64,000 nt of DNA from Candidatus Omnitrophota bacterium (GTDB taxonomy: Bacteria > Omnitrophota > Gorgyraeia > Tantalellales > Tantalellaceae), in the NCBI GenBank assembly GCA_043813915.1, contig JBDRKO010000001.1, positions 835 through 64,834 on the forward strand, in the 5' to 3' direction. The position numbers and the translations under genes are program-made. This document shows positions 1 to 64,000 of the stretch, piece after piece; positions within the stretch are counted from its first letter, which is position 1, and each line of letters starts with the position of its first letter. The notes beneath the pieces are model-generated. The model was not told the origin of the DNA, searched no databases, and saw nothing but the letters and a program-made list of their open reading frames with translations.

Positions 1-779
1 AAGAATATTTCCAGGACCGTGCCGTACAGGTCTCCTTTATATCCCATAAGGTTCACCTCAATATGAGGTTCTTCTCTTTTTTTCAGATGGCTTCCGTAAA
101 AAGTAGGTTTGAACCCCACGTTAAGAACGCCTTTACGCAATGTTCCGCCGACATCCACCATTACCGCGTAAACTCCGGGAGGAGGAATAACTTCCTGATG
201 AGGATCGATGTTGGCGGTAGGAGCGCCCAGGGTTCTCCCGCGCTGGTCACCCTTAACAACGGTTCCGAGAACAGATACCGGCCTCTCCAGAAGCTTTCCC
301 GCGGTAGTTATCTTTCCGGAAGATATAAGCTGTCTGAGCCAGGTACTGCTTACGGTCTTTTTCCCGCTGGTCACCGGGGATATTTTTTTGACATGTATAC
401 CGTACTTTTCACCCATGCGGATCAGCTCATACGGATCCCCTTTCCTTCCTTTCCCGAAATAAAAGTTCCCGCCCACATATACTTTTTTCGCGCCTGTCCC
501 GCGTATGACATTCTTAACGAAATCCTCCGCTGTCATCTCGGCCATCGCTTCCGTAAAGTGAAGCACGATAACGGCGTCCATCCCCATTTTTTCGAATATG
601 GAAAGGCGATGCTCGAGCGACATTATCCTAGGCGCTGTTTTCCCGGGACACAGAACTGTCCTGGGATGGGGATCGAAAGTCATCACTACCTTGTCACCGT
701 TTTTGTCGGCATCGTCCAGAAGCCCTTCAAGGACCTTTTTGTGCCCCTTGTGAACCCCGTCGAAAACCCCGATAGCCAT
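1..779 (-). CDS. ribF: Bifunctional riboflavin kinase/FMN adenylyltransferase (3' end truncated by window edge)
   Basis: Own translation of minus strand from ATG at 779: MAIGVFDGVHKGHKKVLEGLL...TANIDPHQEVIPPPGVYAV...; canonical RibF N-terminal FAD-synthetase and C-terminal riboflavin kinase motifs; not in ORF track because it runs off the window; sits downstream of truB as in many bacteria. Confidence 0.8.
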   Translation of the reverse strand, partial: MAIGVFDGVHKGHKKVLEGLLDDADKNGDKVVMTFDPHPRTVLCPGKTAPRIMSLEHRLSIFEKMGMDAVIVLHFTEAMAEMTAEDFVKNVIRGTGAKKVYVGGNFYFGKGRKGDPYELIRMGEKYGIHVKKISPVTSGKKTVSSTWLRQLISSGKITTAGKLLERPVSVLGTVVKGDQRGRTLGAPTANIDPHQEVIPPPGVYAVMVDVGGTLRKGVLNVGFKPTFYGSHLKKREEPHIEVNLMGYKGDLYGTVLEIF

Positions 780-810
780 AACGGGAGCTCTGAGCTCTTT
801 GGACGCTCCC

Positions 811-1494
811 TTATATCCGTATAATACTTTCACTGAACCTCTCCGCATCCATATTTTCCAGGGCATCGAAAGGGATAGCCCTGCTTAAGGTAAAGTCGCC
901 TGACCTTATCCTCCTCAGTTCCGTTAAATGCGCCCCGCATCCGAGTTTTTCTCCCATATCATCCGCGATCTGACGGATATAGGTCCCTTTGCCGCACGCG
1001 ACCCGGATCCCTACGTGTGGCAAGTCTATCCGCGTAACTTCGATCTCTTTTATGTTAATGATATTCGGCTCTCTTTTTACCGACAGACCTTTTCTGGCAA
1101 GGTCATAAAGTTTTTTTCCTTTCACTTTTTTTGCGGAGAACATGGGGGGAACCTGTTCCGACTCGCCTTTGAAACCCAGAACAACTGCCCTTATTTCCTT
1201 CTCTTTCACCGTAACGGGACGCTCGGATACCACTTTTCCGTCGGAATCCCCGCTTTCTGTCCGCTCTCCGAGTTTTACGACCGCGGTGTATTCCTTGTCC
1301 TGGTTAAGAAAAATACCCGACATTTTCGTAAATTTACCCAAAAGCAGGACCAGCACTCCCGTAGCGTTAGGATCAAGCGTCCCGGCATGCCCGACCTTCT
1401 TTACACCGAAATTCTTCCTGACGCGCGCCACAACATCATGACTTGTAACCCCTATTTTCTTGTCCACCACCAGGATCCCGCAAACGTCATCCAT
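811..1494 (-). CDS. truB: tRNA pseudouridine(55) synthase
   Basis: ORF 227 aa; GVTSHDVV...HAGTLDP motif typical of TruB; rbfA-truB-ribF neighbourhood. Confidence 0.9.
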   Translation of the reverse strand: MDDVCGILVVDKKIGVTSHDVVARVRKNFGVKKVGHAGTLDPNATGVLVLLLGKFTKMSGIFLNQDKEYTAVVKLGERTESGDSDGKVVSERPVTVKEKEIRAVVLGFKGESEQVPPMFSAKKVKGKKLYDLARKGLSVKREPNIINIKEIEVTRIDLPHVGIRVACGKGTYIRQIADDMGEKLGCGAHLTELRRIRSGDFTLSRAIPFDALENMDAERFSESIIRI

Positions 1495-1497
1495 AGC

Positions 1498-2481
1498 TCA
1501 CATATTCTCCCTTAATGCTTTCTCCACTTCCGATAATATCTCTTTTTTAGCCTGTTCCAATCCCGTGAGAAGTACGCAACCCGAGGCCTTTGTGTGTCCG
1601 CCCCCTCCGAAACGAGAAGCTATCCTGTTAACGTTTATCTTTTCCGAGGACCGAAAGCTTATGTTGATCTTTTTGGGATCATCTGTATTCTCCCGAAAGA
1701 ACACAGCTACCTCTACGCCTTTTACCGACCGGGCGAAGTTTATGAATCCGTCGGTAGGGATATTTTTGCCGTTCTCCCCGGCGCACATATCCTTGGTAAG
1801 GACCATATGCGCTATACGTTTGTCCTGCCCTATCGTTAAAGTGTTCAGCACCTTTCCCAGTATCCTCACTTCGGAAGGAGACCGCTGCTCGTATATCCTG
1901 CCGTACATGTCCCGCGCGGAAACACCCGTCTTCAGAAGCTCCCCGGCTATCATATGGGTTTCGGCCGAGGTATTGTCATAGTTGAACATACCCGTATCGG
2001 TAAGAATGGCCGCGTACAGGTTCGAAGCGATATTCCTGTCTATGCTGATCTTCATTTCCCTGGAAAGATTATATATCATCTCCCCCGCCGAACTGGCTTC
2101 TGTGTCTACCCAGTTCAGGTCCCCGAAGAACTCATTGCTGACATGATGATCGATGTTGACCTTGAACTGTTCTTCCGCGAACGCCCTGTAAATGTTCCCT
2201 ATCCTTTCCGGCACGGGGCAGTCGAGTATGACGGCGATGTGATCCTCAACTCCTTCCGGGATATTTTGTGAAACGGCCTCCGCTCCCGGCAGGAATTTCA
2301 GGTTCTCCGGGACCGGATCCTGATTAAGAACGATAACGCTTTTTCCCAGTTTTTTCAGCATGTGATACACCGCCAGCTGGCTTCCTATGGAATCTCCTTC
2401 GGGGTTGACATGGGCCGTAAGAAGAAAATTGTCCTTCGAGTTAAAAAGCTCCGCTATTTTTATTATGTTTTCTCTGTCCAC
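1498..2481 (-). CDS. DHH-family phosphoesterase (NrnA-like bifunctional oligoribonuclease/pAp phosphatase)
   Basis: 327 aa; DHH and DHHA1 motifs (LTAHVNPEGDSIGS..., DHH, GGGH); located between rbfA and truB. Confidence 0.75.
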   Translation of the reverse strand: MDRENIIKIAELFNSKDNFLLTAHVNPEGDSIGSQLAVYHMLKKLGKSVIVLNQDPVPENLKFLPGAEAVSQNIPEGVEDHIAVILDCPVPERIGNIYRAFAEEQFKVNIDHHVSNEFFGDLNWVDTEASSAGEMIYNLSREMKISIDRNIASNLYAAILTDTGMFNYDNTSAETHMIAGELLKTGVSARDMYGRIYEQRSPSEVRILGKVLNTLTIGQDKRIAHMVLTKDMCAGENGKNIPTDGFINFARSVKGVEVAVFFRENTDDPKKINISFRSSEKINVNRIASRFGGGGHTKASGCVLLTGLEQAKKEILSEVEKALRENM

Positions 2482-2497
2482 GACACGCCTTTCTGTT

Positions 2498-2848
2498 CTA
2501 TTGTTTTTCTTCCTCTATTTTTTTGAAGATCTCATCTATTGAATCTCCCCGGACCTTGGCCATATCCTCATAAAAAGATATTTGGGGGGTATATTTCAAA
2601 GACATCCTGTGCGCGATCTCCGCCCTGATGAACTTTGCCGCTCTTTTGAGCGCTTTCATCGCGGTCTCTTTTCTTTTGAGATCGCTTTCTCCGAGATCGC
2701 AGAACACTTTCGCTATCCGCATATCACGGGTTATTTCGACCCTGGTAATGATAAGCGGCAGGATATCGGGGTCATTAACATCTTCCTGCAGTATAACGGA
2801 TATCTCGTTCTTTATCAAACGGATGATCCTTTCCATTCTGTCTATCAT
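2498..2848 (-). CDS. rbfA: Ribosome-binding factor A
   Basis: 116 aa, RbfA-like KH fold sequence; conserved neighbourhood with truB. Confidence 0.8.
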   Translation of the reverse strand: MIDRMERIIRLIKNEISVILQEDVNDPDILPLIITRVEITRDMRIAKVFCDLGESDLKRKETAMKALKRAAKFIRAEIAHRMSLKYTPQISFYEDMAKVRGDSIDEIFKKIEEEKQ

Positions 2849-2882
2849 CTTCTGCTCTCTTTCTTTTCGCGAAAAGGCGCGC

Positions 2883-3695
2883 TTATCCTTCTAATTTATC
2901 CGGCAACGGATCGGTTAAGCCGGCGCTAAGATATGCGCCCGCTCCCAACTCATGTAAACGCGACAATATGGTCTTTGCGCTGTTTTCTTTAGCGATCAGG
3001 CCGAGCTCCTCTCTGATGCGGCGCCGCTCGGTTCTCGCCAACATACCGGCCAGTATCGCTTGCCGTATGAGCGCTTCTGTCCTTTCTTCTATGCGGAACG
3101 ATAATAACCTGCCCTCGAATCTTGCGGCCCTGAATATCCTCGTGGGGTCGTCGAAAAAACTTTTGTCGTGCAACGCGCGTATCCGCCCGTTCTTAATATC
3201 TTCCGCGCCGTCAAAAAGGTCAAGCACGTTCCCGCGATCAGCCGCGTTCATGCTCACCGCGATAGCGTTGACCGTAAAATCCCTGCGCGCCAGGTCCTCA
3301 CGGATAGTTCCGGGCCGCACTTCCGGCATGGCCGCCGGGGACGCATAGCGCTCTTTTCTGGTGCCGGCGAGATCTATCCTCACCTTATCATCCGGGAACA
3401 GCCTTCCCGACAGCGTCTCCGATCCTTTCACCAGAAGAGTTGCCGTTCCGAATTTTTTATATACGGTCAGCTTGCCCGGTATTTTTTTATTTATCTTCCC
3501 GGAAAATTTTATAGCGTCCCCTTCGACCGCGACATCAATATCCGCGTTTTCTTTTTCCAGAAAGAGATCGCGTACCGTTCCCCCCACCAGAAAGACCCGC
3601 TCTCCCGCGGCATCAGCAGCGTCACCTATGATTTTTAAGAACCCTTTGGTCTCAACCGAAAGTATCCTTTCGATAAGATCGCTGATATTGGTCAT
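2883..3695 (-). CDS. tRNA nucleotidyltransferase / poly(A) polymerase family protein (short, head domain only)
   Basis: 270 aa; LVGGTVRDLFL...DIDV nucleotidyltransferase motif of CCA-adding/PcnB family. Confidence 0.7.
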   Translation of the reverse strand: MTNISDLIERILSVETKGFLKIIGDAADAAGERVFLVGGTVRDLFLEKENADIDVAVEGDAIKFSGKINKKIPGKLTVYKKFGTATLLVKGSETLSGRLFPDDKVRIDLAGTRKERYASPAAMPEVRPGTIREDLARRDFTVNAIAVSMNAADRGNVLDLFDGAEDIKNGRIRALHDKSFFDDPTRIFRAARFEGRLLSFRIEERTEALIRQAILAGMLARTERRRIREELGLIAKENSAKTILSRLHELGAGAYLSAGLTDPLPDKLEG

Positions 3696-3746
3696 AATAG
3701 AACCTGTGTTTATTATAGCGTATAGAGTATAGCGTATAGAGAAAAA

Positions 3747-3830
3747 GTTTGTCGAGTTTGTAGTGTTTGTAGCGTTTGTTGAGTTAGCTCGACTGACGCT
3801 CTACTCTTTTAAACTGCCGTCTACGAACTC
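3747..3830. repeat. Family A palindromic repeat (GAGTTTGTAG x n ... CTACGAACTC), copy A1
   Basis: Left half tandem gagtttgtag-tgtttgtag-cgtttgtt, right half ctacgaactc; same architecture at 10831-10932, 34746-34842, 35096-35195. Confidence 0.7.
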
Positions 3831-4019
3831 CGAATTTTTGTACCGTTTGCTAATTTAGCTTTGAAAGTGTTCTGCTTCGCTCTTTAATAAGCTAGCGCCA
3901 TGGTAGAGCTTCGCAGGAACTAACCTCTTCGAAGCTGTGCACGAAAGTTGCACAGCGAAGAAGGGTGACCCCATTTTTGTGTTTAAAGGTGGCCCCTATG
4001 TATCCTAAACGCACCAGTT

Positions 4020-4097
4020 ACCAGACCAAAAAGTTTAAAAGTCTAAATGTCGAAAGTCAAAAGGTCAAAAGTCTGTTGAGTAAAATTTCCCGGAAAT
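4020..4097. repeat. Family C partial copy (AGTCTAAATGTCGAAAGTCAAAAGGTCAAAAGTC ... GTTGAGTAAA)
   Basis: Direct ~10-bp subrepeats shared with 29741-29830, 49893-50092, 51938-52135. Confidence 0.6.
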
Positions 4098-4200
4098 CTT
4101 TAATAGGGCTGCAAACGGGACACTTCCCGTTGGGAAATGTCCCCATATCCTGGGTTAGCGGGCATTGGTTCTCTTCTGCGCTTCACTAATAAAGCATCGA
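4098..4200. repeat. Family B element (GGGACACTTCCC-gtt-GGGAAATGTCCC hairpin plus conserved flanks), solo copy
   Basis: Shares start tctttaatagg, hairpin, ccatatcctggg...ttggttct...ttcactaat with copies at 20343-20457(inv), 21213-21338, 24640-24775, 61470-61560. Confidence 0.7.
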
Positions 4201-4204
4201 TCAC

Positions 4205-4250
4205 TACAACCCAAAAAACTCCACAAACTCCACAAACCCTACAAACTCTA
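4205..4250. repeat. Family A half-element (ctccacaaactccacaaaccctacaaactc)
   Basis: Reverse-complement form of the gagtttgtag subrepeat array; abuts Family B copy. Confidence 0.55.
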
Positions 4251-4263
4251 TTTCCTTCCCCTC

Positions 4264-5160
4264 TCAAGCACGCGGATGGAACTTTTCGTGCGTCTTTCTT
4301 AACCTGTCTTTATTCACATGCGTGTATATCTGCGTGGTGGAAATATCAGCGTGCCCCAGCATTTCCTGAACGCCCATCAGGTCCGCCCCGCCCTCCAATA
4401 GATGTGTCGCGAAAGAATGCCGCAAAGTATGCGGGGTTATATGTTTTAATATACCAGCCGCTTTCGCGTATTTCTTTATTATTTTCCATAAACTCTGGCG
4501 GGACAATTGTCTTCCGAATTTGGAAAGAAAAAGATGCTCGTCCTGCCGGCCTTTCAGGAGCTTTTCTCTGCCGTGTTCGAGATATTTCACCAAGGCTTTC
4601 TTCGCTTCCCGTCCCATAGGTACAATGCGTTCTTTGCCGCCCTTTCCGGAACATTTGACAAAATCGGACTCTAGATTAACACTGCCTCGTTTGAGCCCGC
4701 TGACCTCGGATACCCTGAGTCCCGAGGCATACATGATCTCCAGCACGGCTTTGTCCCTCAGATCCGCGGGTCTTTTCCCTTCGGGAGCCTCTATCAGGAG
4801 TTCGACTTCTTCTTTGCTCAGAACGTCCGGAATGCGTTTCCATGTCCTGGGTGTCTCCACCAAAGCGGCTACGTTCTCTTCGACTATACGTTCCGCCACA
4901 AGAAATTTACAGAATGTCTTTATGGCCGCGAGGTTCCTGGCAATGGTAGTAGCGGAGAGGTCTTTGTCCTTGAGCTGCATAAGGAACGCTACGAGGTCTT
5001 CCCGGCGCAATTTTACTATATCCGTATTTATGTCTTTAAGATATTGTGAAAGTTTTTTAAGATCACGGGTATATGCCTGGACAGTATTGCGGCTTACGGC
5101 TCTTTCCGCTTCCAGAAAGAAAACGAATTGTTCTATGGATTCTTCCATTTTCATGTTCAA
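4264..5160 (-). CDS. xerD: Site-specific tyrosine recombinase XerD/XerC family
   Basis: 298 aa; N-terminal SAM-like domain, C-terminal R..HxxR..Y catalytic residues (LRHSFATHLLEGGADL...GHADISTTQIYTHV). Confidence 0.85.
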   Translation of the reverse strand: MNMKMEESIEQFVFFLEAERAVSRNTVQAYTRDLKKLSQYLKDINTDIVKLRREDLVAFLMQLKDKDLSATTIARNLAAIKTFCKFLVAERIVEENVAALVETPRTWKRIPDVLSKEEVELLIEAPEGKRPADLRDKAVLEIMYASGLRVSEVSGLKRGSVNLESDFVKCSGKGGKERIVPMGREAKKALVKYLEHGREKLLKGRQDEHLFLSKFGRQLSRQSLWKIIKKYAKAAGILKHITPHTLRHSFATHLLEGGADLMGVQEMLGHADISTTQIYTHVNKDRLRKTHEKFHPRA

Positions 5161-5786
5161 AGGAAAGGGTTCTTTTCGCGCTCATGACCTATGGTGGTTT
5201 CCGGACCGTGTCCCGGCAAAACCCTAAAACTGTCGTCCAGCACCATCAGTTTGGTGACTATGGACCTGATGATCTCTTCCTGATCCCCGCCGGGATGGTC
5301 TGTACGGCCTATCCCTTCAAAAAAAAGCGTGTCCCCGGAAAAGACGAGATCTCCGCATTTTATCGAAACGCTTCCCGGGGTGTGTCCGGGTGTATGTATG
5401 ATCTCAAGCTCAATATTCCCTATCCGTATGCGCATCCCGTCATAAAGTATACGTTCGGCCTTAAGAGTTTCGCCCGGGGACGCCGGAAACGGAGAAAGAT
5501 TAAGCGCGGGATCGTTCAGGAATTTTTCATCCAGGGAGTGTATCATTACCGGATACCCGAAAGTCGCGTTCCCGCATATGTGGTCGGAATGTCCATGCGT
5601 GTTTATGGTCCACAATATCTCTAACCGCTGTTTTTCGATGTGATCGGCTATGACAGCGCTGTATTCCGGAGGGTCCACGAGCACACCTTTTCCGCTCGCG
5701 GGGTCATGTATGACATAACAGTTGGTGCTGATCGGTCCCGCTATGAACTGCTTATAGCAAGGGCGTTCATTTGTCGGGGAAGTCAT
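5157..5786 (-). CDS. MBL-fold metallo-hydrolase (glyoxalase II-like)
   Basis: 209 aa; HGHSDH and HTPGHTPGS motifs. Confidence 0.8.
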   Translation of the reverse strand: MTSPTNERPCYKQFIAGPISTNCYVIHDPASGKGVLVDPPEYSAVIADHIEKQRLEILWTINTHGHSDHICGNATFGYPVMIHSLDEKFLNDPALNLSPFPASPGETLKAERILYDGMRIRIGNIELEIIHTPGHTPGSVSIKCGDLVFSGDTLFFEGIGRTDHPGGDQEEIIRSIVTKLMVLDDSFRVLPGHGPETTIGHEREKNPFL

Positions 5787-6279
5787 TTCGTATCTTACCC
5801 CCCATCTTCTTATAGGTAAAATCTCTCTTTACCCTTCGGCCTATCTCTTCGAGTTTGCGGCGCATCTGAACCCTGTTGCCTCGGGTCACCCCTCCGCTTT
5901 TTATCTCCTGCTCTATCTCTGCCAGTTCGTCTACGTCTTTTTGGAGGAGAACGGCCCGGTCCTCCGTCAGCATATTCCTCATATCCATAAGATTGGAAAG
6001 TTCTTGCTCGACGGCAACCGTTATCTTTTTGCTGTTCTCTTTGGGCAGGACGTCTAAAAGTTCTTTATGCCAGGTCTTCCAAAAAACATACCGTTTGGTA
6101 TAAAGCTCAAGACTGGGCCGGACATCATATTCTTTAACGGCATAGAAACGTTTAGCCGAAACCTCTTCTTTCGGTTTTCTTACGAACTTATCTCTCAGCT
6201 GAGCGCACCCGGACGAAAGAACCGTCACCCCTAACAAGCATACCGCGTAACAGGTGATCCTGAACAAAAAGCGTAACAT
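5767..6279 (-). CDS. Hypothetical lipoprotein
   Basis: 170 aa; signal peptide with lipobox LSSGC; charged coiled-coil-like remainder. Confidence 0.5.
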   Translation of the reverse strand: MLRFLFRITCYAVCLLGVTVLSSGCAQLRDKFVRKPKEEVSAKRFYAVKEYDVRPSLELYTKRYVFWKTWHKELLDVLPKENSKKITVAVEQELSNLMDMRNMLTEDRAVLLQKDVDELAEIEQEIKSGGVTRGNRVQMRRKLEEIGRRVKRDFTYKKMGGKIRNDFPDK

Positions 6280-6330
6280 CCTTCTCCTCCTAAAACGTTT
6301 CCGGCATATACTGCGTAAAGATCCCTTTTC

Positions 6331-6609
6331 TCAAAACCGTATCCCAAAACCCGTAAAAGCCTTTTCGTCCGGGCCGGTCTTAACGGAACGTTCCGATATG
6401 AACTCCGACATCGACTCATCTATCCTGCGGATAAAGGTCTCGGCCTGGGACACCGGTCCTTCACAGACCATTTCAACGCTTCCATCCGGCATATTACGTA
6501 CGTACCCGTTCATTGCCAAGTTCTGAGCTATGCGGTTGACGGTGAACCTGAACCCCACTCCTTGGACCGTTCCGTGATATATCACCTGGAACCTTCGGCG
6601 CCTATCCAT
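6331..6609 (-). CDS. acyP: Acylphosphatase
   Basis: VQGVGFRF motif; start taken at internal MDRRRRFQVIYHGTVQGVGFR (92 aa) rather than the longer track ORF. Confidence 0.75.
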   Translation of the reverse strand: MDRRRRFQVIYHGTVQGVGFRFTVNRIAQNLAMNGYVRNMPDGSVEMVCEGPVSQAETFIRRIDESMSEFISERSVKTGPDEKAFTGFGIRF

Positions 6610-6659
6610 AAATACCTTGCGGATGACAAACAACAATATCCGTCAGTTTTGATCTAAAA

Positions 6660-6737
6660 TGGTCGGGGCGCTGGGATTTGAACCCAGGACCTCCACGTCC
6701 CGAACGTGGCGCGCTAGCCAAACTGCGCTACGCCCCG
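6660..6737 (-). tRNA. tRNA-Pro (anticodon CGG)
   Basis: Folded by hand: CGGGGCG acceptor with C1-G72, D-arm GCGC/AGTTTGGCTA, anticodon loop TTCGGGA, T-arm CTGGG/TTCAAAT/CCCAG, discriminator A, encoded CCA. Confidence 0.85.
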
Positions 6738-6774
6738 ACTGCGGTCACCGTGATATGACGCTGACGATATGGTA

Positions 6775-6805
6775 TCATTATAATATTGCAGCGTCAATAT
6801 GTATC
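6775..6805 (-). promoter_or_regulatory. Candidate sigma70 promoter for tRNA-Pro (TTGATA-N17-ATTATAAT)
   Basis: On minus strand ttgatacatattgacgctgcaatattataat about 40 nt upstream of tRNA 5' end. Confidence 0.35.
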
Positions 6806-7130
6806 AAGCTCCCGTAAGAAAATATTCCGGGTCCTTCAGCAAAGACTCATAGTATTCCGGTATCGGGACAAAAAATGTGCCCACTTCATAGACGCCGACT
6901 AACGCCCTCCGTATGGCCTTGAAAATGCCTACGCATACCCCGGCGGAAAGTCCGGCGAAAATGCCGCTTTTTTCATACTGGTCCATGAACCCTTTCGGTA
7001 TCTCGAATCCGCAGGTCACTATGTTGGCCGCCCCTCTCCCTAATTTTGTCGCGGGATTGTCCCTGGCGTAAAGGACGGATGACGATGCCATAATACATAT
7101 GGCCGTCAGACACACTACTATCTTTTTCAT
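6804..7130 (-). CDS. Small secreted protein, exosortase-system-associated TIGR04073-like
   Basis: Signal peptide then KLGRGAANIVTCGFEIPKG motif characteristic of TIGR04073 family; start chosen at MKKIVV. Confidence 0.5.
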   Translation of the reverse strand: MKKIVVCLTAICIMASSSVLYARDNPATKLGRGAANIVTCGFEIPKGFMDQYEKSGIFAGLSAGVCVGIFKAIRRALVGVYEVGTFFVPIPEYYESLLKDPEYFLTGA

Positions 7131-7161
7131 ATGCTCTCCTTTCTTGGACATTTCCTGCTCA

Positions 7162-7815
7162 TCATAAAAACCCGTTCTTTTCGAGCATGTCGCGCGTAAC
7201 GGGCCGGGTCAGCACACGCCCGTTCTCGGCCAAAGGCCCTCTCTTCTCTCCGTATTTCGCAATAATATCGAATTCTACATTTACATGATCTCCGGTCTTT
7301 CTGTCACTCAGTACTGTATTTTTAAGCGTATGCGGGATGAGGAAGACCCGGAAGAACGACGGGAACGTCTTTCCTACGGTAAGGCTGATCCCGTCAACGG
7401 CGACCGAACCTCTGTCCGCAAGATACTTGGAGTCTTCGGGTAAAGTCTTGATGTCCAAGATCCAGCCTTCCGATGTCCTGCGGTTACACGATACCTTCCT
7501 TTCTCCGTCTATATGTCCCGTTACCGTATGCCCGCCGATCCGCTCCCCGGACCTTAAGGCGCTCTCAAGGTTCACTTTATCATTGATCTTAAGACGCTTT
7601 ATATTGCTGCGCGTCAGTGTGTTCTTCACTACATCGAACATAAGCCCGTTTTTCGTTCTTTCCGTGACAGACAGACACACGCCGTTAACCGCCACGCTGT
7701 CGCCCGGCTCCTCTTCGACCGCTATTGCGCCGCACGCGACGGTAACGGACAAGCCGTCCCGCTTACGCGATATGCCGGATATCTTTCCTATCTCGGTTGT
7801 TATGCCGGCGAACAT
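7162..7815 (-). CDS. ribE: Riboflavin synthase alpha subunit
   Basis: 217 aa; MFAGI.TE.G N-terminus and duplicated lumazine-binding halves typical of riboflavin synthase. Confidence 0.85.
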   Translation of the reverse strand: MFAGITTEIGKISGISRKRDGLSVTVACGAIAVEEEPGDSVAVNGVCLSVTERTKNGLMFDVVKNTLTRSNIKRLKINDKVNLESALRSGERIGGHTVTGHIDGERKVSCNRRTSEGWILDIKTLPEDSKYLADRGSVAVDGISLTVGKTFPSFFRVFLIPHTLKNTVLSDRKTGDHVNVEFDIIAKYGEKRGPLAENGRVLTRPVTRDMLEKNGFL

Positions 7816-8921
7816 TTGTTCCTCCTGCCGGACAGAACCCCGGTTATCATGACGTCCTTACCGCTCATGCTGACTTCCACGGTCCGGAACCCGCGCATAT
7901 CCTTTATGCTCCTTGCGGTTTTTCCTTTCAGCGAGCTTACTCCCCCTCCAAGCAGCTTCGGGGCGATAAAAAAGACCGCTTCGTCGATCAAACCCTCATC
8001 CAAAAGGCTTCCGGCAAGCTCTCCTCCTCCCTCGAGGAGTATGTTCATCATGCCTCTTTCGGACAAAGACCGCAAAAAAGAATTTAAAGGCACCCGGCCT
8101 CCGCGGCTTTTCATGACAGTTATGTGGACTCCCGGTATTTTGCCGAGCTTATCTATTTTACGCGATGAGGCTTTTTCCGTCGTGCCGATGAAAACGGGCG
8201 CGATAGCGGACGTCCTGATCAGGCGTGACCGCGGCGATATTTTTAGCGCGCTATCGACGATGATCCTGGCAGGCCCGCGGGAAGGATCGCGTGAGCTCAA
8301 AAGAAGAGGGTCATCCGCTCTAATTGTATTCGAACCTACCATTATGCCGTCAAAAGACGCTCTCATTTTTTTAACAAGTCTGCGTGAAGACCCGCCGGAG
8401 ATCCATTTCGACGAACCGTCCGGCGCGGCTATTCTTCCGTCAAGTGTTTGCGCGAGTTTTAACGTGACATACGGCATACGATGCTTAATGTATTTGATAT
8501 ATTTTCGGTTAAGTTCACACGCGGCCGTTCTTTTTGTCCCCACAAAAACCTCGATCCCGCTTTTTCTCAGCCGGCGGATCCCTCTGCCGCGGTTGATCGG
8601 GTTAGGATCTTTCATGGCAACGTATACTTTTTTGATCCCGCTTTTTATTATTGCTTCGGTGCATGGAGGGGTTTTGCCGTGATGATCGCACGGTTCAAGA
8701 GTAACGAAGAGAGTTGCGCCGCCGCACGCGCCGCCGGCGTTCTTTATCGCCGCCGTTTCCGCATGAGCTCCGCCGAAACGTTTATGATACCCTTTCCCTA
8801 TGATCCTGCCGCGCCTGATCATGACCGCCCCGACCATGGGGTTAGGATACGTTCTTCCTTCGGCCTTGCCCGCCAGGGCCAGAGCTTCTTCCATATATTT
8901 TTCTTTATCCGCGTTTCTCAT
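7800..8921 (-). CDS. ribD: Bifunctional diaminohydroxyphosphoribosylaminopyrimidine deaminase / 5-amino-6-(5-phosphoribosylamino)uracil reductase
   Basis: 373 aa; HAE...PCxxC deaminase zinc motif then RibD reductase domain. Confidence 0.9.
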   Translation of the reverse strand: MRNADKEKYMEEALALAGKAEGRTYPNPMVGAVMIRRGRIIGKGYHKRFGGAHAETAAIKNAGGACGGATLFVTLEPCDHHGKTPPCTEAIIKSGIKKVYVAMKDPNPINRGRGIRRLRKSGIEVFVGTKRTAACELNRKYIKYIKHRMPYVTLKLAQTLDGRIAAPDGSSKWISGGSSRRLVKKMRASFDGIMVGSNTIRADDPLLLSSRDPSRGPARIIVDSALKISPRSRLIRTSAIAPVFIGTTEKASSRKIDKLGKIPGVHITVMKSRGGRVPLNSFLRSLSERGMMNILLEGGGELAGSLLDEGLIDEAVFFIAPKLLGGGVSSLKGKTARSIKDMRGFRTVEVSMSGKDVMITGVLSGRRNKCSPA

Positions 8922-8931
8922 GCTCCCTCTT

Positions 8932-9798
8932 TTAAAGGTGTCCCCGCGCTCTATTGGCCTCTTTGACCTTCTCGGAAGCGGCTCTCAGGGCTTCTACGGT
9001 CTCTTTCCCGACCCTGACCTTTCCCAGAAGTATCTTTCCTTTTCTTGTATCACCGTGACAATCCGATCCCCCGGTCGCTATCAGACCGTGTTCTTCGGCA
9101 AAAGCCAGATATTTCGCGCTATCGGCCGGGCTGTGTTTTGTATGGTATACTTCTATACCCATTACGCCCGCTTCCACATGGTCCATAAGCGCTTCGTCCT
9201 TAACGGACCCTCCGGGATGCGCCAGGACCGGTACTCCGCCGGCGTCCTTTATAATGGAGACAGCTTCTATATGACTTGGTTTTTTGTGGCCTACATAACA
9301 TGGTTTGCCGTCGCCGATATACCGGTCAAACGCCTCATAAACATCTCCGACCAAACGTTCTTCCGCCATTATGCGGGCAAGATGAAGCCTGCCGACCGTC
9401 CCCCCGGCCTCGGCGCTGAAGACCTTTTCTTTCGGGACCGTTATGCCGCTCGAAGCAAGAAGCGCAAGCATCTGTTCCATCCGCTCTACCCGGGATCTTT
9501 TCTGAACGGAAAGAAAATCCAAAAAAGCCCGGTCCCTCGGATCAACAAAATACCCGAGTATATGGACCTCTCCTTCTCCTTTGGTCGCGGAGATCTCCAC
9601 CCCGGGAATGATCTCTATATCCTGTCCTTCCGCCGCCTCGATGCTCATACCGATCGCATCCACGCTATCGTGATCGGTCAGAGCAATAGCCCCCAGCCCT
9701 ATCTCCACGGCTTTTTCCACTACCTTCCGCGGAGAGAATATCCCGTCCGAACGGTCCGTATGCACATGGAGATCGGCGAAATCATTTTTATCCGCCAT
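8932..9798 (-). CDS. PHP-domain (polymerase/histidinol phosphatase-like) metal-dependent phosphoesterase
   Basis: DLHVHTDRSDG and later H/D metal ligands; start taken at MADKNDF; embedded between nusB and ribD. Confidence 0.7.
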   Translation of the reverse strand: MADKNDFADLHVHTDRSDGIFSPRKVVEKAVEIGLGAIALTDHDSVDAIGMSIEAAEGQDIEIIPGVEISATKGEGEVHILGYFVDPRDRAFLDFLSVQKRSRVERMEQMLALLASSGITVPKEKVFSAEAGGTVGRLHLARIMAEERLVGDVYEAFDRYIGDGKPCYVGHKKPSHIEAVSIIKDAGGVPVLAHPGGSVKDEALMDHVEAGVMGIEVYHTKHSPADSAKYLAFAEEHGLIATGGSDCHGDTRKGKILLGKVRVGKETVEALRAASEKVKEANRARGHL

Positions 9799-10213
9799 AC
9801 TGTCCCCTCTCCCTCTCTTTTTTGATCTCATCAAGTATCCCGTTAACGAATCTCCCGGAATTTTCGTCGCCGTATTTTTTTGCCATTTCTATAGCCTCGT
9901 TTATAACGACCTTTGCCGGGGTGGACTCTTCGTGCAGAAGTTCATAAACTGCGATACGCAGGATATTCCTATCGATGGACGCCATACGGTCCATGTTCCA
10001 ATTGGTAGCGCACGCGGAGATCACTTTATCTATCTCCGCGTAATTGGAGTTTACGCCACGGATCAGCTGCTGCGCAAAATCTTTTATACTTTTGCTTTTT
10101 CCCGGATTATTAAGCCAGTATTTCTCTTCTGTCTCCTCCATGGTCTCTTTCGTGATGTCCCCGGCGTAAAGCACCTTAAGCGCTATTTCGCGCGAAACCG
10201 TGCGTTGTCTCAT
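9788..10213 (-). CDS. nusB: Transcription antitermination factor NusB
   Basis: 141 aa; REIALKVLY...ILRIAVYELL NusB signature. Confidence 0.85.
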   Translation of the reverse strand: MRQRTVSREIALKVLYAGDITKETMEETEEKYWLNNPGKSKSIKDFAQQLIRGVNSNYAEIDKVISACATNWNMDRMASIDRNILRIAVYELLHEESTPAKVVINEAIEMAKKYGDENSGRFVNGILDEIKKERERGQYGG

Positions 10214-10344
10214 GTTTTACCTGCCTGTTAAATCTTGCTTAGCGCATAGAGCATGGCGCATAGCGCATAATAAGTTCAAAAAATACATTCGTCCCCGAAC
10301 AGATCCCATCCGGGATAGATGTTATCCCGGATGGGATCTGGGGG

Positions 10345-10815
10345 CTAAACCTGCGTATAAATATCACACATTTCTATCGCCGTAGTAGCCGCATCTCTTC
10401 CCTTGTTGCCGCTCTTTGTGCCGGCACGGTCAAGCGCTTGTTCAAGATTGTCGGTCGTTATGATACCGAAAACACAAGGGATCTTGCTATCCATAGCTAC
10501 TTTAGCTACACCTTTAGCGGCTTCCGCCGAGATAAGGTCGAAATGCGGGGTTTCTCCCCTGATGATCGCTCCCAGACACAATACCGCGTCGTATTTACCG
10601 GAAGAGGCCATCTTCTTGGCCAGCATCGGTGTCTCGAAGGATCCGGGGACCCATACTACGGAAATATCGTTTTCCTTGACGCCGTGCTTCACTAGACTGT
10701 CGATCGCGCCGTCCAGCAGTTTAGACGAAATGAATTCGTTGAAACGGGAAACGACTATGCCGAACTTTTTCCCTTTCGCGTCCATTTTACCTTTTATGAC
10801 CTTTACACCTGACAT
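10345..10815 (-). CDS. ribH: 6,7-dimethyl-8-ribityllumazine synthase
   Basis: 156 aa; [12 protein letters not shown]...VPGSFE motif. Confidence 0.9.
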
Positions 10816-10830
10816 ATCTTCCTCCTTATT

Positions 10831-10932
10831 TGAGTTTATAGGGTTTATCGCGTTTGTAGCGTTTGTCGGGTTTTCTTATCCGACGGAAACTCCATTGTCT
10901 ACTACGAACTATGAACTGCCAACTACGAACTC
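10831..10932. repeat. Family A palindromic repeat, copy A2 (inside rib operon, between ribBA and ribH)
   Basis: gagtttatagggtttatcgcgtttgtagcgtttgtcggg ... ctactacgaactatgaactgccaactacgaactc. Confidence 0.7.
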
Positions 10933-10937
10933 TTATT

Positions 10938-12143
10938 CTAGACCTTCTCTAACTTATGCCCCATCCTTTTCTTCTTAACTTCCAGATATTTTCTGTTCAT
11001 TTTGCCCGGGTTTGTCTCCAGCGGTATCCTTTTCGTTATACGCAGGCCGTAACCGCTAAGCCCTATGATCTTTCGCGGGTTGTTGGTAAGAAGTTTTATC
11101 TTTTTAAGACCCAGGTCCGCCAATATCTGCGCACCTATACCGTAATCCCTGAGATCCGCTTTGAATCCGAGCTGTTCGTTAGCCTCTACCGTATCCAGTC
11201 CGGAATCCTGAAGCTGATACGCTTTTATCTTATTAAGGATGCCTATACCCCGCCCTTCCTGGGCCAGATAGAGGATAACACCTTTACTTTCGCGCGCGAT
11301 CATTTTCATCGCTAGTTCAAGCTGATCCCCGCAATCGCATCTGAGAGAATGAAATATATCTCCCGTCAGGCATTGAGAATGGACCCTGACTATACTCTCT
11401 CCCTTGGTCACGTTTCCCATGACGAGAGCCAGATGCTGATAATCATCAAGTTTGGAGGTGTACGCGTGCAGACGGAACGTCCCGAACGGTGTAGGCAGTT
11501 CCGCTTCGGCCACCTTTTCTATCAATTCCTCTTTTGCCCGTCTGTAACGGATAAGGTCTTCTATCGTACATATCTTGAGACCGTGTTTTTTTGTGAATTT
11601 CATTAAGTTAGGCATCCTCGCCATGGTCCCGTCCTCGTTCATGATCTCGCATATCACTCCAACGCTCGACAATCCCGCAAGTTTCATCAGATCGACACTC
11701 GCTTCGGTATGCCCGGCGCGGACAAGCACTCCGCCTTTTTTTGACCGCAGAGGGAAAATATGTCCCGGTCTGACAAAATCTCTGGCTCTGGAAGCCGGGT
11801 CGGCAAGCATTTTTATCGTTCTGGCCCTGTCATGCGCGGATATACCCGTTGTCACCTTTTCCGCCGCGTCCACGGATACGGCCCAGGCCGTTTTGAACGG
11901 ATCCTGCCGATCGGCCGACTGCGACATAAGGTGCAGGCCCAGTCTATCGGCGATCATGTCGTTCATGGGTACGCATATAAGTCCTCTGCCGTGTTTAGCC
12001 ATAAAATTGACCTTTTGGGGTGTGATCTTTTCGGCGGAAGCAATAAGGTCCCCCTCATTTTCCCTGGAAGGATCATCCACAACCACGACCATACGGCCTG
12101 CTTTAAGGTCTTTTACGGCTTCTTCTATCGTATTGAGTTTCAT
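10938..12143 (-). CDS. ribBA: Bifunctional 3,4-dihydroxy-2-butanone-4-phosphate synthase / GTP cyclohydrolase II
   Basis: 401 aa; DHBP synthase N-half (DDPSRENEGDLI) and GCHII C-half (CDCG zinc motif); AAGGAAAGG RBS upstream. Confidence 0.9.
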   Translation of the reverse strand: MKLNTIEEAVKDLKAGRMVVVVDDPSRENEGDLIASAEKITPQKVNFMAKHGRGLICVPMNDMIADRLGLHLMSQSADRQDPFKTAWAVSVDAAEKVTTGISAHDRARTIKMLADPASRARDFVRPGHIFPLRSKKGGVLVRAGHTEASVDLMKLAGLSSVGVICEIMNEDGTMARMPNLMKFTKKHGLKICTIEDLIRYRRAKEELIEKVAEAELPTPFGTFRLHAYTSKLDDYQHLALVMGNVTKGESIVRVHSQCLTGDIFHSLRCDCGDQLELAMKMIARESKGVILYLAQEGRGIGILNKIKAYQLQDSGLDTVEANEQLGFKADLRDYGIGAQILADLGLKKIKLLTNNPRKIIGLSGYGLRITKRIPLETNPGKMNRKYLEVKKKRMGHKLEKV

Positions 12144-12164
12144 GCCTTTCCTTATGTTCCTGTC

Positions 12165-12315
12165 ACTTCACATATACCCCGGCCTGAAGGCCGGGGTTTG
12201 TTTGCCCTGCCTGTCCCGAGCTTGTCGAGGGGAGCGAAGCCGAAGGGTTTACAATTGATCCTGTTTTTCCTTGCTCTGAAACACGGGGCTTAGACGGGGC
12301 GAACGGGTTAAAAAA
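12165..12315. repeat. Family D structured repeat, copy D1 (in ribBA leader, downstream of riboswitch terminator)
   Basis: ataCCCCGGCCtgaaGGCCGGGGtttgtttGCCCTGCCTGTCCCGAGC...GAGGGGAGC...GGGGCGAACGGG; homologous copies 37150-37345 and 44400-44545. Confidence 0.7.
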
Positions 12316-12500
12316 AAGACCCCCGAACACATACTTCAGGGGTCTTTTTTAAAACTTCTCTTCTCCCATCCCGGCTTTACGGTCGGTACCCGATTTTCGC
12401 GGGTTCAGGCCTTTTATTAAAGGCCTCGCGGACTTATCCCCGGTCTGCCCGGAGAAACACCGCCGGCTAAGGACTTTCCCCGTCTAAGCTGGGATCACCT
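12311..12500 (-). promoter_or_regulatory. FMN riboswitch (RFN element) with intrinsic terminator expression platform
   Basis: Minus-strand sequence CUUCGGGGUAAGGUGAUCCCAGC...AGCCGGCGGUG...GUACCGACCGUAAAGCCGGGAUGGGAGAAG matches conserved FMN aptamer blocks (compare B. subtilis ...UUCCCGACCGGCGGUA...AGCCGACAGUGAAAGUCUGGAUGGGAGAAG); followed by AGACCCC...GGGGUCU hairpin plus U8 at 12318-12350. Confidence 0.75.
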
Positions 12501-12699
12501 TACCCCGAAGTTCTTAATGATTTTAACATACATTGACCATAAGTCAATACGTTATCTCTTGCTTGTCTAACCGTCATTGCTCTCTACGATCGCGACCCGA
12601 TTCCGTCATTGCAAGAAGGCGCCGAGAACGTAATGTTCGAGGTGTGCCGAGACCTCCGGGCGAGGCCCGCAGACCGACGCGGCAATCTCTTTCGAATTA

Positions 12700-12885
12700 T
12701 CAAAACTGCCTGTATACGCTCACTTCGTTCGCGAGATCCTTCGTCTCATCCTCACTTGGCTCGGCTTCGCTCGGGATAAATTCGACCATATAACTTGCGT
12801 TCACTTCGTTCCGCAAGAGATCCCTCGCTTCGCTCGGGATAAATTCGACCATATAACTTGCGTTCACTTCGTTCCGCAAGTTATG
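12700..12885. repeat. Tandem 63-bp direct repeat (about 2.5 copies) immediately downstream of groEL
   Basis: cttcgctcgggataaattcgaccatataacttgcgttcacttcgttccgcaag appears identically at about 12766-12818 and 12829-12881, with a diverged partial copy 12709-12765. Confidence 0.8.
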
Positions 12886-12892
12886 GTCTCAT

Positions 12893-14557
<1,665 letters not shown>

Positions 14558-14585
14558 CTATCTGAACAGATCACGTATCGGTTCA

Positions 14586-14873
14586 TCAATTCACTATGCC
14601 GAGCACATCTTCTTCTTTAAGCATCATCAGGTCTTTTCCGTCGATCTTTAATTCCGTTCCGGAATACTTGCCGAAGATCACCGTGTCCCCGGGTTTGACC
14701 TCCAACGCTATTGTCTTGCCTTCGTCGTTCGTTCTGCCTTTTCCGACGGACACGACTTTAGCTTGTTGGGGCTTTTCTTTCGCGTTGTCAGGCAGAAGTA
14801 TTCCGCCCTTTGTCTTCTCCTCCGCTTCAAGGACCTCTACCAGGATCCTGTCACCAAGTGGTTTTACTTTCAT
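14586..14873 (-). CDS. groES: Co-chaperonin GroES
   Basis: 95 aa; [12 protein letters not shown]... GroES. Confidence 0.95.
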
Positions 14874-14922
14874 TTCCTTCCCTCCGTTTTTTACGTTTAT
14901 TTAATAAACCCTTAATTTATTT

Positions 14923-14949
14923 TTAGCACTCATGCCACGTGAGTGCTAA
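14923..14949. promoter_or_regulatory. CIRCE operator (HrcA binding site) upstream of groES
   Basis: Perfect TTAGCACTC-N9-GAGTGCTAA inverted repeat. Confidence 0.9.
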
Positions 14950-15002
14950 TGAGATGACATTATAGAAAAACCACCGATATTGTCAAGATTTTTTTAATGA
15001 GG

Positions 15003-15758
15003 CTAGAGTTCCGACAGAAGTTTCAGTCCTCTGAAGATCAGGTCCGGCTGGATATCCTTTTTCAGGATACAACGTGAATGTCTTTCCACCAAGGCGGCGT
15101 CTCCGCCCGTAATTACGATCTTCAGCTTAGCGCCATAGGCTTCGCGGAATCTGTCGATAATACCGTCGCATAGAGCCGCATACCCAAGGATTATCCCCAG
15201 ATTCATGCTGTCACGGGTGTTTTTTCCGAAAAGGCCCTGTTGGACGGTCTTGAGCGCGGTTTTCGGTAAAAGTGCCGTATTCTCCGTCAAAGCGGACAGC
15301 CCAAGCCGTATCCCGGGGAAAATAAGCCCTCCTTCGTACACCCCGGCCGATAAGACAATATCAAAGGTCACCGCTGTGCCGAAATCTATCACCAGAACGG
15401 GTCCTTTACGCAGCCTATAGGCGCTGAATGCCGTGACCAGACGATCCTGCCCTACCTGCGCAGGGCTGTCATAATCGACCTTCATCGGCACTTTAACCTC
15501 TTTACCGACCGTTCGGATCCTCGCGCCCGGTATCACCTTTTTGAGGCTGGCCGTCAAAATATCGTAGAAATCCGGGACCACGCTCACGATCAGCACTTCT
15601 TCGATATCCTTACGGCGCTTTCCCAAAAGACGTGCCAGAGATCGCGGTCTTACGCGTTTTTTGGACGTACTGATAAAATAGCGTTTTTTTATGCTATTCC
15701 CCTTCAAAAAAGCGATAGCCGTATTCGTATTGCCTATATCGATCAAAAGTACCGTCAT
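15003..15758 (-). CDS. coaX: Type III pantothenate kinase
   Basis: 251 aa; LLIDIGNTNT N-terminus, actin-fold CoaX. Confidence 0.85.
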   Translation of the reverse strand: MTVLLIDIGNTNTAIAFLKGNSIKKRYFISTSKKRVRPRSLARLLGKRRKDIEEVLIVSVVPDFYDILTASLKKVIPGARIRTVGKEVKVPMKVDYDSPAQVGQDRLVTAFSAYRLRKGPVLVIDFGTAVTFDIVLSAGVYEGGLIFPGIRLGLSALTENTALLPKTALKTVQQGLFGKNTRDSMNLGIILGYAALCDGIIDRFREAYGAKLKIVITGGDAALVERHSRCILKKDIQPDLIFRGLKLLSEL

Positions 15759-16798
15759 AATACCACGTCCCCGCTTAATATCCTCACTCTTTGATCTTCC
15801 TCTGTCCTCACTATCAAAGCGCCCGCCTCATCAAGGTCAATGGCTGTTCCCTTGATCCTTTTCCCGTGATGGGAAACTTCCACGACCCTATCCAGAACCA
15901 ACGACAGTTTGCGGCATTCATTCCGCAATCCGGAGAACCCGTCTTTTTTAAAGGTGAAATAATCCTTTTCCATTTCCTCCAGCAGGCATTTTGCCGTTCT
16001 AGTGAGACCGACTTTTTCTCCGGTGACCTCTCTCAGGGACACGGCTTCGTCAGGCAGGTCTTTCTGCCAGGTGTCAACGTTGAGCCCTATACCAAGGACA
16101 AGAAAATCCACTTTATCCGGCTGGGCTTTCATCTCCGTCAATATGCCGCACACTTTTTTGCCGTTAAGCAGTATATCGTTTGGCCATTTAATGCCGGCAT
16201 CAAGTCCCGTAAGTGCCTTTATGGCCCTCGAGACGGATAACGCCGCCACCAAGGTCAGGGAGGGGACTTCATTAATATCCGCGGGCGGCCTGAGAATGAC
16301 AGATAAGTATAAACCCCCGTTTTTCGGGGATATCCACTTTCTGCCCATACGTCCTTTCCCTTTTGATTGGGAAGATGCTATAACAACGGTTCCTTCCGGC
16401 GCTCCGGACTCCGCGAGTTCGTACGCTTTATCGTTGGTAGAACCGATCTCGTCATACTGGAGCACTTCTCCGGTCTTACCTATGACATTTGTCTCTAACT
16501 GCCCCGCAAGCGAATACCCGTAGATCCGGTCCGGCTCATCCTTGAGTTTATATCCCGAACGCGGCGCGGCCTCCACTACATAACCTTCTTCTCTTATCTC
16601 CTTAATATACTTCCATAACGCGGCACGGGAAAACCCCAGCTTATCCGAAAGGGTCTCACCCGATACATACGTATCGGGATTTTCCCTCAGAAAGGTCACT
16701 ATCTTCATTTTTATATCATAACGTTTCACGATGCGTCCCGCGATCCTTCCCCCGTCCGTTTTTCCATACCGCGAACCGAACGCGGTATTATCTAACAT
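15755..16798 (-). CDS. birA: Biotin--[acetyl-CoA-carboxylase] ligase with N-terminal HTH (BirA)
   Basis: HTH then GKGRMGRKW biotin-ligase motif; true start may be the internal MKIVTF. Confidence 0.8.
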   Translation of the reverse strand: MLDNTAFGSRYGKTDGGRIAGRIVKRYDIKMKIVTFLRENPDTYVSGETLSDKLGFSRAALWKYIKEIREEGYVVEAAPRSGYKLKDEPDRIYGYSLAGQLETNVIGKTGEVLQYDEIGSTNDKAYELAESGAPEGTVVIASSQSKGKGRMGRKWISPKNGGLYLSVILRPPADINEVPSLTLVAALSVSRAIKALTGLDAGIKWPNDILLNGKKVCGILTEMKAQPDKVDFLVLGIGLNVDTWQKDLPDEAVSLREVTGEKVGLTRTAKCLLEEMEKDYFTFKKDGFSGLRNECRKLSLVLDRVVEVSHHGKRIKGTAIDLDEAGALIVRTEEDQRVRILSGDVVL

Positions 16799-17400
16799 TA
16801 CAAGCTCAATATCACTTTTGTGAGAAAACGGACAAGAGGCAGTATAACTCTATCAAAAAGCCCGAGGTACAGTAGTCCTATAAGAACAATGAAGCCATAT
16901 TTCCTCATCAACATGAATTTTACGGCCGCTTTGGGAGGGAGCAGTGCAGCAAGTATCCCGGACCCGTCGAGCGGCGGTATGGGCACAAGATTAAAAATTC
17001 CCAATACCAGACTGATCATTATCCCCGAGACAAGAAAACTCCAGAGCGCCGAGTAAGCGGCGAAAAGATGCGTTCTTAAGATCATCCCGAAAAGAAAAGC
17101 CAGTAAAAAATTTGACGCGGGCCCCGCAAGCGACGTCAGGAGCATACCTTTAGCGGGATCCTTGAAATTCCTTGGATCTATAGGGACGGGTTTGGCCCAA
17201 CCGAAGATGACCGGTGAATGCGTAATAGCAAGCATCGCCGGAAGCATTACCGTTCCCACGGGGTCAATATGGGCCAGCGGGTTAAGAGTAAGCCTTCCCG
17301 CGTCCCTTGCGGTAGTATCTCCCAGACGGTATGCCGCATACCCGTGCGCGAACTCATGCACGGAAAGGACCAGAATAAATACAAAGATGGAAATAAACAT
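16798..17400 (-). CDS. Site-2 protease family zinc metalloprotease (SpoIVFB-like, membrane)
   Basis: 200 aa; HEFAHG HExxH in TM helix, multiple TM segments. Confidence 0.75.
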   Translation of the reverse strand: MFISIFVFILVLSVHEFAHGYAAYRLGDTTARDAGRLTLNPLAHIDPVGTVMLPAMLAITHSPVIFGWAKPVPIDPRNFKDPAKGMLLTSLAGPASNFLLAFLFGMILRTHLFAAYSALWSFLVSGIMISLVLGIFNLVPIPPLDGSGILAALLPPKAAVKFMLMRKYGFIVLIGLLYLGLFDRVILPLVRFLTKVILSL

Positions 17401-17415
17401 CGTCGGTATTTCGTA

Positions 17416-17595
17416 TTAACCCAAAGTGTATCCGCTGCGCTTGAGCGCTTTATCCATTCTTTCAAGCGCGATATTGAGGGATCCTCCCTCCGTGAGGTTA
17501 TTTCTGCAGACCGCGGCATATCCTTTACGGTTCTTTATTTTGAATGTCGTCACCTGAGACCTTGGCACTTTTTTTAGTTTTTTCTCTTTGGCCAT
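17416..17595 (-). CDS. Small hypothetical protein (59 aa; possible HicB/UPF0150-like fold)
   Basis: Own translation: MAKEKKLKKVPRSQVTTFKIKNRKGYAAVCRNNLTEGGSLNIALERMDKALKRSGYTLG; below ORF-track length cutoff; positioned 15 nt upstream of S2P gene in same orientation. Confidence 0.35.
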   Translation of the reverse strand: MAKEKKLKKVPRSQVTTFKIKNRKGYAAVCRNNLTEGGSLNIALERMDKALKRSGYTLG

Positions 17596-17663
17596 ATCTC
17601 CCCCTTTAATGAGCCCATAACTTATACGACCTAAGGGAATATAAGTTATCTGGGCGAATTAAA

Positions 17664-17691
17664 CCCCGCCCTTTCCCAGTAAAGGGCGGGG
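17664..17691 (-). terminator. Putative intrinsic terminator downstream of hflC
   Basis: CCCCGCCCTTT-cccagt-AAAGGGCGGGG hairpin followed on minus strand by TTTAATT. Confidence 0.45.
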
Positions 17692-17743
17692 TAAGTTCAG
17701 CCACATGTTTTATATTATCCCATTCCATATACTATGCCTTTCA

Positions 17744-18688
17744 TCATTCGAGAGATTTTATGTACTTATAGTAATCCCCGCTGGTCGTAAGGACTATCGT
17801 GGTTCCCGAGTCTATTGTATCCCCGTACGTTTCCAGGGTTTTGGTGAACGAGTAAAATTCCGGGTCTTTACCGTATGCTTCCGCGTATATCGCGATCGCT
17901 TTCGCGTCAGCCGCGCCTCTTAGCCCCTGAGAGGTCTTATACGCCTGTGAAGTGATAAGTTTCAATTCTTTTTCCATTCCCCCTTCTACTTCGGCGCTTT
18001 TTCCTCTGCCTTCTGACCTGTACATCTCCGCGGCCCGTTTTCTCTCGGATATCATGCGGTCATAGACCTTCTTTCTTACGTCTTCTACGTAATTTATACG
18101 TTTTATCCTCACATCGACAAGCTCTATCCCGTATTGAGGAACGATCACTTTGGACCTGGAAAGTATGTCCTGTTCCAGCTCGTGACGCCCTACCTTTATT
18201 TTTTCCAAGGCTTCTTCTCCGAGAGTAACAACGGAATCGTCCTCGGGGGTCGTTTCCAATATGCGGTTAGAGTCCCGTATCGCCTCTACAAGCAGGTGGC
18301 TTGTGATGACATCTCTCGTGGCGGAATTTATAACATCATCCAATCGGGCCTGAGCGCCCCTTTCGGACCCTACAGACTCCAGAAAAGTAAGCGCATCGAC
18401 TATCCGCCATCTAGCCGTAGTATCGACCCATATATATTTTTTGTCCCTAGTGGGTATCTGGTTAGGATCGCCGTCCCATTCCAGAAGACGTTTCTCGAAA
18501 TAATGCGCTTTTTGTATGAACGGCAGTTTGAAATGAAGGCCGGGTTTATCAAGCAGTCCCCGGACAGGTCTTCCGAACTGCGTAATGACCACTTGGTCGG
18601 TCTCGGAAATTATATATAGCACTCCTGCCGCAAAAAATACTATTACCGCGAAAACCAACGCGGCGGTTATTCTGATCAATATCTTCAT
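17744..18688 (-). CDS. hflC: Protease modulator HflC (SPFH/band-7)
   Basis: 314 aa; N-terminal TM then SPFH domain; paired with hflK. Confidence 0.85.
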   Translation of the reverse strand: MKILIRITAALVFAVIVFFAAGVLYIISETDQVVITQFGRPVRGLLDKPGLHFKLPFIQKAHYFEKRLLEWDGDPNQIPTRDKKYIWVDTTARWRIVDALTFLESVGSERGAQARLDDVINSATRDVITSHLLVEAIRDSNRILETTPEDDSVVTLGEEALEKIKVGRHELEQDILSRSKVIVPQYGIELVDVRIKRINYVEDVRKKVYDRMISERKRAAEMYRSEGRGKSAEVEGGMEKELKLITSQAYKTSQGLRGAADAKAIAIYAEAYGKDPEFYSFTKTLETYGDTIDSGTTIVLTTSGDYYKYIKSLE

Positions 18689-19707
18689 TATTCATTGCCC
18701 CCTTTGGCCCCCAGCTGAAGAAGCGGGAGTATAGATGTTTGTTCGGGATCTATCACTATTTTTTTCTCGGCTTTAGGCAGCACTTCCGCCATGGTTTCCA
18801 AATACAGTCTCTTTTCTGTGACCTTGGGCGCTTTTTTGTATTCCTCCCATGTCGCAAGGAACCTTTCGGCCTCCCCTTCGGCCCTGTTGACCTTATCTAC
18901 GCTGTATCCTTCCGCCTGGCTTATCGTCCTGTGCGCTTCACCTTTTGCCCTGGGTATGGCTTTGTTGTAGGCTTCCCAGGCTTCGTTTATCATGCGTTCT
19001 TTTTCCTGTTTCGACTCATTGACCTCATTGAACGCCGGTTTTACCGCATCCGGCGGATTAACATCCAGGAGCTTAACGGTTATCACGTATATCCCCGTTT
19101 CATACTTATCCAAGAGTTTCTGAAGTTCAAGCTGCGCTTTCAGGGCCACTTCCTCTCTCTTCGTGGTAAGCACTTCATCCACGGAATAATCCCCGCACAG
19201 TCTTCTCATAACGACCTCTGACATATCCCTTACACTGTTCACGGGATTCCGCGTCTTGAAAAGCAGTTTCACGGGATCGTTCACCCTGAACTGGACTATC
19301 CATTTCACGTCAAGTATGTTAAGGTCCCCGGTCAGCATAAGAGACGATTCCGCCTGCCTGTCCTGCGCGTAAACGCTTCTTACTCCCGGAATGGTCGTCT
19401 TGAACCCGAATTCCTCCTTAAATATCTTCTTAACTTTTATCGGCGTTACTTTCTCCACCCCGAAAGGCATTTTCGCGTGCAGACCGGGTTCGGTAGTGCG
19501 CACATATTTACCGAACCTCTGCACAACACCCACTTCATCGGGCCCGATCGAATACACGGCCCCTTGCAACAGAAAGATCAGAATAAGCCCTCCTATCACG
19601 AACGGCAGGAATTTCCCGTATTCCGCGCCTATTTGTTTGACCTTTTTTGCCTCATCCCGGAAAAGATCCTCCGGAGAACGAAAATCATCCATATCCAAAC
19701 CTCCCAT
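18688..19707 (-). CDS. hflK: Protease modulator HflK (SPFH/band-7)
   Basis: 339 aa; TM, SPFH domain, C-terminal coiled coil. Confidence 0.85.
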   Translation of the reverse strand: MGGLDMDDFRSPEDLFRDEAKKVKQIGAEYGKFLPFVIGGLILIFLLQGAVYSIGPDEVGVVQRFGKYVRTTEPGLHAKMPFGVEKVTPIKVKKIFKEEFGFKTTIPGVRSVYAQDRQAESSLMLTGDLNILDVKWIVQFRVNDPVKLLFKTRNPVNSVRDMSEVVMRRLCGDYSVDEVLTTKREEVALKAQLELQKLLDKYETGIYVITVKLLDVNPPDAVKPAFNEVNESKQEKERMINEAWEAYNKAIPRAKGEAHRTISQAEGYSVDKVNRAEGEAERFLATWEEYKKAPKVTEKRLYLETMAEVLPKAEKKIVIDPEQTSILPLLQLGAKGGNE

Positions 19708-19775
19708 TAAGGATTAATATTACTAATGTTCAAGCATTGTATAACAAAAATACAGAATATACCAGTGCAAACAAT

Positions 19776-19857
19776 ACATTCCCCCTATGAAACACCTAAT
19801 TAACAAAAAACCCGGCTTTAATATCAGCCGGGTTTTTTAATTCCTGATAACGGGTAA
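19776..19857. repeat. Direct repeat copy 1 (includes bidirectional terminator AAAAAACCCGGC...GCCGGGTTTTTT)
   Basis: About 75 bp identical to 20074-20155 apart from 1-2 nt; stem-loop 19811-19832 flanked by A6/T6. Confidence 0.8.
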
Positions 19858-20073
19858 TAAGGAATATGCCCGACACCAAAGATCCAATTTGCCGCGAAGC
19901 GGCACGACTTGAGGAGGGTATGGTTCAAAAGGAAAGGGAGGATATACCTCCTCCCTTTCCTTTGATAGCACAGATCGCATGATCCATAACACCTATGGGA
20001 AGGGGGTGACAGCGACCCCGGGATCTTGCGCTAACAAAATATCCGGGGGAAGCGTCAAGAGGGGGAAACCCTC

Positions 20074-20155
20074 GTTTCCCCCCATGAAACACCTGATTAA
20101 CAAAAAACCCGGCTTTAATATCAGCCGGGTTTTTTAATTCCTGGTAGCGGGGGAC
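20074..20155. repeat. Direct repeat copy 2; its hairpin (20102-20135) is the terminator just 3' of tRNA-Met
   Basis: atgaaacacctgattaacaaaaaacccggctttaatatcagccgggttttttaattcctg. Confidence 0.8.
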
Positions 20156-20218
20156 GGGATCGAACCGTCGACAACACGGGTATGAGCCGTGCGCTCTAAC
20201 CAGCTGAGCTACCCCGCC
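20142..20218 (-). tRNA. tRNA-Met (anticodon CAT; elongator type or possibly tRNA-Ile2/lysidine)
   Basis: Hand fold: GGCGGGG acceptor (G1:U72), D-arm GCTC/AGCTGGTTA, anticodon stem CACGG with loop CTCATAC, T-arm GACGG/TTCGATC/CCGTC, encoded CCA. Confidence 0.8.
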
Positions 20219-20342
20219 AAGTTAAGCTTTTTATGAGCCATCATTATATTCTAAAGCCTCACCCTTGTCAATGCAAGGGTACGGAAGATCTCAATCAGCA
20301 CAGAGCATAAAGTTTGCCGAGTTTGTAGGGCTTGTTGGGCTG

Positions 20343-20457
20343 TATTAACTGATGTTTCATTAGTGAATGCTGAAATAGAAAAAGAACCAACGTCCACATG
20401 CCCAGGATATGGGGACATTTCCCAACGGGAAGTGTCCCGTTTGCGGCTCTATTAAGT
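20343..20457. repeat. Family B element, left inverted copy flanking TauE gene
   Basis: About 88% identical to reverse complement of 21225-21338 over about 105 bp; contains GGGACATTTCCC-aac-GGGAAGTGTCCC. Confidence 0.8.
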
Positions 20458-21210
20458 TCACAAAAAAAGCAATTTGACGGCCAAGAGCACCGCGACGGTA
20501 ATGAAAGCTTTTCTCACCCAAACTGTTCCTTTCCTAAGAGCCAGTTTTGATCCCGAGAACGCGCCTATGGATATCGAGATCGACAATGGCAGCGCTATGC
20601 GCATGTCAATAAGATCGCTGCCGAAAAAGACCATACATGCCGCCAGGGACGAGAACGCGTTAAGTATCTTGGTTATCACCGCTGTCTGAAGAAAATCAAG
20701 GCCGAGCCCCAGTATCAGCACATAGCTCAGCAGCATCATGTATCCGCCGCTGAAAAAGCCGCCGTATACGCCCAGCATGAATACCAGAATGCCAACGGAC
20801 GACAACGTAAGCACAGATGCTTTGCCCGTTCTTTCTTTTATTCCAAGGTCTTTGTTCAGAAAAAATATGGGGATGAAAACGAATATTATGACCGCCAGGA
20901 ATTTCTCAAGCATATGTTCGTTAAAAGCGATCAGGTATCGGGCGCCTATCAAGGACCCGATAGCGGTCAAAACTACCGAAACGGCGATGAACCCGGTATA
21001 TTTTGGCTCTATCTTCTCACGCAATCCGACTGCGCCGCTGACGCTTAAGAATATCAGCGTGAACATGTTAGTCGCGATAGCGGCTTTGCCGCTCATACCC
21101 AGAAAAATAAGCAGGGGTATCGTCACCAAGGACGCGCCTCCGACGGAAACGCTAATGATCCCCGCTAAATAATACGCCACTGTTGCTATAGCTATGCTGT
21201 GAAGTTCCAT
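20458..21210 (-). CDS. Sulfite exporter TauE/SafE family permease
   Basis: About 250 aa, 7-8 TM, duplicated 4-TM halves with G-rich motifs; start taken at MELHSIAI (the 25-aa N-terminal extension in the track ORF runs into the repeat). Confidence 0.75.
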   Translation of the reverse strand: MELHSIAIATVAYYLAGIISVSVGGASLVTIPLLIFLGMSGKAAIATNMFTLIFLSVSGAVGLREKIEPKYTGFIAVSVVLTAIGSLIGARYLIAFNEHMLEKFLAVIIFVFIPIFFLNKDLGIKERTGKASVLTLSSVGILVFMLGVYGGFFSGGYMMLLSYVLILGLGLDFLQTAVITKILNAFSSLAACMVFFGSDLIDMRIALPLSISISIGAFSGSKLALRKGTVWVRKAFITVAVLLAVKLLFL

Positions 21211-21212
21211 GT

Positions 21213-21338
21213 TTAAAGGACCGTCTTTAATAGGTCGGCAAAGGGGACACTTCCCTTCGGGAGGATGTCCCCATATCCTGGGCATGCGGACGTTGGTTCT
21301 TTTACAATCTCACCATTCACTAATGGAACATCAGTCAA
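21213..21338. repeat. Family B element, right inverted copy flanking TauE gene
   Basis: tctttaataggtcggcaaaGGGGACACTTCCCttcgGGGAGGATGTCCCCatatcctgggcatgcggacgttggttctttt...ttcactaatgg. Confidence 0.8.
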
Positions 21339-21359
21339 TATAACGCTATGCGCTGTGAC

Positions 21360-23474
21360 CTATGCGATTACCTGTTCCCCTCCTGGCTTCTGTCCCCCGA
21401 AGCTTATATCTGAAGATTTAAAATGAAGATCCCTCTGCGGGAACGGTATAGTGATCTTGTTCTCTCTGAAAATAGCGTCTATTTTAAAATTAAGTTCGCT
21501 TTTCAGGCTCATTCGGTTCTGAGGTTCGTTCGTCCACACAAATAACGTAAAATTCAGAGAACTGTCGCCGAACGCCTCGAACCATACGTACGGATCCGGT
21601 TTTTTAAGGACTTTGGGATGCTGTTCAGCCACTTCCATCAGACATTTCTTTACAAGCTCCGTATCGGACCCGTAAGCGACCCCGACGGGGATCTTCACGC
21701 GTGTAAGCTTATCGCTATAGCTCCAGTTGATTATTTGCTGGGTCATGAACTCGGAATTCGGCACTACGACGGATATATTATCGAATGTATCGACTATTGT
21801 GCCTCTGGCTTTTATCAGACGGACACGCCCGGGCAAGCCGCCTACCTCGATATAGTCACCGACCTTTATAGGCCGTTCCACGAGAAGGACCATCCCCGCT
21901 ATGAAATTTTTGGCTATTTCCTGCAGTCCGAACCCTATCCCGATACCGACCGTCCCGGCAAACACCGTAAGCGCGGCCAAGTCCACCCCAAGCGCGGAGA
22001 TCCCAATAAAAAGTCCGAGGACCATCATAAGATATTTTATCGCGACCGATAAAGCGTATTGAACGCTCTCATCAAGCCTCATCCTCTTATAGATATTGCT
22101 TTTAAGGAACGCGTCCAGGAAACGTGATGCCAGGATAAAAAGCCATACTATGAACGCGAACTTAAAGATGATACCGGCGGAAATATTAACTTCTCCCATT
22201 ACGAAAAAAGGTCTTTCGGCGGCGCGTTTCAAAAAGAACATCGCTTCACGTTCGAACCCGGCTATTTTTGTCACGATAAAGACCCCGAAAAACACCATAG
22301 CCCAGCCCAATATCGTAGCTATACCGTCCATTAATGTATGTTTTTCGTCACCCTCCTCACCTCTATGGAGAACCCGTTTCATCACGCGATGAAAGACCGC
22401 TAACACGGCAACGACCACTACGGCGAGAAGCACCCGGACGCCCACGTACATAGCGAGTTTATGATATCCCAAAAACGATATAATGAAGTATCCCGCAAAA
22501 AGTCCTATTCCTGAATACAAGAACAGCGTAAGCGTTTTGCACATCAGTTTTCCCGCCAAGGAAGCTCCGCTCTTTAGCACGGCTTCACGGATACGGGGCC
22601 GATAGAACATGACCGCTAAAAGTAGACCCGCGAAAAATAAGAGCGCCGCTCCTTCCGTCATCCCTGCCGATAAAGGTCTCGGAGTAAGCAATTCATATCT
22701 GAAAACCTCTATTCTTTTCTCGTTCAAGGCCGCGATATAATCTTTTATCAGCTCGACTTGGACATCAACGAAGGATATCCTTTCCCTTATCAGCTCGCCT
22801 TCCTTGGCGGTCACCGTGAGATGCTCGTTCCTGGTCTTTATAATGTCAGAGACAGCATTGTCCTTATCACCTTTCAGCCCCAAAAGAATGTTCTGTGTCT
22901 GCAGCTCTTTTTCAATAGCCTTTGTTTCCATTTCTATCAGAGGGAGTTTCCCTTTCAGGAAGGCCTTCTCCGCCTTCGCGTCCGCTAAGAGGCGGTTCAC
23001 CCTCTCATATTCCCGTTCAATATCATCTAAAGAAAGGTCCTTACTGTTCAGTATCTCGAGCTTTCGTTCGATAATAGCGGCCGCCCTTTCATAGGCCTCT
23101 ATTTTCTCGGTCACAACGTTCTCTTTTGCCGCTACAACAGCTTCTTTTTTTTCCAAAACCTCGAGTTTTTGCTGTATTACCAGGTTCTCGGCGCTGCCGC
23201 CGCCGTTGCTTTTACTATGTTCCTTTTCGGCATTCTTGATCAGCTCTATTTTTTCCTGTTCAAGGGACGCCTTCTCTTTTATTATCTGCAGTTCGGCCAC
23301 CTTCACGTCGGCCTTCCCTTCTTTGGCCGTTTCTACAACACCGATAACGTTATTCGGCGCCTCCGCCGATACCGCCGCAGAAGACGGAGTGGCGGTCTTT
23401 TCCTCGGCTAAGGCACAATAAGACATCCCTGCAAGAACGCATATAAAGGCCACATGTAAACGTATTTTTTTCAT
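21360..23474 (-). CDS. Mechanosensitive ion channel, MscS family with large N-terminal periplasmic coiled-coil domain (MscK/KefA-like)
   Basis: 704 aa; signal peptide, long coiled coil, multiple TM, MscS beta-domain (GTIVDTFDN...VVPNSEF). Confidence 0.8.
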   Translation of the reverse strand: MKKIRLHVAFICVLAGMSYCALAEEKTATPSSAAVSAEAPNNVIGVVETAKEGKADVKVAELQIIKEKASLEQEKIELIKNAEKEHSKSNGGGSAENLVIQQKLEVLEKKEAVVAAKENVVTEKIEAYERAAAIIERKLEILNSKDLSLDDIEREYERVNRLLADAKAEKAFLKGKLPLIEMETKAIEKELQTQNILLGLKGDKDNAVSDIIKTRNEHLTVTAKEGELIRERISFVDVQVELIKDYIAALNEKRIEVFRYELLTPRPLSAGMTEGAALLFFAGLLLAVMFYRPRIREAVLKSGASLAGKLMCKTLTLFLYSGIGLFAGYFIISFLGYHKLAMYVGVRVLLAVVVVAVLAVFHRVMKRVLHRGEEGDEKHTLMDGIATILGWAMVFFGVFIVTKIAGFEREAMFFLKRAAERPFFVMGEVNISAGIIFKFAFIVWLFILASRFLDAFLKSNIYKRMRLDESVQYALSVAIKYLMMVLGLFIGISALGVDLAALTVFAGTVGIGIGFGLQEIAKNFIAGMVLLVERPIKVGDYIEVGGLPGRVRLIKARGTIVDTFDNISVVVPNSEFMTQQIINWSYSDKLTRVKIPVGVAYGSDTELVKKCLMEVAEQHPKVLKKPDPYVWFEAFGDSSLNFTLFVWTNEPQNRMSLKSELNFKIDAIFRENKITIPFPQRDLHFKSSDISFGGQKPGGEQVIA

Positions 23475-23495
23475 TCTAGCTCCCTATGAAAAGTT

Positions 23496-24578
23496 TCACA
23501 TCCACTTCTTTTTCCTGAAATAACGCAACATCAATCCTCCTACCGTCAGCATTATCGCCCAGGCAAAGAGGTAACCGTAGGGCCAGTTAAGCTCCGGCAT
23601 ATTAAAACGCGAGGTTTCGGGATTAAAGTTCATGCCGTATATACCCGCGACAAAAGTAAGAGGAATGAAAATCGTCGCTATAATGGTCAGGACCTTCATT
23701 ACTTCGTTCATCTTATTGCTGATAATTGAAAGATATATATCCAGCATCCCGGATGCCGTGTCCCTAAGGGCCTCTACCGTATCAATGACCTGAATGGTGT
23801 GATCATATACGTCTCTGAAAAATATGCCCGTATCCTTGTTGATAAGCGCGTCGTCCTCACGGATCAAAGCGCCGATCACTTCGCGCAAAGGCCACACCGA
23901 TCTTCTCAATGAGATCACTTCACGCTTCGATCTGTGTATGATCTTAAGATCGTCGGAAGTAGGATCGGCGGTAATATTCTCTTCTACCTTTTCCATTTCT
24001 TCCCCTAATCTTTCCAGTATCACGAAATAATTATCCACGACAGCGTCTATCAGAGAATATACCAGGTAATCCGCTTTTTTCTTCCTTATCCTGCCTTTAT
24101 CTCTTCGGATCCTGTCCCGCACCGGTTCGAACACATCGCCTTCTTTCTCCTGGAAAGAAAGAACAAAGCCCTTTCCAAGAATAAGACTTACCTGTTCATA
24201 AATGGTATCACCGGACGGCTCCTCTCTCCTGATCATTTTTAATACCAGATAAAGGTATCCGTCATGTTCTTCCATTTTAGGACGCTGGGTCGTATTAACG
24301 ATGTCCTCCAGCACTAGCGGGTGTATCCCGAACATGTCTCCTATCTTTTCGATAATATCCGTATCATGTACACCATCGATGTTTATCCAAGAAACCGATG
24401 AATCCTTGATGAACCGTTTGGTCTCGGAAACATCCTTTATTTCCATTTCTTCAAAGCGTTCCTCATTATAATCCATCACCGATATTTTTACGGACGCCGA
24501 ATGCTCTTTTCCAACATGCACGAGCGTTCCGGGAACCTGACCGGCGGCCTTGGAAGCTTTCTTAATATATCTGGCCAT
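23496..24578 (-). CDS. corA: Magnesium/cobalt transporter CorA
   Basis: 360 aa; C-terminal two TM with YGMNF motif. Confidence 0.85.
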   Translation of the reverse strand: MARYIKKASKAAGQVPGTLVHVGKEHSASVKISVMDYNEERFEEMEIKDVSETKRFIKDSSVSWINIDGVHDTDIIEKIGDMFGIHPLVLEDIVNTTQRPKMEEHDGYLYLVLKMIRREEPSGDTIYEQVSLILGKGFVLSFQEKEGDVFEPVRDRIRRDKGRIRKKKADYLVYSLIDAVVDNYFVILERLGEEMEKVEENITADPTSDDLKIIHRSKREVISLRRSVWPLREVIGALIREDDALINKDTGIFFRDVYDHTIQVIDTVEALRDTASGMLDIYLSIISNKMNEVMKVLTIIATIFIPLTFVAGIYGMNFNPETSRFNMPELNWPYGYLFAWAIMLTVGGLMLRYFRKKKWM

Positions 24579-24639
24579 ATGACCTCCTGCTTCTCTATAT
24601 TGCTTAACGGTTAGTCTTATTTTATATTTTTAATTATAG

Positions 24640-24775
24640 CGTCTTTAGAAGGATAGTTACAGGGAAATCTTAGGCAGCGAACGGGACACTTCCCTCCCCC
24701 CGTTATTTGGTTTGCTAATAAAAGAAAATCACGGGGGGAGGGAGGATGTCCCCACCTGCTGGGTAGTCTGGTATT
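24640..24775. repeat. Family B element variant carrying an inserted C6/G6 hairpin
   Basis: gcgtctttagaagg...GGGACACTTCCC-tcccccc...gggggg-AGGGAGGATGTCCCC...ctgggtagtctgg. Confidence 0.6.
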
Positions 24776-25850
24776 ACTCTAATGCTTCTTCGATCCACGC
24801 GCCGCCCGCGACTATCTCGTCCTCGTAGAAAACAGCCGCTTGTCCGGGAGCGGGCGCGAATTGCGGTTCGGAGAATTCTATAATGGCTTCGTCCCTACCC
24901 TTCGGGACGACCCGGGCCTCGGCCTTTTTGGAATTATATCTTATTCTCGTACCGAAAGAACGCGGCCTGTTCAGTTCATCCATAATTAACCAGTTGAAAC
25001 CTTTGACGCGCAATCTGGACTTCATAGCGTTCTCTCTACCCGAAACCGTTACAGCATTGTTCTTCGCGTCGATTTTTGTTACATATAGCGCTTCATGGGA
25101 CCCTATCCCCAACCCGTGCCGCTGCCCGACCGTGTATCCCGCGATCCCTTTATGCTCGGCTATCTTTTTCCCGGCCGCATTGACGATATCTCCGGGAACG
25201 AAAATATCCGGCGCGGTCTTTTCTAAATATTTTTTATAACCGCCTGCACCCGACGCGAAACAGATGTCCTGGCTGGGTTTTTTTTCAGCGGACATGAAAT
25301 TTTCGCCGCGGGCGATCTCCACTACTTCCTTTTTGGTAAGCTCCCCTAGAGGAAAGTCCAGGTACATAAGTTCCTCTTTGGGAATATCGTAAAGAAAATA
25401 CGACTGGTCGCCCTGTCCGTTAACGGCTTCGGCCAGAAAACACTTTCCGCCGCGCTTTATTATGCGGGCGTAATGGCCCGTAGCAATGCGCTGGGCGCCC
25501 ATTTCCCTGGCTTTTTTTAGGAGACAACCGAACTTTATTTTGCTGTTGCAGTATACGCAGGGGCTGGGAGTCCTGCCCCGGGCATATTCTTCCACGAAAT
25601 ATTTTTTGATCTTTTCGGCGAACTCTTTGGAAAGATCGACCACATAATAGGGTATCCCCATGTCTTCCGCGGCGCTGCGCGCGTATTGTATAGAGTCAAG
25701 CGAACAGCACATTTTATCGTCGCCGCCGCCGCATTCTTCTTTAGGCCAGGTCTTTATAGTAACGCCGATAACCTCACGGCCCTCTCTTTTCATAAGAAAA
25801 GCCGCGACACTCGAGTCTACCCCTCCTGACATAGCAGCTACTACTCTCAA
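24774..25850 (-). CDS. mnmA: tRNA-specific 2-thiouridylase (tRNA 2-thiouridine(34) synthase)
   Basis: 358 aa; SGGVDSSV PP-loop, catalytic cysteines. Confidence 0.9.
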   Translation of the reverse strand: MRVVAAMSGGVDSSVAAFLMKREGREVIGVTIKTWPKEECGGGDDKMCCSLDSIQYARSAAEDMGIPYYVVDLSKEFAEKIKKYFVEEYARGRTPSPCVYCNSKIKFGCLLKKAREMGAQRIATGHYARIIKRGGKCFLAEAVNGQGDQSYFLYDIPKEELMYLDFPLGELTKKEVVEIARGENFMSAEKKPSQDICFASGAGGYKKYLEKTAPDIFVPGDIVNAAGKKIAEHKGIAGYTVGQRHGLGIGSHEALYVTKIDAKNNAVTVSGRENAMKSRLRVKGFNWLIMDELNRPRSFGTRIRYNSKKAEARVVPKGRDEAIIEFSEPQFAPAPGQAAVFYEDEIVAGGAWIEEALE

Positions 25851-25859
25851 CCGTTCCTC

Positions 25860-26879
25860 CTAAAGCACATAGCGTCCCGCGCCCAGAGACATCCTTATCA
25901 CGCGGCGCCCGTCCCTTTCATCTATGATCACAATATCTACTCCGTCCGTTCGGTCGGCAACGGCGACGGCTTCGTTCGGACCATATGTCATGAAGGCGGT
26001 CGCGAACGCGTCGGCTTTAGCGCAGGTGTCCGCAATAACGGTTACGCTATAGAATCGTCTTTCGATGACCTTGTCCGTGTCCGTATCCACAATATGGGCG
26101 ACGAACCCGCCGTCCCCGCCGGGCATGACGTTCTCATAATCCCCGCTTGTCGCCACGGCTCCTGAAACCATACGGAGCTTTAACGCGATATCCTGCCCGC
26201 GCGGATCCCTCACTCCGATGATCCAGCCTTCGGGACGGAACGAACGGCAGCACATGTCTCCTCCGGCATCGACGATAAAGTCCTCTATCCCGCCTTCTTT
26301 AAGCAGATCGGACATGCGGTCAGCTATGTACCCCTTAGCGATCCCGGAAAGGTCGATCCATGCGCCGCTTTGCAAAGTGACCGTCCCGCGCGCTTCATCT
26401 ATCCCCACATTTTCCCATCCTACCCCGGCCGTCCCGTCGGGAATACTGTCTATCAGCTCTTCCGGCATATCACCGTAAAAGCCCTTTTTTTTAAGAATGG
26501 GAGCTATGGTAATATCGAACTTTCCGCCTGTGAGCTCCCCTATCTCTTCGGCGGTGCCGAGGGCCTCAAGCATATCGGGCGACACGCTTCCTCCGCCCGA
26601 CAGATTGAGCCCGCTGATCTCGCTTTCGGGATCGAAAATATTAAAGACCGTCTCCAGCCGAACGGCCAGTTCGAACGCTTTTTTAGATAACATTTCCGCG
26701 TTCTCTCTCTTGCTTCCTTCGGGCCGTATCTTGACCCGGACAAAAGTCCCCATCAGGATGTCGGACATAATAACATCCTTTTCCGCTGCCTGGCCCGTCC
26801 CGCCGCATCCGCCGCTGAACAGCATAAAAAGAACGGCTATGTGAACAATTAAAGTGTGGAAAAAGGTACGTGAGATCAT
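25860..26879 (-). CDS. apbE: FAD:protein FMN transferase (ApbE family lipoprotein)
   Basis: 339 aa; lipobox LFSGGC, ApbE core (DLSGIAKGY, TSGDYE). Confidence 0.8.
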   Translation of the reverse strand: MISRTFFHTLIVHIAVLFMLFSGGCGGTGQAAEKDVIMSDILMGTFVRVKIRPEGSKRENAEMLSKKAFELAVRLETVFNIFDPESEISGLNLSGGGSVSPDMLEALGTAEEIGELTGGKFDITIAPILKKKGFYGDMPEELIDSIPDGTAGVGWENVGIDEARGTVTLQSGAWIDLSGIAKGYIADRMSDLLKEGGIEDFIVDAGGDMCCRSFRPEGWIIGVRDPRGQDIALKLRMVSGAVATSGDYENVMPGGDGGFVAHIVDTDTDKVIERRFYSVTVIADTCAKADAFATAFMTYGPNEAVAVADRTDGVDIVIIDERDGRRVIRMSLGAGRYVL

Positions 26880-28012
26880 AATTCTCTGAGTATACGGTCT
26901 ATATCGACGTATTTTCCGATCATATTCATGACCATGCTGACCTTGTTCTTGTCCCGGAATTTTATCTTAACGGTAAGGTCATGTATTTTGGAAGAAACAT
27001 CATATGTGTTAAGAGCGGACACGAGCGTGGGAATATTGGTCTTTTTTAGCGCATTGTACGTTCTTCGTTTGGGAAGCATGCCTCCGGACAGCACTATCCC
27101 GGCAATGCGTTTGGGCGCGCAGAAACGTCCGGTATGCGCTTTTATCAAAAGGTTTATAAGATCGATACGGTTGCCGGGCGTTATCACAAGGCAATCATCC
27201 TCAAGATAGTTCATCACGGACCTGCTTTCCATCGCGCCTACCAGCACCCGTTTCATCTGCGTATCAAGGAACTTCTCCCCGCACAAGACCTGCATATCCA
27301 GGTCCTCTTTAATATCGTGCATCGTAGGGATATCCAAGGTCTTCATGTACGGCATTACCCCGAGCACGGGGACACCAAGCCTGGCGAGCCCCATCCTCAC
27401 GTATTTATTTACCTTTTCATATTTCTCGGGAAGCACTTTATTGACCACGACACCGATCATTTTCACTCCCATCTTATCAAAAACCGATTTATTGAGCATG
27501 ATCTCGTCTATGGGATTCCCTATACCTCCCTGTGATACGAGTATTACGCTGCTGTCCAGCATCTTGGCCACGGCTGCATTGGAAAGGTCGAATACTGAAC
27601 CTACTCCCGCGTGGCCGGTCCCCTCTATTATCATTATGTCTTTTCCTTCGGCTACGTGGTCAAAAGCCGTGCGTATCTTTAAAGCGGCGTCACTCTCGCG
27701 TTTCCCGTCAAGGAACCGTTCCGTATATCCTTTATCTATAGCGACCGGCGACATCATTTTTAGGGGAAACTTGAACTTGAATATGTGCTCCATCAGGATG
27801 GAATCTTCATCGACCTTATTCCCGTTCTCGAGGAGATATCTCTGTCCGACGGGTTTTATGAACCCGATATTACCGAACCGGGGGGTTAACGCCGATATCA
27901 GCCCCAGAGATACCGTGGTCTTTCCGATGTTCCTTCTTGTAGCCGCTACGAATATACGTTTGCATCTGCGTATACCGAATATCTTTTCCCATGTCTCTAT
28001 ATATGACTTCAT
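26876..28012 (-). CDS. BioD-like P-loop ATPase plus DRTGG domain protein (phosphotransacetylase N-terminal-domain-like)
   Basis: 378 aa; N-terminal TRRNIGKTTVSLGL P-loop (CobQ/BioD-like), C-terminal DRTGG-type domain (LVITPGNRIDL). Confidence 0.6.
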   Translation of the reverse strand: MKSYIETWEKIFGIRRCKRIFVAATRRNIGKTTVSLGLISALTPRFGNIGFIKPVGQRYLLENGNKVDEDSILMEHIFKFKFPLKMMSPVAIDKGYTERFLDGKRESDAALKIRTAFDHVAEGKDIMIIEGTGHAGVGSVFDLSNAAVAKMLDSSVILVSQGGIGNPIDEIMLNKSVFDKMGVKMIGVVVNKVLPEKYEKVNKYVRMGLARLGVPVLGVMPYMKTLDIPTMHDIKEDLDMQVLCGEKFLDTQMKRVLVGAMESRSVMNYLEDDCLVITPGNRIDLINLLIKAHTGRFCAPKRIAGIVLSGGMLPKRRTYNALKKTNIPTLVSALNTYDVSSKIHDLTVKIKFRDKNKVSMVMNMIGKYVDIDRILREL

Positions 28013-28033
28013 ATTATGATCCTGTTAGGATGG

Positions 28034-28831
28034 TCAGAAACAGCGGGGTTCATCGGGGAACTCGCCCGATAAGGTCTCCTTTCTGAAAGATTCTACAGCA
28101 CGTTTGATGAGCGGGGCGATATTAGCGTACTGTTTGACGAATTTAGGAGGGGTTTTGTCCTGATATCCTATAATATCGTGTGTAACAAGGACCTGTCCGT
28201 CGCAATCCGGACCCGCCCCTATTCCGATAGTAGGTATCCCGATCTTCCGCGTTATCTTTTTAGCGAGCTCTCTCGGGACACATTCCAGGACCAGAGCGAA
28301 ACATCCGCTTTTTTCGAGCGCGACGGCATCGGCGATAATATGTTCGGCAGTTTCAGTAGACCTACCCTGTACTTTATATCCGCCGGAAGCATTAACGCTC
28401 TGCGGCAGAAGGCCCAGGTGCCCCAGAACAGGTATCCCCGCTCCTATTATGGCTTTCATTCTGGGCAGAGAGCTCTCTCCCCCTTCCACCTTTACCGCTT
28501 CCGCCCCGCCCTCTTTCACAAAACGTCCCGCATTGCGGACAGCGTCCTCGTCCGAGGACTGGTATGACATGAACGGCATGTCTCCTATCAGGAACGCACT
28601 TTCTACACCGTTCCTTACCGCTTTTACGTGATGGATCATATCGTCCATCGTCACTTTCAGAGTCGAGCCGTAACCCAAAAGCACCATACCCAGAGAGTCT
28701 CCCACGAGTACCGCGTCTATCCCGGCGGCGTCTATTAGGCGCGCCATGGGAAAGTCGTACGCGGTAAGCATCGTGATCTTTTCTCCGAGCTCTTTTTTTC
28801 TTTTAAAATCCAGTACCGTGACCTTTTTCAT
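28034..28831 (-). CDS. panB: 3-methyl-2-oxobutanoate hydroxymethyltransferase (ketopantoate hydroxymethyltransferase)
   Basis: 265 aa; MLTAYDFP...VGDSLGMV PanB signature. Confidence 0.9.
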   Translation of the reverse strand: MKKVTVLDFKRKKELGEKITMLTAYDFPMARLIDAAGIDAVLVGDSLGMVLLGYGSTLKVTMDDMIHHVKAVRNGVESAFLIGDMPFMSYQSSDEDAVRNAGRFVKEGGAEAVKVEGGESSLPRMKAIIGAGIPVLGHLGLLPQSVNASGGYKVQGRSTETAEHIIADAVALEKSGCFALVLECVPRELAKKITRKIGIPTIGIGAGPDCDGQVLVTHDIIGYQDKTPPKFVKQYANIAPLIKRAVESFRKETLSGEFPDEPRCF

Positions 28832-28847
28832 TTTTCACCCGCGCTTT

Positions 28848-29723
28848 TTATAGACCTGCCGTATCTATTATCCTTGATACAAGGTGGTTCGCTTTTATCG
28901 GCATGAAATGTATACCGTCGCACATTCCCCGTATAGCGTCGGCAATATCCCGAGCTATCGCTACGGATTCTTTTTCCACATCACCGGCTTTATCCAGTTT
29001 TTCGACTACCGTCTCAGGGATAATTACCCCGGGAATGTTCGCATTCATATAACGCGCCATTCTTGCGGACTTCAAAGGAACAATACCTCCCAATATCTTC
29101 ACCTTGCTCCTGATATGCTTGATGCTCTTCAGAAATCTGTCAAATATCACGGGGTCGAATATGGCCTGTGTTTGAAAGAATTCCGCTCCTTCCGCCGCTT
29201 TTTTTTCCATCTTGATGATCTCCGGTTCCAAAGGATCCGCCCCCGGATTGACGACGGCCCCGACGTATATATCGACAGCCGCATCCAATGCGTTGCCCGA
29301 AAGGTCCCGCCCGGACTTAAGCCCGTTTATGGCGCGCAAAAGGCCTATTGAATCAAGATCATATACCGGTTTTGCCTGAGGATGATCCCCCAGAAGAGGA
29401 TGATCTCCCGTCATCACAAGGATATTCTCGATCCCAAGAATGCGCGCGGAAAGTATGTCCGACTGCAAGGCGATGCGGTTCCTGTCGCGGCAGGTTATCT
29501 GGCAAATAGCGTCATATCCGTTATCGTTCAGCACCTTGCTTGCCGCCACGGACCCCATTCTCATAACGGCGCTCTGCTGATCGGTAACGTTAACGCCGTC
29601 CACTTTGCCTTTAACGCATTTCAGTTCTTCGAGCACACCCGCCAGAGACACGCCTTTCGGGGGCCCGATCTCGGTGGTCACGACGAACTTCCCGGCTGCT
29701 AAAGCGTTCTTGAATTTTGACAT
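28848..29723 (-). CDS. metF: 5,10-methylenetetrahydrofolate reductase
   Basis: 291 aa; MetF TIM-barrel family (TTEIGPPKG...; FFQTQAIFD). Confidence 0.8.
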   Translation of the reverse strand: MSKFKNALAAGKFVVTTEIGPPKGVSLAGVLEELKCVKGKVDGVNVTDQQSAVMRMGSVAASKVLNDNGYDAICQITCRDRNRIALQSDILSARILGIENILVMTGDHPLLGDHPQAKPVYDLDSIGLLRAINGLKSGRDLSGNALDAAVDIYVGAVVNPGADPLEPEIIKMEKKAAEGAEFFQTQAIFDPVIFDRFLKSIKHIRSKVKILGGIVPLKSARMARYMNANIPGVIIPETVVEKLDKAGDVEKESVAIARDIADAIRGMCDGIHFMPIKANHLVSRIIDTAGL

Positions 29724-29740
29724 AATATTCGTCTCTCCAT

Positions 29741-29830
29741 AAAAAAGGTCTGCTGAGTAAAGTTACCTGAAACCAGTTACCGGTTGCCAGACCAAAACAG
29801 TCTAAAAGTCGAAGGTCTAAAGGTCTAAAG
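29741..29830. repeat. Family C element, short copy
   Basis: ctgagtaaagttacctgaaaccagttaccggtt...agtctaaaagtcgaaggtctaaaggtctaaagacccgttgagc. Confidence 0.65.
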
Positions 29831-30697
29831 ACCCGTTGAGCTCAAATGCTGCGCTTTATGTGCCCGGAAAACATTTCTCATCAAGATGGATACCGTTACA
29901 GGCCCCACTCCTCCGGGTACGGGAGTTATGACCGACGCCTTTTTCTCAACTTCTGAAAAGGCCACGTCCCCCACTATCTTGTCCTCCACCATGTTTATGC
30001 CGACATCTATGACAACTGCCCCTTCGGAGACCCACTCACCTTTGATCATTTCGGGACATCCGACCGCCACTACCAGCACATCAGCCCTTCCGACATGCTC
30101 GGATAAATAACCTTTTTCTGATGTAGCTATATTGCACACCGTTGTCGTAGCCATCTCGTTCAGCATCAGGAGACTTAAAGGTTTTCCGACTACCGCGGAC
30201 CCTCCGACTATTACCACTTCTTTACCGTAAAGGTCTATCTTTTCCGCGCTTAATATCTTCATTACAGCGCCCGGAGTACATGCTACAAGATCGGCTTCAT
30301 GACGCAATATTTTGCCCAGGTTGTAAGGATGCAGCCCTTCGGCATCTTTTCGGGGATCGATCGCGGCTATTATCCTATCATGGTCAATGTTTTCCGGTAC
30401 GGGTTTCTGTACGATTATCGCGGTGACGAAGATATCCTTATTGAGTTTTTCTATTTCCCGGATCAGATCTTCTTGTGACAGATCGGCTTCAAGCCGTATA
30501 TCCTCAAAATCTATACCGACTTTTTCCGCGGTACGTTTCTGCATATTAACGTATATTTCGGCGTCTTTGGGGCTACCAAGGGTCAACGACGCAAGTTTCG
30601 GAACGCGTCCTACGGCCGCGGAAATTTCCTTGATACGTTTTTTCACGGATTCGTTGATCTCTGCCGCGATCTTTTTCCCGTCAATGATCTTTGCCAT
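29825..30697 (-). CDS. folD: Bifunctional methylenetetrahydrofolate dehydrogenase/methenyltetrahydrofolate cyclohydrolase
   Basis: 290 aa; FolD signatures (TPGAVMKIL, VVIVGGSAVVGKPLSLLM). Confidence 0.9.
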   Translation of the reverse strand: MAKIIDGKKIAAEINESVKKRIKEISAAVGRVPKLASLTLGSPKDAEIYVNMQKRTAEKVGIDFEDIRLEADLSQEDLIREIEKLNKDIFVTAIIVQKPVPENIDHDRIIAAIDPRKDAEGLHPYNLGKILRHEADLVACTPGAVMKILSAEKIDLYGKEVVIVGGSAVVGKPLSLLMLNEMATTTVCNIATSEKGYLSEHVGRADVLVVAVGCPEMIKGEWVSEGAVVIDVGINMVEDKIVGDVAFSEVEKKASVITPVPGGVGPVTVSILMRNVFRAHKAQHLSSTGL

Positions 30698-30706
30698 ATT
30701 GCCCTT

Positions 30707-31288
30707 TCAGATAGACGCCAGTATCTCTTTTTCCGCCTCAAAAATAAGTTCTTTGTCCTTATTAAGAGAGTCTCGCGTCGCTTTTATAAAATCTTTATCT
30801 TTGATGAACTTCAGGTTTACCTCGACATTAAGCTCCGCCGAGAAAAACGCGCCTTTTAGCATATGCAGAGCGCAGGCAATATCGCTTTTGAGCCTAGGGT
30901 TGACATGCGGCATGATCGACCGCGACGTATTCAGGGCGCTTACGCAGGCCGCGGAGATCTTAAGCGGGACGGAAGCGGAGGCTTTGTACGCGTCTTCCGC
31001 GTCTTTTTTTTCGGACAGCATTACCATCAACTCGCTGAAGACCCTGCAATCCTCGTCAATAAGCTCTTCCAGAACGCTAAGCACCGCTTCCTGATCATCC
31101 TTCAGTCCGGAAAGCACCGCTTCACTTTCCGCGTGTTTTACGCTGTATCGGATGACCATCAGGCTGAGCGCAACACCCAAAGCGGCGTTAAGTGCCGCCG
31201 CGCTTCCTCCTCCCGGCGCCATTTTTCGGTCGGAAAGGTCCTCGAGATAATGCTCTATGCTTCCCTTAAGATATTCGGTCGAGTACAT
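30707..31288 (-). CDS. fchA: Cyclodeaminase/cyclohydrolase family protein (methenyl-THF cyclohydrolase FchA-like)
   Basis: 193 aa; PGGGSAAALNAALGVAL motif of FTCD C-terminal/FchA family. Confidence 0.7.
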   Translation of the reverse strand: MYSTEYLKGSIEHYLEDLSDRKMAPGGGSAAALNAALGVALSLMVIRYSVKHAESEAVLSGLKDDQEAVLSVLEELIDEDCRVFSELMVMLSEKKDAEDAYKASASVPLKISAACVSALNTSRSIMPHVNPRLKSDIACALHMLKGAFFSAELNVEVNLKFIKDKDFIKATRDSLNKDKELIFEAEKEILASI

Positions 31289-32991
31289 CAGAACATTCCT
31301 TTGATCTCACCGGTCTTTATGTCTATGTCTATTCCCATGCCCCTCGGCACTTTGGGAAGTCCGGGCATTGTGTTGACACTGTCGCATTTTACCACGATGT
31401 ATCCCGCGCCCGCGGCTACGGTTACCTCCTCTACCCCCAGTTTGAACCCGCGCGGCCTGCCTTTTTTTGCGGGATTGTTGGACAGAGAAAGATGCGATTT
31501 CGCCATACATACAGGCAAATGGTGCAATGCGGCCTTTTCTATGATCTCCATTTCCGCCAGGGCCTGCTCGGAATATTTGACCTCGCTGGCTCCGTACATG
31601 GATTTCGCTATGCGTTCTATTTTGTTGGTTATGTTCATATCAACGGGATAAAGATAGCGCAGACGGCTCTTTATCTTCGAAACCTTTATGACTTCCTTCG
31701 CCAGCTCTTTTCCTCCCGCGCTCCCTGTTCTGTATACATCGCTCACCGCTATTCCGTCGACTTCCAAGGCTTGCGCCCGGCGTATCACACTATCTATCTC
31801 TTTTTTCGTGTCGGATTCGAAACGGTTAATGCAGACGACTATCGGCACACCGAACATTTTAAGGTTCTCGACCTGTTTTTCCAGATTAGAACAGCCTCTG
31901 TCCACGGCGGAAAGGTTCTCTTTTTTTAGTTTAACGGGGAAACTCGTTCCTTGGAAAGGATAATCTCCGCTATGCACCTTAAGCGCTCTTACCGAACAGT
32001 TGATCACGACAACATCGGGTCTTATTTTGGACTGCTGGCATTTAATGTCTATGAACTTCTCCGCGCCAAGGTCGGCTCCGAAACCGCTCTCCGTAACAAC
32101 ATAATCGGCTAGTTTGAGAGCGATCTTATCCGCTATCACCGAACTTGATCCGTGAGAAACATTAGCAAAAGAACCCGTGTGCACAAAACAAGGGGTATGC
32201 TCAATGGTCTGCATAAGGTTGGGTTCCAGCGCTTTTTTCAAGAGTACGGCCATGGCGCCCGCGACCTTGATCTCTTCCGCCGTCACCGGCCGCCCTTTTT
32301 TGTCGTATCCCACTACGATCTTTCCCAAACGCTGTCTAAGGTCCTTAAGGTCTTCGGACAGAGAAAGTATGCCCATGCATTCGCATGCCGGAGTAATATC
32401 CACTCCCGTCCTCCGGTTAACGCCGTGAAGTTTACCCCCTCCGCCTATCGCTATATTGCGTAAGGCCCGGTCGCTTATATCAAGCGCTCTTTTCCATACG
32501 ACCCCGTCTTTCCCGAAATCATGCGGATCGCCCCTAAAAAGCGTGTTGTCTATGAATGCCGCGCACAGGTTCTGAGCGTTGGCCACGGCCGATGAGTCTC
32601 CCGTAAGATGGAGGTTGATATCTTCCGCGGGCAGGACCTGCGAATATCCGCCTCCGGTCGCTCCGCCTTTCATCCCGAAAAGAGGGCCTAACGAAGGCTG
32701 TCTTATACAGGCGAACGCCTTTTTTCCCATTGCATTGAGAGCCATGGAAAGGCCTATGGTGTTAACCGTTTTTCCTTCGCCTAGCTGCGTGGGAGTTATC
32801 GAGGTAATAAGGACCATTTTCCCGTCAGACCGGGATCTTAGGGATTCTTTCAGTATCTCCGGAGATACTTTGGCGATATGATCGCCGTATTTGGTAATAT
32901 ATTTGGACGCGATACCCGCTTTTTTAGCGATAACAGCTATATCCTTAAGCTTAACGGTCGACGCTACTTTGACATCATAGCTATAACTCAT
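31288..32991 (-). CDS. fhs: Formate--tetrahydrofolate ligase
   Basis: 567 aa; PTQLGEGKT P-loop and FTHFS core. Confidence 0.9.
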   Translation of the reverse strand: MSYSYDVKVASTVKLKDIAVIAKKAGIASKYITKYGDHIAKVSPEILKESLRSRSDGKMVLITSITPTQLGEGKTVNTIGLSMALNAMGKKAFACIRQPSLGPLFGMKGGATGGGYSQVLPAEDINLHLTGDSSAVANAQNLCAAFIDNTLFRGDPHDFGKDGVVWKRALDISDRALRNIAIGGGGKLHGVNRRTGVDITPACECMGILSLSEDLKDLRQRLGKIVVGYDKKGRPVTAEEIKVAGAMAVLLKKALEPNLMQTIEHTPCFVHTGSFANVSHGSSSVIADKIALKLADYVVTESGFGADLGAEKFIDIKCQQSKIRPDVVVINCSVRALKVHSGDYPFQGTSFPVKLKKENLSAVDRGCSNLEKQVENLKMFGVPIVVCINRFESDTKKEIDSVIRRAQALEVDGIAVSDVYRTGSAGGKELAKEVIKVSKIKSRLRYLYPVDMNITNKIERIAKSMYGASEVKYSEQALAEMEIIEKAALHHLPVCMAKSHLSLSNNPAKKGRPRGFKLGVEEVTVAAGAGYIVVKCDSVNTMPGLPKVPRGMGIDIDIKTGEIKGMF

Positions 32992-33643
32992 ACTCGCTCC
33001 TTTTTTTTCTGCCTCGGCTTAAACTACCAAACGGCCCAAAAGTACTCCGATGTATAGAACATAACCCGTGTCTTTTTATAGCCTCTATATGCTCTCTGGT
33101 CCCGTACCCTTTATGTTTTCTGAACCCGTATAACGGGTATTTTTTATCTTCCTCCGTCATTAAGCTGTCCCTGAAGACCTTCGCTATTATCGACGCGCTC
33201 GCTATGGAAATGCTTTTACTTTCTCCGCGTATCAGATAGGTCCGGCTCTGAGGCAGAGCCACTTCCATTCTTCCGTCTATAAGGAGATGGTCCGGGCTGT
33301 TCTTTAATTCCCCCACGGCCCGTTTCATCGCCAGTAAAGTAGCGTTAAGGATGTTGATCCGGTCTATCTCTTCGACATCCGCTACTCCGATCCCGACATC
33401 GCACCGTTTCATGATATCCAAAAAAGCCTTTTCTCTTCCCTTGGGGGTAAGTTTTTTGGAGTCGTCTATCCTCTCCTCGAATGCCTTGTCACAAACTACC
33501 ACAGCCGCCGCTACAACAGGTCCCGCTAAAGGCCCTCTTCCCGCTTCGTCTATCCCGGCGACTATGCCGCGTCCTATGGTCGAAGCCTTCTTTTCGAAAA
33601 AGAATGTGTCGATGTCCTTATTCGGACTTATCTTTTTGGGCAA
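32981..33643 (-). CDS. rnhB: Ribonuclease HII
   Basis: 220 aa; [20 protein letters not shown] motif. Confidence 0.9.
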
Positions 33644-33986
33644 CTTTTTCCTTCACTTTAGTGGCCTTTTTCCCGAGCTTGTTCCTAAGATAATACAATT
33701 TCGCGCGGCGGACCTTGCCCTTCTTTTTGACCACGACATTCTCTATAAGCGGTGAACAGAGGGGAAATATGCGTTCAACGCCTTCTCCGTAGGATACACG
33801 TCTCACGGTAAAAGTCTCTCTGGTTCCCGATCCCTTGCGGCCGATCACTATCCCCGTGAATATCTGGACCCTCATCTTATTCTCTTCCTTGATCTTAAAA
33901 TGAACATCGACCGTGTCCCCGATACCGAATCCGGGAACGTCTTTCTTCATATATTTGTCTTCAAGGGCCTTTAACTGTTTTTTCAT
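33618..33986 (-). CDS. rplS: 50S ribosomal protein L19
   Basis: 122 aa; typical bL19 sequence. Confidence 0.9.
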
Positions 33987-34037
33987 CTTTCTCTCCTTTT
34001 TACGATTCGCAGTCTTTGTTCGTTTGCATGCGTTTTT

Positions 34038-34730
34038 TTAATGATCTAAATGGTCTTTGTCATCCCGCCGCGCCAGCAGGTCAGGGCGCCTCTCTTTTGT
34101 CTTGGCGAGTGCCTGCTCTGTCCTCCATTTGCCGATCTTTTTAGGGTCTCCGCACAGAAGGACTTCCGGGACCTCCATATCCTTATATTCCGAGGGACGC
34201 GTGTACTGGGGATATTCCAGCATATTTTTCTCGAAAGACTCTTCCAAAAGACACTCCGCGTCCCCAAGCACCCCCGGAATAAGACGGATAACGGAATCAC
34301 AGATCATCATAGCCGGGATCTCTCCGCAGGTGAGAATATAATCCCCCGCGGATATTTCCGCGTCTACCAGGGTCCGTATCCGTTCGTCAAAGCCCTCATA
34401 ATGTCCGCAAATAAGCACTATATGTTTCTCTACCGATAGCCGCTTGGCATATGCCTGATCATAGCGCTCTCCCTGAGGTGTAAGCAGCACTACTTTTGTT
34501 CCCGGACCTTTCAACTCGGCGATAGCTCTGTCTACCGGCTCGATCTTCATTACCATACCCGGACCGCCTCCGTAAGGCTTGTCATCCGCCGTTCTATGCC
34601 GGTCATCCGTCCAGTCACGCAGATCATGTATGACTATCTCGGCTTTCCCGGCATTGCGCGCTATTTTCAACATAGAGTGGTCGAACACGCCCTCGAACAT
34701 CTCGGGGAACAATGTAAGCACATCAATTTT
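34038..34730 (-). CDS. trmD: tRNA (guanine37-N1)-methyltransferase
   Basis: TrmD motifs (IDVLTLFPEMF, GGGPGMVM); start probably the non-ATG LVKIDV rather than the track ORF N-terminal extension, which reads through the repeat. Confidence 0.85.
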   Translation of the reverse strand, partial: KIDVLTLFPEMFEGVFDHSMLKIARNAGKAEIVIHDLRDWTDDRHRTADDKPYGGGPGMVMKIEPVDRAIAELKGPGTKVVLLTPQGERYDQAYAKRLSVEKHIVLICGHYEGFDERIRTLVDAEISAGDYILTCGEIPAMMICDSVIRLIPGVLGDAECLLEESFEKNMLEYPQYTRPSEYKDMEVPEVLLCGDPKKIGKWRTEQALAKTKERRPDLLARRDDKDHLDH

Positions 34731-34745
34731 CACAAGACCTCGATC

Positions 34746-34842
34746 AGTTCGTAGTAGGTAGTTCATAGTTCGTAGCAGGACCGATCCTGCACTCCAAATG
34801 GCACACTCCGACTACGAACTACGAACACTGAACTACCAACTA
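34746..34842. repeat. Family A palindromic repeat, copy A3 (between rpsP and trmD, where rimM normally sits)
   Basis: agttcgtagtaggtagttcatagttcgtagc ... gactacgaactacgaacactgaactaccaactag. Confidence 0.7.
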
Positions 34843-34843
34843 G

Positions 34844-35083
34844 TTATATTTCCAACCGTTTTATTATGCTCTTTACCGTATCGGACGGCAATGCCCCGTT
34901 CTTCAGCCAGTATTCAACGCGTCCTCTGTCCAAAGTCACCTGTTCTTTGCCTTTTTTCGGATCATAGTGACCCAGTTCTTCCAGAGCTTTTCCGTCCCGT
35001 TTAGTTGATTTTGTCATCGCTACTATGCGATAAAAAGGCTTCTTTTTTGTTCCGAACACCTTGAGCCTCAATACTACCGACAT
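34844..35083 (-). CDS. rpsP: 30S ribosomal protein S16
   Basis: 79 aa; MSVVLRLKVFGTKKKPFYRIV bS16. Confidence 0.9.
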   Translation of the reverse strand: MSVVLRLKVFGTKKKPFYRIVAMTKSTKRDGKALEELGHYDPKKGKEQVTLDRGRVEYWLKNGALPSDTVKSIIKRLEI

Positions 35084-35095
35084 CCTTCCTCCTTG

Positions 35096-35195
35096 TTTGA
35101 GTTTATAGTGTTCATAGAGTTCCTCGAGTTTGTTGGGTTATATTGCCCGCTGCTCTATTTCTCCCAACTACGAACTATGAACTACAAACTGCTAT
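35096..35195. repeat. Family A palindromic repeat, copy A4
   Basis: tgagtttatagtgttcatagagttcctcgagtttgttggg ... ccaactacgaactatgaactacaaactgc. Confidence 0.7.
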
Positions 35196-36457
35196 ACTTT
35201 AATTCTTTCTATTTCCGCGCCCACCGCGGATAGTTTACTTTCTAAATGCTCATATCCTCTGTCGAGATGATATATCCTGGATATCTCCGTACGCCCTTTG
35301 GCTACCAGACCGGCCAGGACCAAAGCCGCCGAGGCCCTAAGGTCCGAGGCCATTACGGGAGCTCCGCTGAGCTCCTTCACCCCTTTGATTATGGATGTGG
35401 GCCCTTCCAATATTATCTCCGCACCCATTCTATTAAGTTCGCTTATATGTATAAAGCGCTCCGGGTATATCTTTTCGGTAATAACGCTTATCCCTCTCGA
35501 AACGGCAACAAGGCTCATCATCTGGGCCTGCAAGTCCGTAGGGAAACCCGGATAGGTCAAAGTCGTGATATCCGTTGCCTGCACATCGGCCGTCCTGCGA
35601 GATACTTTTAATCCGCCGGGGATCTCTTCTATCTCGGCCCCGCATTCCGTAAGTTTGTCAATAAGAGCGAGATTATGTTCGTATACCGCGTTCTCCAGCA
35701 TAAGCTCCCCGCCGGTGATGACAGCCGCTATCATATATGTCCCGGCCTCTATCCTGTCGGGAATAACCTCATGTTCCGCGCCATGAAGCTCCCGCACCCC
35801 TCGGACATTCAATGTAGGCGTCCCGGCGCCCCTTATATCCGCCCCCATCTTTTTCAAAAAATTCGCGAGATCCGATACTTCCGGTTCGCAGGCGGCATTC
35901 TCGATCACCGTCTCTCCTTCGGCAAGCACGGCGCACATAAGTGTATTGGCCGTCGCCAGGACACTCGAACCGAAGTGTCCGCCCAGATATATTCTTTTCC
36001 CTTTCAGTGCTTTTGCCGTGGCCTTTATATATCCGCCGTCGATCTGTATTTCCGCGCCCAGCGCGCGTAATCCTTTAAGGTGCAGATCTATGGGCCTTGG
36101 CCCTATGACGCATCCTCCGGGAAAAGAGACCTTTGCCTCTTTGTTCCGCGCCAGAAGCGGACCCAGCACAGAAATAGACGCCCTCATAGTGCTTACTAGG
36201 TCATACGTCGCGGTCGCTTCTTTTATCCTTCCTTCCGAGACGGTCACTGTACTGCCGCTTTTTTCTATCTTTCTGCCCAAAGAGGAAAGAAGCGCGATCA
36301 TCGTATATACATCTTTCAGGTCCGGCACATTGCGGATAACGCTCTTCTCTTCCGACAGCAAAGTAGCCGCCATGATAGGAAGGCACGCATTCTTAGCTCC
36401 GCTGACGCGTATAGTACCCTTTAAAGCCTTACCGCCCTTTATGACAAGACTATCCAA
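35192..36457 (-). CDS. murA: UDP-N-acetylglucosamine 1-carboxyvinyltransferase
   Basis: 421 aa; MurA/EPSP-like fold. Confidence 0.9.
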   Translation of the reverse strand: MDSLVIKGGKALKGTIRVSGAKNACLPIMAATLLSEEKSVIRNVPDLKDVYTMIALLSSLGRKIEKSGSTVTVSEGRIKEATATYDLVSTMRASISVLGPLLARNKEAKVSFPGGCVIGPRPIDLHLKGLRALGAEIQIDGGYIKATAKALKGKRIYLGGHFGSSVLATANTLMCAVLAEGETVIENAACEPEVSDLANFLKKMGADIRGAGTPTLNVRGVRELHGAEHEVIPDRIEAGTYMIAAVITGGELMLENAVYEHNLALIDKLTECGAEIEEIPGGLKVSRRTADVQATDITTLTYPGFPTDLQAQMMSLVAVSRGISVITEKIYPERFIHISELNRMGAEIILEGPTSIIKGVKELSGAPVMASDLRASAALVLAGLVAKGRTEISRIYHLDRGYEHLESKLSAVGAEIERIKV

Positions 36458-37148
36458 TCTTCCATCCTATTATGACCCGTTCGTATCCGTTCTCATCCTG
36501 AAAGCCGTCCACATTTATAAAACCGTTAATACGAAATTCTTCTTTCATCCTGCCGGCCTGATCGTATCCGACCTCGACGGCCGTAAACCCGCCCGGACGG
36601 AGCATTTTTCCGCTCTCTTGCGCTATGCGCCTGAGGATCTTCATCCCGTCACGTCCTCCGTAAAGCGCCTGTTTGGGTTCCGCCAGCACCCACGCGTCCA
36701 GCTTTCCGTAATCTTTCTCGGAGACATACGGCGGATTTGATATGACCGCGTCAAAAGTGCCCTCTTCTTCTTCCGTGAACGCAGAGAACATATCCGAAAC
36801 GCGCAGTTCTATCCTAACGGCCAGACCGAATTTAGCGACATTGAAGCGCGCGACATCAAGCGCGTCCGGCGAAATATCCGCCGCGACCACTTTTCCGTCC
36901 GCGAACAACGACGCGACCCCTAAAGCGGCGGCACCGCTACCCGTCCCTATATCTGCGACCTTGGGATCGGTGATCTCTTTTTCTTTCAGAAGGCCGCATG
37001 CCGTCGAGACCAAAATTTCCGTTTCAGGACGGGGAATAAGCACTCTGCCGTCGACCATCAGTTCCATTCCCATGAATACAGAACGTTTCTCTTGGTATTG
37101 TATGGGAACTTCCTCGTCGTAATCCTTCATCATCGGTCCGTTAGTCAA
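36450..37148 (-). CDS. prmC: Release factor glutamine N5-methyltransferase (HemK)
   Basis: 232 aa; DIGTGSGAAAL SAM motif and NPPY. Confidence 0.85.
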   Translation of the reverse strand: MTNGPMMKDYDEEVPIQYQEKRSVFMGMELMVDGRVLIPRPETEILVSTACGLLKEKEITDPKVADIGTGSGAAALGVASLFADGKVVAADISPDALDVARFNVAKFGLAVRIELRVSDMFSAFTEEEEGTFDAVISNPPYVSEKDYGKLDAWVLAEPKQALYGGRDGMKILRRIAQESGKMLRPGGFTAVEVGYDQAGRMKEEFRINGFINVDGFQDENGYERVIIGWKIG

Positions 37149-37149
37149 T

Positions 37150-37345
37150 TCACCGATACCCCCGGGGCTTGCTTGCCCTGCCTGCCCCGCCTGTCCCGAG
37201 CAAAGCCGAGGGGAGCTTGTCGAGGGGAGCGAAGCCGAAGGGTTCCAAATTGATCCTGCAATGTCCCGAGCAAAGCGAGGGGAGCCCCGGCTATTTTCCC
37301 TCCGCTAGAGCACGAGCCTCCACCGGGGCGAACGGGTCAAAGAAC
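37150..37345. repeat. Family D structured repeat, copy D2 (between prfA and prmC, with internal duplication of the CCCGAGC...GAGGGGAGC block)
   Basis: caccgatacccccggggcttgcttGCCCTGCCTGCCCCGCCTGTCCCGAGC...GGGGCGAACGGG. Confidence 0.7.
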
Positions 37346-37347
37346 GA

Positions 37348-38424
37348 TCAATAACTGAGTTTCATCTTTCTGTCTTCCAGCACAAGAGCCGATATCACGG
37401 CATCCATCTCCCCTTCGAGGATATTAGAAAGGTTATATATCGTAAGCCCTATTCTATGATCGGTAAACCTGTTCTCGGGAAAATTATACGTTCTTATCTT
37501 TTCCGAACGATCCCCCGACCCGACCTGCGTTTTACGGTTGTCCGCCCGTTCTTTTTCTTTCTTCTCGCTGAGCTGTTTCAGTATACGTGCTTTCAGCACC
37601 CGCATGGCCTTAGCCTTGTTCTTGTGCTGACTTCTCTCGTCCTGACAGCTGACGACTATCCCCGTCGGCACATGAGTTATCCTGACAGCCGAATCCGTAA
37701 CATTTACATGCTGTCCGCCCGCTCCGCTGGCTCTGTAATAATCTATTTTAAGATGCTGCGGGCTTACGTCTATCTCCACGTCTTCCGCTTCAGGAAGAAC
37801 CGCTACCGTCGCGGCGGAAGTATGTATACGTCCGCTTGCCTCGGTTTCCGGCACTCTCTGCACGCGATGAGTGCCCATCTCGAACCTTAAATATTTGAAA
37901 ACACCTTTCCCTTCGACCGAAAAGATGATCTCCTTGATACCGTTTTTCTCGGATTCACTCAGGCTGATGACCTGGGTCTTCCACCCCTTAGAAAGAAAAT
38001 ATTTGGAATACATCTTGTAAAGATCCGCGGCGAATAGGCTCGCTTCTACCCCGCCGGTCCCCGCGCGGATCTCCATGATCACGTTCCGGTTGAAATCCTG
38101 ATATTCGTCCTCCAGGAGAAGTTCCTCTATCTCTTCCCTCTTTTTCTTCAGAATATCTTTTACCCGATCCAGGTCCTTGGCCGCCATCGCCGCGTACTCA
38201 CTCTCGGCGCCTTCTTCCTCTATCATTTTGAGCAGTTCTTTTCTTTCTTCGTCAAAGGACAGATATGCCTCGTATGCCGAGACTAGCTCTCTTAATTCGG
38301 CATATTCCTTGGCCTTTGCCGTATGTTTTTCTCTGTCCGAAAGAATATCCGGAGATGAAAGCTCTTTCTCCAGCGCTCTATATTTCTCTCTGCGTTTTTC
38401 AAGTTCCGTAAGGATCTGTTCCAT
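37348..38424 (-). CDS. prfA: Peptide chain release factor 1
   Basis: GGQ motif (SGAGGQHVN), PxT-type class I RF; start set at MEQILTELEK (the track ORF has a 39-aa spurious extension). Confidence 0.9.
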   Translation of the reverse strand: MEQILTELEKRREKYRALEKELSSPDILSDREKHTAKAKEYAELRELVSAYEAYLSFDEERKELLKMIEEEGAESEYAAMAAKDLDRVKDILKKKREEIEELLLEDEYQDFNRNVIMEIRAGTGGVEASLFAADLYKMYSKYFLSKGWKTQVISLSESEKNGIKEIIFSVEGKGVFKYLRFEMGTHRVQRVPETEASGRIHTSAATVAVLPEAEDVEIDVSPQHLKIDYYRASGAGGQHVNVTDSAVRITHVPTGIVVSCQDERSQHKNKAKAMRVLKARILKQLSEKKEKERADNRKTQVGSGDRSEKIRTYNFPENRFTDHRIGLTIYNLSNILEGEMDAVISALVLEDRKMKLSY

Positions 38425-38432
38425 AAGACAAA

Positions 38433-38645
38433 TTAAGCTGCTGTCTTTTTGTTTGAATAACGTTTCTGAAAACGTTCCAATCTTCCGGCAGAGTCGACCA
38501 ATTTCTGCTTGCCGGTATAGAAAGGATGACATTTTGAGCATATTTCAACGTGTATATTCTGCTTAGTTGACCGTGTATGGACGGTATTCCCGCACGCGCA
38601 AACTATCGTTGTTTCCTGATATTTAGGATGTATCCCTTTTTTCAC
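38433..38645 (-). CDS. rpmE: 50S ribosomal protein L31
   Basis: 70 aa; CxxC...C..H zinc ribbon; MKKGIHPKY. Confidence 0.9.
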
Positions 38646-38773
38646 TTCTAACCCCCCTCTATTGTTATATTAGACACATATTACTAAACACATATTGTAC
38701 TAGATTATTGGTAAATATCAAGTAAAAATGCATATCCTCGATATTCCAAAAAACCCATAACCTCAACAAAAGC

Positions 38774-40066
38774 TTAGGTTTTCCCCATATTCTGGAGAAA
38801 TTCCTCATTATTTTTGGATTTGTTCAGCCTGTCTATCAGAAGCGTCATAGCTTCCGCCGAGTCCATATCGCTCAGGGCTCTTCTCATCAACCATACCTTT
38901 TTCAGCTCATTTTCCTCCACCAGAAGTTCTTCTTTACGCGTATTGGAACGTTTTATATCGATGGCGGGGTATATCCTGCGCTGGAACAGGCTCCTGTCCA
39001 GCTGTATCTCCATATTGCCCGTCCCTTTGAACTCCTCAAAGATGACTTCGTCCATCCGGCTTCCCGTGTCTACAAGTGCGGTCGCAATGATCGTAAGGCT
39101 TCCTCCTTCTTCGACATTCCTCGCGGAACCGAAAAAGCGTTTGGGTTTATGAAGCGCGTTCGCGTCCACCCCGCCGGAAAGTATCTTCCCGGAATGAGGA
39201 ACGGTCGTATTATAAGCCCTCGCCAAACGTGTTATAGAATCAAGCAGAATGACAACGTCGTATTTGTGCTCAACCAGGCGTTTCGCTTTTTTAAGGACCA
39301 TTTCCGCTACCTGAGTGTGTCTTTGCGCCTGTTCATCAAAAGTGGAAGCGATCACCTCGGCGTTTACCGATCTCTGCATATCCGTGACCTCCTCGGGACG
39401 CTCGTCAATGAGGAGGATTATAAGCTTCACTTCGGGATAATTGCAGGTAATGGCGTTCGCGAATCTTTGCAGAAAAACGGTCTTACCGCTGTAAGGCGGC
39501 GCCACTATAAGCCCTCTCTGTCCTTTCCCTACCGGGGTCAAAAGATCCATGACCCTCATAGAGAGATCATTGCTGGCGGATTCCAGACGGAACCGTTCGT
39601 CAGGATACAGCGGAGTTAGGTTCTCGAACAATATCTTGTTCTTGGCCACCTCCGGGTTCTCGAAATTCACGGCTTCCACCTTTAAAAGCGCGAAATACCT
39701 TTCTCCTTCTTTCGGAGGACGTATCTGCCCGCTAACGGTATCTCCGGTCTTCAGATTGAACCGGCGTATCTGCGAAGGCGATACATAGATGTCGTCGGGG
39801 CAAGGCAGATAGTTGTAATCCGGGCTTCTGAGAAAACCGAACCCGTCTTCCAGCACCTCCAGAACGCCTTCGCCGTAAGCGAATCCGTCCTTCTCTACCT
39901 TCGCCTGCAGGATCTTGAATATCAGATCGTGCTTTTTCATTCCGCTGATACCGTTGATCCTCAGTTCCTTGGCGATCTCAGTAAGTTCCGAGATCTTCAT
40001 GTTCTTAAGTTTCACGATGTCCAGCTCTGGTCCTTTTTCTTTCTCTTTTTTTGTACTTTTTGCCAT
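38774..40066 (-). CDS. rho: Transcription termination factor Rho
   Basis: 430 aa; N-terminal OB/RNA-binding, RecA-like ATPase Walker A GKT. Confidence 0.95.
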
Positions 40067-40630
40067 ATCCGATCTACTCCTTTTTTCGTTTCGTCTATAC
40101 TTGCTCCGTTATCCAATATATACTGAGCAAATTTCTCCTTTTCTGCCTGGGACATTTGTTTATCAATGACATAGTTGATCTCTTTCTCGGAAAGACCTCT
40201 TCCCGCGGCCCGTTCTAACTGTTTGTCCCTGCCGGCTGTGACAAGAACGACCGCGTCAACATATTTATGCATTCCCGATTCTATAAGCAGCGGAGCGTCT
40301 ATCACCACCACATCTTCGTCGCCGCTCTTTTCTAACTCTTTAAGAATAGCCGCTATTACGGGGGGATGGATTATGCCGGATAATATATCAAGCGCCGCGC
40401 CTCCTGAAAACACCTTCCTCGCCAAAGCCCGACGGTCCACCTCTCCGCCGGAAACATATTCAGGCCCGAACGCTTCCGCTATCTTTCTTTGTACCTCCCG
40501 GTCCTCTCTGAGCACTTTGTGCGCGATACTGTCCGCGTCAATAAGTTTAGCCCCTTTGTCAGCGAACATTCCCGCCGCTGTGGTCTTTCCGGACGCTATA
40601 CCTCCGGTTAAGCCTAAAATGATCTTCTTC
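40012..40630 (-). CDS. coaE: Dephospho-CoA kinase
   Basis: [12 protein letters not shown]-loop; true start probably internal (the track ORF overlaps rho by 55 nt). Confidence 0.8.
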
Positions 40631-40667
40631 ACTATATGCCCTTTCGCCCTTGCGCGCTGCTGCCGGT

Positions 40668-43271
40668 CTATCCGATGGGTTCCGTATCGAACCAGTTCTT
40701 TCCGCATTCCACGTCAACGGTCAGCGGCACTTTAAGCGGGATGATACCGCTCATTATCTCCTTAACGCAAGCCGACACCCGTTCGGCAGACTTTTCCGGC
40801 ACGTCAAAAACAAGCTCGTCGTGCACCTGTATTATCATTTTCGCGCCGCTTCCTTTAAGCCGACGTGAGCATTCTATCATCGCAAGTTTTATGAGATCGG
40901 CTGCCGACCCCTGAATAGCGGTATTTACAGCCGCCCTTTCCGCGAATTTTCTTATATGTTCGTTGCCGCTTTTTATCTCCGGCAGATATCTTCGGCGATT
41001 GAGCAAAGTCAGGACATATCCCGTTTCCCGAGTTGTCTCCACCGTTCTGTCTATAAAAGCCTTTATCCCCCCGTATCTCGCGAAATATGATCCGATAAAA
41101 CCCTGGGCCTGGTCTACCCGTATGCCGAGATCCTTAGCCAGCCCGAACGCGCTTATGCCATAGATCACGCCGAAATTCACTGTCTTTGCCGCGGACCTCA
41201 TTTCATCCGTTACCGCGGACAGCGGCTGGGAGAATATTTCCGAGGCCGTTGCCCGATGTATATCCTCTCCGCCCCTGAACGCCTTTATCAGTTTTTCGTC
41301 TTCCGACAGGTGCGCGAGTATTTTAAGTTCTATCTGCGAATAATCGGCCGTTATCAGGACCCTTCCCTTGCTTTCGGGAACAAAAGCGCGTCTCAGTTCC
41401 TGGCCCAAAAGGGTTTTTACGGGTATATTCTGCAGGTTAGGGTCGCTTGAGGATAGCCGTCCCGTAGCTGTTACCGCCTGATTGAAAAACGCGTGTATCC
41501 TGCCGTTATTTTTTTCCGCGAGACGCAGAAGCGAATCATAATATCCGGTCTTGAGTTTGTTCATCTCGCGATACTCAAGCAATGCTCCCGGAAGCTCATG
41601 CATCGAGGCGAGTTTGGATAATACGGATTCATCGGTAGATACGCCTGTTTTTGTTTTTTTTATAGCGGGAAGCGATAATTTTTCATAGAGTATGACCTGC
41701 AGCTGTTTGGGAGAATTTATATTGAACTCCTCACCCGCAAGGGCGTATATCCTGTCCGTGACCTCTTTGAGCATGCTTTCTATATCCCGGGCTTTTTTCT
41801 TAAGATGCGCCGTATCCACGTTGACCCCGTTCGCCTCCATTTCCGCCAGCACCCTGACAAGCGGCATCTCCACGTCATCAAAAAGTTCCGCAAGATGTTT
41901 TTCCTTCAGAAGAGGCTCCACTATTCCGCGTATCTCCTCTATGATGCGTACCCGTCTGCTCGATAAGGACGTAGGATCCGTCTCTTCCTTGAGAGATATA
42001 TCCAAATGACGCGACGTTATCGACGGAAGGTCATATCCGGACGCGGACGGGTCGAGAAGATAATCCGCTATCATAATGTCAAAGATCCTTCCTCGAAGGG
42101 TTATTCCCTCTTTTTCCAGAAGGACTATCTGCCCCTTCAGATCATATCCCGTTTTTTCGATGTTCTCGTCTTCCAATACCGTTCTTATCCCGCAGCGGAA
42201 CGTCTCTTTGAAAGGACCCTCCGAGAAAGACACAAATACCGTTTCTCCCCCGGCCCTTAAGATCGCCGCTAGAGCCTTCCCTTCTTCTTCCGGGACCGGC
42301 ATAATATCAAAAAATATATTCTTACTTTTGGAGCATCGCGCCGTCAGCGCCGTCATGTCCTTTTCCGAGGCGCATTCGGTCCATGGGTATTCCCGTTCGT
42401 CTTCCTTCTCTTTTACGATATTTTTCAACAGCCCCTTGAACTCAAGTCTGCCGTAAAGTTCCGATAAACGGATCTCATCGGGGGGCTTAAGGAACGTCTC
42501 ATCAAGACCTATGTCTACCGGCACATGCCTGTCCAGAACGGTCAGTTCTTTGCTGAATCTGGCGGCTTGCTCCCCATCTATCAGTTTCTTCCTGAGGGAA
42601 TCGGAAGCAACCGATCCTATGTTACCGTACAGAGCGTCTATGTCCCCGTATTCATTGATCAGTTTGGACGCGCCGACTTTCCCTATCCCCTTAACTCCCG
42701 GAATATTGTCGCTGGCGTCACCGGCTAGAGCCATGAGATCCGTTATTTTATCCGGGGTCACTCCGAATTTTTCCTCGACTTCTTTTGCTCCGTAGAGTTT
42801 ATCGCCGAAAGACGTGGCGCTAAGGACCTTTACTTTCTCCTCCACCAGCTGCATCGCGTCCTTATCGCTAGTCACGATAACGATGTCCATCCCGCTATCT
42901 TTCGCGGTCTCCGCGATCGTAGCGATAACATCATCCGCTTCATACCCGGGTTTTTCAAATGCCGTTATTCCGAGCGCCGACGCCGCTTCTTTTATCACGG
43001 GGAACTGCGCCGCAAGATCATCCGGCATAGGATTCCGGTGTATCTTATACTCCGTATATTTTTTATGACGCGCGGTCGGCTGCGGAGTATCGAATACCAG
43101 TACCATCCTGGTGGGTCCGTATGTTCTGACTATCTTGTTTATTATATTGATGAACCCATAGACCGCGTTCGTAGGCTCCCCTTTGGAGGTCGACAGGTCG
43201 CGTATCGCGTAATAAGCCCGGTAACATAGAGCGTTCCCGTCTATAAGATAAATTTTGTTCTCTGTTTCCAT
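40668..43271 (-). CDS. polA: DNA polymerase I (5'-3' exonuclease, 3'-5' exo-like and polymerase domains)
   Basis: 867 aa; Pol A family motifs (DYSQIELR, RRxAKxxNFGxxYG, QVHDEL). Confidence 0.95.
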   Translation of the reverse strand: METENKIYLIDGNALCYRAYYAIRDLSTSKGEPTNAVYGFINIINKIVRTYGPTRMVLVFDTPQPTARHKKYTEYKIHRNPMPDDLAAQFPVIKEAASALGITAFEKPGYEADDVIATIAETAKDSGMDIVIVTSDKDAMQLVEEKVKVLSATSFGDKLYGAKEVEEKFGVTPDKITDLMALAGDASDNIPGVKGIGKVGASKLINEYGDIDALYGNIGSVASDSLRKKLIDGEQAARFSKELTVLDRHVPVDIGLDETFLKPPDEIRLSELYGRLEFKGLLKNIVKEKEDEREYPWTECASEKDMTALTARCSKSKNIFFDIMPVPEEEGKALAAILRAGGETVFVSFSEGPFKETFRCGIRTVLEDENIEKTGYDLKGQIVLLEKEGITLRGRIFDIMIADYLLDPSASGYDLPSITSRHLDISLKEETDPTSLSSRRVRIIEEIRGIVEPLLKEKHLAELFDDVEMPLVRVLAEMEANGVNVDTAHLKKKARDIESMLKEVTDRIYALAGEEFNINSPKQLQVILYEKLSLPAIKKTKTGVSTDESVLSKLASMHELPGALLEYREMNKLKTGYYDSLLRLAEKNNGRIHAFFNQAVTATGRLSSSDPNLQNIPVKTLLGQELRRAFVPESKGRVLITADYSQIELKILAHLSEDEKLIKAFRGGEDIHRATASEIFSQPLSAVTDEMRSAAKTVNFGVIYGISAFGLAKDLGIRVDQAQGFIGSYFARYGGIKAFIDRTVETTRETGYVLTLLNRRRYLPEIKSGNEHIRKFAERAAVNTAIQGSAADLIKLAMIECSRRLKGSGAKMIIQVHDELVFDVPEKSAERVSACVKEIMSGIIPLKVPLTVDVECGKNWFDTEPIG

Positions 43272-43454
43272 TCCCTTAAAGTATGAGTGAATTGAGGCAT
43301 ATTGAGATGAATAGCGCTGTATGCAAATTATTATGGTATCTGGTCGAATTTCAGAAAATCTATGCGGAAATCCTTAGAGGTGAGATCCCTACCCTGATAG
43401 TATTATAAATATAGGGGGCGTTTAGTCAAGCATAAAATTCCCACTCATCCTTGT

Positions 43455-43820
43455 CTACCCCCGGAAGATAACAATAACGAGGATAAGGAACAAGATCCCG
43501 GAAAAAATGTAAAAATCATTGAAATACAGAAAATCCGCGACTGTTCCACTCAGGTCATCTCCGCCGGCGGTCCCAACGGGTCTTGAGAGTTTTTCCTTGC
43601 GGACCCGTTGTATCTCTCCGGCGGTCATTTCCCCCAGTTCTCTTACACGCGACTCTATTTCAGAGCGTATGGCGTCTATCTGCTCTTTTCTGAACCTCAG
43701 AAGTTCCCCGCCCAGCTGGTATGCCGTGATCACTTTTTTGTCCACCAGATCTATCACGCGTTCTTCACGCAGGCCCAGATATTCCGATAGTTCTTTCAAG
43801 GTCAGGAGTTTTTCGGACAT
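43455..43820 (-). CDS. HTH_17 (excisionase-like helix-turn-helix) / coiled-coil / C-terminal TM-anchor protein
   Basis: 121 aa; LLTLKELSEYLGLREERVIDLVDKKVITAYQLGGELLRFRKEQIDA resembles MerR/excisionase-type HTH; hydrophobic C-terminus FSGILFLILVIVIF. Confidence 0.55.
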   Translation of the reverse strand: MSEKLLTLKELSEYLGLREERVIDLVDKKVITAYQLGGELLRFRKEQIDAIRSEIESRVRELGEMTAGEIQRVRKEKLSRPVGTAGGDDLSGTVADFLYFNDFYIFSGILFLILVIVIFRG

Positions 43821-43821
43821 A

Positions 43822-44379
43822 TTACCCTTTGGTCTTTACTTTTCCTTCGGCGATCCACTGGTCCACTTTGGACCTTTCAAATATCCATTCGCCGCCTTCT
43901 TTTGTCCCCGGAATGACCCCGCCGTTCGCCCATTCACCGACCTTGTTAGTCTCGACTTCGAGATATTCGGCCAGCTGATGCGTATTAAGCCAGTCCCCGC
44001 GGCCTGACGCGTTACCTCTCCGTCCGGCCTCGGTCATTTTTATCCGTCCGTTCACAAAGGCGCCCTCGCCTATCGACAGGATAGGGGTCTCGATATCTCC
44101 GTTAAGCACGGCACTGGATTCCAATCGTAATGACTTTCCCGCCTTTATATTACCGAAGACCTGCCCGGACACCAATATCTCTTCTCCCACTATGTTCGCT
44201 TTTATGTCGGCTTTCTCCCCGACCATAAGGATACCTTTGGTATCCAGTGTGCCTTCGAATTTTCCGCTTATACGCAAGTTCACCGGATCGTCAAAACGTA
44301 AAGTCCCCTGCATACTGGCATTCACATCCAGCATTTTATCCGATACTTGCTGCGTGTTATCGATCTTTTTTCTTCTCAT
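43822..44379 (-). CDS. Bactofilin (DUF583 beta-helix) with C-terminal HTH_17-like domain
   Basis: 185 aa; bactofilin repeats (GTLDTKGILMVGEKADIKANIVGEEILVSGQVFGNIKAG...), then LNTHQLAEYLEVETNKVGEWANGGVIPGTKEGGEWIFERSKVDQWI; stop and the next start are 1 nt apart. Confidence 0.6.
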   Translation of the reverse strand: MRRKKIDNTQQVSDKMLDVNASMQGTLRFDDPVNLRISGKFEGTLDTKGILMVGEKADIKANIVGEEILVSGQVFGNIKAGKSLRLESSAVLNGDIETPILSIGEGAFVNGRIKMTEAGRRGNASGRGDWLNTHQLAEYLEVETNKVGEWANGGVIPGTKEGGEWIFERSKVDQWIAEGKVKTKG

Positions 44380-44399
44380 TACTACCTCCTGTCTTTAAA

Positions 44400-44545
44400 A
44401 TAGACCCGTCAATTCACCGATACCCCGGTCTAAAGACCGGGGATTGCTTGCCCTGCCTGCCCCGCCTGTCCCGAGCACCGCGAGGGGAGCCCCGGCTATT
44501 TCCACCACGCTAAAGCACGGGGCTTCGCCGGGGCGAATGGGTCAA
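44400..44545. repeat. Family D structured repeat, copy D3 (between mgtC and bactofilin gene)
   Basis: caccgataCCCCGGTCtaaaGACCGGGGattgcttGCCCTGCCTGCCCCGCCTGTCCCGAGC...GGGGCGAATGGG; hairpin carries compensatory changes relative to D1. Confidence 0.7.
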
Positions 44546-44609
44546 GTGTCTAAGGTGTTATTATAATATAAAAACCGCCGGAGCGGTACTTTTTTTCTGC
44601 CGCGTCCGT

Positions 44610-45281
44610 TCACTCCGCTGTCTGTGCCCACGCTACGCTTTTCACGCCGGAAAGACACTCTATCTCAACGATAACATCCTTCCTGTACGCTTTGGGCAGA
44701 ATAACAAAAAATTCCAGGGTTATGGTCTTTTCTTTTTCGTTCTTGTCGGACCCGGTCCGTTTGGTCCTGCCGCCATAAGCCTCTATTATGTTCTTGATGT
44801 CTTCGGCGGAAGTTTCCCCGTCATCCGAGACCACCGCCACTATCTTTTTGCTCTGCCTTTTAAGCGCCGCCAGTTCTTCCAGCCGGGAAAGGATAAGGAC
44901 AAGAAGAGCCACAGCCGTTGTTATTCCGCCCGCCACATACATACCCGCTCCGGCGGCAAGACCTATGGCAGATACGGTCCATATACTCGCGGCGGTAGTG
45001 AGCCCTTTGATCGATGTTCCATAACGTATTATGGCCCCTGCCCCGAGAAACCCTATCCCCGTTACTACTCCCGACGCTATCCTGGACGGATCCACATTCC
45101 CCATCGTCATATAGCGTTCCGCCATACCTATCGACGTTATCATAAAAAGAGCCGATCCGATGCATACCAGTATGTGGGTCCTGAGGCCCGCGGCACAGCC
45201 GTGGATCTCTCTCTCTGTACCTATCAACACTCCCATAGCGGCAGCTGCCAGGATACGCAATAAAATATCGAGTTCCGTCAT
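44610..45281 (-). CDS. mgtC: MgtC/SapB family membrane protein
   Basis: 223 aa; N-terminal MgtC TM domain plus C-terminal ACT-like domain. Confidence 0.8.
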   Translation of the reverse strand: MTELDILLRILAAAAMGVLIGTEREIHGCAAGLRTHILVCIGSALFMITSIGMAERYMTMGNVDPSRIASGVVTGIGFLGAGAIIRYGTSIKGLTTAASIWTVSAIGLAAGAGMYVAGGITTAVALLVLILSRLEELAALKRQSKKIVAVVSDDGETSAEDIKNIIEAYGGRTKRTGSDKNEKEKTITLEFFVILPKAYRKDVIVEIECLSGVKSVAWAQTAE

Positions 45282-45300
45282 TTTGTCCCCCTTTTTCTCC

Positions 45301-46287
45301 CTATTTCCGTGCGCTGAAAAGCAGTTCTCCCAGAACCGCTACCATCGCGGCATTATCCGTACAAAACCCGGGTTCCGGCAGATACAGCTCGTATCCCTTC
45401 CGGGAACAGGCCGAAGATATCCGCGTCCTCAGTACTTTATTGTTTATCACTCCGCCGCCTACCGCAAGACGTTTTACTCCGCAAGCCTTCATTGCTCTTA
45501 AAATTTTCTTTTCGACAACATCTATCACGGCTTCCTGAAAGGAATACGCGACTCGTTCCTTTTCTTCCTGAGAGGACACCGCCTCCCGCCAGTAATAAAG
45601 AACCGCCGTCTTTATCCCGCTGAAACTGAAATCCAGGTCTTTACCGTCCTTAAGAAGCGCTCTCGGGAACTTTATTTCATTGATCGTGCTTCTTCCTTCA
45701 GCGTATCTTTCCGCGGCCTTTTCCACTATAGGCCCGCCGGGATATCCCATATCCAATATTTTGGAGACCTTATCGAACGCCTCTCCGATAGCGTCATCTT
45801 TGGTCCTGCCGAGGAGCTCCGCGTCGGACAGAGAACGAAAAAGATACATGTTCGTATGCCCTCCGGATACCACTACCCCCAAAAACGGGAATTTGTCCGA
45901 GATATCCGGAACACGCTCGTTCTCGTCTATAAAACATGATATTACGTGGGCCATGACATGATCCACGCGGACGATAGGGATATCCCCGGCAAAACTTATC
46001 GCCTCCGCAAATGCCTTACCTACAAGCAAACACCCCGGCAGTCCGGGCCTGTCCGTAACGGATACCAGGGCTACATCCCGAATGTCCTTGCCCGCGCCGG
46101 CCAACGCCTCTTTCATAACGGGGTATATGTATTCCGTATGGTAACGCGAAGCGATCTCGGGAATGACCCCTCCGTATTGGGCATGCAGATGAACGCTTGA
46201 TGAGATACCGCCGGAAAGGACCCTGCTGTTCTCGACCAAAGCGACCGCTGTTTCATCGCATGAAGTCTCTATCCCCAATGTCAGCAT
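45301..46287 (-). CDS. tsaD: tRNA N6-adenosine threonylcarbamoyltransferase
   Basis: 328 aa; MLTLGIETSCDETAVALV and HxxxH metal motif. Confidence 0.9.
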   Translation of the reverse strand: MLTLGIETSCDETAVALVENSRVLSGGISSSVHLHAQYGGVIPEIASRYHTEYIYPVMKEALAGAGKDIRDVALVSVTDRPGLPGCLLVGKAFAEAISFAGDIPIVRVDHVMAHVISCFIDENERVPDISDKFPFLGVVVSGGHTNMYLFRSLSDAELLGRTKDDAIGEAFDKVSKILDMGYPGGPIVEKAAERYAEGRSTINEIKFPRALLKDGKDLDFSFSGIKTAVLYYWREAVSSQEEKERVAYSFQEAVIDVVEKKILRAMKACGVKRLAVGGGVINNKVLRTRISSACSRKGYELYLPEPGFCTDNAAMVAVLGELLFSARK

Positions 46288-46302
46288 ATCCGGCCCCTCC
46301 GG

Positions 46303-47100
46303 CTATTTCTGTTCCAGTTCATCCGATAAAAAAACAAGCTCAACGCCCTTTTCGTTCATGCCGGCGGCGGACTCCTTAAGAACGCGGACGGTCAAAACCC
46401 TGTCATGCCCTATTCCGACCATCGTCCTCGAGGTATCCGCGGCAGCCTCCATTTCATCAAGACGCTCCGCGATATCCCCGGGTTCCTGGACGTTATCGAT
46501 AAAAATATCGCGCCGGAAATACGTGACCCCCGCGAGTTTCGCCTCTTCCCGGCATACGGACTCTCCCGAAGTAAAAGAATCCAGAAAAAAGAGGTCTCTA
46601 TTTTTCAATTCGTTGAAAACTATACTCATCAAACGCGCATCTTTTGTAGCTTTTGACCCCATGTGGCTAGATACGCCTTTGGCGTTAGGAACGGACATTA
46701 GAGCGTCCGCGATGGTCTTCCGCACGGCGGCTTCATCCATATCGGCGTTTATCGTGTTCTTTTCTACCGGAGCCCCCGCGCCTTCCGGCTGCATAGGAAG
46801 ATGCAGTATGACCTCGAACCCGTTCTCATCCGCGAAGGCGCATATATCTTTTGCGTAAGGCGTATGTGGCAGTACGGCGAGGGTTATAGGAACGTCCAAT
46901 TCCTTCAGAGCCGCCAAATTGCGTTTATTGTAACCGAAATCGTCCAGCACTAACGCCGCGCGCCGTAAGGGCGCGGAACGCGTCTGTTCCTCTACTGTCC
47001 CGATCTTTAAAGGCTCGGATCCGCGCAAAAAAATATCATACACGACAAACACCAAGGAAAACGTTAAAGCTGAAAAGAAAAGTATCTTTCTCCTTGTCAT
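46303..47100 (-). CDS. Divergent polysaccharide deacetylase family protein (YibQ-like)
   Basis: 265 aa; N-terminal TM, VLDDFGYN...LPH motif of DUF610/YibQ family. Confidence 0.7.
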   Translation of the reverse strand: MTRRKILFFSALTFSLVFVVYDIFLRGSEPLKIGTVEEQTRSAPLRRAALVLDDFGYNKRNLAALKELDVPITLAVLPHTPYAKDICAFADENGFEVILHLPMQPEGAGAPVEKNTINADMDEAAVRKTIADALMSVPNAKGVSSHMGSKATKDARLMSIVFNELKNRDLFFLDSFTSGESVCREEAKLAGVTYFRRDIFIDNVQEPGDIAERLDEMEAAADTSRTMVGIGHDRVLTVRVLKESAAGMNEKGVELVFLSDELEQK

Positions 47101-48392
47101 TTATCTCCCCGCGGGGATGCCTTGCACTTATCAAAAGCGCGTACGCCTTTGAGTATGTTGACCGCGGCCGATATCTGTCCGTCGCTCTCCCGCGTTGCCG
47201 CTTCTTCCTTCGGGGCCTGGACATCCGTTTCGCCGTCCCGGCTTTCTATCTCATCAAAAATATCGTCTTCAAGACCTTCCTCTTCGACCATTACGCTTCT
47301 TGCTACCACGATATCCGGCTCTATCCCCTTATCCATAAGATTCTTCCCCGAAGGCGTATAATATGCCGCCGTTGTAAGACGCAAAGCCGAATCATCCCTG
47401 AGCGGGACCACCGTCTGAACGGAACCTTTGCCGAATGTCACTTCGCCCAGAACAAGCCCCCTGCCGTTGTCCATGATCGCCCCGGCAAGTATTTCCGCGG
47501 CGCTGGCCGATCCTCCGTCCACGATAACGATAACACACATCCCTTCGGCAGCCGGTTCCTTCTTGGACCTGAACTCTATTCTCTTCGACGGGTCCCTTCC
47601 CTCGGTGTAAACAATAAGGTCGCCTTTATTTACGAACAGTTCCGCCGTATCCACCGCGGAATCCAAAAGTCCGCCGGGATTATTGCGCAGATCCACGATA
47701 AGACTTTCCGCTCCCTTCTCCTTAAGTTCCTTTATGGCCTTGCCCATATCCTCGGCTGTCCTTTCCTGGAACTCGATCAACCGGACATATCCGATATTGC
47801 CGTCTATTACCCGTATTTCTTTGACGCTTTTGAGTTTTATGATATCCCGCGTTATCGTAAAATCTATTATTTTATCGGTGCCCTCTCTGATAACGGTAAA
47901 CGTTATCTTTGTCCCCGGGTCGCCCCGCAGTTTTTTGATCGCGTCGTTGACCGTCATCCCTCTCGTTATTTCACCTTCTATTTTCACGATCATATCCCCG
48001 GCCTTGACCCCGGCCTTGAACGCCGGGGTATCTTCGATAGGAGCGATGACCTTGAGAACACCGTCACGGATACCGATCTCCATACCGAGCCCCCCGAACT
48101 GCCCCCTGGTCTCGTTCTTCATTTCCTCAAAACTTTCGGGATCCAGGAATTGGCTGTATCCGTCAAGCGTTCCGATCATTCCCTCGATCGCCCCATATAC
48201 CAGATCTTTAGGTTTAACGGGTTTCACATAATCCGCGCTGATAAGGGTGACCGAGTCCGCGAAAAGCTGTATTTCCTCGAACATTTCTTTTCCGTTGATC
48301 CCCATCTCCGACAAGGCGCTGACGATGAACATTCCCGCCGTCATCAGAAAAAATATCAGTAACGGGACAATAAACATTTTCTTGGTTCTCAT
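47097..48392 (-). CDS. ctpA: Carboxyl-terminal processing protease (S41 family), PDZ domain
   Basis: 431 aa; PDZ then S41 catalytic GSASASE.. and K; the plus-strand 422-aa ORF opposite is a shadow ORF. Confidence 0.85.
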   Translation of the reverse strand: MRTKKMFIVPLLIFFLMTAGMFIVSALSEMGINGKEMFEEIQLFADSVTLISADYVKPVKPKDLVYGAIEGMIGTLDGYSQFLDPESFEEMKNETRGQFGGLGMEIGIRDGVLKVIAPIEDTPAFKAGVKAGDMIVKIEGEITRGMTVNDAIKKLRGDPGTKITFTVIREGTDKIIDFTITRDIIKLKSVKEIRVIDGNIGYVRLIEFQERTAEDMGKAIKELKEKGAESLIVDLRNNPGGLLDSAVDTAELFVNKGDLIVYTEGRDPSKRIEFRSKKEPAAEGMCVIVIVDGGSASAAEILAGAIMDNGRGLVLGEVTFGKGSVQTVVPLRDDSALRLTTAAYYTPSGKNLMDKGIEPDIVVARSVMVEEEGLEDDIFDEIESRDGETDVQAPKEEAATRESDGQISAAVNILKGVRAFDKCKASPRGDK

Positions 48393-48395
48393 GGT

Positions 48396-49838
48396 TCATC
48401 CTTTTATTTTTTTAAGCAGCATTTCGCCCGCTAGCTTTGGGTTAGCCTTGCCCTTTGTCCGTTTCATGACCTGACCCACCAGAAAGCTCAACGCATTCAC
48501 TTTGCCGGAGCGGTAATCGCCGACCGACTGTTCGTTATCGTTGATAACACTTTGGACGATATCTTCAAGCTCGTTCTCATCCGAGACCTGCTCAAGCCCT
48601 TTTTCCTCGACAATGTGTTTGGGGCCCTTTCCGCCCGCGATATGTTCGGCGAGAACTTCTTTGGCCGCCAACCCGCTGAGGATGCCCTCTTTCTCCATCC
48701 GTATGATATCGGCCAGGGCCTCCGGGGCGAGAGCCAGCTCATCGATATCGGAATTCCTTTCCTTCGCGTGTTTCATCACCTCTCCCTTGATCCAATTACA
48801 TACAGCCTGCGGTTCTTTGTATATCTCCGCGGTGCGTTCGAACAGGTCCGCAATGCTCCTTTCCGACACAAGAAAATCCGTATCGTTCTCATTGAGAGCG
48901 AACTGCCCGCTCATACGTTCTTTTCTTTCCGAAGGCGCCTCGGGCATTGAAGAACGGATCTCTTCTATCAAGGAGGCCTCTACCTCGAACGGCACAAGGT
49001 CCGGATCCGGAAAATATCTATAATCATGCGCCTGTTCTTTGGCTCTCATAGATTCGCTGGCGCTTTTTTCATCGTTCCATAGACGTGTTTCCTGGATCAC
49101 TTCCCCTCCTGAATCCAAAAGATCACGCTGGCGCTCTTCCTCGAAAAAGAGCGAATCCCTTACCGCTTTAAAAGAATTGAGGTTCTTTATCTCGACTTTC
49201 GTGCCTAACGCCTCGGTCCCCTTTTTTCTCAGAGAAATATTGGCGTCGCATCTCAGACTGCCTTCCTCCATATTGCAATCCGAGACCCGCAGATATTTAA
49301 CTATTCTTTTCAGCGTCACCAGATACCTGTATGCCTCTTCAGGAGAGCGCAGATCCGGATCGGATACTATTTCAAGAAGAGGCGTGCCCGTACGGTTAAG
49401 GTCCACATAACTCAGACCTTTCGCGGGATCATGCAGCAGTTTTCCCGCGTCCTCTTCCATATGTGCCCGGGTTATCCCGATGCGCTTCGGCGAACCGTCC
49501 TCAAGTTCTATCTTCACCTCGCCGTTATACGCGATCGGCATATCATACTGGCTTATCTGGTAATTTTTAGGAAGGTCCGGATAATAATAGTTCTTGCGGT
49601 CGAATTTGACCTTCCGTTGGACCTCGCATCCCAAGGCGAGCGCGACCTTTATGGAATACTCGAACACTTTTTTGTTCAGAACAGGAAGCACCCCGGGAAG
49701 CCCGAGACATACGGGACACACTTGAGAATTCGGGTTCGCTCCGAAGGCCGTAGGGCACGCGCAGAATATCTTGGTGCGAGTGGAAAGCTGGACGTGCACT
49801 TCAAGCCCTATTACTGTTTCGTATACGCTGTCTTTCAT
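48396..49838 (-). CDS. gatB: Asp-tRNA(Asn)/Glu-tRNA(Gln) amidotransferase subunit B
   Basis: 480 aa; canonical GatB. Confidence 0.95.
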   Translation of the reverse strand: MKDSVYETVIGLEVHVQLSTRTKIFCACPTAFGANPNSQVCPVCLGLPGVLPVLNKKVFEYSIKVALALGCEVQRKVKFDRKNYYYPDLPKNYQISQYDMPIAYNGEVKIELEDGSPKRIGITRAHMEEDAGKLLHDPAKGLSYVDLNRTGTPLLEIVSDPDLRSPEEAYRYLVTLKRIVKYLRVSDCNMEEGSLRCDANISLRKKGTEALGTKVEIKNLNSFKAVRDSLFFEEERQRDLLDSGGEVIQETRLWNDEKSASESMRAKEQAHDYRYFPDPDLVPFEVEASLIEEIRSSMPEAPSERKERMSGQFALNENDTDFLVSERSIADLFERTAEIYKEPQAVCNWIKGEVMKHAKERNSDIDELALAPEALADIIRMEKEGILSGLAAKEVLAEHIAGGKGPKHIVEEKGLEQVSDENELEDIVQSVINDNEQSVGDYRSGKVNALSFLVGQVMKRTKGKANPKLAGEMLLKKIKG

Positions 49839-49892
49839 TCGTATCTACCTTCCGGAGTTCGCGTTCGTCCGGCTGTTTTGTAATCACATAGT

Positions 49893-50092
49893 CAAACAGT
49901 CGAAATGTCGAAAGTCTAAAGGTCCGTTAAGTAAAGTTACCAGAAACCGGTTACCAGTTACCAGAGTCTTAACCTTAGTGCTACAGTCAATCCCGCTAAG
50001 AGAAACCAGTTTCCAGAACCTGTTACCTAAAAAAACTTAGATCGCTGGTTGCTGGTAACAGGCAACTGGTTACTTTTCCCTTTTCACCAAAT
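49893..50092. repeat. Family C element, left arm of about 200-bp inverted repeat bracketing gatC-gatA
   Basis: Reverse complement aligns at about 93% identity with 51938-52135 (ggtatttggt...aaccagttgcctgttaccagcaaccagcgatctaagttttttt...ggtaactggtaaccggtttctggtaactttactta...). Confidence 0.85.
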
Positions 50093-50111
50093 ACCAAAGA
50101 CTAAATACCGT

Positions 50112-51569
50112 TTATCTCCCCTTCCCCATTACAGCCTTCTCATGATGCCCGGTATTCCTCTCGAACGCGTGCGCCGCTCTTATGAGCGTTTCTTCCTCGA
50201 AGAGGTTCCCCATAAGCTGCATGCCTATCGGCATACCGTCGGAACCGAACCCGCAGGGTATGGATACCGCCGGCAAACCGGCAAGATTAGCGGGAATGGT
50301 AAAAATGTCGGAAAGATACATCTGCAGAGGATCGTTCACTTTCTCCCCTATCTTAAAAGCCGTTGTCGGCGATGTGGGGGTCAGGATGCAATCGCAAACC
50401 CCGAACGCTTCGGTAAAATCCTCTTTTATTTTTGTCCTTACCTTCTGGGCCTTGAGGTAGTACGCCTCGTAATACCCGCTGCTGAGAACGTATGTTCCGA
50501 GAAGTATCCTTCTTTTCGCCTCCGCGCCGAACCCGCCGTTCCTAGTATTCGTATACATGTCTATAATGTTCCCGGAAGAAGGGTCTCTGTACCCGTAATG
50601 GACCCCGTCATATCTGGCAAGATTGGAACTGGCTTCCGCCGGGCCGATAATGTAATAACAGCTGACCGCGTATTTCGTATGCGGAAGGGATATTTCCTTG
50701 ATCTCCGCGCCCATGCCCCTGAACACTTTGACCGCTTCGTCCAAATGACGCTTTACATCCTTTGAGATACCGAGCGTGAAATATTCCTCGGGTATACCGA
50801 TCTTCATCCCTTTTATGTCCGCAAAAAGACTGCCGGTATAATCCGGCACGGGCAAGTCTACGGAAGTGGAATCCCTTTCATCATACCCGGAGATCACGCC
50901 CATTATCGCGGCACAATCTTCCATATTACGCGTTATGGGCCCTATCTGATCAAGACTGGAAGCGAACGCTATAAGCCCGTATCTGGAAACCCGCCCATAG
51001 GTCGGCTTAAAACCTACGACCCCGCATAATGAGGCCGGCTGACGTATGGAGCCTCCCGTATCCGAACCTAAAGCCGCCGTGATCTCCCCCGCGGCTACGC
51101 CTGCCGCCGCTCCGCCGGAGGACCCTCCCGGAATACATGATGTATTCCATGGATTCTTTGTAGTCCCATAAAATGATGTCTCGCATGAAGACCCGAACGC
51201 GAACTCATCCATGTTCAGTCCGGGAAAAAGCAGCGCGCCTTCTTTTTTTAGTTTTTGTATGACCGTAGCGTCGTATGGAGGCCGAAAATTCTCTAATATG
51301 CGGGAACAGCAGGTGGTAAGGGTGTCTTTAATGCAGATATTGCTCTTTATGCCCACGGGAACGCCTTCCAGTTTCCGCGCCGGCGTCGAAGGGGTCAGAG
51401 AGGAAGCGATGCTGTCGGGATCTATCCCGACGAAGGCGTTTATGTCCTTATCTATGCCGGCGGCCCGTTCGGCGAGATACACGGCATTCTCCCGCGGCGC
51501 TCTGCCGGAAGCCTCCGACCAAGCCCTGAACGCTTTTATGCTAGAAAGAAAATCTTCCATTCTATACAA
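50112..51569 (-). CDS. gatA: Glu-tRNA(Gln) amidotransferase subunit A (amidase)
   Basis: 485 aa; amidase signature GGSSGGAAAGVAAG. Confidence 0.95.
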   Translation of the reverse strand: MYRMEDFLSSIKAFRAWSEASGRAPRENAVYLAERAAGIDKDINAFVGIDPDSIASSLTPSTPARKLEGVPVGIKSNICIKDTLTTCCSRILENFRPPYDATVIQKLKKEGALLFPGLNMDEFAFGSSCETSFYGTTKNPWNTSCIPGGSSGGAAAGVAAGEITAALGSDTGGSIRQPASLCGVVGFKPTYGRVSRYGLIAFASSLDQIGPITRNMEDCAAIMGVISGYDERDSTSVDLPVPDYTGSLFADIKGMKIGIPEEYFTLGISKDVKRHLDEAVKVFRGMGAEIKEISLPHTKYAVSCYYIIGPAEASSNLARYDGVHYGYRDPSSGNIIDMYTNTRNGGFGAEAKRRILLGTYVLSSGYYEAYYLKAQKVRTKIKEDFTEAFGVCDCILTPTSPTTAFKIGEKVNDPLQMYLSDIFTIPANLAGLPAVSIPCGFGSDGMPIGMQLMGNLFEEETLIRAAHAFERNTGHHEKAVMGKGR

Positions 51570-51870
51570 CTCTGGGTACCGTGAATAGTTTTCCGTTGCG
51601 TGACGGGGCGTTCTTCAACGCCTCATCGGCAGGCAATCCTTCTTTAATCTCATCCTCCCGGAAGACGTTCTTCATGGAGGGAAGCGCATGTATGGTAGGC
51701 ATGGTCTCCGACGTATCCACTTCCTGAAGCTGATCAATATACCCCAGAATGTCCGAAAGCTGACCGCAGAATTTAACGGTCTCCTTCTCGCCCAAGGATA
51801 GCCGGGACAGACCCGCCACGTACTTCACCACGTCTTCCGTGATCACGCGTTTTCCGGATGCTTTTTTCAT
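51562..51870 (-). CDS. gatC: Glu-tRNA(Gln) amidotransferase subunit C
   Basis: 102 aa; GatC family, overlaps gatA start. Confidence 0.85.
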   Translation of the reverse strand: MKKASGKRVITEDVVKYVAGLSRLSLGEKETVKFCGQLSDILGYIDQLQEVDTSETMPTIHALPSMKNVFREDEIKEGLPADEALKNAPSRNGKLFTVPRVV

Positions 51871-51937
51871 GATTTGATTACCATATCATAATAATATTAG
51901 AAAGTCAATATGATGAGAAAGGCGTGAGATGGTGATT

Positions 51938-52135
51938 GGTATTTGGTATTCAGCATTTGGTGCAAGGGGAAAAGCAACCAGTTGCCTGTTACCAGCAACC
52001 AGCGATCTAAGTTTTTTTCAGGTAACAGGTTCTGAGAACTGGTTTCTCTTAGCGGGATTGACTGTAGCTCTAGGGTTAAGACTCTGGTAACTGGTAACCG
52101 GTTTCTGGTAACTTTACTTAGCGGACCTTTAGATT
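51938..52135. repeat. Family C element, right arm of inverted repeat bracketing gatC-gatA
   Basis: See 49893-50092. Confidence 0.85.
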
Positions 52136-52365
52136 TTCGCCGTTTATACTATTGCCCTTCACTCTCTACGATCGATCCTATATTTTTCGTAAGATTCCAA
52201 GATTGACCGCCGAAGGCGGTCAGCCGCGCCGTGGACGTTCACTCCGATAGGAACGGACACAAAAGACTGCTTGAAAAGCAGTCTTTATAGGACAGCTATT
52301 TAGTCCCGGGCGCGGACTACTTATTTTTTCATCCTCTTCTCCGTCTATATCGCAGGACGCATATC

Positions 52366-52571
52366 GGTAAAACCGTATAAAGTTCAAAGGGTCCCGTTCG
52401 CGAATTTTAGTTTTTTATGTAGCTTTTGAAAGTGTCAGGCGTTAAATATGTTTGAACCCCGCTGTTTTGCAGATCAAAACAACGGGGTGAGTTTATTTAA
52501 CGCCCTTTCAAAAGCTAGATCAAAAACGTTAAAAAATTCGCGGGGAAAGAACTTTATACGGTTTTACGGTC
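52366..52571. repeat. About 206-bp imperfect palindrome (foldback/MITE-like) with central nested hairpin
   Basis: Arms cggtaaaaccgtataaagttc...tagcttttgaaag...gttaaata / tatttaacgcc...ctttcaaaagcta...gaactttatacggttttacgg; centre CCCCGCTGTTTTG-cagatc-AAAACAACGGGG. Confidence 0.75.
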
Positions 52572-52644
52572 ATTATTAAATGAACTTTGGTGCTCGGGTC
52601 TTGTTGAAGATCTGACCTTTTCCATTGCTATTCACGGCCACGGA

Positions 52645-53490
52645 TCACCGCTGGGCGCTGACCGCGTCCGCTATACGCGCGTAATCCGCGAGGGATATGG
52701 TTTCCGCGCGCGCCGCCGCAGATATCCCGCACTCCATGAAGATATGCTCCCACTCCGCCTTCCCCATGCCGGCCACATCGGCGGAAACAAGAGGGTTTAC
52801 CGCTTTTTTTCTCCTCTGAGAGAACGCCTTCCGGATTATCTCCAGCATAAGCGCTTCATCTCTGACCTGCACGCTGGGGCTGGCGAGCATGTCCATACCT
52901 AAAAGAGCCGACTCTACTTTGGGGCTGGGACAGAACGCCTGTTTTTTAATACGGAAAAGTTTCTTCACCGCGGCGAAATACTGCACATAACAGCTCAGGG
53001 AACCGTACGTCTTTGATCCGGGAGGGGCAACGATCCTGTCGGCGACTTCCTCCTGTATAACGATGTAAAGACCGCGGACCTTTTCCCGGTCGTTTATCAC
53101 TTTCTCCATCAAAGGCGTGGAGATATAGTAAGGTATATTGCCGAAAATGAATATTTTCTCTTTGCCGAACGCGATCCTCCGGAAATCGGTCTCCAGAATA
53201 TCCCCGTTACAAAGCTCTATATTGCCGCGCTTCTTCAGCAAAGGATCCAGTATCCCGCACATCTTAGTATCCTTTTCCACGGCTATCAATCTGCCGCATA
53301 GGTCCGCAAGGGCCAATGACATGGCTCCGAAACCCGGCCCGATCTCTACAACGGTATCATCTTTGCCTATGGGGAGGAAGGAGAGTATCTTATCGCGGAT
53401 ATTATTGTCTATGAGGAAATTCTGGCCTAGCCTTTTATTCGGCCTGAAACCGTGCTCTTTCCATATCTTTTTCAGTTCAGTCAGGTCCAT
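52645..53490 (-). CDS. rsmA: 16S rRNA (adenine1518-N6/adenine1519-N6)-dimethyltransferase
   Basis: 281 aa; KsgA/Dim1 SAM motifs (VVEIGPGFG). Confidence 0.9.
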   Translation of the reverse strand: MDLTELKKIWKEHGFRPNKRLGQNFLIDNNIRDKILSFLPIGKDDTVVEIGPGFGAMSLALADLCGRLIAVEKDTKMCGILDPLLKKRGNIELCNGDILETDFRRIAFGKEKIFIFGNIPYYISTPLMEKVINDREKVRGLYIVIQEEVADRIVAPPGSKTYGSLSCYVQYFAAVKKLFRIKKQAFCPSPKVESALLGMDMLASPSVQVRDEALMLEIIRKAFSQRRKKAVNPLVSADVAGMGKAEWEHIFMECGISAAARAETISLADYARIADAVSAQR

Positions 53491-54552
53491 CTATTGTCTC
53501 TGCGCTGCGGCCGCTTTGACCGCCATCTTTATGGCCGCTTCCATGGATCTCGGGCACGCTATACCTTTTCCCGCTATATCGAAAGCCGTCCCATGGTCAG
53601 GAGATGTCCTCACCTGCCCAAGTCCTAAGGTAATATTCACTCCGCTCGCGAAATCCACGGTCTTAAAAGGTCCCAGGCCCTGATCGTGATACATGCTAAC
53701 AACTATATCTATCTCTCCTTTGAGCGCCTTCCCGAAGATTATATCGGCGGATATCGGGCCTTCTATACGCGCGTAATGACGCTGCGCGCCGGCGATGGCG
53801 GGCGCGATGATCTCGGCTTCTTCTTTCCCGATCTTTCCGCCTTCCCCGCAATGAGGATTGAGCCCGGTAACACCTATACGCGCGTGGTCACATCCCGCTA
53901 ACAATGATCTGTTATCGGCCACTTGGACCAATGTCTTTTCTATTTTAGAACGGTCAAGAGAGGAAGCGACCTCACGTATGGGAATATGGCGCGTTACGGG
54001 AACGACACAAAGCTTGTCGCCTTTAAGCACCATCGTCACAAAGTCCGATGAAAAAGCCTTCTGCAAATATTCGGTGTGTCCGATAAACCCTTTTTTTATC
54101 CCGGCGATCCGTTCTTTACTGAGAGGCGCGGTCACCATGGCGGAATGACCGGCTGAGACGTCTTTCATGAATCCTACCGCCGCGTCCAAACAGGCCAATG
54201 CCTTCCGCGCGCCTTCTTCCGTGGGAAAACCCGGTCCTGTATCGGCAAGGCCCGGCGAAGGATCAAAGATATTCACGACATCTTCCGAAAGCATAGCCCG
54301 ATCGTATTTGAGAATACGATCAACGCGGCATAGGTCCCGCGCGGACGCGGGTAAGACCGACCATGCCCGTTCCATCGTGCGTTTGTCGCCTATGACCACA
54401 AAAACAGCAAGCCCCTTTATCTCGGGGCTTGCCATTGATCTCATTATTATTTCGGGCCCTATGCCTGAAGGGTCCCCCATTGTTATGAAAACAACGGGTT
54501 TATTTATACTCGATATACGCATTCTGTTTTTTCTCATCGAACCATTTAGCAA
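53491..54552 (-). CDS. pdxA: 4-hydroxythreonine-4-phosphate dehydrogenase
   Basis: 353 aa; PdxA family; surA-pdxA-ksgA synteny. Confidence 0.85.
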   Translation of the reverse strand: MLNGSMRKNRMRISSINKPVVFITMGDPSGIGPEIIMRSMASPEIKGLAVFVVIGDKRTMERAWSVLPASARDLCRVDRILKYDRAMLSEDVVNIFDPSPGLADTGPGFPTEEGARKALACLDAAVGFMKDVSAGHSAMVTAPLSKERIAGIKKGFIGHTEYLQKAFSSDFVTMVLKGDKLCVVPVTRHIPIREVASSLDRSKIEKTLVQVADNRSLLAGCDHARIGVTGLNPHCGEGGKIGKEEAEIIAPAIAGAQRHYARIEGPISADIIFGKALKGEIDIVVSMYHDQGLGPFKTVDFASGVNITLGLGQVRTSPDHGTAFDIAGKGIACPRSMEAAIKMAVKAAAAQRQ

Positions 54553-55546
54553 GATCGGTATTGAATTTTCTCATGTATAGCTGTTCCCTCAGGAACCCGT
54601 TGACCTCACTGAACTCGAGCGGTTTCTCGGGCTGTATATCCTCTACCGTAAAGACATGGTAGCCTATTTTGGTCTCTACTATATCCGAGACCTCGCCTTT
54701 TTTCATGTTAAATACGACATCGTCTATCTCTTTGAGGACCTGGCCCGACGATATATACCCCATATCGCCTCCTCTTTTCGCGTAAGGTCCGTCCGAATAT
54801 TCTACCGCCATCGTGGCAAAATCCCTGCCCTGCTTAAGTTCATTGTGTATTTCCTCTATGGACTTCTTCATCGTCGCGCGGTTAAGTATCCCGGCGACAA
54901 AATCATCTTTCATCCCGCTGGCGACACTCGTCTTTATGTCTTCTTCTTTTATGGCGGCTTGCTGCTGTCCGTCGCTTTTACGGACCATGATACCCCTAAC
55001 CTTTATTTTAGGGGGAGACATAAGTTTTTCCGCGTTCTTATCATAAAGCTCCTTGATCTCGGCGGGCTGTATCACTATTTTTGAAGCGATGTCCCTTTCT
55101 ATCACCTTCTGGGCCAGCATCTGGTCCCGTATATCCTTTTCGAGTTCGGTCAGGTTAGTGCCCTTATCACTAAGGCTTCGCAGAAAATCCCCTTCGTCCT
55201 TGTAATAGGACCTCAGGGTCCCGACCCGTCTTTTTACCTCAGCCTCGTCTATCTCCAGTTTTTCCTTTTTCGCTACGCTGACAGCCAATTTTGTCTTTAT
55301 CAGCTCGTCCAGCACGTTCTCTTCCGCGGCATCAAGCTGTTCATCCAGTTCGACACCGCTGTATCTCGATTCAATATTCTTTTTTATGGAGATAAAAGCC
55401 CTGTCGAACTCTCTTTGCGTTATCACCTCATCGTTGACCACCACAAGCACTTTATCGACGACAAGCGCTCCCGCTATCATGTATGCCGACAGCAGAACAC
55501 CTATGACCGCCACCATCCCTATTAAAGATCTTTTTGCCGCAGACAT
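54500..55546 (-). CDS. surA: Peptidyl-prolyl cis-trans isomerase, SurA-like (N-terminal chaperone domain plus parvulin)
   Basis: 348 aa; signal/TM, SurA_N-like region, PpiC parvulin domain. Confidence 0.7.
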   Translation of the reverse strand: MSAAKRSLIGMVAVIGVLLSAYMIAGALVVDKVLVVVNDEVITQREFDRAFISIKKNIESRYSGVELDEQLDAAEENVLDELIKTKLAVSVAKKEKLEIDEAEVKRRVGTLRSYYKDEGDFLRSLSDKGTNLTELEKDIRDQMLAQKVIERDIASKIVIQPAEIKELYDKNAEKLMSPPKIKVRGIMVRKSDGQQQAAIKEEDIKTSVASGMKDDFVAGILNRATMKKSIEEIHNELKQGRDFATMAVEYSDGPYAKRGGDMGYISSGQVLKEIDDVVFNMKKGEVSDIVETKIGYHVFTVEDIQPEKPLEFSEVNGFLREQLYMRKFNTDLAKWFDEKKQNAYIEYK

Positions 55547-55568
55547 CTCTGACCTCCTTTGTCCCCAT

Positions 55569-56420
55569 CTATCCTGACAGGGCTTTTTCGTTTATAATGA
55601 TCTCCGTACTGTTTCTCAAACCTTCCAGCAGGCCGTTGAATAGCTGCCTTCTTTTCAACGTCCTTACCTCTTCCCGTATTTTTTCGGACACTTGGTCCGA
55701 CGATCTCTGTTCCGGGAGTCTCCTATCCGTCAGCTTAATGATATGATATCCCAGTTTAGTTCTAACTATACCACTTATTTCGTTAATTTCAAGTCCCGAG
55801 CACGCGTTCTCGAATTCCGTCATCAGCTGCCCCTTGGGAAAATAACCTATATCCCCTCCCCTCTGCGCCGTGGGGTCCACCGATTTCGCTTTCGCTGTCT
55901 CCTCAAAATCCGCCCCTGAAGAAAGGCTGGCCATGACGTCTTCCGCTTCTTTCCTCGTCGGGACCAGGATATGCGACACCCTCATCACTTCAGGTGTCAT
56001 ATAATCCTCTTTATGCTGCTCATAATACTCACTAACGTCCCCGTCAGTGATCTCTATAACATCGTCTACCCGGTCCTTCAGTAAACGCGCCACCAAAATT
56101 TTCTTTTTTGCCTCTTGTATAACGCCCTTTACTTCGGGGTCTTTATGCAATCCTCCCCTTATCGCCTCCTGATACAGAAGCGTATCGTTGACCAGTTCTT
56201 CTAAATACTCGCCTTTTTTCTTTCTTACCACGTCCTGATACCTTGCCGGCAGATTTGATATACGTTCCTCAAAATCAGCTACACGGATCACTTCGCCGCC
56301 TATAGAGGCAAGGACCATTTCTTTTTTATCCGTTCTTCCGCACCCGGAAACACCGGCAACGGTCAAGACACATAAAAGGACGAAGATCGCGTTAACAATG
56401 ATGTTTTTCCACTGTTCCAT
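55569..56420 (-). CDS. Peptidyl-prolyl cis-trans isomerase (PpiC/parvulin; lipoprotein, PrsA/SurA-like)
   Basis: 283 aa; lipobox VSGC, parvulin domain (MRVSHILV...GGDIGYF). Confidence 0.7.
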   Translation of the reverse strand: MEQWKNIIVNAIFVLLCVLTVAGVSGCGRTDKKEMVLASIGGEVIRVADFEERISNLPARYQDVVRKKKGEYLEELVNDTLLYQEAIRGGLHKDPEVKGVIQEAKKKILVARLLKDRVDDVIEITDGDVSEYYEQHKEDYMTPEVMRVSHILVPTRKEAEDVMASLSSGADFEETAKAKSVDPTAQRGGDIGYFPKGQLMTEFENACSGLEINEISGIVRTKLGYHIIKLTDRRLPEQRSSDQVSEKIREEVRTLKRRQLFNGLLEGLRNSTEIIINEKALSG

Positions 56421-56496
56421 ATATTAAAATAATACCCCCCATAACAAAAGGATACCAGATATTTGCCTCCACAACAAGCTTTACCGTCATTATTAC

Positions 56497-58398
56497 TTAC
56501 TTTTTATTAACATACCTTTTTGAGACCGAGATCTCGGTCTTCAGCAGGCGGCAATACAGGTCAAATCCTATCTGGTCTATGAACCCGCTCTGCGCCATCC
56601 CCAAGATATTACCAGCTCCTCTCATCTCAAGATCCCTCATGGCGATCTTGAACCCGGAACCCAGATCCTGATACTTTTTCATCGCCTCAAGACGTTTGCG
56701 GACCTCACCCGTCAGCGCGCCAAAATCCCGTACCACCAGATACGCATAAGCTTTTCGGTCAAATCTCCCTATCCTCCCTCTCAGCTGATACAGGTCCGCC
56801 AGCCCGAATCTGTAGGCGTCATCCACTATCATGGTATTAGCATTGGGAATATCTATCCCCGATTCGATTATAGTGGTACATACCAAGATATCTATTTCCC
56901 CTTTTATGAATTTCATCATGGTCTTTTCAAGGGTCTTTGAGCTCATCTGACCGTGCCCTATCATTATACGGGCTTCTGGGACCATCTTTTTCACCTCTTC
57001 CGCGGTCTTTTCTATGGTCTCCACCCTGTTATGAACGTAGTAGGACTGACCCTTTCTGTCCATTTCCTCCCTCAGAGCTTCCCCGATAAGTCTCTTATCA
57101 TGAGCTATGATCTCTGTCCGTATCGGCATTCTGTCGATCGGAGGGGTCTCTATCATGGAGATGTCCCTCCCTCCCATAAGTGCCATGTAAAGAGTGCGCG
57201 GTATGGGCGTGGCCGTCAGCGTAAGCACATCCACATTCGTCCTTACCTTTTTGATCTTTTCTTTATGCCGGACCCCGAACCGCTGCTCTTCGTCAATGAT
57301 AAGCAGCCCGAGATCGTGAAACTCTATGTCTTCGGAGAGCAGGCGATGCGTTCCTATGACAATGTCCACCGTCCCGTCCTTTATTCCTTCCAGCACGGCT
57401 TTTTGTTCCCCCGGAGAACGGAAACGGTTCATCATCTCTATTTTAACGGGATAATCCCGCAGCCTCTTGGCAAATGTCTCTAAGTGCTGTTCGGCAAGAA
57501 TGGTCGTGGGCACAAGGAACGCTACCTGTTTAGAATCCATAACCGCCTTGAACGCCGCTCTTAGAGCGATCTCTGTCTTCCCGTACCCGACATCCCCGCA
57601 AAGAAGACGATCCATGGGACGCGCGCGCTCCATATCCTTTTTTACCGCGATCAGAGCCTTTATCTGGTCCGGGGTCTCTTTGTAAGGAAACCCTTCCTCC
57701 ACCTCTTTCTGCCAATCGTTATCTTTACTGAAAACGAACCCGGGAGATCTTTCTCTCTCCGCTTGGAGCTCAAGAAGTTCTTTCGCGGCTTTCGCCGCGC
57801 CTTTGGCGGCGTTCTGTTTTGCCGCCTGCCATTTTTTCCCGTTCAAACTGTTGAGTTCGGGGCACTTGCGGTGGAACGAGACATATCTCTGGAGCTTATG
57901 CAGATCGTTCTTATCCACATAAAGCTTGTCCCCACCTTTATACTCTATTACGAAATGGTCTTCCGGTCGGCCGCGGCGGGGTATGCGCTTAAGCCCGAGG
58001 TACCTGCCGATACCATAGTCCACATGAACGACCATATCACCCGGTTCTATGTCCACGAACGAATCTATAGGCTGCTCGCCGATACCTTCAAGGCTCTTCG
58101 TTACCTTACGTCGGCGGAGTGTCTCCGCGGGCAGAATGATCACGCCGTTATGCTCGGTTATGGTCTTAAAAGAACCCAGGTCCACGCTCTTGATCGAACG
58201 CACCACACCGTTTGCGACATCTATCCTTACGGGAAACTCAAATGTCACGGGATACACGGTCAGGATATCGCCGGTAAGAGAATAATCTCCGCAGACGGAT
58301 ACGTTGAGACATCTAGCGTACCCGTACCCATCCAGGAACGTGACCAGCTCATCAACGTCTTTTTTTTCGCCTGTGTATATTTTAAGAGAATCGAACAT
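56497..58398 (-). CDS. mfd: Mfd-like transcription-repair coupling factor, short form (CarD/TRCF RNAP-interacting domain plus SF2 helicase; lacks UvrB-homology N-terminal modules)
   Basis: 633 aa; [11 protein letters not shown] (CarD_TRCF), GDVGYGKTE Walker [16 protein letters not shown] motif VI; Mfd is typically about 1100-1200 aa. Confidence 0.7.
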
Positions 58399-58493
58399 AT
58401 TTTAAGGTCTGGGTAAGAACGGATCGGGCAAAAGACCGTTTGAGCCCGGAACAAAATGTCTTCGCGTCATTACTTCTGAGAGAACCCGCGCTA

Positions 58494-60188
58494 TTACATT
58501 TTTTCCGGCAAGGTGATATTTAAAAGGTTCAATCCGTTAGCCAGCGCTATACGGACACATTCCACAAGATAAAGACGCGCAGAAGAAAGCGCTCGGTCCT
58601 CGGTCACTACCCGGCATTCCGTGTAGAACGAATGAAAAGACCTGGAAAGCTCGTTCAGATACGTTATCACCTTGTTGGGTTCCAAAGCTTCCGCTCCCGC
58701 AATGACAACGAACGGAAATTCCGAAAGTTTTCTCATCAGGCTTTTTTCTTCTTTTCCCGTAAGAAGGGAAAGGTCGGTTTTACCGAAGAGACGCCATTTC
58801 CATTCCCGGCGGCTGAATTTTTTGATACTGCATATCCTGGCATGAGCGTATTGCATATAAAAAACGGGGTTTTCCGATGACCCTTCTTTCGCCAGGTCTA
58901 TGTCAAAATCCAGATGGCTGTCCAGTCTGCGGGAGAGAAAGAAGAAACGCGTGACGTCCCTGCCCAATTCATCTATAAGTTCTCTGAGGCTTATGAACTC
59001 ACCTTTACGCGTCGACATGGAGACGGTCTCCCCGCCTCTTAGCAGCGTTACCAGCTGCACTATAAGGATATTAAGGTCCTTTTTATCGTATCCCAAAGCC
59101 TGCACCGCGGCTTTCATCCTGCCTATATACCCGTGATGGTCAGGTCCCAGTATATCGATGAGCATTCCGTACCCTCGGCTGTACTTATCAAGATGATACG
59201 CTATATCCGGCGCCAGGTACGTATACGACCCGTCACTCTTCATCACTACCCGGTCCTTGTCGTCACCCAGCCTTGTCGACGCGAACCATTTAGCGCCGTC
59301 TTGGTCATATATGTACCCTTTTTTCTCCAATATCCCCAGGGTCTTTTCCACTCTGCCTTTTTTTTCTATACCGGACTGGGCCGTCCAGGTGCCGAACCTG
59401 ACCCCGAAATCCTTAAGGTCATCCCGTATGAGCCCCATCATATGATCAACGGCATACTTACGGAAGAACGCCCGATTGCGCGGCGTATCTTTTTTAAGCG
59501 TTTTTCCTTTCCTGCCGGATATATCACGGGCAATATCCGTTATGTAAGCGCCTATATACCCGTCCTCCGGCATGGCGTCGGATCCCCCCAAAAGGTTAAG
59601 ATAACGCACCCTCACGGACTCGCCCAGCAGGTTTATCTGGCGTCCCATGTCGTTGAGATAATACTCGCACGTCACATCAAAACCGTTATAGCGCAGTATT
59701 CTTGCAAGCGCGTCGCCTATCGCGGCCTGTCTGCCGTGCGCTACGGTAAGAGGTCCCGTCGGGTTAGCGCTTACGAATTCCAAGTTGACCTTTTTCCCTT
59801 TACCGCGGACGGACCTGCCGAAATGCCTGCCTTCTTTCCGTATCGAACGCAGCAGCCCGTGATAATAATCCTCAACCAGCGTAAAATTCAGAAAACCGCC
59901 CGCAAGCTCTATCCTGAGGATGAACCTTTCCAGTGACGTGCCTATTATTCTTTTTTTGAGTATTTCGATCAGGCCGCCGCCCAGGACCGCGGGCGAGACC
60001 TTGCCTATAGAGGCGAGTCGCATAGCGACATTTGAAGTGAGATCCCCGTGTTTTGCTTCACGCGTGACCTGCAGGGAAACATCTACCCCTTCAGGGAAAG
60101 TTCCCCCCGGGATATTGTCATGAAAATACTCTCTGCAGGCAGCTAAAAGGAGCTTTTCTATGTTTTTTGCAATGTCTGTGCCAAGCAT
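58494..60188 (-). CDS. argS: Arginine--tRNA ligase
   Basis: Class I aaRS with HIGH-like (ANPTGPLTVAHG) and anticodon-binding domain; start likely MLGTDIAKN. Confidence 0.9.
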   Translation of the reverse strand: MLGTDIAKNIEKLLLAACREYFHDNIPGGTFPEGVDVSLQVTREAKHGDLTSNVAMRLASIGKVSPAVLGGGLIEILKKRIIGTSLERFILRIELAGGFLNFTLVEDYYHGLLRSIRKEGRHFGRSVRGKGKKVNLEFVSANPTGPLTVAHGRQAAIGDALARILRYNGFDVTCEYYLNDMGRQINLLGESVRVRYLNLLGGSDAMPEDGYIGAYITDIARDISGRKGKTLKKDTPRNRAFFRKYAVDHMMGLIRDDLKDFGVRFGTWTAQSGIEKKGRVEKTLGILEKKGYIYDQDGAKWFASTRLGDDKDRVVMKSDGSYTYLAPDIAYHLDKYSRGYGMLIDILGPDHHGYIGRMKAAVQALGYDKKDLNILIVQLVTLLRGGETVSMSTRKGEFISLRELIDELGRDVTRFFFLSRRLDSHLDFDIDLAKEGSSENPVFYMQYAHARICSIKKFSRREWKWRLFGKTDLSLLTGKEEKSLMRKLSEFPFVVIAGAEALEPNKVITYLNELSRSFHSFYTECRVVTEDRALSSARLYLVECVRIALANGLNLLNITLPEKM

Positions 60189-60541
60189 TTGCCCACAAAA
60201 TGTTCTGAAGGAGCATCCGACCACAGTCTTTCAAGACCGTAAAAATCTCTTGCCCCTTGGGAGAATACATGTACTATAACGTCTTCGCAATCCAATAAGG
60301 TCCAATATGTCCCTTTCTTTCCTTCTATATGGAGCGGCGCGATCCTCTCTTTTGCCAGAGACTTCTGCACTTCCTTGGAAATAGCGTTTATCTGGCGGGA
60401 AGATCCGCCCGAAACGAGAACATACCAATCACAAACAGAGGATATCCCCCTCATGTCCATAAGAGTTATATCCTCCCCCTTTTTATCATATGCTATCTGG
60501 GCTATATGTCTTGCCTTATCGGAAGCTGTTACGTACTTCAC
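60158..60541 (-). CDS. rsfS: Ribosomal silencing factor RsfS (Iojap)
   Basis: 127 aa; DWYVLVSG...HVF motif. Confidence 0.8.
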   Translation of the reverse strand: MKYVTASDKARHIAQIAYDKKGEDITLMDMRGISSVCDWYVLVSGGSSRQINAISKEVQKSLAKERIAPLHIEGKKGTYWTLLDCEDVIVHVFSQGARDFYGLERLWSDAPSEHFVGKCLAQTLQKT

Positions 60542-60578
60542 TCTTGATCACGATCCCGCTTAGCGCAGTAAGTACCGA

Positions 60579-60722
60579 TCATTTACCCATTATCCTGTAC
60601 ATACCGGTGCCGCAATCGGGACATTTTCCTTTCATGGCCTTACGGCCGTTCTTCATCGTTACTTCCTGTGCGTCCTTCATCTCTTTTTTACCCTTACATT
60701 TTACACAATAAGCCTCTGCCAT
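60579..60722 (-). CDS. Small zinc-ribbon protein (47 aa, two CxxC pairs; DUF5679-like)
   Basis: Own translation MAEAYCVKCKGKKEMKDAQEVTMKNGRKAMKGKCPDCGTGMYRIMGK; below the ORF-track cutoff. Confidence 0.45.
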   Translation of the reverse strand: MAEAYCVKCKGKKEMKDAQEVTMKNGRKAMKGKCPDCGTGMYRIMGK

Positions 60723-60839
60723 AAAGAACCCCCTCCTTTGTTGTTAACATACTTGGATAAGTGTATCATACAGTCCATAAATGTCAAGCATAAGTAATAA
60801 ACACAAAACTTAGATATCGGGACGTATATACTGTTTTAT

Positions 60840-61406
60840 CTATAGGTATAGCCCTTTGTTCCTTATATACTCCACTGCCGCAGGCATAAGGAAATGATCT
60901 ATGGGCTCTTTAGCCTTTATCCTGCGCCTTATTTCCGTTGAAGATATGTCTACATGCGGCATTTTCATACGCATTATTCTTTCCTCATAAGGGCTTTCGT
61001 CCTTCCACCCGGGACGGGAGACAATGACGAACGTGGTAAGGGCCAGAATATCGTCTATACGTTTCCAGTCACCTAGAGTGACGGAGGAATCACTCCCCGT
61101 GATAAAAAATATGTCCGCTCCGCGGTTCGTTTTGATGAAATGCTCTACGGTATCTACGGAATAAGAAGTCCCTTGCGCGTCTATCTCATATGTCGAGATC
61201 TCGAACCTTTTATCCCCTTCCAGGGATATACGTACAAGATTGAGCCTGTCCGCGACGGATATATCTTCGTTGATCTTTTTATGCGGAGGAATGAACGCCG
61301 GGATAAAGACCACCTTATCGAGGCCGAGGCCATGCCAACATTCCTGGGCAAGTAGAATATGCCCGATATGGATAGGATCGAATGTGCCTCCGAGAAGTCC
61401 TATACG
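60840..61406 (-). CDS. nadD: Nicotinate-nucleotide adenylyltransferase
   Basis: GGTFDPIHIGH motif; start at MRIGLLGG. Confidence 0.9.
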   Translation of the reverse strand, partial: RIGLLGGTFDPIHIGHILLAQECWHGLGLDKVVFIPAFIPPHKKINEDISVADRLNLVRISLEGDKRFEISTYEIDAQGTSYSVDTVEHFIKTNRGADIFFITGSDSSVTLGDWKRIDDILALTTFVIVSRPGWKDESPYEERIMRMKMPHVDISSTEIRRRIKAKEPIDHFLMPAAVEYIRNKGLYL

Positions 61407-61440
61407 CATGTCCCTCCGTAGCATATTAGAGTTCGCGAGT

Positions 61441-61560
61441 TTTATTGGGTTTGTAAGGTTTAGCTAAGATAAAGAGCCGATACCCGCATACCAAGTCAGG
61501 TTGGGACATTTCCCGAACGTAGGGAGGGAAGTGTCCCCTTTGCTGCTATCTTAAACAATA
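61441..61560. repeat. Composite: Family A half-element (gagttcgcgagttttattgggtttgtaagg) plus Family B element (GGGACATTTCCC-gaacgtaggga-GGGAAGTGTCCCC)
   Basis: Same A-half plus B juxtaposition as at 20311-20457. Confidence 0.6.
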
Positions 61561-61891
61561 GACCATTGACTGTCTAGAACATCTAGCATGGTTAAAGCTG
61601 ATTCTAAGTTTGGTCCGCGTTCATCCGGTTACAGTGTCATCGCATAGTCAAGCGTTTTGTCTCTGTTTTTGTAAAGTTTGGTTGTTCTGCCTTTTTGTAT
61701 CTCTGTGCTGTTCAGCTAAGTGTTCGCCTACTTAAAACGCTTGCATGCCAATAACCTTTGCATTGCATCTGTGGAGCTTCTTTTTCTCTATTCTAGCCCT
61801 ACTTCTTGTCCTGACCCTCTGACTCTAGCGAGCGCTAGCGAACGGTGACTCTTTGACTCTTATCTAGCTTCTGACTTCTAACTTCTAGCCT

Positions 61892-63151
61892 CTATTCTCT
61901 GATCTGCCCCGTACCTCGGACAACATATTTATATGTTGTTAGTTCTTCCAGCCCCATCGGACCGCGGGCATGTAGTCTGTCGGTAGATATCCCTATTTCC
62001 GCGCCCTTGCCGAACTCGCCTCCGTCAGTGAACCGTGTGGACGCGTTCACATATACCGCGGACGAATCGACCTTTTTAAGGAATTCCTCGGCATGCTCCT
62101 CATTGCGGGTTATGATAGAATCTGAATGCGCCGAACCGAATACGGAAATATGTTCCACGGCCTCTTGAAGGGATCGGACTACCTTTATGTTCAGTATAAG
62201 GTCCAGCCATTCCGTCGCGTAATCTTTATCGTCGGCTTTTTCGGCCACCTGCCCTAGGATACGGACGGTCTCTTTACACCCTTTAATGCGCACGCCTGCT
62301 TTCTTCAGCTTGGATGATATGGACGCCAAGAATCGCTCCGCTATATCCGTGTGGACCAGCATAGTCTCCATAGCATTACATACGCCGGGACACTGCAGCT
62401 TAGCGTTCAGACATATGCGTTCCGCCATATCAGGATCCGCGTCGCTGTCGACATATGTGCTGCATACACCTTTATAATGCTTAATGACCGGAACTCGGCT
62501 TTTAAGAGCAACTTCCCTGATAAGCGATTCTCCGCCGCGCGGCATTATCAAGTCTATATCATCCGCCGCTTCCAGCATAGCGTCGACAAAAGCGCGATCC
62601 GTATCTTCTATAAGAACGAACGCCCCTTCGTCGAGACCGCATCTCAAAAAGGCCTTTTTCAATAACGCGTATATCGCTTTGTTAGAGTTTATGCTCCCGG
62701 ATCCGCCCCTGAGTATAACAGCGTTCCCCGACTTCACGCATAGGGCCACGCATTCCGCGGTCACATTGGGCCGGGCTTCGTAAATAATACCTATTACACC
62801 TATAGGCACTCTTACCTTTTCTATCAGGAGACCGTTCGGACGCGAGGTCTTTTCAATGACCTCTCCCACGGGATCTTTGAGGGCCTCTACATCCCTCATC
62901 ATGGAGCACATACCGTCGATACGCTTATCGTCCAATGTCAATCTGTCTATAAAAGCCCTCGTCTCGCCGGATCTCTCGGCCGATGCTATATCCGAACGGT
63001 TGGCCTTTTTTATGGAGTCCCTTCCCTTATCCATTTCTTCGGCCATGGCCTTCAGCGCGCGGTTCTTCTCACCCGCGGTCAGCTGGCTCAACGCATCCGC
63101 CCCGCGCCTCGACACTGAAGTGATCTCTTTCATTCTACGCTTTGCGTCCAT
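61892..63151 (-). CDS. proA: Gamma-glutamyl phosphate reductase
   Basis: ProA/ALDH-like; start at MDAKRRMKEI (the track ORF carries a 23-aa extension). Confidence 0.9.
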   Translation of the reverse strand: MDAKRRMKEITSVSRRGADALSQLTAGEKNRALKAMAEEMDKGRDSIKKANRSDIASAERSGETRAFIDRLTLDDKRIDGMCSMMRDVEALKDPVGEVIEKTSRPNGLLIEKVRVPIGVIGIIYEARPNVTAECVALCVKSGNAVILRGGSGSINSNKAIYALLKKAFLRCGLDEGAFVLIEDTDRAFVDAMLEAADDIDLIMPRGGESLIREVALKSRVPVIKHYKGVCSTYVDSDADPDMAERICLNAKLQCPGVCNAMETMLVHTDIAERFLASISSKLKKAGVRIKGCKETVRILGQVAEKADDKDYATEWLDLILNIKVVRSLQEAVEHISVFGSAHSDSIITRNEEHAEEFLKKVDSSAVYVNASTRFTDGGEFGKGAEIGISTDRLHARGPMGLEELTTYKYVVRGTGQIRE

Positions 63152-63167
63152 ATGACCTTCTCCGTGA

Positions 63168-64000
63168 TCAATCTTCTCTATCCAGTATAACGAGGTTATC
63201 CCTGTGAACGACCTCGTCATAATCCTTGTATCCCAATTCCTTTTCTATTGCCGCGGACGATCTTCCTTTGATCATGTCGATCTCGTTCGAAGCATAGTTA
63301 GAAAGACCGCGCGCAAAGACCCTGCCCCGCAGTGAACATATCTCCACAACATCTCCCGATGAGAACGATCCTTTCACTCCCTGTATGCCGCTGGGCAAAA
63401 GGCTTTTGTTACGCGCAGCGACCGCCTTCTCGGCACCCTCATCGACCATAATGGATCCTTTCGCCCTCAGACTGAAAGCTATCCATCTCTTTCTCGCCTT
63501 TAATGTCCTCTTTGCGGAAAGGAACCTTGTCCCGACATCTTTTCCGCTTATAATGTCCTTAAGGACATTATCCCTGCGACCCAGGGCTATCACGCATTCT
63601 ATCCCTGACCTAGAAGCATTCTTTACCGCTTCCAGTTTACTAAGCATGCCTCCGGTACTTTCGGCGCATCCCTTACCGGAACATAAGGCCTTTATGCTTC
63701 CCGTTATCTCGCCGACCGAACCGATGATCTTTCCGTCTTTATCATAAAGTCCTTCAACATCGGTAAGTATCACTAAGAGGTCCACCTCAGCCAGGTCCGC
63801 CACAAGCCCGGACAATCTGTCATTATCGCCGCATTTTATTTCGTCGGTGGAAACGGAATCGTTCTCGTTGATTATCGGTACGGCCCCGTGTTTTAAAAGG
63901 GTGTTCAGAGTGTATCTGATGTTCAGGAATCTTTTTCGGTCAGCGAAATCCTCCTGAGTAAGCAGCATCTGACCCGTTATATATCCCCGTTTTGACAGAT
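63168..64000 (-). CDS. proB: Glutamate 5-kinase (5' end beyond window)
   Basis: Amino-acid-kinase domain plus C-terminal PUA; frame stays open upstream of the track ORF start M through position 64000 (…YITGQMLLTQEDF aligns with ProB …LLTREDL). Confidence 0.9.
   Translation of the reverse strand, partial: LSKRGYITGQMLLTQEDFADRKRFLNIRYTLNTLLKHGAVPIINENDSVSTDEIKCGDNDRLSGLVADLAEVDLLVILTDVEGLYDKDGKIIGSVGEITGSIKALCSGKGCAESTGGMLSKLEAVKNASRSGIECVIALGRRDNVLKDIISGKDVGTRFLSAKRTLKARKRWIAFSLRAKGSIMVDEGAEKAVAARNKSLLPSGIQGVKGSFSSGDVVEICSLRGRVFARGLSNYASNEIDMIKGRSSAAIEKELGYKDYDEVVHRDNLVILDRED

What the first reader, a model, noticed from the sequence alone, without database searches (positions are those of the whole stretch)
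3700..4262. Mosaic intergenic 'repeat depot' downstream of xerD containing modules of three repeat families (A, C, B, then an A-half)
The 560-bp gap between the CCA-nucleotidyltransferase gene and xerD is almost entirely repeats. It holds a TATAGCGTATAGAG tandem, a full Family A palindrome, a Family C direct-repeat block (AGTCTAAATGTCGAAAGTCAAAAGGTCAAAAGTC), a Family B hairpin element and a terminal Family A half-array (ctccacaaactccacaaaccctacaaactc). The same A-half plus B juxtaposition recurs at 20311-20457 and 61441-61560, suggesting A and B are parts of a larger composite element. A tyrosine recombinase gene directly adjacent is suggestive, although this protein looks like housekeeping XerD.
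Basis: seen in the sequence. Interest (0 to 1): 0.55.

Follow-up and report, generated by a model that had tools for sequence, protein, structure and literature searches.

The report
Mosaic pile-up of intergenic repeat modules
The 568-bp gap between two housekeeping genes of an uncultivated Omnitrophota bacterium is a patchwork of at least five families of short, hairpin-forming repeat modules that fill this genome's intergenic spaces, much like the REP/BIME and MITE repeats of well-studied bacteria. The patchwork is real and differs between near-identical strains, but nothing ties it to the neighbouring XerD recombinase.

Summary
Window 3696-4263 lies between a PolyA_pol/CCA-family gene and xerD, both on the minus strand, in a Candidatus Omnitrophota MAG. 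It consists almost entirely of dispersed repeat modules:
- a 14-nt tandem carrying -10-like boxes
- an A/D fold-back palindrome
- module F, which is unique in the window but 91% identical to a copy in another metagenome
- a C-family block
- a composite made of the B hairpin plus an A array

The A-array+B composite recurs at 20302-20455 and 61441-61555 and in metagenome Ga0180007, so A and B do form one unit. C is independent of them.

In-window repeats cover 32% of intergenic bases against 0.12% of coding bases. All other assemblies of this species break inside this gap. A 99.7%-identical strain carries different repeat content next to the downstream gene. In relatives the same gap ranges from 6 to 366 nt and holds other palindromes.

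XerD is the housekeeping enzyme, with conserved synteny. None of the roughly 60 window ORFs scanned matched a transposase family.

Best reading: a BIME/BOX/MITE-like mosaic of non-autonomous palindromic repeats, probably acting as RNA hairpins between cistrons. The mobilising mechanism is unproven: I found no target-site duplications, no GTAG/CGTC tag and no partner enzyme. Interest is modest. These are undescribed families with unusual arms built of 7-9-nt arrays.

The parts
2883..3695 (-). Downstream gene: a 270-aa nucleotidyltransferase of the PolyA_pol/CCA family, first gene of a rbfA / DHH-family gene / truB / ribF cluster
   Evidence: Pfam PF01743, E = 7e-26. The following genes were identified.
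3696..3713 (-). Short leader of the downstream gene. The TATAAT box sits at 3706-3711 on the minus strand, 10 nt upstream of the ATG.
   Evidence: Read directly from the sequence. CGCTATAAT occurs at 3712-3720 on the minus strand, and again at 24633-24641 upstream of another gene. Promoter function is inferred.
3714..3741 (.). Perfect 14-nt tandem duplication, TATAGCGTATAGAG x2. On the gene strand it reads CTCTATACGCTATA x2 and creates the -10-like hexamers TATACT and TATAAT.
   Evidence: The promoter scan finds TCGACA-18-TATACT on the minus strand. A related GCGCATAG-type array lies at 10240-10269 and next to the B copy at 21322-21345.
3746..3835 (+). A/D fold-back palindrome. It comprises the A array of about four 9-mers (3746-3785), a small central hairpin, and a partial heptamer D array (~3818-3832).
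   Evidence: Aligns with 10833-10922 and 35100-35188 at 65-67% over ~90 nt (E ~ 1e-6). Folds at -32 kcal/mol, z = -4.1. TRF finds period 9.
3838..3996 (-). Module F: 159 nt with two hairpins. It is single-copy in the window but dispersed elsewhere.
   Evidence: 91% identical over 162 nt to L065:9121-9282 (Ga0180007), where it sits between a 208-aa ORF and a 102-aa ORF that I did not annotate. Consensus fold, with no covariation information from two sequences. No Rfam match at E <= 5.
4013..4095 (+). C-family block. It comprises the end of a GTTACCA heptamer module (4013-4026), an octamer array of AAAGTCNA (4029-4074), and the start of the next module (TGTTGAGTAAAATTTCC).
   Evidence: Matches 29779-29847 (75%, E = 1e-7) and 49885-49946 (71%). 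TRF finds period 8. The full C element of 216 nt lies at 49895-50109 and, inverted, at 51938-52153 (91%).
4097..4176 (-). B core: TTTAATAG / GCAAAC flank, hairpin (stem 4117-4128 / 4132-4143, loop GTT) and a conserved 3' part ending in GGTTC. On the minus strand the stem is fully paired with one G.T wobble.
   Evidence: An nhmmer profile finds five full copies in the window and ten in Ga0180007 loci. The stem is invariant in 14 copies. The hairpin dominates local folds.
4177..4250 (-). Linker (CACTAAT...) plus an inverted A array (4216-4248). Together with the B core this forms one composite element, 4097-4250.
   Evidence: One alignment covers the B core, the linker and most of the array: 4100-4237 against 20455-20312, 79% over 144 nt, E = 1.7e-27. 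See also the alignment and the same layout in L079.
4264..5160 (-). Upstream gene xerD, a housekeeping tyrosine recombinase. It is not part of the repeat system.
   Evidence: Pfam Phage_integrase plus SAM_1. NCBI names it XerD, and there are hundreds of Omnitrophota orthologues. Synteny is conserved in L052, L088 and L089.

Best explanation
The gap is an accumulation site for several independent families of small, non-coding, hairpin-forming dispersed repeats. These repeats populate the intergenic spaces of this Omnitrophota lineage and play the role that REP/BIME, BOX or MITE elements play in other bacteria.

Shown:
- Module order from the downstream gene to xerD: a tandemly duplicated -10 region, an A/D fold-back palindrome, module F, a C-family block, and a composite of the B hairpin plus an A array.
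- Each module has other copies at non-homologous loci, in both orientations, always between genes.
- The content of the gap turns over quickly between strains and species.

Inferred:
- The modules spread at the DNA level, by an unidentified trans-acting enzyme and/or by recombination between copies.
- They persist where they do no harm, filling the space from a stop codon to the next promoter or Shine-Dalgarno site.
- Once transcribed they act as intercistronic or 3' hairpins that could block exonucleases, pause or terminate transcription, or uncouple neighbouring cistrons.
- Some modules may supply promoter hexamers. The C array read on the gene strand is a run of TTGAC(C/T) boxes. The A array and the tandem give TCGACA-18-TATACT.

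XerD next door is coincidental.
For: Repeats are real and intergenic:
- BLAST E-values down to 1e-27.
- 32% of intergenic against 0.12% of coding bases are covered by in-window repeats.
- All period 7-9 arrays with at least 3 copies lie between genes.

Modularity:
- B carries an A array at three loci but a GCGCATAG-type array at 21322-21345, and GTGTTAAG-type arrays in Ga0180007.
- C pieces occur in permuted arrangements.

Both orientations: the B strand relative to flanking genes is 9 sense and 5 antisense.

Neighbours are housekeeping genes here and in Ga0180007, with no transposase adjacent.

Turnover:
- A 99.7%-identical strain (GCA_018817765.1, also ENA and Logan contigs) has C-family sequence directly upstream of the downstream gene, where the window has F + A/D + the tandem.
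- 9 of its 11 mismatches over 3.7 kb cluster in 3682-3713.
- The orthologous gap is 6 nt in L089, 295 nt in L088 and 366 nt in Ca. Aadella gelida, each with different arrays or palindromes.
- Orthologous ribBA-ribH and tRNA-Met/TauE gaps carry different elements in Aadella: a B-like hairpin and a GGTTNTA-armed palindrome.

Assembly: every short-read contig of this species ends inside an A array, the B hairpin or a C/E repeat.

Hairpin potential: z = -3 to -5.9 for individual elements and -4.25 for the whole gap.

Placement: A/D palindromes fill the stop-to-Shine-Dalgarno spacers of ribBA-ribH and aroA-rpsP. REPs are likewise reported mostly downstream of coding regions, between co-directional and convergent ORFs (PMC3733652).
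Against: - I found no target-site duplications or sharp element ends.
- There is no clean filled-versus-empty site. The strain difference looks like replacement of the whole gap rather than a single insertion.
- None of the roughly 60 window ORFs scanned against Pfam matched a transposase or RAYT family, and the rest of the genome could not be searched.
- The B stem lacks the GTAG/CGTC tag typical of REPs (PMC3733652).
- The B stem sequence, including its G.T wobble, is invariant in 14 copies. A similar hairpin sits in a different genus. That fits selection for a sequence-specific partner at least as well as selfish spread.
- The relationship of the Ga0180007 organism to the window's organism is unknown, so its copies may be same-species paralogues.
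- Nothing here shows transcription or any RNA-level effect.
Confidence: 0.6

Rival explanations
1. Host-selected cis-acting RNA elements. B (and perhaps F) would be a conserved RNA hairpin recognised by a specific RNA-binding protein or RNase. The flanking low-complexity arrays would serve as unstructured spacers or protein landing pads. The copies would exist because many operons use the same regulatory or processing signal, not because the DNA is mobile.
For: The stem sequence is invariant, with a conserved G.U-compatible wobble on one strand. A B-like hairpin lies immediately upstream of the Shine-Dalgarno site and ATG of ribH in Aadella, and upstream of several genes in Ga0180007. Loop length varies from 3 to 49 nt while the stem is kept, and long loops form stem extensions. 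CA-rich A arrays lie directly upstream of the Shine-Dalgarno sites of ribH and rpsP.
Against: There is no strand bias relative to transcription (9 sense, 5 antisense). In the antisense copies the RNA would carry an A.C mismatch instead of the wobble. There are no compensatory changes, because the stem never varies. No Rfam family matches. Positions relative to stops and starts are not fixed. Flanking genes are functionally unrelated.
Confidence: 0.2
2. Protein-binding arrays. The 7-9-nt periodic arrays (A, C, D, GTTACCA and others) would be iterated binding sites for a DNA-binding protein, such as a nucleoid-associated protein, a transposase binding subterminal repeats, or RNA polymerase sigma via repeated TTGAC boxes. 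The gap would then be a regulatory or architectural hub.
For: Periodicity is retained although copies are only 65-85% identical. Arrays at the same position differ in sequence between relatives but keep a GAGTT-like core, as in L088 right after the xerD stop. The C array on the gene strand gives TTGACC/TTGACT-17-TAGACT/TAAACT promoter-like hits. It lies upstream of gene starts at gatB, at the strain-2 downstream gene and at L079:2651.
Against: Periods of 7, 8 and 9 nt do not share a helical phase. The arrays occur in both orientations. No candidate binding protein was identified. Slippage in tolerated non-coding DNA explains periodic degenerate arrays without invoking function. The promoter matches are consensus hits only.
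Confidence: 0.1
3. Invertible DNA switch. The 32-nt inverted A arrays (3754-3785 and 4217-4248) would bound a 431-bp segment flipped by the adjacent tyrosine recombinase to switch expression of the downstream operon.
For: The inverted repeats are 88% complementary over 32 nt with 431 nt between them, next to a tyrosine recombinase gene. All short-read assemblies break at these arrays.
Against: The two arrays belong to two different dispersed elements that also occur elsewhere. XerD is the conserved housekeeping enzyme, with the same neighbours in relatives that lack these repeats. One further assembly that reads past the xerD-proximal A array (L051, to window 4140) has the window orientation, and L087 stops inside the array and is uninformative. 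Contig breaks also occur at repeats far from any recombinase.
Confidence: 0.03
4. Assembly artefact. The internal order of modules in the gap would be a chimeric join through repeats in the MAG contig.
For: Four independent short-read assemblies fail to cross the gap. The strain-2 flank differs from the window.
Against: The gene-level join xerD to PolyA_pol is confirmed by synteny in three relatives. The xerD-proximal 120 nt (A array into the B hairpin) is confirmed by L051. Each module is independently attested elsewhere, so the repeats themselves are real whatever their order.
Confidence: 0.05

Closest known systems
REP sequences and bacterial interspersed mosaic elements (BIMEs) / REPINs of Proteobacteria (PMC2817692, PMC3733652, PMC3116915)
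   Same: Short imperfect palindromes at high density, strictly extragenic. They lie mostly downstream of coding regions and between co-directional genes. They combine with other short motifs into mosaic clusters, are species- or strain-variable, and are plausibly transcribed as RNA hairpins.
   Different: The B stem has no unpaired GTAG/CGTC tag. There is no regular alternation of inverted REP pairs in the cluster. No RAYT was seen. The partner modules are 7-9-nt periodic arrays and larger fold-back palindromes rather than the short BIME linker motifs.
BOX elements of Streptococcus pneumoniae (boxA-boxB(n)-boxC); from my own knowledge, not tested here
   Same: Modular intergenic repeats in which a central module varies in copy number. 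They form stable hairpins and sit near gene starts and ends with effects on expression.
   Different: No sequence relationship is expected. Here there are many interchangeable array types rather than three fixed boxes. The phylum is different.
MITEs such as Correia/NEMIS, ERIC and RUP (reviewed in PMC3184786, PMC10969869), and the minisatellite-bearing MITE of Porphyromonas gingivalis (PMC4596501)
   Same: Elements of 100-250 nt with inverted arms, dispersed in intergenic DNA. They can carry promoters, nest into each other and break assemblies. One known MITE contains an internal minisatellite.
   Different: I found no target-site duplication, no defined terminal inverted repeat shared with an insertion sequence, and no clean empty site. 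The arms themselves are built from short tandem arrays.
Short tandemly repeated repetitive (STRR) heptamer sequences of heterocystous cyanobacteria; from my own knowledge
   Same: Intergenic tandem arrays of 7-nt units in several sequence families within one genome.
   Different: The arrays here are short (3-6 units) and degenerate, with periods of 7, 8 and 9. They are typically paired in inverted orientation or attached to a conserved hairpin.

Membership tests
REP / BIME / REPIN | Short (20-40 bp) imperfect palindrome in many extragenic copies | tested here: met
   The minimal B hairpin is 27-28 nt. There are 5 full copies in 64 kb, all intergenic, and 10 more in Ga0180007 loci.
REP / BIME / REPIN | Unpaired GTAG or CGTC tetranucleotide at one foot of the stem (PMC3733652) | tested here: not met
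   The flanks of the B stem are ..GATAT/..CAGGT on one side and (C/G)TTTGC on the other in all 14 copies. GTAG occurs only inside A/D array units or in some loops.
REP / BIME / REPIN | REPs paired in inverted orientation at short, regular spacing (REPIN / BIME organisation) | tested here: not met
   There is a single B per cluster. The only inverted B pair (20343-20418 and 21265-21340) is 846 nt apart and flanks the TauE gene.
REP / BIME / REPIN | Cognate RAYT (Y1 transposase) gene flanked by the REPs (PMC2817692) | tested here: inconclusive
   None of the roughly 60 window ORFs scanned against Pfam matched a transposase or RAYT family, and none of the ten ORFs scanned next to B copies in Ga0180007 did either. 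The rest of the genome could not be searched, because the genome-contig scan returned only chance hits.
MITE | Terminal inverted repeats | tested here: inconclusive
   The A/D palindrome and the C element have long imperfect inverted arms. The ends are not sharply defined, and copies differ in array length.
MITE | Target-site duplication flanking each copy | tested here: not met
   By eye, the flanks of the aligned B-composite copies show no shared direct repeat beyond T/A-rich bases (TTTAAT.. / ..TAT). I did not inspect the flanks of the A/D copies for duplications.
MITE | Filled versus empty site between close strains | tested here: inconclusive
   A 99.7%-identical strain has different repeat content at the gene-proximal edge. 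The contig stops after 65 nt, and divergence clusters at the edge, which suggests replacement rather than a clean insertion.
MITE | Autonomous insertion sequence sharing the ends | not testable with these tools
   None is present in the window or in the fetched loci.
Invertible promoter switch (fimS-type) | Locus-specific inverted repeats plus a dedicated recombinase, with both orientations present in the population | tested here: not met
   The inverted repeats are copies of a dispersed array. The recombinase is the syntenic housekeeping XerD. Only one orientation was seen where the junction could be read, in the window and in L051.
Any curated RNA family (Rfam 15) | Covariance-model match | tested here: not met
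   There is no hit in 3600-4350 even at E <= 5. At gathering thresholds the whole window yields only an FMN riboswitch and two tRNAs.

The most novel reading that the evidence does not exclude
The B hairpin would be the recognition site of a lineage-specific protein of Omnitrophota. Its stem sequence is invariant and its wobble asymmetry is conserved, and related hairpins occur in relatives such as Ca. Aadella. The partner could be a Y1/HUH-type enzyme or an RNA-binding factor unlike RAYTs. The interchangeable 7-9-nt arrays would be functional cargo, such as portable -35 arrays, unstructured leaders or rut-like tracts, that the element distributes between operons. That would make this a new kind of modular, mobile regulatory cassette rather than junk repeats.
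Probability: 0.12. Interest if true: 0.6.

Novelty: new variant of a known kind. Interest (0 to 1): 0.35.

Why it matters
Omnitrophota are uncultivated, and two full-text searches of the held paper library for Omnitrophota with palindromic or REP-type repeat terms returned no papers.

These repeats have practical consequences. They are where every short-read assembly of this species breaks, and they make intergenic regions differ between strains that are 99.7% identical in their genes. They are therefore useful as strain markers and a known hazard for MAG contiguity and binning.

Biologically, they show that BIME-like mosaics exist outside Proteobacteria without the usual GTAG tag. They offer a compact test case (the B hairpin) for finding a new hairpin-recognising enzyme or RNA-binding protein. 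If the arrays prove to carry promoter or leader function, they would be an example of repeats rewiring operon expression in a streamlined genome.

Tried and rejected
- **Genome-contig scan.** GCRAASGGGACACTTCCC gave 49 single hits in unrelated phyla, about the number expected by chance.
- **Metagenome scan with the hairpin pattern.** It gave 31 loci. Only the Ga0180007 contigs and the Aadella-like contigs are true relatives. One group of four contigs (Ga0056124: L054, L059, L066, L075) shares a longer repeat. The two I inspected (L054, L075) show no convincing prokaryotic ORFs, so I set the group aside as unrelated.
- **Viral contigs.** No B hairpin.
- **Rfam.** Nothing at gathering thresholds or at E <= 5.
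- **Small ORF starting at the ATGTCCCC of B (MSPYPG...).** Rejected. Predicted lengths range from 6 to 57 aa and substitutions are not synonymous-biased. By eye, the 61462-61555 copy is also frame-shifted.
- **ORFs on the plus strand inside the gap.** 3965-4189 has no Pfam hit. 4137-4619 overlaps xerD in antisense and was not scanned.
- **Sigma-54 promoter reading of GTGTCCCC-TTTGCA.** Rejected by eye, because the spacing and the GG element do not fit.
- **attC (integron) reading.** Rejected by eye. Orientations are mixed, the genes are housekeeping, there are no R'/R'' cores, and XerD is not IntI.
- **boxA-like GCTCTTTAATAA in F.** One match against 0.24 expected, and antisense to local transcription, so not significant.
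- **Strain comparison with L051.** 99.3% identical over 8.7 kb, with no presence/absence of any element in the gaps it spans.
- **Literature search for Omnitrophota repeats.** Nothing found.
Full report
**Setting**

The window has 49% G+C, and nearly all of its roughly 60 genes lie on the minus strand. Exact protein look-ups place it on a 133-kb contig of an NCBI MAG named Candidatus Omnitrophota bacterium. Its XerD is MFH1411025.1 and the neighbouring gene is MFH1411024.1, locus tag ABIG55_00030.

The finding's interval is the 568-nt gap 3696-4263. It lies downstream of xerD (4264-5160, minus strand; Phage_integrase plus SAM-like domains). It lies upstream of a 270-aa PolyA_pol head-domain protein (2883-3695, minus strand) that leads a cluster of rbfA, a DHH-family gene, truB and ribF.

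- TATAGCGTATAGAG is duplicated perfectly at 3714-3741.
- An array of about four degenerate 9-mers (consensus AGTTTGTAG) occupies 3746-3785.
- An octamer array (AAAGTCNA) occupies 4029-4074.
- A 12-bp-stem hairpin, GGGACACTTCCC-GTT-GGGAAATGTCCC, sits at 4117-4143.
- An inverted 9-mer array lies at 4216-4248, 88% complementary over 32 nt to 3754-3785.
- The A 15-mer pattern has 11 matches in the window against 0.33 expected.
- BLAST of the gap against the window finds copies of each part elsewhere. The strongest is 4100-4237 against the reverse complement of 20312-20455 (79% over 144 nt, E = 1.7e-27). 4099-4182 also matches the reverse complement of 61462-61555.

The recurring 'A-half plus B' juxtaposition is therefore correct.

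**Anatomy**

Alignments resolve five modules.

1. *The tandem (3714-3741).* On the gene strand it reads CTCTATACGCTATA twice and ends in CGCTATAAT, 10 nt upstream of the ATG. The same CGCTATAAT lies upstream of another gene at 24633-24641. The promoter scan reports TCGACA-18-TATACT, with the -35 hexamer supplied by the last A unit. Promoter activity is inferred.

2. *The A/D palindrome (3746-3835).* It aligns with 10833-10922 and 35100-35188. It consists of the 9-mer A array, a small central hairpin and a heptamer 'D' array (ACTAYGA) that is roughly the complement of the A unit. It folds as a long imperfect hairpin (z = -3 to -4). At ribBA-ribH and aroA-rpsP this palindrome fills the whole spacer from stop codon to Shine-Dalgarno site.

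3. *Module F (3838-3996).* It has no second copy in the window. It is 91% identical over 162 nt to L065:9121-9282 of metagenome Ga0180007, where it lies between a 208-aa ORF and a 102-aa ORF that I did not annotate. F is therefore a dispersed repeat too.

4. *The C block (4013-4095).* It is a fragment of the C family. The full form of this family is a ~216-nt element with heptamer (GTTACCA) inverted arms and terminal arrays. Two inverted copies (91% identical) flank the housekeeping gatCA genes, which shows that such inverted pairs are not transposon ends.

5. *The B composite (4097-4250).* It comprises the B core, a linker and an A array.

Thus the two inverted A arrays belong to two different elements, not to one 500-bp unit.

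**The B element**

A profile built from the copies finds five full B elements in the window: 4108-4176, 20376-20448, 21236-21308, 24674-24785 and 61465-61547. It finds ten more in nine contigs of Ga0180007.

The conserved core is about 75 nt: GAACCAAYNYCCGCNKRCCCAGSAKRTGGGGACAT(Y)YTCCC - loop - GGGAAGTGTCCC(S)TTTGC. The stem, including a T.G wobble that is an A.C mismatch on the other strand, is identical in all 14 aligned copies. This is partly due to how the metagenome copies were selected, but it also holds for the five window copies, which were found by self-similarity. Loops are 3, 11 or about 45 nt, and the long ones extend the stem.

On the GAACCAA side B is joined to different arrays. 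These are A-type at three window loci and in L079, GCGCATAG-type at 21322-21345, and GTGTTAAG-type in several Ga0180007 copies. Where a gene abuts, there is no array. The arrays are therefore interchangeable modules.

The orientation of B relative to the co-directional flanking genes is 9 sense and 5 antisense. Neighbouring genes are housekeeping: SecA, a peptide chain release factor (PCRF/RF-1 domains), MutL, rubrerythrin, desulfoferrodoxin, TauE, CorA and others. A candidate small ORF starting in the hairpin is not conserved. No Rfam family matches. No viral contig carries the hairpin.

**Genome-wide flavour**

In-window repeats cover 32% of intergenic bases but 0.12% of coding bases. Several gaps are 80-100% repeat. 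All TRF arrays of period 7-9 with at least three units are intergenic, and many begin within a few bases of a stop codon. This gap is therefore not uniquely enriched. It is the one with the most families.

Within the window, A and B share a gap three times (five gaps each out of about 21). The decisive evidence for a composite is the continuous alignment, not that count. C is independent of A and B.

**Turnover**

A second strain is represented by GCA_018817765.1 and by ENA and Logan contigs. It is 99.3-99.7% identical in the flanking genes, yet none of its contigs crosses the gap:
- L087 ends in the xerD-proximal A array.
- L051 ends in the B hairpin.
- L084, L085 and L086 begin 65 nt upstream of the downstream gene.

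Those 65 nt are not the window's sequence. They are C-family sequence, whose best match is window 49948-49913 (89%). In addition, 9 of the 11 mismatches over 3.7 kb fall in 3682-3713. The gap has therefore been remodelled or replaced between near-identical strains. No clean insertion with target duplication is visible.

In relatives with conserved synteny, the distance from xerD to the PolyA_pol gene varies widely:
- 6 nt in L089 (XerD 69% identical; the downstream gene there is an 888-aa DHH-CBS-PolyA_pol fusion).
- 295 nt in L088 (71%). The gap starts with a GAGTTNN heptamer array right after the stop codon and contains a partial B-like hairpin.
- 366 nt in Ca. Aadella gelida (75%), with unrelated long palindromes.
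- In L090 the contig ends in a 31-nt tandem repeat.

Other orthologous gaps also carry different elements. Aadella has a B-like hairpin (GGGGACATTCCCC...GGGAAGTGTCCCC) between ribBA and ribH, where the window has the A/D palindrome. Aadella also has a GGTTNTA-armed palindrome between TauE and the tRNA-Met promoter, where the window has the A+B composite.

**Interpretation**

The most economical reading is a mosaic of small non-autonomous palindromic repeats. In known systems this corresponds to REP/BIME clusters, BOX elements and nested MITEs. These repeats accumulate in tolerated intergenic space and turn over by an unidentified mobilising activity and/or by recombination among copies.

Their placement is typically from a stop codon up to the next promoter or Shine-Dalgarno site. 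Together with their strong hairpin potential, this makes RNA-level side effects likely: 3' stabilisers, pause or termination sites, or uncoupling of cistrons. That matches what has been proposed for REPs (PMC3733652, PMC2817692). This step is inferred, not shown.

Strict membership fails on several points. B has no GTAG/CGTC tag and no REPIN-like pairing. No RAYT, insertion sequence or target-site duplication was found. Whole-genome searches were not possible. I therefore file it as a new variant of the general kind, not as a REP or a MITE.

The invariant stem across copies, and its relatives in another genus, leave room for a sequence-specific partner protein or an RNA role. That is the main rival. 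The conserved periodicity of the otherwise diverged arrays leaves room for protein-binding or promoter functions.

An invertible switch driven by XerD is disfavoured. The inverted repeats are dispersed array copies. XerD is the syntenic housekeeping enzyme. Where the xerD-proximal junction can be read past the array (the window and L051), only one orientation is seen.

A mis-join inside the gap cannot be excluded without reads. It would not affect the reality of the modules.

**Verdict**

The mosaic is real and the A+B composite is real. C is independent. The XerD link is unsupported.
- Novelty is modest: undescribed repeat families with unusual array-built arms in an uncultivated phylum, and an unknown mechanism of spread.

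Noticed in passing
window 49895-50109 and 51938-52153: Two 216-nt C elements, 91% identical and in inverted orientation, bracket the housekeeping gatC-gatA genes. gatB lies immediately downstream. The Logan contig L001 ends inside the left copy.
   Followed up: partly
window 20343-20418 and 21265-21340: Inverted B copies (91% over 76 nt) flank the TauE-family gene. From comparison with Aadella, the true start of that gene appears to be the ATG near 21204, not 21285.
   Followed up: partly
window 12159-12315, 37162-37340, 44405-44545; L065:598-783; L079:3831-4038: A further G+C-rich repeat family ('E': CCGGGG..TTGCCCTGCCTG..GGGGCGAACGGGT), 85-95% identical between loci. One copy lies just downstream of the FMN riboswitch and upstream of ribBA.
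   Followed up: no
window 12617-12644 and 12764-12880: A 28-nt motif (..CTCGAACATTACGTTCTCGGCGCC..) is 100% identical in four Ga0180007 contigs. Next to it is a perfect 54-nt repeat with 63-nt spacing. The second strain differs here (12692-12766).
   Followed up: no
window 34746-34843: Very stable hairpin between rpsP and trmD, made of inverted heptamer D arrays (-47 kcal/mol, z = -5.9).
   Followed up: partly
window 19779-19854 and 20076-20151: A 76-nt direct repeat (95%) contains a bidirectional terminator-like hairpin (AAAAAACCCGGC..GCCGGGTTTTTT). The second copy overlaps the 3' end of tRNA-Met. It might be a remnant of a tRNA-targeted integration or a local duplication.
   Followed up: no
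window 20236-20270 (minus strand): Near-consensus sigma-70-type promoter (TTGACA-17-TATAAT) upstream of tRNA-Met. It is conserved in Ca. Aadella (L057), while the element upstream of it differs.
   Followed up: partly
window 52367-52567: A ~200-nt self-complementary region (73%) in the 774-nt gap upstream of gatC.
   Followed up: no
window 3879-3890 (+): boxA-like GCTCTTTAATAA inside module F, antisense to local transcription. One match against 0.24 expected by chance, so not significant.
   Followed up: yes
window 60225-60839: This apparent 615-nt gap holds small genes missed by the 80-aa ORF cut-off: a ~46-aa zinc-ribbon ORF and an RsfS-like gene, both identified by eye. The weak 'B-like' match at 60608-60629 lies inside the zinc-ribbon ORF and is a chance match.
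   Followed up: partly
L089:3892-6558 versus window 2883-3695 and 1498-2481: In a relative, the PolyA_pol domain is fused with DHH, DHHA1 and CBS domains in one 888-aa protein that starts 6 nt after xerD. In the window, the PolyA_pol protein (270 aa) and the DHH/DHHA1 protein are separate genes.
   Followed up: no
L090:3990-4205: In a relative (XerD 68% identical), the contig ends in at least six copies of a 31-nt tandem repeat (TGAAAGAAAGGGCAAATATTTCCCCCC..) downstream of xerD.
   Followed up: no
whole window: Essentially all genes (about 60) are on one strand. The Ga0180007 and Aadella contigs show the same co-orientation.
   Followed up: no

What the first reader, a model, noticed from the sequence alone, without database searches (positions are those of the whole stretch)
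12165..12315. Family D: about 150-bp structured element with compensatory base changes, always between co-directional genes and in one orientation
Three copies (12165-12315, 37150-37345, 44400-44545) share the blocks GCCCTGCCTG(CCCCGCCTG)TCCCGAGC, GAGGGGAGC and GGGGCGAA(C/T)GGG. Their 5' hairpin differs between copies in a base-pair-preserving way: CCCCGGCC-tgaa-GGCCGGGG in D1 against CCCCGGTC-taaa-GACCGGGG in D3. That covariation argues for selection on secondary structure, so either an RNA element or a DNA cruciform. All three lie in the same orientation relative to the surrounding minus-strand transcription, inside operons (ribBA leader, prfA-prmC spacer, mgtC-bactofilin spacer). It could be an RNA stability or processing element, or a REP/BIME-like repeat.
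Basis: partly seen in the sequence, partly recalled or inferred. Interest (0 to 1): 0.6.

Follow-up and report, generated by a model that had tools for sequence, protein, structure and literature searches.

The report
Oriented modular intergenic repeat, Omnitrophota
The three "family D" sequences are copies of a roughly 210-base, GC-rich repeat scattered between genes of an uncultivated Omnitrophota bacterium; it looks like a small mobile DNA element carried along in the host transcripts, and the claimed base-pair covariation does not hold up once more copies are examined.

Summary
The three copies are real: D1 12162-12311, D2 37144-37340, D3 44408-44545, all on the + strand. Nine further copies came from one metagenome. 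The full element is about 205-214 nt, and full-length copies are 90-95% identical. D1 and D3 are internal-deletion derivatives whose breakpoints lie in internal direct repeats. D2 has lost the 5' hairpin.

The covariation argument fails. Against it stand several disruptive changes and three hairpin deletions. Pairing is no better than in shuffled controls, and RNAalifold finds no compensatory pair on either strand.

The orientation bias is real: 12 of 12 loci have the same orientation relative to the flanking genes. However, every gene in the window is on the minus strand and GC skew is uniform, so transcription and replication cannot be separated.

D2 is a lineage-specific insertion into a prfA-prmC junction that overlaps or is 12 nt long in relatives. 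Another copy sits in the last codons of an nrdD gene. Downstream genes share no functional theme.

Best reading: a non-autonomous mobile repeat of the REP/BIME, BOX or MITE kind, possibly moved as single-stranded DNA and co-transcribed passively. A roughly 50-nt core recurs in other phyla, always in the same orientation relative to genes. That recurrence is unexplained.

The parts
12162..12311 (+). D1, an internal-deletion derivative (about 150 nt) of the family. It lies in the ribBA 5' UTR between the FMN-riboswitch terminator and the ribBA ribosome-binding site. The ribBA start codon is at 12141-12143 on the minus strand.
   Evidence: nhmmer E=5e-38; context
12177..12196 (+). Hairpin H1 of D1 (CCCCGGCC-TGAA-GGCCGGGG). 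On the + strand it is followed by TTTGTTTG and scores as terminator-like for antisense transcription.
12198..12250 (+). Minimal core of D1 (TTGTTTGCCCTGCCTGTCCCGAGCTTGTCGAGGGGAGCGAAGCCGAAGGG). It includes a hairpin with tandem G.A mismatches, CCCGAGC-TTGT-CGAGGG, at 12215-12231. This is the part shared with loci from other phyla.
37144..37340 (+). D2, a near full-length copy (197 nt) that fills the prfA-prmC spacer. Hairpin H1 is collapsed to CCCCCGGGG (37159-37167). Tandem-G.A hairpins are at 37195-37212 and 37265-37281.
   Evidence: E=2e-65; shown to be an insertion
44408..44545 (+). D3, an internal-deletion derivative (138 nt) between the mgtC terminator (44574-44587) and the bactofilin start (44379). 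H1 is at 44423-44442. The tandem-G.A hairpin is at 44470-44486. The outer hairpin arms are at 44489-44496 and 44527-44534. The inner hairpin is at 44503-44522.
12317..12352 (-). Intrinsic terminator of the FMN riboswitch expression platform (GACCCC...GGGGGTC followed by U8). It is not part of the element but marks its upstream boundary: D1 begins right after the U-tract.
   Evidence: read from sequence; the loop is too long for the scan

Best explanation
Family D is a lineage-specific, non-autonomous interspersed repeat of a Candidatus Omnitrophota genome. It is a small mobile or formerly mobile DNA element of the REP/BIME, BOX or MITE kind, not a structure-selected regulatory RNA.

Anatomy, read on the transcribed (minus) strand:
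- a T-rich left flank ending in TTNAC;
- CCATTCG;
- a nested hairpin with outer arms GCCCCGGC...GCCGGGGC and inner hairpin CCCCGTGC-TTTA-GCGCGGGG;
- a variable array of roughly 15-nt units (CCCTCG-N4-5-GCTC) and 9-nt units (GGGACAGGC);
- AGGGCAAGCAAG;
- a second hairpin CCCCGGTC-TTTA-GACCGGGG;
- the constant end TATCGGTGAATTGAC.

Shown. Copies are 90-95% identical. They differ by deletions between internal direct repeats and by mostly disruptive point changes. They sit in short spacers, or in the last codons, of unrelated housekeeping genes. At least one copy, D2, is an insertion relative to other Omnitrophota. All copies have the same orientation relative to the genes. The element has no U-tract terminator on the transcribed strand and no predicted promoter.

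Inferred. From the missing terminator and its position, the element is co-transcribed with its neighbours. It probably spread by a strand-specific mechanism, most plausibly single-strand, hairpin-guided transposition by a trans-acting HUH/Y1 enzyme as in IS200/IS605 or REP-RAYT. That would tie its orientation to the replication strand, and so to the almost uniformly co-oriented genes. Alternatively or in addition, the opposite orientation is removed by selection, because on that strand hairpin H1 plus a T-rich tail resembles a terminator. Stop codons in all three frames within the first 52 nt of the transcribed strand make insertion at gene 3' ends tolerable.

I put about 0.6 on 'selfish or neutral interspersed mobile repeat', and within that about 0.25-0.3 on the single-strand HUH mechanism specifically.
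For: Copy number and spread:
- There are 3 copies in 64 kb, plus 9 independent copies in metagenome Ga0180007 and duplicates of the same loci in NCBI, ENA and Logan assemblies.
- Contigs often break at the element (L011, L014, L010).

Sequence variation:
- Full-length copies are 90-95% identical.
- D1, D3, L016 and L019 are deletion derivatives whose breakpoints fall in the repeated TGTCCCGAGC / CGAGGGGAGC units.
- Hairpin H1 is deleted in 3 of 12 copies and mismatched in 5 others.

Insertion:
- prfA and prmC overlap by 1 nt, or are 12 nt apart, with the same gene order in Omnitrophota relatives that have 57-59% identical prmC. The window has a 199-nt spacer filled by D2, with the prfA stop and prmC start intact.
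- In L013 the element lies in the last codons of an nrdD large ORF and replaces its tail with 63 element-encoded residues. Removing 204 nt restores an ATGA stop/start overlap with the next ORF.
- In L015 and L024 the upstream ORF also ends inside the element.

No regulon logic:
- The downstream genes are ribBA, prmC, bactofilin, a gltD-like oxidoreductase, an M29 peptidase, hflX, PPDK and others.

Orientation:
- 12 of 12 loci share the same orientation.

Architecture compatible with hairpin-guided single-strand transposition:
- Two similar hairpins (8-bp CCCCG... stems, TTTA loops) lie in direct orientation near the two ends.
- The right end (TTGAC) is constant, while the left-flank pentamer varies (TTGAC, TTAAC, TTCAC, TTTAC). 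The two are identical in only 4 of 10 copies, so this is not a target-site duplication.
- The strand that would be the 'top' strand is the G-rich strand. The + strand has GC skew of -0.11 to -0.19 across the whole window. That fits the lagging-strand-template bias reported for IS608 and ISDra2 (PMC5027513).

Other:
- Stop codons occur in three frames at nt 4, 36 and 50 of the transcribed strand.
- H1 of D1 scores as a + strand terminator.
- No Rfam, Pfam or NCBIfam family matches.
Against: - No transposase, RAYT or autonomous parent element carrying these ends was found. I could not search the rest of the genome.
- No empty or filled site pair exists at nucleotide resolution. The nearest relatives are only about 60% identical in prmC.
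- There is no target-site duplication, and the terminal inverted repeat is only imperfect.
- The half nearest the downstream gene's ribosome-binding site is 3-4 times better conserved than the distal third (2-5% against 9-15% divergence from consensus). Only part of this can be ascertainment from the 21-nt search pattern. It could reflect function.
- The orientation lock (12/12) is much stronger than the roughly 60% reported for BOX, RUP and SPRITE (PMC3049150).
- The core motif recurs in other phyla in the same orientation relative to genes. A purely replication-based explanation does not obviously predict this.
Confidence: 0.6

Rival explanations
1. A functional cis-acting RNA module in the 5' UTR or intercistronic region. 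Transcribed with the operon, it would act as a processing or stability element or as a translation-initiation context for the downstream gene. Examples: a GC-rich hairpin as a 5' stabiliser after cleavage at the conserved GA|AUU in GGUGAAUUGAC, a stand-by site, or a Shine-Dalgarno (SD)-like GGUGA.
For: - Sense orientation is strict (12/12).
- The constant end lies 10-35 nt from the downstream start codon in most copies, and in three copies no other obvious SD is present.
- The ribosome-binding-site-proximal 130 nt are much better conserved than the distal third.
- There is no terminator on the transcribed strand.
- Core-like motifs in other phyla are also in sense orientation.
- Comparable effects are documented for ERIC, Correia and BOX repeats (PMC3049150).
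Against: - There is no covariation on either strand.
- The hairpin next to the ribosome-binding site is deleted in 3 of 12 copies and mismatched in 5.
- Modules are lost by slippage without any pattern.
- Folding energies are ordinary for the composition.
- Downstream genes have no common function.
- Distances to the upstream stop codon are just as short, as expected for any insertion into short spacers.
- One copy disrupts the end of a coding region.
- Other Omnitrophota do without the element at the same junction.
Confidence: 0.17
2. A DNA-level host element. Arrays of 9-nt and 15-nt units plus hairpins would serve as binding or structural sites, for example for a nucleoid protein, gyrase or IHF as at BIMEs. 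Alternatively they would act as an insulator that terminates antisense transcription entering from the downstream gene.
For: - The sequence is periodic, with GCCCTGCCT/GCCCCGCCT units and GAGC-N4-CGARGG units.
- Hairpin H1 of D1, with its T-rich tail, scores as a terminator on the antisense (+) strand.
- The genome carries several other oriented oligomer-repeat families in intergenic regions.
- The tandem G.A hairpins and G.T pairs are favourable only on the + strand.
Against: - Only D1 has a T-tract good enough for the terminator scan. The family consensus is CTTGCTTG.
- H1 is dispensable.
- There is no evidence for any binding protein.
- Copy-to-copy decay looks neutral.
Confidence: 0.1
3. 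A classical double-strand MITE with terminal inverted repeats, moved in trans by a DDE transposase.
For: - There is an imperfect inverted repeat, CTTGCCCTGCCTGCCCCG ... CGGGGCGAATGGGCAAG, that closes the element in + strand folds.
- Size, copy number and intergenic location are typical of MITEs.
Against: - There is no target-site duplication. The flanking pentamers match in only 4 of 10 copies, and the mismatch is one-sided.
- About 35 nt (GTCAATTCACCGATA plus H1) lie outside the inverted repeat.
- A strict single orientation is not expected for cut-and-paste double-strand insertion.
Confidence: 0.08

Closest known systems
BOX elements of Streptococcus pneumoniae (boxA-boxB(n)-boxC)
   Same: Both are small (under 250 nt) modular intergenic repeats with conserved end modules and a variable number of internal short modules gained or lost by slippage. 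Both are predicted to form stem-loops, are co-transcribed with neighbours, and have no coding capacity (PMC3049150).
   Different: There is no sequence similarity. BOX elements show only about 61% strand bias and are enriched between convergent genes, whereas D is 12/12 in one orientation between co-directional genes. BOX mobilisation has been linked to the inverted repeats of ISSpn2. No partner is known for D.
REP/BIME elements and their RAYT (Y1 HUH) transposases; IS200/IS605-derived hairpin elements
   Same: All are GC-rich imperfect hairpins in intergenic DNA arranged as mosaics. D has two similar subterminal hairpins in direct orientation, no target-site duplication, a short conserved penta-nucleotide at one end with a similar but variable one in the opposite flank, and an orientation consistent with the lagging-strand-template bias of single-strand transposition (PMC5027513).
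   Different: No Y1/RAYT gene was found. There is no conserved GTAG head as in classical REPs. Guide-sequence/cleavage-site complementarity could not be demonstrated. The left-flank pentamer is degenerate, whereas IS608 strictly needs TTAC.
Correia (NEMIS) elements of Neisseria and ERIC elements of enterobacteria
   Same: These are 100-200-nt palindromic repeats inserted close to genes and co-transcribed. They can supply processing sites or alter the expression of neighbours (as summarised in PMC3049150).
   Different: Those elements have clear terminal inverted repeats, a TA duplication in the case of Correia, and occur in both orientations. D has none of these features.
Rickettsia palindromic elements (from my own knowledge, not tested here)
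   Same: They are short palindromic repeats that can sit in frame inside protein-coding genes. The D-like core does the same in a CPR ftsK linker and in an ACL-like ORF.
   Different: Rickettsia palindromic elements are 100-150 nt and restricted to Rickettsia. The core seen here is 27-54 nt and scattered across phyla.

Membership tests
Structure-selected cis-regulatory RNA (Rfam-type family) | Base pairs maintained by compensatory changes across copies | tested here: not met
   one compensatory cell in 232; 84.5% paired against 84.3% in shuffles; 179 of 500 shuffles do as well; 0 compensatory pairs and a positive covariation term on both strands.
Structure-selected cis-regulatory RNA (Rfam-type family) | Match to a curated RNA family | tested here: not met
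   no Rfam 15 family matches at any copy. Only the neighbouring FMN riboswitch and tRNAs are found.
Structure-selected cis-regulatory RNA (Rfam-type family) | Association with a coherent set of regulated genes | tested here: not met
   the downstream genes are ribBA, prmC, bactofilin, a gltD-like gene, an M29 peptidase, hflX, PPDK and small ORFs.
IS200/IS605-type single-strand element (non-autonomous derivative) / REP-RAYT | Subterminal imperfect hairpins at both ends on the same strand | tested here: met
   CCCCGTGC-TTTA-GCGCGGGG lies near the left end and CCCCGGTC-TTTA-GACCGGGG near the right end, in direct orientation, 18 nt and 15 nt from the respective boundaries.
IS200/IS605-type single-strand element (non-autonomous derivative) / REP-RAYT | Insertion 3' of a specific tetra- or penta-nucleotide, without target-site duplication | tested here: inconclusive
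   the left flank is TTGAC, TTAAC, TTCAC, TTTAC or CTTGC, and the right end is TTGAC in 10 of 12 copies. There is no duplication, but the flank is degenerate and no empty sites were available.
IS200/IS605-type single-strand element (non-autonomous derivative) / REP-RAYT | A Y1 HUH transposase (TnpA or RAYT) encoded in the genome, with matching ends | not tested
   Only 64 kb plus short loci were available.
IS200/IS605-type single-strand element (non-autonomous derivative) / REP-RAYT | Top strand preferentially on the lagging-strand template | tested here: inconclusive
   the putative top strand is the G-rich, gene-sense strand throughout. This is consistent with the feature but fully confounded with transcription direction.
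BOX-like modular repeat | Conserved terminal modules flanking a variable number of short internal modules | tested here: met
   the ends are shared by all complete copies, and 1-4 internal GAGC-N4-CGARGG units and 1-2 GCCYGTCCC units are present.
BOX-like modular repeat | Sequence homology to boxA, boxB or boxC | not tested
   No BOX sequences were compared. The host phylum and base composition differ, so homology is not expected.
Classical TIR-MITE | Terminal inverted repeats at the very ends plus a target-site duplication | tested here: not met
   the inverted repeat is internal and imperfect, about 35 nt lie outside it on one side, and the flanking pentamers match in only 4 of 10 copies.
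Integron attC site | Inverted core sites RYYYAAC ... GTTRRRY at the two ends | tested here: not met
   the ends are direct (TTNAC ... TTGAC), not inverted, and the flanking genes are core housekeeping genes.

The most novel reading that the evidence does not exclude
The roughly 27-54-nt core (sense strand CCC(A/T)TTCG-ACAAGCTC-(A/G)GGGCA(A/G)GC, with optional extra units) could be a tiny hairpin element of very broad host range that enters transcribed DNA in one orientation only. The antisense strand folds as a hairpin with tandem G.A mismatches. It occurs in intergenic DNA of Acidobacteriia and Bacteroidales MAGs, and in frame inside the hypervariable linker of ftsK in CPR bacteria and inside an ACL-like ORF in a MAG labelled Gammaproteobacteria. 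Family D would then be a lineage-specific, expanded composite built on that core, because the two ends of the 27-nt form are the two ends of D's large palindrome. If so, this would be a previously undescribed cross-phylum class of miniature mobile or templated insertion whose orientation follows transcription rather than replication.
Probability: 0.12. Interest if true: 0.75.

Novelty: new member of a known kind. Interest (0 to 1): 0.35.

Why it matters
The result corrects a tempting inference. One compensatory pair between two copies of a young repeat is not evidence of a structured RNA.

It documents, for a phylum with no cultured model (Omnitrophota), an abundant interspersed repeat. It occurs about once per 20 kb in this window. 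It breaks metagenome assemblies at intergenic sites, sits inside operons and riboswitch leaders, and can rewrite gene 3' ends. Annotation pipelines and RNA-motif screens on such genomes should mask it.

The strict orientation, and the recurrence of its core in other phyla in the same orientation, give a concrete handle for asking whether small hairpin repeats are placed by replication-coupled single-strand transposition or by something coupled to transcription.

Tried and rejected
- Rfam at gathering and E-value thresholds on the window copies and on full-length copies from other loci found nothing at the element. A sub-threshold GA-cis hit (18 bits against a 34.7-bit cut-off) lies in a different repeat at 12814-12895.
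- Pfam and NCBIfam on all six reading frames of D2 found nothing.
- A search of 5.8 billion proteins with the longest open frame of D2 found no hits. The element is therefore not being called as protein elsewhere.
- The genome-collection scan with a 21-nt pattern found no full D element outside this lineage. It returned 7 single hits, of which about 3 are chance and 4 share the core.
- Viral-contig scans gave only chance-like hits. Plasmid blastn gave no match.
- A literature search for peptide strings and for DNA strings of the motif found only unrelated primers.
- A promoter inside the element was rejected. No sigma-70-like site is predicted, and TTGAC at the end is too close to the start codons to be a -35 box.
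- attC, dif, group II intron and hammerhead readings were rejected on anatomy.
- An intron-like reading for the nrdD copy in L013 was rejected. The downstream piece has its own SD and ATG. Removing the element restores a stop/start overlap between two ORFs, not a fused ORF.
- Attempts to extend beyond the window through neighbouring proteins returned only short contigs.
- A special relation to the ribosome-binding site was down-weighted, because distances to the upstream stop codon are similarly short.

Full report
**1. The observation**

The three sequences exist on the + strand. After alignment their limits are D1 12162-12311, D2 37144-37340 and D3 44408-44545. The shared blocks are far above chance. 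GCCCTGCCTGYCCCG gave 5 matches against 0.27 expected. GTCCCGAGC-N5-GAGGGGAGC gave 3 against 0.13.

- ribBA is at 10938-12143, with an FMN riboswitch at 12354-12516 on the minus strand (Rfam, 70 bits). A sigma-70-like promoter lies at 12547-12520.
- A prmC-like methyltransferase and prfA flank D2.
- Bactofilin and mgtC flank D3.

D1 begins directly after the U-tract of the riboswitch terminator. D3 lies downstream of a terminator-like hairpin after mgtC.

Two details differ from the description. D2 has no 5' hairpin, only CCCCCGGGG. And the three copies are not equivalent, because D2 contains both the middle module of D1 and that of D3.

**2. More copies**

The organism is a Candidatus Omnitrophota MAG. 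The identical prmC protein occurs on a 133-kb contig, and the same loci appear in GCA_018817765.1, ERZ27247128 and SRR6514274.

A 21-nt pattern scan of one genome per species found no full element elsewhere. A metagenome scan found ten loci with the element, nine of them new and all from metagenome Ga0180007. Several contigs end inside the element.

The 12-sequence alignment A2 shows a full-length form of 205-214 nt in D2, L013, L015, L018, L023 and L024. These copies are 90-95% identical pairwise. D1, D3, L016 and L019 are internal-deletion derivatives whose breakpoints fall in the repeated units TGTCCCGAGC and CGAGGGGAGC. That is the signature of slippage or recombination between short direct repeats.

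**3. Structure and covariation**

- Paired cells were 84.5%, against 84.3% in shuffles.
- One cell had a change on both sides, and 179 of 500 shuffles did as well.
- H1 is entirely deleted in 3 of 12 copies and carries a mismatch in five others.

RNAalifold found no compensatory pair on either strand, with penalising covariation terms of +0.51 and +1.94. Minimum free energies of whole copies are ordinary for their dinucleotide composition, with z from -3.5 to +1.9 on both strands. Stems are not better conserved than their neighbours.

The copies are too similar for a powerful covariation test. What variation exists is mostly disruptive.

**4. Position and orientation**

All credible genes in the window are on the minus strand: 59 of 61 long ORFs, the other two overlapping real genes. 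The + strand has GC skew of -0.11 to -0.19 throughout. 'Between co-directional genes' is therefore uninformative here, and orientation relative to transcription cannot be separated from orientation relative to replication.

In the nine extra loci, found by a strand-blind search, the element is again antisense-labelled in the same way relative to both neighbours. That makes 12 of 12. Flanking gene identities were confirmed by Pfam. The bias is real, with two-sided p of about 5e-4 against no bias.

On the transcribed strand the element ends 10-35 nt before the downstream start codon in most copies. It also begins within 0-60 nt of the upstream stop or terminator in most copies. This is what any insertion into short spacers would give.

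Downstream genes are functionally unrelated.

**5. Evidence that it is an insertion**

In two other Omnitrophota lineages (prmC 57-59% identical) the order rho-rpmE-prfA-prmC-murA is conserved. There prfA and prmC overlap by 1 nt or are 12 nt apart. In the window the prfA stop and the prmC start are intact and 199 nt apart, and D2 fills the gap.

In L013 the element lies in the last codons of an nrdD large ORF (Pfam NRDD positions 1-526 of 562). The ORF then runs 63 codons into the element. Removing 204 nt restores ...KEDLSQEGVTV* with an ATGA overlap onto the next ORF.

In L015 and L024 the upstream ORF also terminates inside the element. The transcribed strand has stop codons in all three frames at nt 4, 36 and 50.

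**6. Anatomy relevant to mechanism**

On the transcribed strand the parts, in order, are:
- a left flank YTTT-N-AC;
- CCATTCG;
- an outer hairpin (GCCCCGGC...GCCGGGGC) enclosing an inner hairpin CCCCGTGC-TTTA-GCGCGGGG;
- arrays of roughly 15-nt and 9-nt units;
- AGGGCAAGCAAG;
- hairpin CCCCGGTC-TTTA-GACCGGGG;
- TATCGGTGAATTGAC.

The two TTTA-loop hairpins are alike and in direct orientation. The right end is nearly invariant. The left-flank pentamer varies, and it equals the right-end pentamer in only 4 of 10 copies, so it is not a target-site duplication.

On the + strand the ends form an imperfect inverted repeat, CTTGCCC...GGGCAAG and GCCCCG...CGGGGC, which closes the predicted fold. The first unit forms a hairpin with tandem G.A mismatches, CCCGAGC-loop-GCGAGGG. 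This motif occurs seven times in the window against about 0.6 in shuffles, and also outside D and on the other strand.

No promoter is predicted in any copy. H1 of D1, but not the family consensus, scores as a + strand terminator.

This anatomy resembles the ends of IS200/IS605 elements: subterminal hairpins on one strand, insertion 3' of a short specific sequence without duplication, and lagging-strand-template bias (PMC5027513). It also resembles REP/BIME mosaics, and its modularity resembles BOX elements (PMC3049150). The partner enzyme was not found, and I could not look for it genome-wide.

**7. An unexplained gradient**

Divergence from the consensus is 2-5% over the 130 nt nearest the downstream gene and 9-15% over the distal third. 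The 21 columns of the search pattern are fixed by ascertainment, but the neighbouring 15-nt end and the internal units are not. This may reflect constraint on the ribosome-binding-site-proximal half, biased gene conversion, or hypermutability of the distal hairpins. It is the main observation that keeps a functional reading alive.

**8. Cross-phylum core**

Of the hits from the 21-nt genome-collection scan, four extend well beyond the seed in a profile search: L001 (Acidobacteriia) at 37.8 bits, L007 (Bacteroidales) at 29.5, L002 at 28.8 and L006 at 18.9. A fifth locus, L017/L022 (20.2 bits), came from the metagenome scan. Seed-only hits score about 10 bits.

In all five cases the TTGCTTGCCCTGCCTG strand is antisense to the flanking or host genes, as in D.

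In L002 the motif lies in frame in the hypervariable linker of an ftsK gene. Close homologues (84-93% identical, Yanofskybacteria-like CPR) carry in the same linker one of three states: no motif, a 27-nt form GCCCATTCGACAAGCTCAGGGCAAGCC, or the roughly 54-nt form. The two ends of the 27-nt form are the two ends of D's large palindrome.

I have no tested explanation for this distribution. The full-text literature search by sequence strings found nothing describing it.

**9. Verdict**

Family D is a real, abundant, oriented, modular interspersed repeat of an Omnitrophota lineage. The claim of selection on secondary structure is not supported.

The best-supported explanation is a non-autonomous mobile repeat of the REP/BIME, BOX or MITE kind that is passively co-transcribed. 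Its orientation would be set by a strand-specific insertion mechanism, by selection against the terminator-like orientation, or by both.

It is a new member of a known kind and of moderate-to-low interest. Its value lies in the orientation lock and the cross-phylum core, both of which can be tested by a genome-wide census.

Noticed in passing
window 3746-3807, 10824-10885, 20302-20354, 35091-35152; 10901-10931, 34811-34841, 35167-35197; 4027-4074, 29786-29833, 49885-49924: Several other families of short tandem oligomer arrays occur in intergenic regions, all in one orientation in this window: a 9-mer AGTTTGTAG type, a 7-mer ACTACGA type and an 8-mer AAAGTCTA type. Around rpsP (34680-35210) the 7-mer arrays occur as inverted pairs that would form roughly 30-bp hairpins both upstream of the Shine-Dalgarno sequence and after the stop codon. 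In L023 the 9-mer family is in the opposite orientation relative to genes.
   Followed up: partly
window 12764-12880 (minus strand reads ...ATCCCGAGCGAAGCGAGGGATC...): A perfect 54-nt direct repeat occurs twice, 63 nt apart, between groEL and the ribBA promoter. Each copy carries the same tandem-G.A hairpin motif as D, but on the transcribed strand. A sub-threshold Rfam GA-cis hit (18.4 bits, cut-off 34.7) lies here.
   Followed up: partly
window 19779-19854 and 20076-20151, next to tRNA-Met at 20142-20218 (-): A 76-nt direct repeat (95% identical) includes a terminator-like hairpin (AAAAAACCCGGC...GCCGGGTTTTTT). One copy abuts the 3' end of tRNA-Met. It looks like a duplicated tRNA-flank, possibly an att-like scar of an integration event.
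   Followed up: no
whole window: Gene-strand bias is extreme: all credible genes over 64 kb are on the minus strand. The + strand has a uniform GC skew of -0.11 to -0.19 and a negative AT skew in every 4-kb window.
   Followed up: partly
L013 1576-4647: nrdD appears to be split in this lineage. A large ORF covers Pfam NRDD positions 1-526 of 562. A separate roughly 60-aa ORF with its own SD and ATG carries the glycyl-radical motif (..EVFSRVTGFFRPVQSWNKGK..). nrdG follows. The D element sits at the junction.
   Followed up: partly
L002 5168-5218; L044, L045, L043 (ftsK linker); L006 7098-7149; L001 784-924; L007 3125-3198; L017/L022: A 27-54-nt GC-rich core related to the centre of D occurs in MAGs from other phyla: CPR, and MAGs labelled Gammaproteobacteria, Acidobacteriia and Bacteroidales. 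It is always antisense-labelled in the same way relative to genes, and twice lies in frame inside ORF linkers. Close ftsK homologues differ by presence, absence and length of the motif.
   Followed up: partly
L015, just downstream of the element: A 17-codon ORF (MKLLGVILIGAGMWLLK*) starts 4 nt after the element end, ahead of the M29 peptidase gene. It may be a leader or small membrane peptide, or chance.
   Followed up: no

What the first reader, a model, noticed from the sequence alone, without database searches (positions are those of the whole stretch)
43455..44379. Bactofilin fused to a C-terminal HTH_17 (excisionase-like) domain, translationally coupled to an HTH_17/coiled-coil/membrane-anchor partner
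The bactofilin beta-helix core (DUF583) is followed by about 50 aa resembling MerR/excisionase-type HTH (LAEYLEVETNKVGEWANGGVIPGTKEGGEWIFERSKVDQWI). The next gene starts 1 nt after the stop and encodes an N-terminal HTH_17-like domain (LKELSEYLGLREERVIDLVDKKVITAYQLGGELLRFRKEQIDA), a charged helix and a C-terminal TM segment. Two proteins sharing one small domain, with one a cytoskeletal polymer and one membrane-anchored, suggests a polymer-to-membrane tether via homotypic domain contacts. Alternatively the polymer could be DNA-associated (the nucleoid-anchoring bactofilin idea). I do not recognise this pairing as a characterised system.
Basis: partly seen in the sequence, partly recalled or inferred. 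Interest (0 to 1): 0.6.

Follow-up and report, generated by a model that had tools for sequence, protein, structure and literature searches.

The report
Bactofilin-wHTH fusion with membrane-anchored wHTH partner
Omnitrophota bacteria carry a conserved, uncharacterised gene pair, a cytoskeletal bactofilin with a DNA-binding-type fold at its tail plus a small membrane-anchored protein with the same fold, and it most likely ties the polymer to the membrane rather than to DNA.

Summary
On the minus strand, 43822-44379 encodes a 185-aa protein with a bactofilin beta-helix (Pfam 79.6 bits) and a C-terminal winged HTH (HTH_17, 36.1 bits). One nucleotide after its stop codon, 43455-43820 encodes a 121-aa protein with an N-terminal HTH_17, a variable basic linker, an invariant DFxYFNDFY motif and a C-terminal transmembrane tail anchor.

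The pair is adjacent in 79 of 79 testable Omnitrophota loci. It sits in a fixed housekeeping block (ctpA-tsaD-mgtC-pair-polA-coaE-rho), and 458 species genomes encode a relative. It has no phage or defence context.

Both HTH domains have the BldC/RacA/Xis fold but are net acidic. The positions that contact DNA in BldC are mostly acidic or hydrophobic here; the equivalent of BldC R30 is Glu/Asp in 92% of the fusion proteins. The bactofilin also lacks the canonical N-terminal membrane-targeting peptide.

Best reading (about 0.45): the HTH modules now serve as protein-protein adaptors, and the tail-anchored partner ties the polymer to the membrane. A DNA-tether reading (RocS/RacA-like) is weakened but not excluded, because the partner keeps a basic wing.

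I found no literature on this pair. It is a new variant of a known kind.

The parts
43822..44379 (-). p1: gene for the bactofilin-wHTH fusion protein (185 aa, stop codon included)
   Evidence: ORF. Pfam Bactofilin plus HTH_17. 869 homologues, and the top 120 all carry both domains.
44338..44379 (-). p1 N-terminal polybasic tail (aa 1-14, MRRKK...), without the canonical bactofilin membrane-targeting sequence
   Evidence: pLDDT below 50. 26% mean pairwise identity, and no Phe at position 2 in any of 79 sequences. The canonical MTS is MFSKQAKS, with F2 and K4/K7 essential (PMC12448750).
44032..44337 (-). p1 bactofilin beta-helix core (aa 15-116)
   Evidence: Pfam PF04519 79.6 bits. pLDDT 86-97. 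Matches BacA 2n3d and TtBac 6ria/6rib. The BacA F130-equivalent, position 109, is hydrophobic in 79 of 79 sequences.
43996..44031 (-). p1 disordered, non-conserved linker (aa 117-128)
   Evidence: pLDDT below 50 for residues 119-127. 11% mean pairwise identity.
43840..43995 (-). p1 C-terminal winged HTH (aa 129-180), an acidic 'YLEV...(E/D)W' subtype of HTH_17
   Evidence: PF12728 36.1 bits. Beta-alpha-alpha-beta-beta-alpha fold. BldC rmsd 1.2-1.4 A, plus RacA and Xis. Net charge -2.0 +/- 1.3 over 79 species. BldC R22, R30 and R50 equivalents are E/D in 99%, 92% and 94%.
43455..43820 (-). p2: gene for the tail-anchored wHTH partner (121 aa, stop codon included); its ATG lies 1 nt after the p1 stop
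   Evidence: ORF. HTH_17 and TIGR01764. Found directly downstream of p1 in 79 of 79 testable loci.
43653..43820 (-). p2 N-terminal winged HTH (aa 1-56): acidic recognition helix, basic wing (K35, R42, R44, K45)
   Evidence: hhalign against the p1 HTH gives probability 97.9% and 27% identity. Pukovnik Xis and BldC are the best solved relatives. Residue table. The AF2 confidence here is low.
43542..43652 (-). p2 variable, net-basic linker (aa 57-93); not a coiled coil
   Evidence: 13% mean pairwise identity. Net charge +2.1. Length varies from about 20 to 50 aa among homologues. Low pLDDT.
43506..43541 (-). p2 juxtamembrane aromatic motif (aa 94-105, ADFLYFNDFYI), the most conserved segment of the pair
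   Evidence: D96, F97, F100, D102, F103 and Y104 are invariant. 77% mean pairwise identity. A profile search found the motif only in p2 homologues and fragments.
43458..43505 (-). p2 C-terminal transmembrane tail anchor (aa 106-121)
   Evidence: Kyte-Doolittle 19-residue maximum of 1.6-3.2, with 0-4 residues after it, in all 78 complete homologues. AF2 helix 102-120 with pLDDT 85-92.
44385..44390 (-). Shine-Dalgarno AGGAGG of p1
   Evidence: Read from the sequence. It is the only element of the leader conserved in L001, L002, L009 and L010.
44574..44587 (-). Terminator-like hairpin after mgtC, the upstream boundary of the p1-p2 unit in this genome
   Evidence: Consensus scan. In other species mgtC and p1 lie a median of 43 nt apart, so the boundary may be specific to this genome.
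43402..43429 (-). Promoter-like site (TTGACT-16-TATAAT, 11 of 12) just downstream of p2; probably the polA promoter and the downstream boundary of the unit
   Evidence: Consensus scan.

Best explanation
This is a two-gene cytoskeletal module found across Omnitrophota. p1 polymerises through its bactofilin beta-helix, so the filament displays one winged-HTH domain per subunit on a short flexible linker. p2 is a tail-anchored inner-membrane protein that displays a second winged HTH on a flexible basic linker at the cytoplasmic face. Both HTH domains keep the MerR/Xis/BldC fold but have lost most DNA-contacting residues, so I read them as protein-protein adaptors. The p2 HTH, with its basic wing, would bind the polymer, either at the acidic p1 HTH or at the beta-helix core. 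That would attach to the membrane a bactofilin that lacks the usual N-terminal membrane-targeting peptide. Tight gene spacing favours co-production of the two proteins.

Shown here: the domain architecture, the fold, the conservation of the pair, the residue substitutions and the absence of the MTS. Inferred: polymerisation (by homology), direct p1-p2 binding, which surfaces touch, and the cellular process served. That process is probably envelope or shape organisation, as for other bactofilins.
For: Domains pass the curated cut-offs. The AF2 model plus Foldseek gives a bactofilin core and a BldC/RacA/Xis-like wHTH. The polymerisation-interface position equivalent to BacA F130 is hydrophobic in 79 of 79 sequences.

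The pair is adjacent on the same strand in 79 of 79 testable species: 1 nt apart in 34 and 10 nt or less in 53. p1 has no Phe at position 2 in any of 79 sequences, whereas F2 and K4/K7 are essential for the canonical MTS (PMC12448750). The p2 tail anchor and DFxYFNDFY motif are present in all 78 complete homologues.

The HTH domains are net acidic (p1 -2.0, p2 -1.2), against +3.5 for 44 generic short HTH_17 proteins. BldC contacts DNA through K26, T27, T29, R30, W31, K33, H46, R47 and R48, and the R30A and H46E mutations abolish binding (PMC5859096). In p1 the R30 equivalent is E/D in 92%, the R22 equivalent is E in 99%, position 143 is acidic in 97%, the R50 equivalent is E/D in 94%, and the H46 equivalent is E/D in 63%. 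In p2 the K26 and K33 equivalents are acidic in 71% and 73%.

The acidic YLEV subtype occurs only attached to bactofilin cores, or in fragments and apparent gene-call chimeras. The context is housekeeping, with no phage or defence signal.

There are precedents. BacR, an HTH protein genetically linked to bactofilins, binds BacE/F near its HTH, and this competes with DNA binding (PMC13649987). The cytoplasmic HTH-containing domain of RodZ binds MreB (PMC6052060).
Against: There is no direct evidence that p1 and p2 touch. A multimer prediction could not be run, and 79 pairs are too few for covariation analysis.

Strict synteny of the whole ctpA...rho block means that adjacency alone is weak evidence of a functional link. 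wHTH-wHTH contacts away from DNA have weak precedent: the BldC head-tail dimer forms only on DNA. The two HTH domains are not sister domains.

p2 keeps basic wing residues: R42 in 100% and R44/K in 89% of sequences. About 20% of generic HTH_17 proteins also carry an acidic residue at the R30 position, so loss of DNA binding is not proven.

The p2 HTH is poorly predicted by AF2. The polybasic N-terminus of p1 could by itself give some affinity for the membrane.
Confidence: 0.45

Rival explanations
1. Nucleoid tether (RacA/RocS-like). One or both wHTH domains bind DNA, so the bactofilin filament is a multivalent DNA-binding array and p2 is a DNA-to-membrane anchor. Together they would position or segregate the chromosome in these very small cells.
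For: The fold matches that of the chromosome anchor RacA (5i44) and of BldC/Xis, which oligomerise on DNA. The p2 layout (wHTH, linker, membrane anchor) parallels RocS, which has a wHTH, a coiled coil and an amphipathic helix and tethers DNA to the membrane (PMC11500499). p2 keeps a basic wing (K35 92%, R42 100%, R44/K 89%) and a basic linker. p1 keeps K160 (92% basic) and W150. Bactofilins already organise ParABS in Myxococcus (PMC5703909).
Against: The residue that reads bases in both BldC and RacA (R30) is E/D in 92% of p1 sequences and variable in p2. Three further DNA-facing positions of p1 are conserved acidic residues. H46E alone abolishes BldC binding, and the equivalent is E/D in 63% of p1. 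Both domains are net negative, whereas their nearest generic relatives are +3.5. p2 has no coiled coil for oligomerisation.
Confidence: 0.25
2. BacR-like regulatory partner switch. p2, or the fused HTH, is a transcription factor whose DNA binding is controlled by sequestration on the bactofilin and the membrane. It would autoregulate the operon or report envelope stress.
For: In Bacillus subtilis, BacR (YhbD) is an HTH protein encoded next to bactofilins. It binds them, is recruited to the membrane, and returns to the nucleoid after vancomycin treatment (PMC13649987).
Against: There is no DUF4004 match at E up to 1. The mgtC-p1 intergenic region is short (median 43 nt) and only the Shine-Dalgarno sequence is conserved, so no conserved operator is apparent. 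A permanent transmembrane tail anchor does not fit a protein that relocates. The recognition helices are acidic.
Confidence: 0.1
3. The two genes are neighbours only through frozen synteny. Each HTH recruits a different, unidentified client, for example an envelope enzyme or the adjacent MgtC-family membrane protein, and p1 and p2 do not work together.
For: The whole ctpA-(yibQ-like)-tsaD-mgtC-p1-p2-...-polA-coaE-rho block is collinear across the phylum. mgtC lies a median of 43 nt upstream of p1 in 69 loci. The two HTH domains are not sister domains.
Against: The genes between p2 and polA vary freely (TPR-PDZ/HAMP, LarB/LarC, PilB-like, ExbB), yet p1 and p2 are never separated. Their spacing of 10 nt or less in 53 of 79 species is typical of co-translated partners. 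The two HTH domains are equally conserved, at 51% mean pairwise identity each.
Confidence: 0.15

Closest known systems
Canonical bactofilins (Caulobacter BacA, Thermus TtBac; Pfam PF04519)
   Same: The DUF583 right-handed beta-helix core matches by sequence and by fold. A hydrophobic residue sits at the polymerisation interface. The terminal tails are disordered.
   Different: There is no N-terminal MFSK-type membrane-targeting sequence (PMC12448750). The C-terminal tail is replaced by a folded winged HTH. A dedicated tail-anchored partner gene accompanies it.
BacR (YhbD, DUF4004) with BacE/BacF of Bacillus subtilis
   Same: A small HTH protein is genetically linked to bactofilin genes. It interacts physically with the bactofilin near its HTH, and the complex sits at the membrane (PMC13649987).
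   Different: The HTH family differs: no DUF4004 match. Here one HTH is fused to the bactofilin and the other carries its own transmembrane anchor. BacR binds DNA and has no TM segment, whereas these HTH domains look degenerate for DNA binding.
RocS (Streptococcus pneumoniae) and RacA-DivIVA (B. subtilis) chromosome tethers
   Same: They carry a MerR-type wHTH at the N-terminus, a spacer, and a membrane or pole anchor at the C-terminus. RacA is among the best structural and sequence matches of the p1 HTH (PMC11500499; PMC4914108).
   Different: RocS and RacA oligomerise through coiled coils and bind DNA through the conserved Arg of the recognition helix. p2 has no coiled coil or DUF536, it uses a TM tail anchor rather than an amphipathic helix, and the Arg is not conserved.
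RodZ-MreB
   Same: A bitopic membrane protein has a cytoplasmic HTH-containing domain that binds a cytoskeletal polymer rather than acting as a transcription factor (PMC6052060; the co-crystal structure is from my own recollection).
   Different: The RodZ HTH is XRE-type, not HTH_17. RodZ has a large periplasmic domain, and its polymer is actin-like MreB. No homology is implied.
BldC / Xis (excisionase) family, HTH_17 PF12728 / TIGR01764
   Same: The minimal MerR-like wHTH fold is the same (rmsd 1.2-1.4 A to BldC over 49 residues), and Pfam and TIGRFAM membership is met.
   Different: These are not stand-alone proteins and are not next to an integrase or mobile element. Key DNA-contact residues are replaced by acidic or hydrophobic ones.
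BacNOP-PadC-ParB/ParA scaffold of Myxococcus xanthus
   Same: A bactofilin polymer is linked to DNA-handling proteins through an adaptor encoded nearby (PMC5703909).
   Different: That adaptor, PadC, is ParB-like and soluble. No ParA/ParB genes lie at this locus, and here the DNA-binding-type fold is part of the bactofilin itself.

Membership tests
Bactofilin (PF04519/DUF583) | Sequence match to the beta-helical DUF583 core above the curated threshold | tested here: met
   79.6 bits against a cut-off of 27.9, residues 17-113. BacA 2n3d matches at E 4.8e-5.
Bactofilin (PF04519/DUF583) | Right-handed beta-helix fold | tested here: met
   AF2 gives strands over residues 16-115 with pLDDT 86-97. 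Foldseek top matches are TtBac 6ria/6rib and BacA 2n3d, although the Foldseek E-values are weak (0.05-0.13).
Bactofilin (PF04519/DUF583) | Nucleotide-independent polymerisation through hydrophobic end-to-end interfaces (BacA F130, TtBac F105) | tested here: inconclusive
   The equivalent position 109 is L/I/F/M/V in 79 of 79 sequences. Polymerisation itself cannot be tested with these tools.
Bactofilin (PF04519/DUF583) | N-terminal membrane-targeting sequence (MFSK-type; F2 and K4/K7 essential). This is typical of the family, not obligatory. | tested here: not met
   The N-termini read MRKKK, MARR, MGKK or MLRR, and none of 79 has Phe at position 2 (PMC12448750).
HTH_17 / excisionase-type wHTH (PF12728, TIGR01764) | Profile match above the curated threshold | tested here: met
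   p1 36.1 bits and p2 29.1 bits against 27. For TIGR01764, p2 scores 34.6 against 28.8, and p1 scores 28.0, just below the cut-off.
HTH_17 / excisionase-type wHTH (PF12728, TIGR01764) | Functional excisionase: a stand-alone recombination directionality factor next to an integrase in a mobile element | tested here: not met
   The genes sit in a housekeeping block collinear across the phylum. There are no relatives in viral contigs or phage records.
BldC family (DNA-bound head-to-tail wHTH multimers) | Conserved DNA-contact residues (K26, R30 in the recognition helix; H46, R47, R48 in the wing) | tested here: not met
   p1 equivalents: N/S/G, E/D (92%), E/D (63%), W, and I/V/R/K. p2 equivalents: E/D (71%), variable, L/F/Y, L, and R (100%).
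RacA/RocS-type chromosome-membrane tether | wHTH plus an oligomerising coiled coil (DUF536 in RocS) plus a membrane or pole anchor; DNA binding through the recognition-helix Arg | tested here: not met
   The anchor is present as a TM segment. No coiled coil or DUF536 was found. The Arg equivalent is not conserved. DNA binding itself cannot be tested here.
BacR / DUF4004 | Match to the DUF4004 profile | tested here: not met
   No DUF4004 hit for p1 or p2 at E up to 1.
MADS Mad1 (anti-phage, NF047737 / PADLOC mad1) | Score above the equivalog cut-off, and a defence-island context | tested here: not met
   40 and 32.9 bits against a cut-off of 80. PADLOC gives only 18 bits. The neighbours are housekeeping genes.

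The most novel reading that the evidence does not exclude
The arrayed wHTH domains on the bactofilin filament, together with the membrane-anchored wHTH of p2, bind DNA in a non-canonical, wing-dominated or cooperative way. The pair would then be a polymer-based chromosome-to-membrane anchoring and segregation device specific to the ultra-small Omnitrophota. It would be a filament-borne analogue of RacA/RocS, in which the cytoskeletal polymer itself is the DNA-binding element.
Probability: 0.2. Interest if true: 0.85.

Novelty: new variant of a known kind. Interest (0 to 1): 0.6.

Why it matters
Bactofilins are widespread scaffolds, and how they attach to the membrane and recruit clients is an active question. 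This module offers a naturally different solution: no N-terminal membrane-targeting peptide, a folded C-terminal adaptor domain, and a dedicated tail-anchored receptor. It is conserved across a whole, mostly uncultured phylum of very small cells.

It also acts as a 'Rosetta-stone' fusion that supports, from a different phylum, the bactofilin-HTH partnership recently reported for BacR in Firmicutes. If the HTH domains are protein adaptors, this is a clean case of a DNA-binding fold taken over for cytoskeleton-membrane coupling. If they bind DNA, it is a new kind of polymer-borne chromosome anchor.

Either way the hypotheses can be tested directly with recombinant proteins. Public databases currently label these genes 'excisionase family DNA binding protein', which is probably misleading.

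Tried and rejected
1. Mobile-element excisionase or defence gene: rejected. There are no relatives in viral contigs or phage records. PADLOC and NCBIfam Mad1 scores are far below their cut-offs. The context is housekeeping.

2. A conserved third partner downstream of p2: rejected. The genes between p2 and polA differ by clade: TPR-PDZ plus HAMP, LarB/LarC-PDZ, PilB-like ATPases, ExbB.

3. The DFxYFNDFY-TM tail as a module shared with other proteins: rejected. The profile search returned only p2 homologues. An apparent family of 77-aa proteins turned out to be truncated gene calls, since L081 has a full 100-aa ORF with the HTH.

4. The two HTH domains as a recent duplicate pair: rejected.

5. 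A coiled coil in p2: not supported.

6. A structured or conserved RNA in the p1 leader: rejected. The GC-rich leader is a genome-specific repeat that is absent from close relatives, its fold z-score is only -1.9, and Rfam gives no hit.

8. A multimer prediction was not possible with the allowed inputs. The p2 monomer model is of low confidence (pLDDT 62), so I did not use it for fold search.

9. Inter-protein covariation was not attempted. 79 phylogenetically structured pairs are too few to give a meaningful result.

10. Literature searches for bactofilin with excisionase or HTH_17 found no papers. The search for bactofilin with Omnitrophota returned one paper, which does not address this pair.
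Full report
**What is there.** Two minus-strand genes occupy exactly the reported interval. p1 (43822-44379, 185 aa) is followed by TAA, one nucleotide, and then the ATG of p2 (43455-43820, 121 aa). Pfam assigns p1 a bactofilin core (residues 17-113, 79.6 bits against a cut-off of 27.9) and an HTH_17 domain (130-179, 36.1 bits against 27). It assigns p2 an HTH_17 domain (5-50, 29.1 bits against 27). NCBIfam TIGR01764 'excise' also passes for p2.

AlphaFold2 on a 33-sequence alignment gives p1 three parts: a confident beta-helix (pLDDT 86-97), a disordered linker (119-127), and a beta-alpha-alpha-beta-beta-alpha winged HTH (pLDDT about 85). Foldseek against the PDB matches the core to Thermus and Caulobacter bactofilins. 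It matches the HTH to BldC (rmsd 1.2-1.4 A over 49 residues), RacA, a small-terminase HTH, Pukovnik Xis, RdfS and MerR-type regulators. The p2 model is of low confidence (pLDDT 62), except for a C-terminal helix at 102-120.

**Organism and conservation.** The closest relatives are all Omnitrophota MAGs, for example Candidatus Aadella gelida at 77% identity. Some records are labelled 'uncultured Planctomycetia', but they share this Omnitrophota block, so the label looks wrong. The protein database holds 869 clusters of p1 homologues, and the top 120 all carry both Pfam domains at 56-79% identity (one 100%-identical entry is a partial protein with the bactofilin core only). 458 species-representative genomes encode a relative.

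In 80 fetched loci, a p2 homologue lies immediately downstream on the same strand in 79, and the 80th is cut by the contig end. The spacing is 1 nt in 34 loci and 10 nt or less in 53. The pair sits in a block that is collinear across the phylum: ctpA, yibQ-like deacetylase, tsaD, mgtC, p1, p2, a variable insert, polA, coaE, rho. mgtC ends a median of 43 nt before p1. The genes between p2 and polA differ by clade.

The rest of the window is housekeeping and co-directional. There are no relatives in viral contigs or phage genomes, and only sub-threshold similarity to the defence protein Mad1.

**Anatomy of the partner.** p2 has four parts.
- A conserved wHTH (aa 1-56, 51% mean pairwise identity).
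- A variable, net-basic linker of about 20-50 aa (13% identity, +2.1 charge).
- An almost invariant aromatic motif, DFxYFNDFYI (77% identity, the most conserved segment of either protein).
- A hydrophobic helix that ends at or within four residues of the C-terminus in all 78 complete homologues.

This is a tail-anchored membrane protein, not a coiled-coil protein. A profile search with the tail found only p2 homologues. A set of 77-aa hits proved to be truncated gene calls.

**Do the HTH domains bind DNA?** The published BldC-DNA structures define the contacts: K26 and R30 read bases; T27, T29, W31 and K33 contact phosphates; H46, R47 and R48 dock the wing. The R30A and H46E mutations abolish binding, and RacA uses the equivalent Arg (PMC5859096). 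I mapped these positions through HMMER alignments onto 79 species.

In p1:
- The R30 equivalent is Glu/Asp in 92%.
- The turn residue equivalent to R22 is Glu in 99%.
- The next turn position is acidic in 97%.
- The R50 equivalent is acidic in 94%.
- The H46 equivalent is acidic in 63%.

In p2:
- The K26 and K33 equivalents are acidic in 71% and 73%.
- The R30 equivalent is variable.
- The wing residues R42 (100%) and R44/K (89%), and K35, are retained.

Net charge is -2.0 +/- 1.3 for the p1 HTH and -1.2 +/- 2.6 for the p2 HTH. For 44 generic short HTH_17 proteins recovered with the p1 HTH as query, it is +3.5 +/- 4.2. In those generic relatives the same positions are mostly basic or neutral.

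The acidic 'YLEV...(E/D)W' subtype was found only attached to bactofilin cores, or in fragments and apparent gene-call chimeras. This is conserved, directional divergence away from a DNA-binding surface. It is strong for p1 and partial for p2. It is not proof, because about 20% of generic HTH_17 domains also have an acidic residue at the R30 position.

**Relation between the two HTH domains.** A profile-profile comparison confirms that they are homologous (probability 97.9%, 27% identity). However, each HMM scores generic HTH_17 proteins higher than it scores the other domain. They are therefore two independently diverged members of one family, not a recent duplicate pair.

**Membrane targeting.** Canonical bactofilins bind the membrane through an N-terminal peptide such as MFSKQAKS, in which F2 and K4/K7 are essential (PMC12448750). 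The p1 family starts MRKKK, MARR, MGKK or MLRR. None of 79 sequences has Phe at position 2, and the tail is poorly conserved. The position equivalent to the polymerisation-critical BacA F130 is hydrophobic in all 79, so polymerisation is likely retained.

**Most likely mechanism (confidence about 0.45).** p1 forms bactofilin filaments that display one acidic wHTH per subunit. p2 is a tail-anchored receptor whose wHTH, with its basic wing, binds the polymer at the p1 HTH or at the beta-helix core. This couples the filament to the inner membrane in place of the missing MTS. Close gene spacing favours stoichiometric co-production.

Two precedents support this kind of arrangement. BacR is an HTH protein genetically linked to bactofilins in Firmicutes. 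It binds BacE/F near its HTH, is recruited to the membrane, and loses DNA binding when bound (PMC13649987). RodZ is a membrane protein whose cytoplasmic HTH-containing domain binds MreB (PMC6052060).

The architecture, fold, conservation, residue changes and MTS absence are shown. Polymerisation, the p1-p2 contact and the cellular role are inferred.

**Rivals.**
- A RacA/RocS-like DNA-to-membrane tether (0.25). It is supported by the fold, by the RocS-like layout of p2 and by its basic wing (PMC11500499). It is weakened by the acidic recognition helices and the lack of a coiled coil.
- A BacR-like regulatory switch (0.1). It is weakened by the permanent TM anchor, the absence of any conserved operator-like sequence upstream, and the absence of a DUF4004 match.
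- Mere frozen synteny, with a separate client for each protein (0.15). It is weakened by the fact that the variable insert never separates p1 from p2.

**Novelty.** Public records name these proteins only 'polymer-forming cytoskeletal protein', 'helix-turn-helix domain-containing protein' or 'excisionase family DNA binding protein'. Full-text searches for bactofilin with excisionase or HTH_17 found no papers. The search with Omnitrophota returned one paper, which does not address this pair. I rate the module a new variant of a known kind: a bactofilin system with an unprecedented fused adaptor domain and a dedicated tail-anchored partner, conserved across a phylum.

**Limits.** No multimer prediction, no covariation analysis and no electrostatic surface calculation were possible. 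Two structure libraries were unavailable. The cellular function remains unknown.

Noticed in passing
window 44395-44560, 37144-37340, 12159-12311 (all minus strand): A GC-rich intergenic repeat of about 150-170 nt occurs three times in the window, always in the same orientation as the genes. One copy is in the p1 leader, one lies between prfA and the prmC-like gene, and one lies between the FMN riboswitch and its downstream gene. The copies are 76-85% identical, and the p1-leader copy (44423-44442) contains the perfect hairpin CCCCGGTCTTTAGACCGGGG, with a 3-mismatch version at 12177-12196. The repeat is absent from the 80 related loci and from the leaders of the closest relatives, so it looks like a genome-specific REP/MITE-like element.
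   Followed up: partly
window 12354-12516 (-): An FMN riboswitch (Rfam RF00050, 70 bits against a gathering score of 66.2) lies upstream of the gene at 10938-12143. A terminator-like hairpin and U-run follow it, and then a copy of the repeat described above.
   Followed up: no
window 56497-58398 (-): An Mfd-like ORF is only 633 aa long. It has UvrB_inter, CarD_TRCF_RID, DEAD and Helicase_C domains but no detected C-terminal TRCF domain, and it is much shorter than canonical Mfd, which is about 1150 aa by my recollection.
   Followed up: no
window 44610-45281 (-) and L001-L081: An MgtC-family membrane protein gene immediately precedes the bactofilin gene in 69 loci, with a median gap of 43 nt and some overlaps. 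mgtC-p1-p2 may therefore be one operon in many Omnitrophota. In this window a terminator-like hairpin and the repeat element separate them.
   Followed up: partly
proteins P0241, P0250, P0252, P0254, P0270 (50%-identity representative library): Proteins made of 3-6 tandem HTH_17 repeats exist; for example P0241 has 417 aa and six repeats. They were recovered as the nearest generic relatives of the p1 HTH, and their origin and function are unknown.
   Followed up: no
L046 10723-10920, and similar ORFs in L047, L054, L059, L064: In one Omnitrophota clade, stand-alone 65-72-aa HTH_17 proteins (Pfam 55 bits) are encoded about 4.5 kb downstream of the pair, after LarB/LarC-PDZ and HAMP genes.
   Followed up: partly
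L081 2935-3237, and proteins P0399-P0438: Public gene calls for many p2 homologues start at an internal Met (77-78 aa, 'MDLIE...'). This cuts off the first half of the HTH, so the products carry no Pfam annotation. The full ORF in L081 is 100 aa.
   Followed up: yes
L003, L005, L007, L009, L012 and others (genome contigs records): Several 'binchicken' MAG records titled 'uncultured Planctomycetia bacterium' carry the same Omnitrophota-type syntenic block and 60-67% identical proteins, so the taxonomic label is probably wrong.
   Followed up: no
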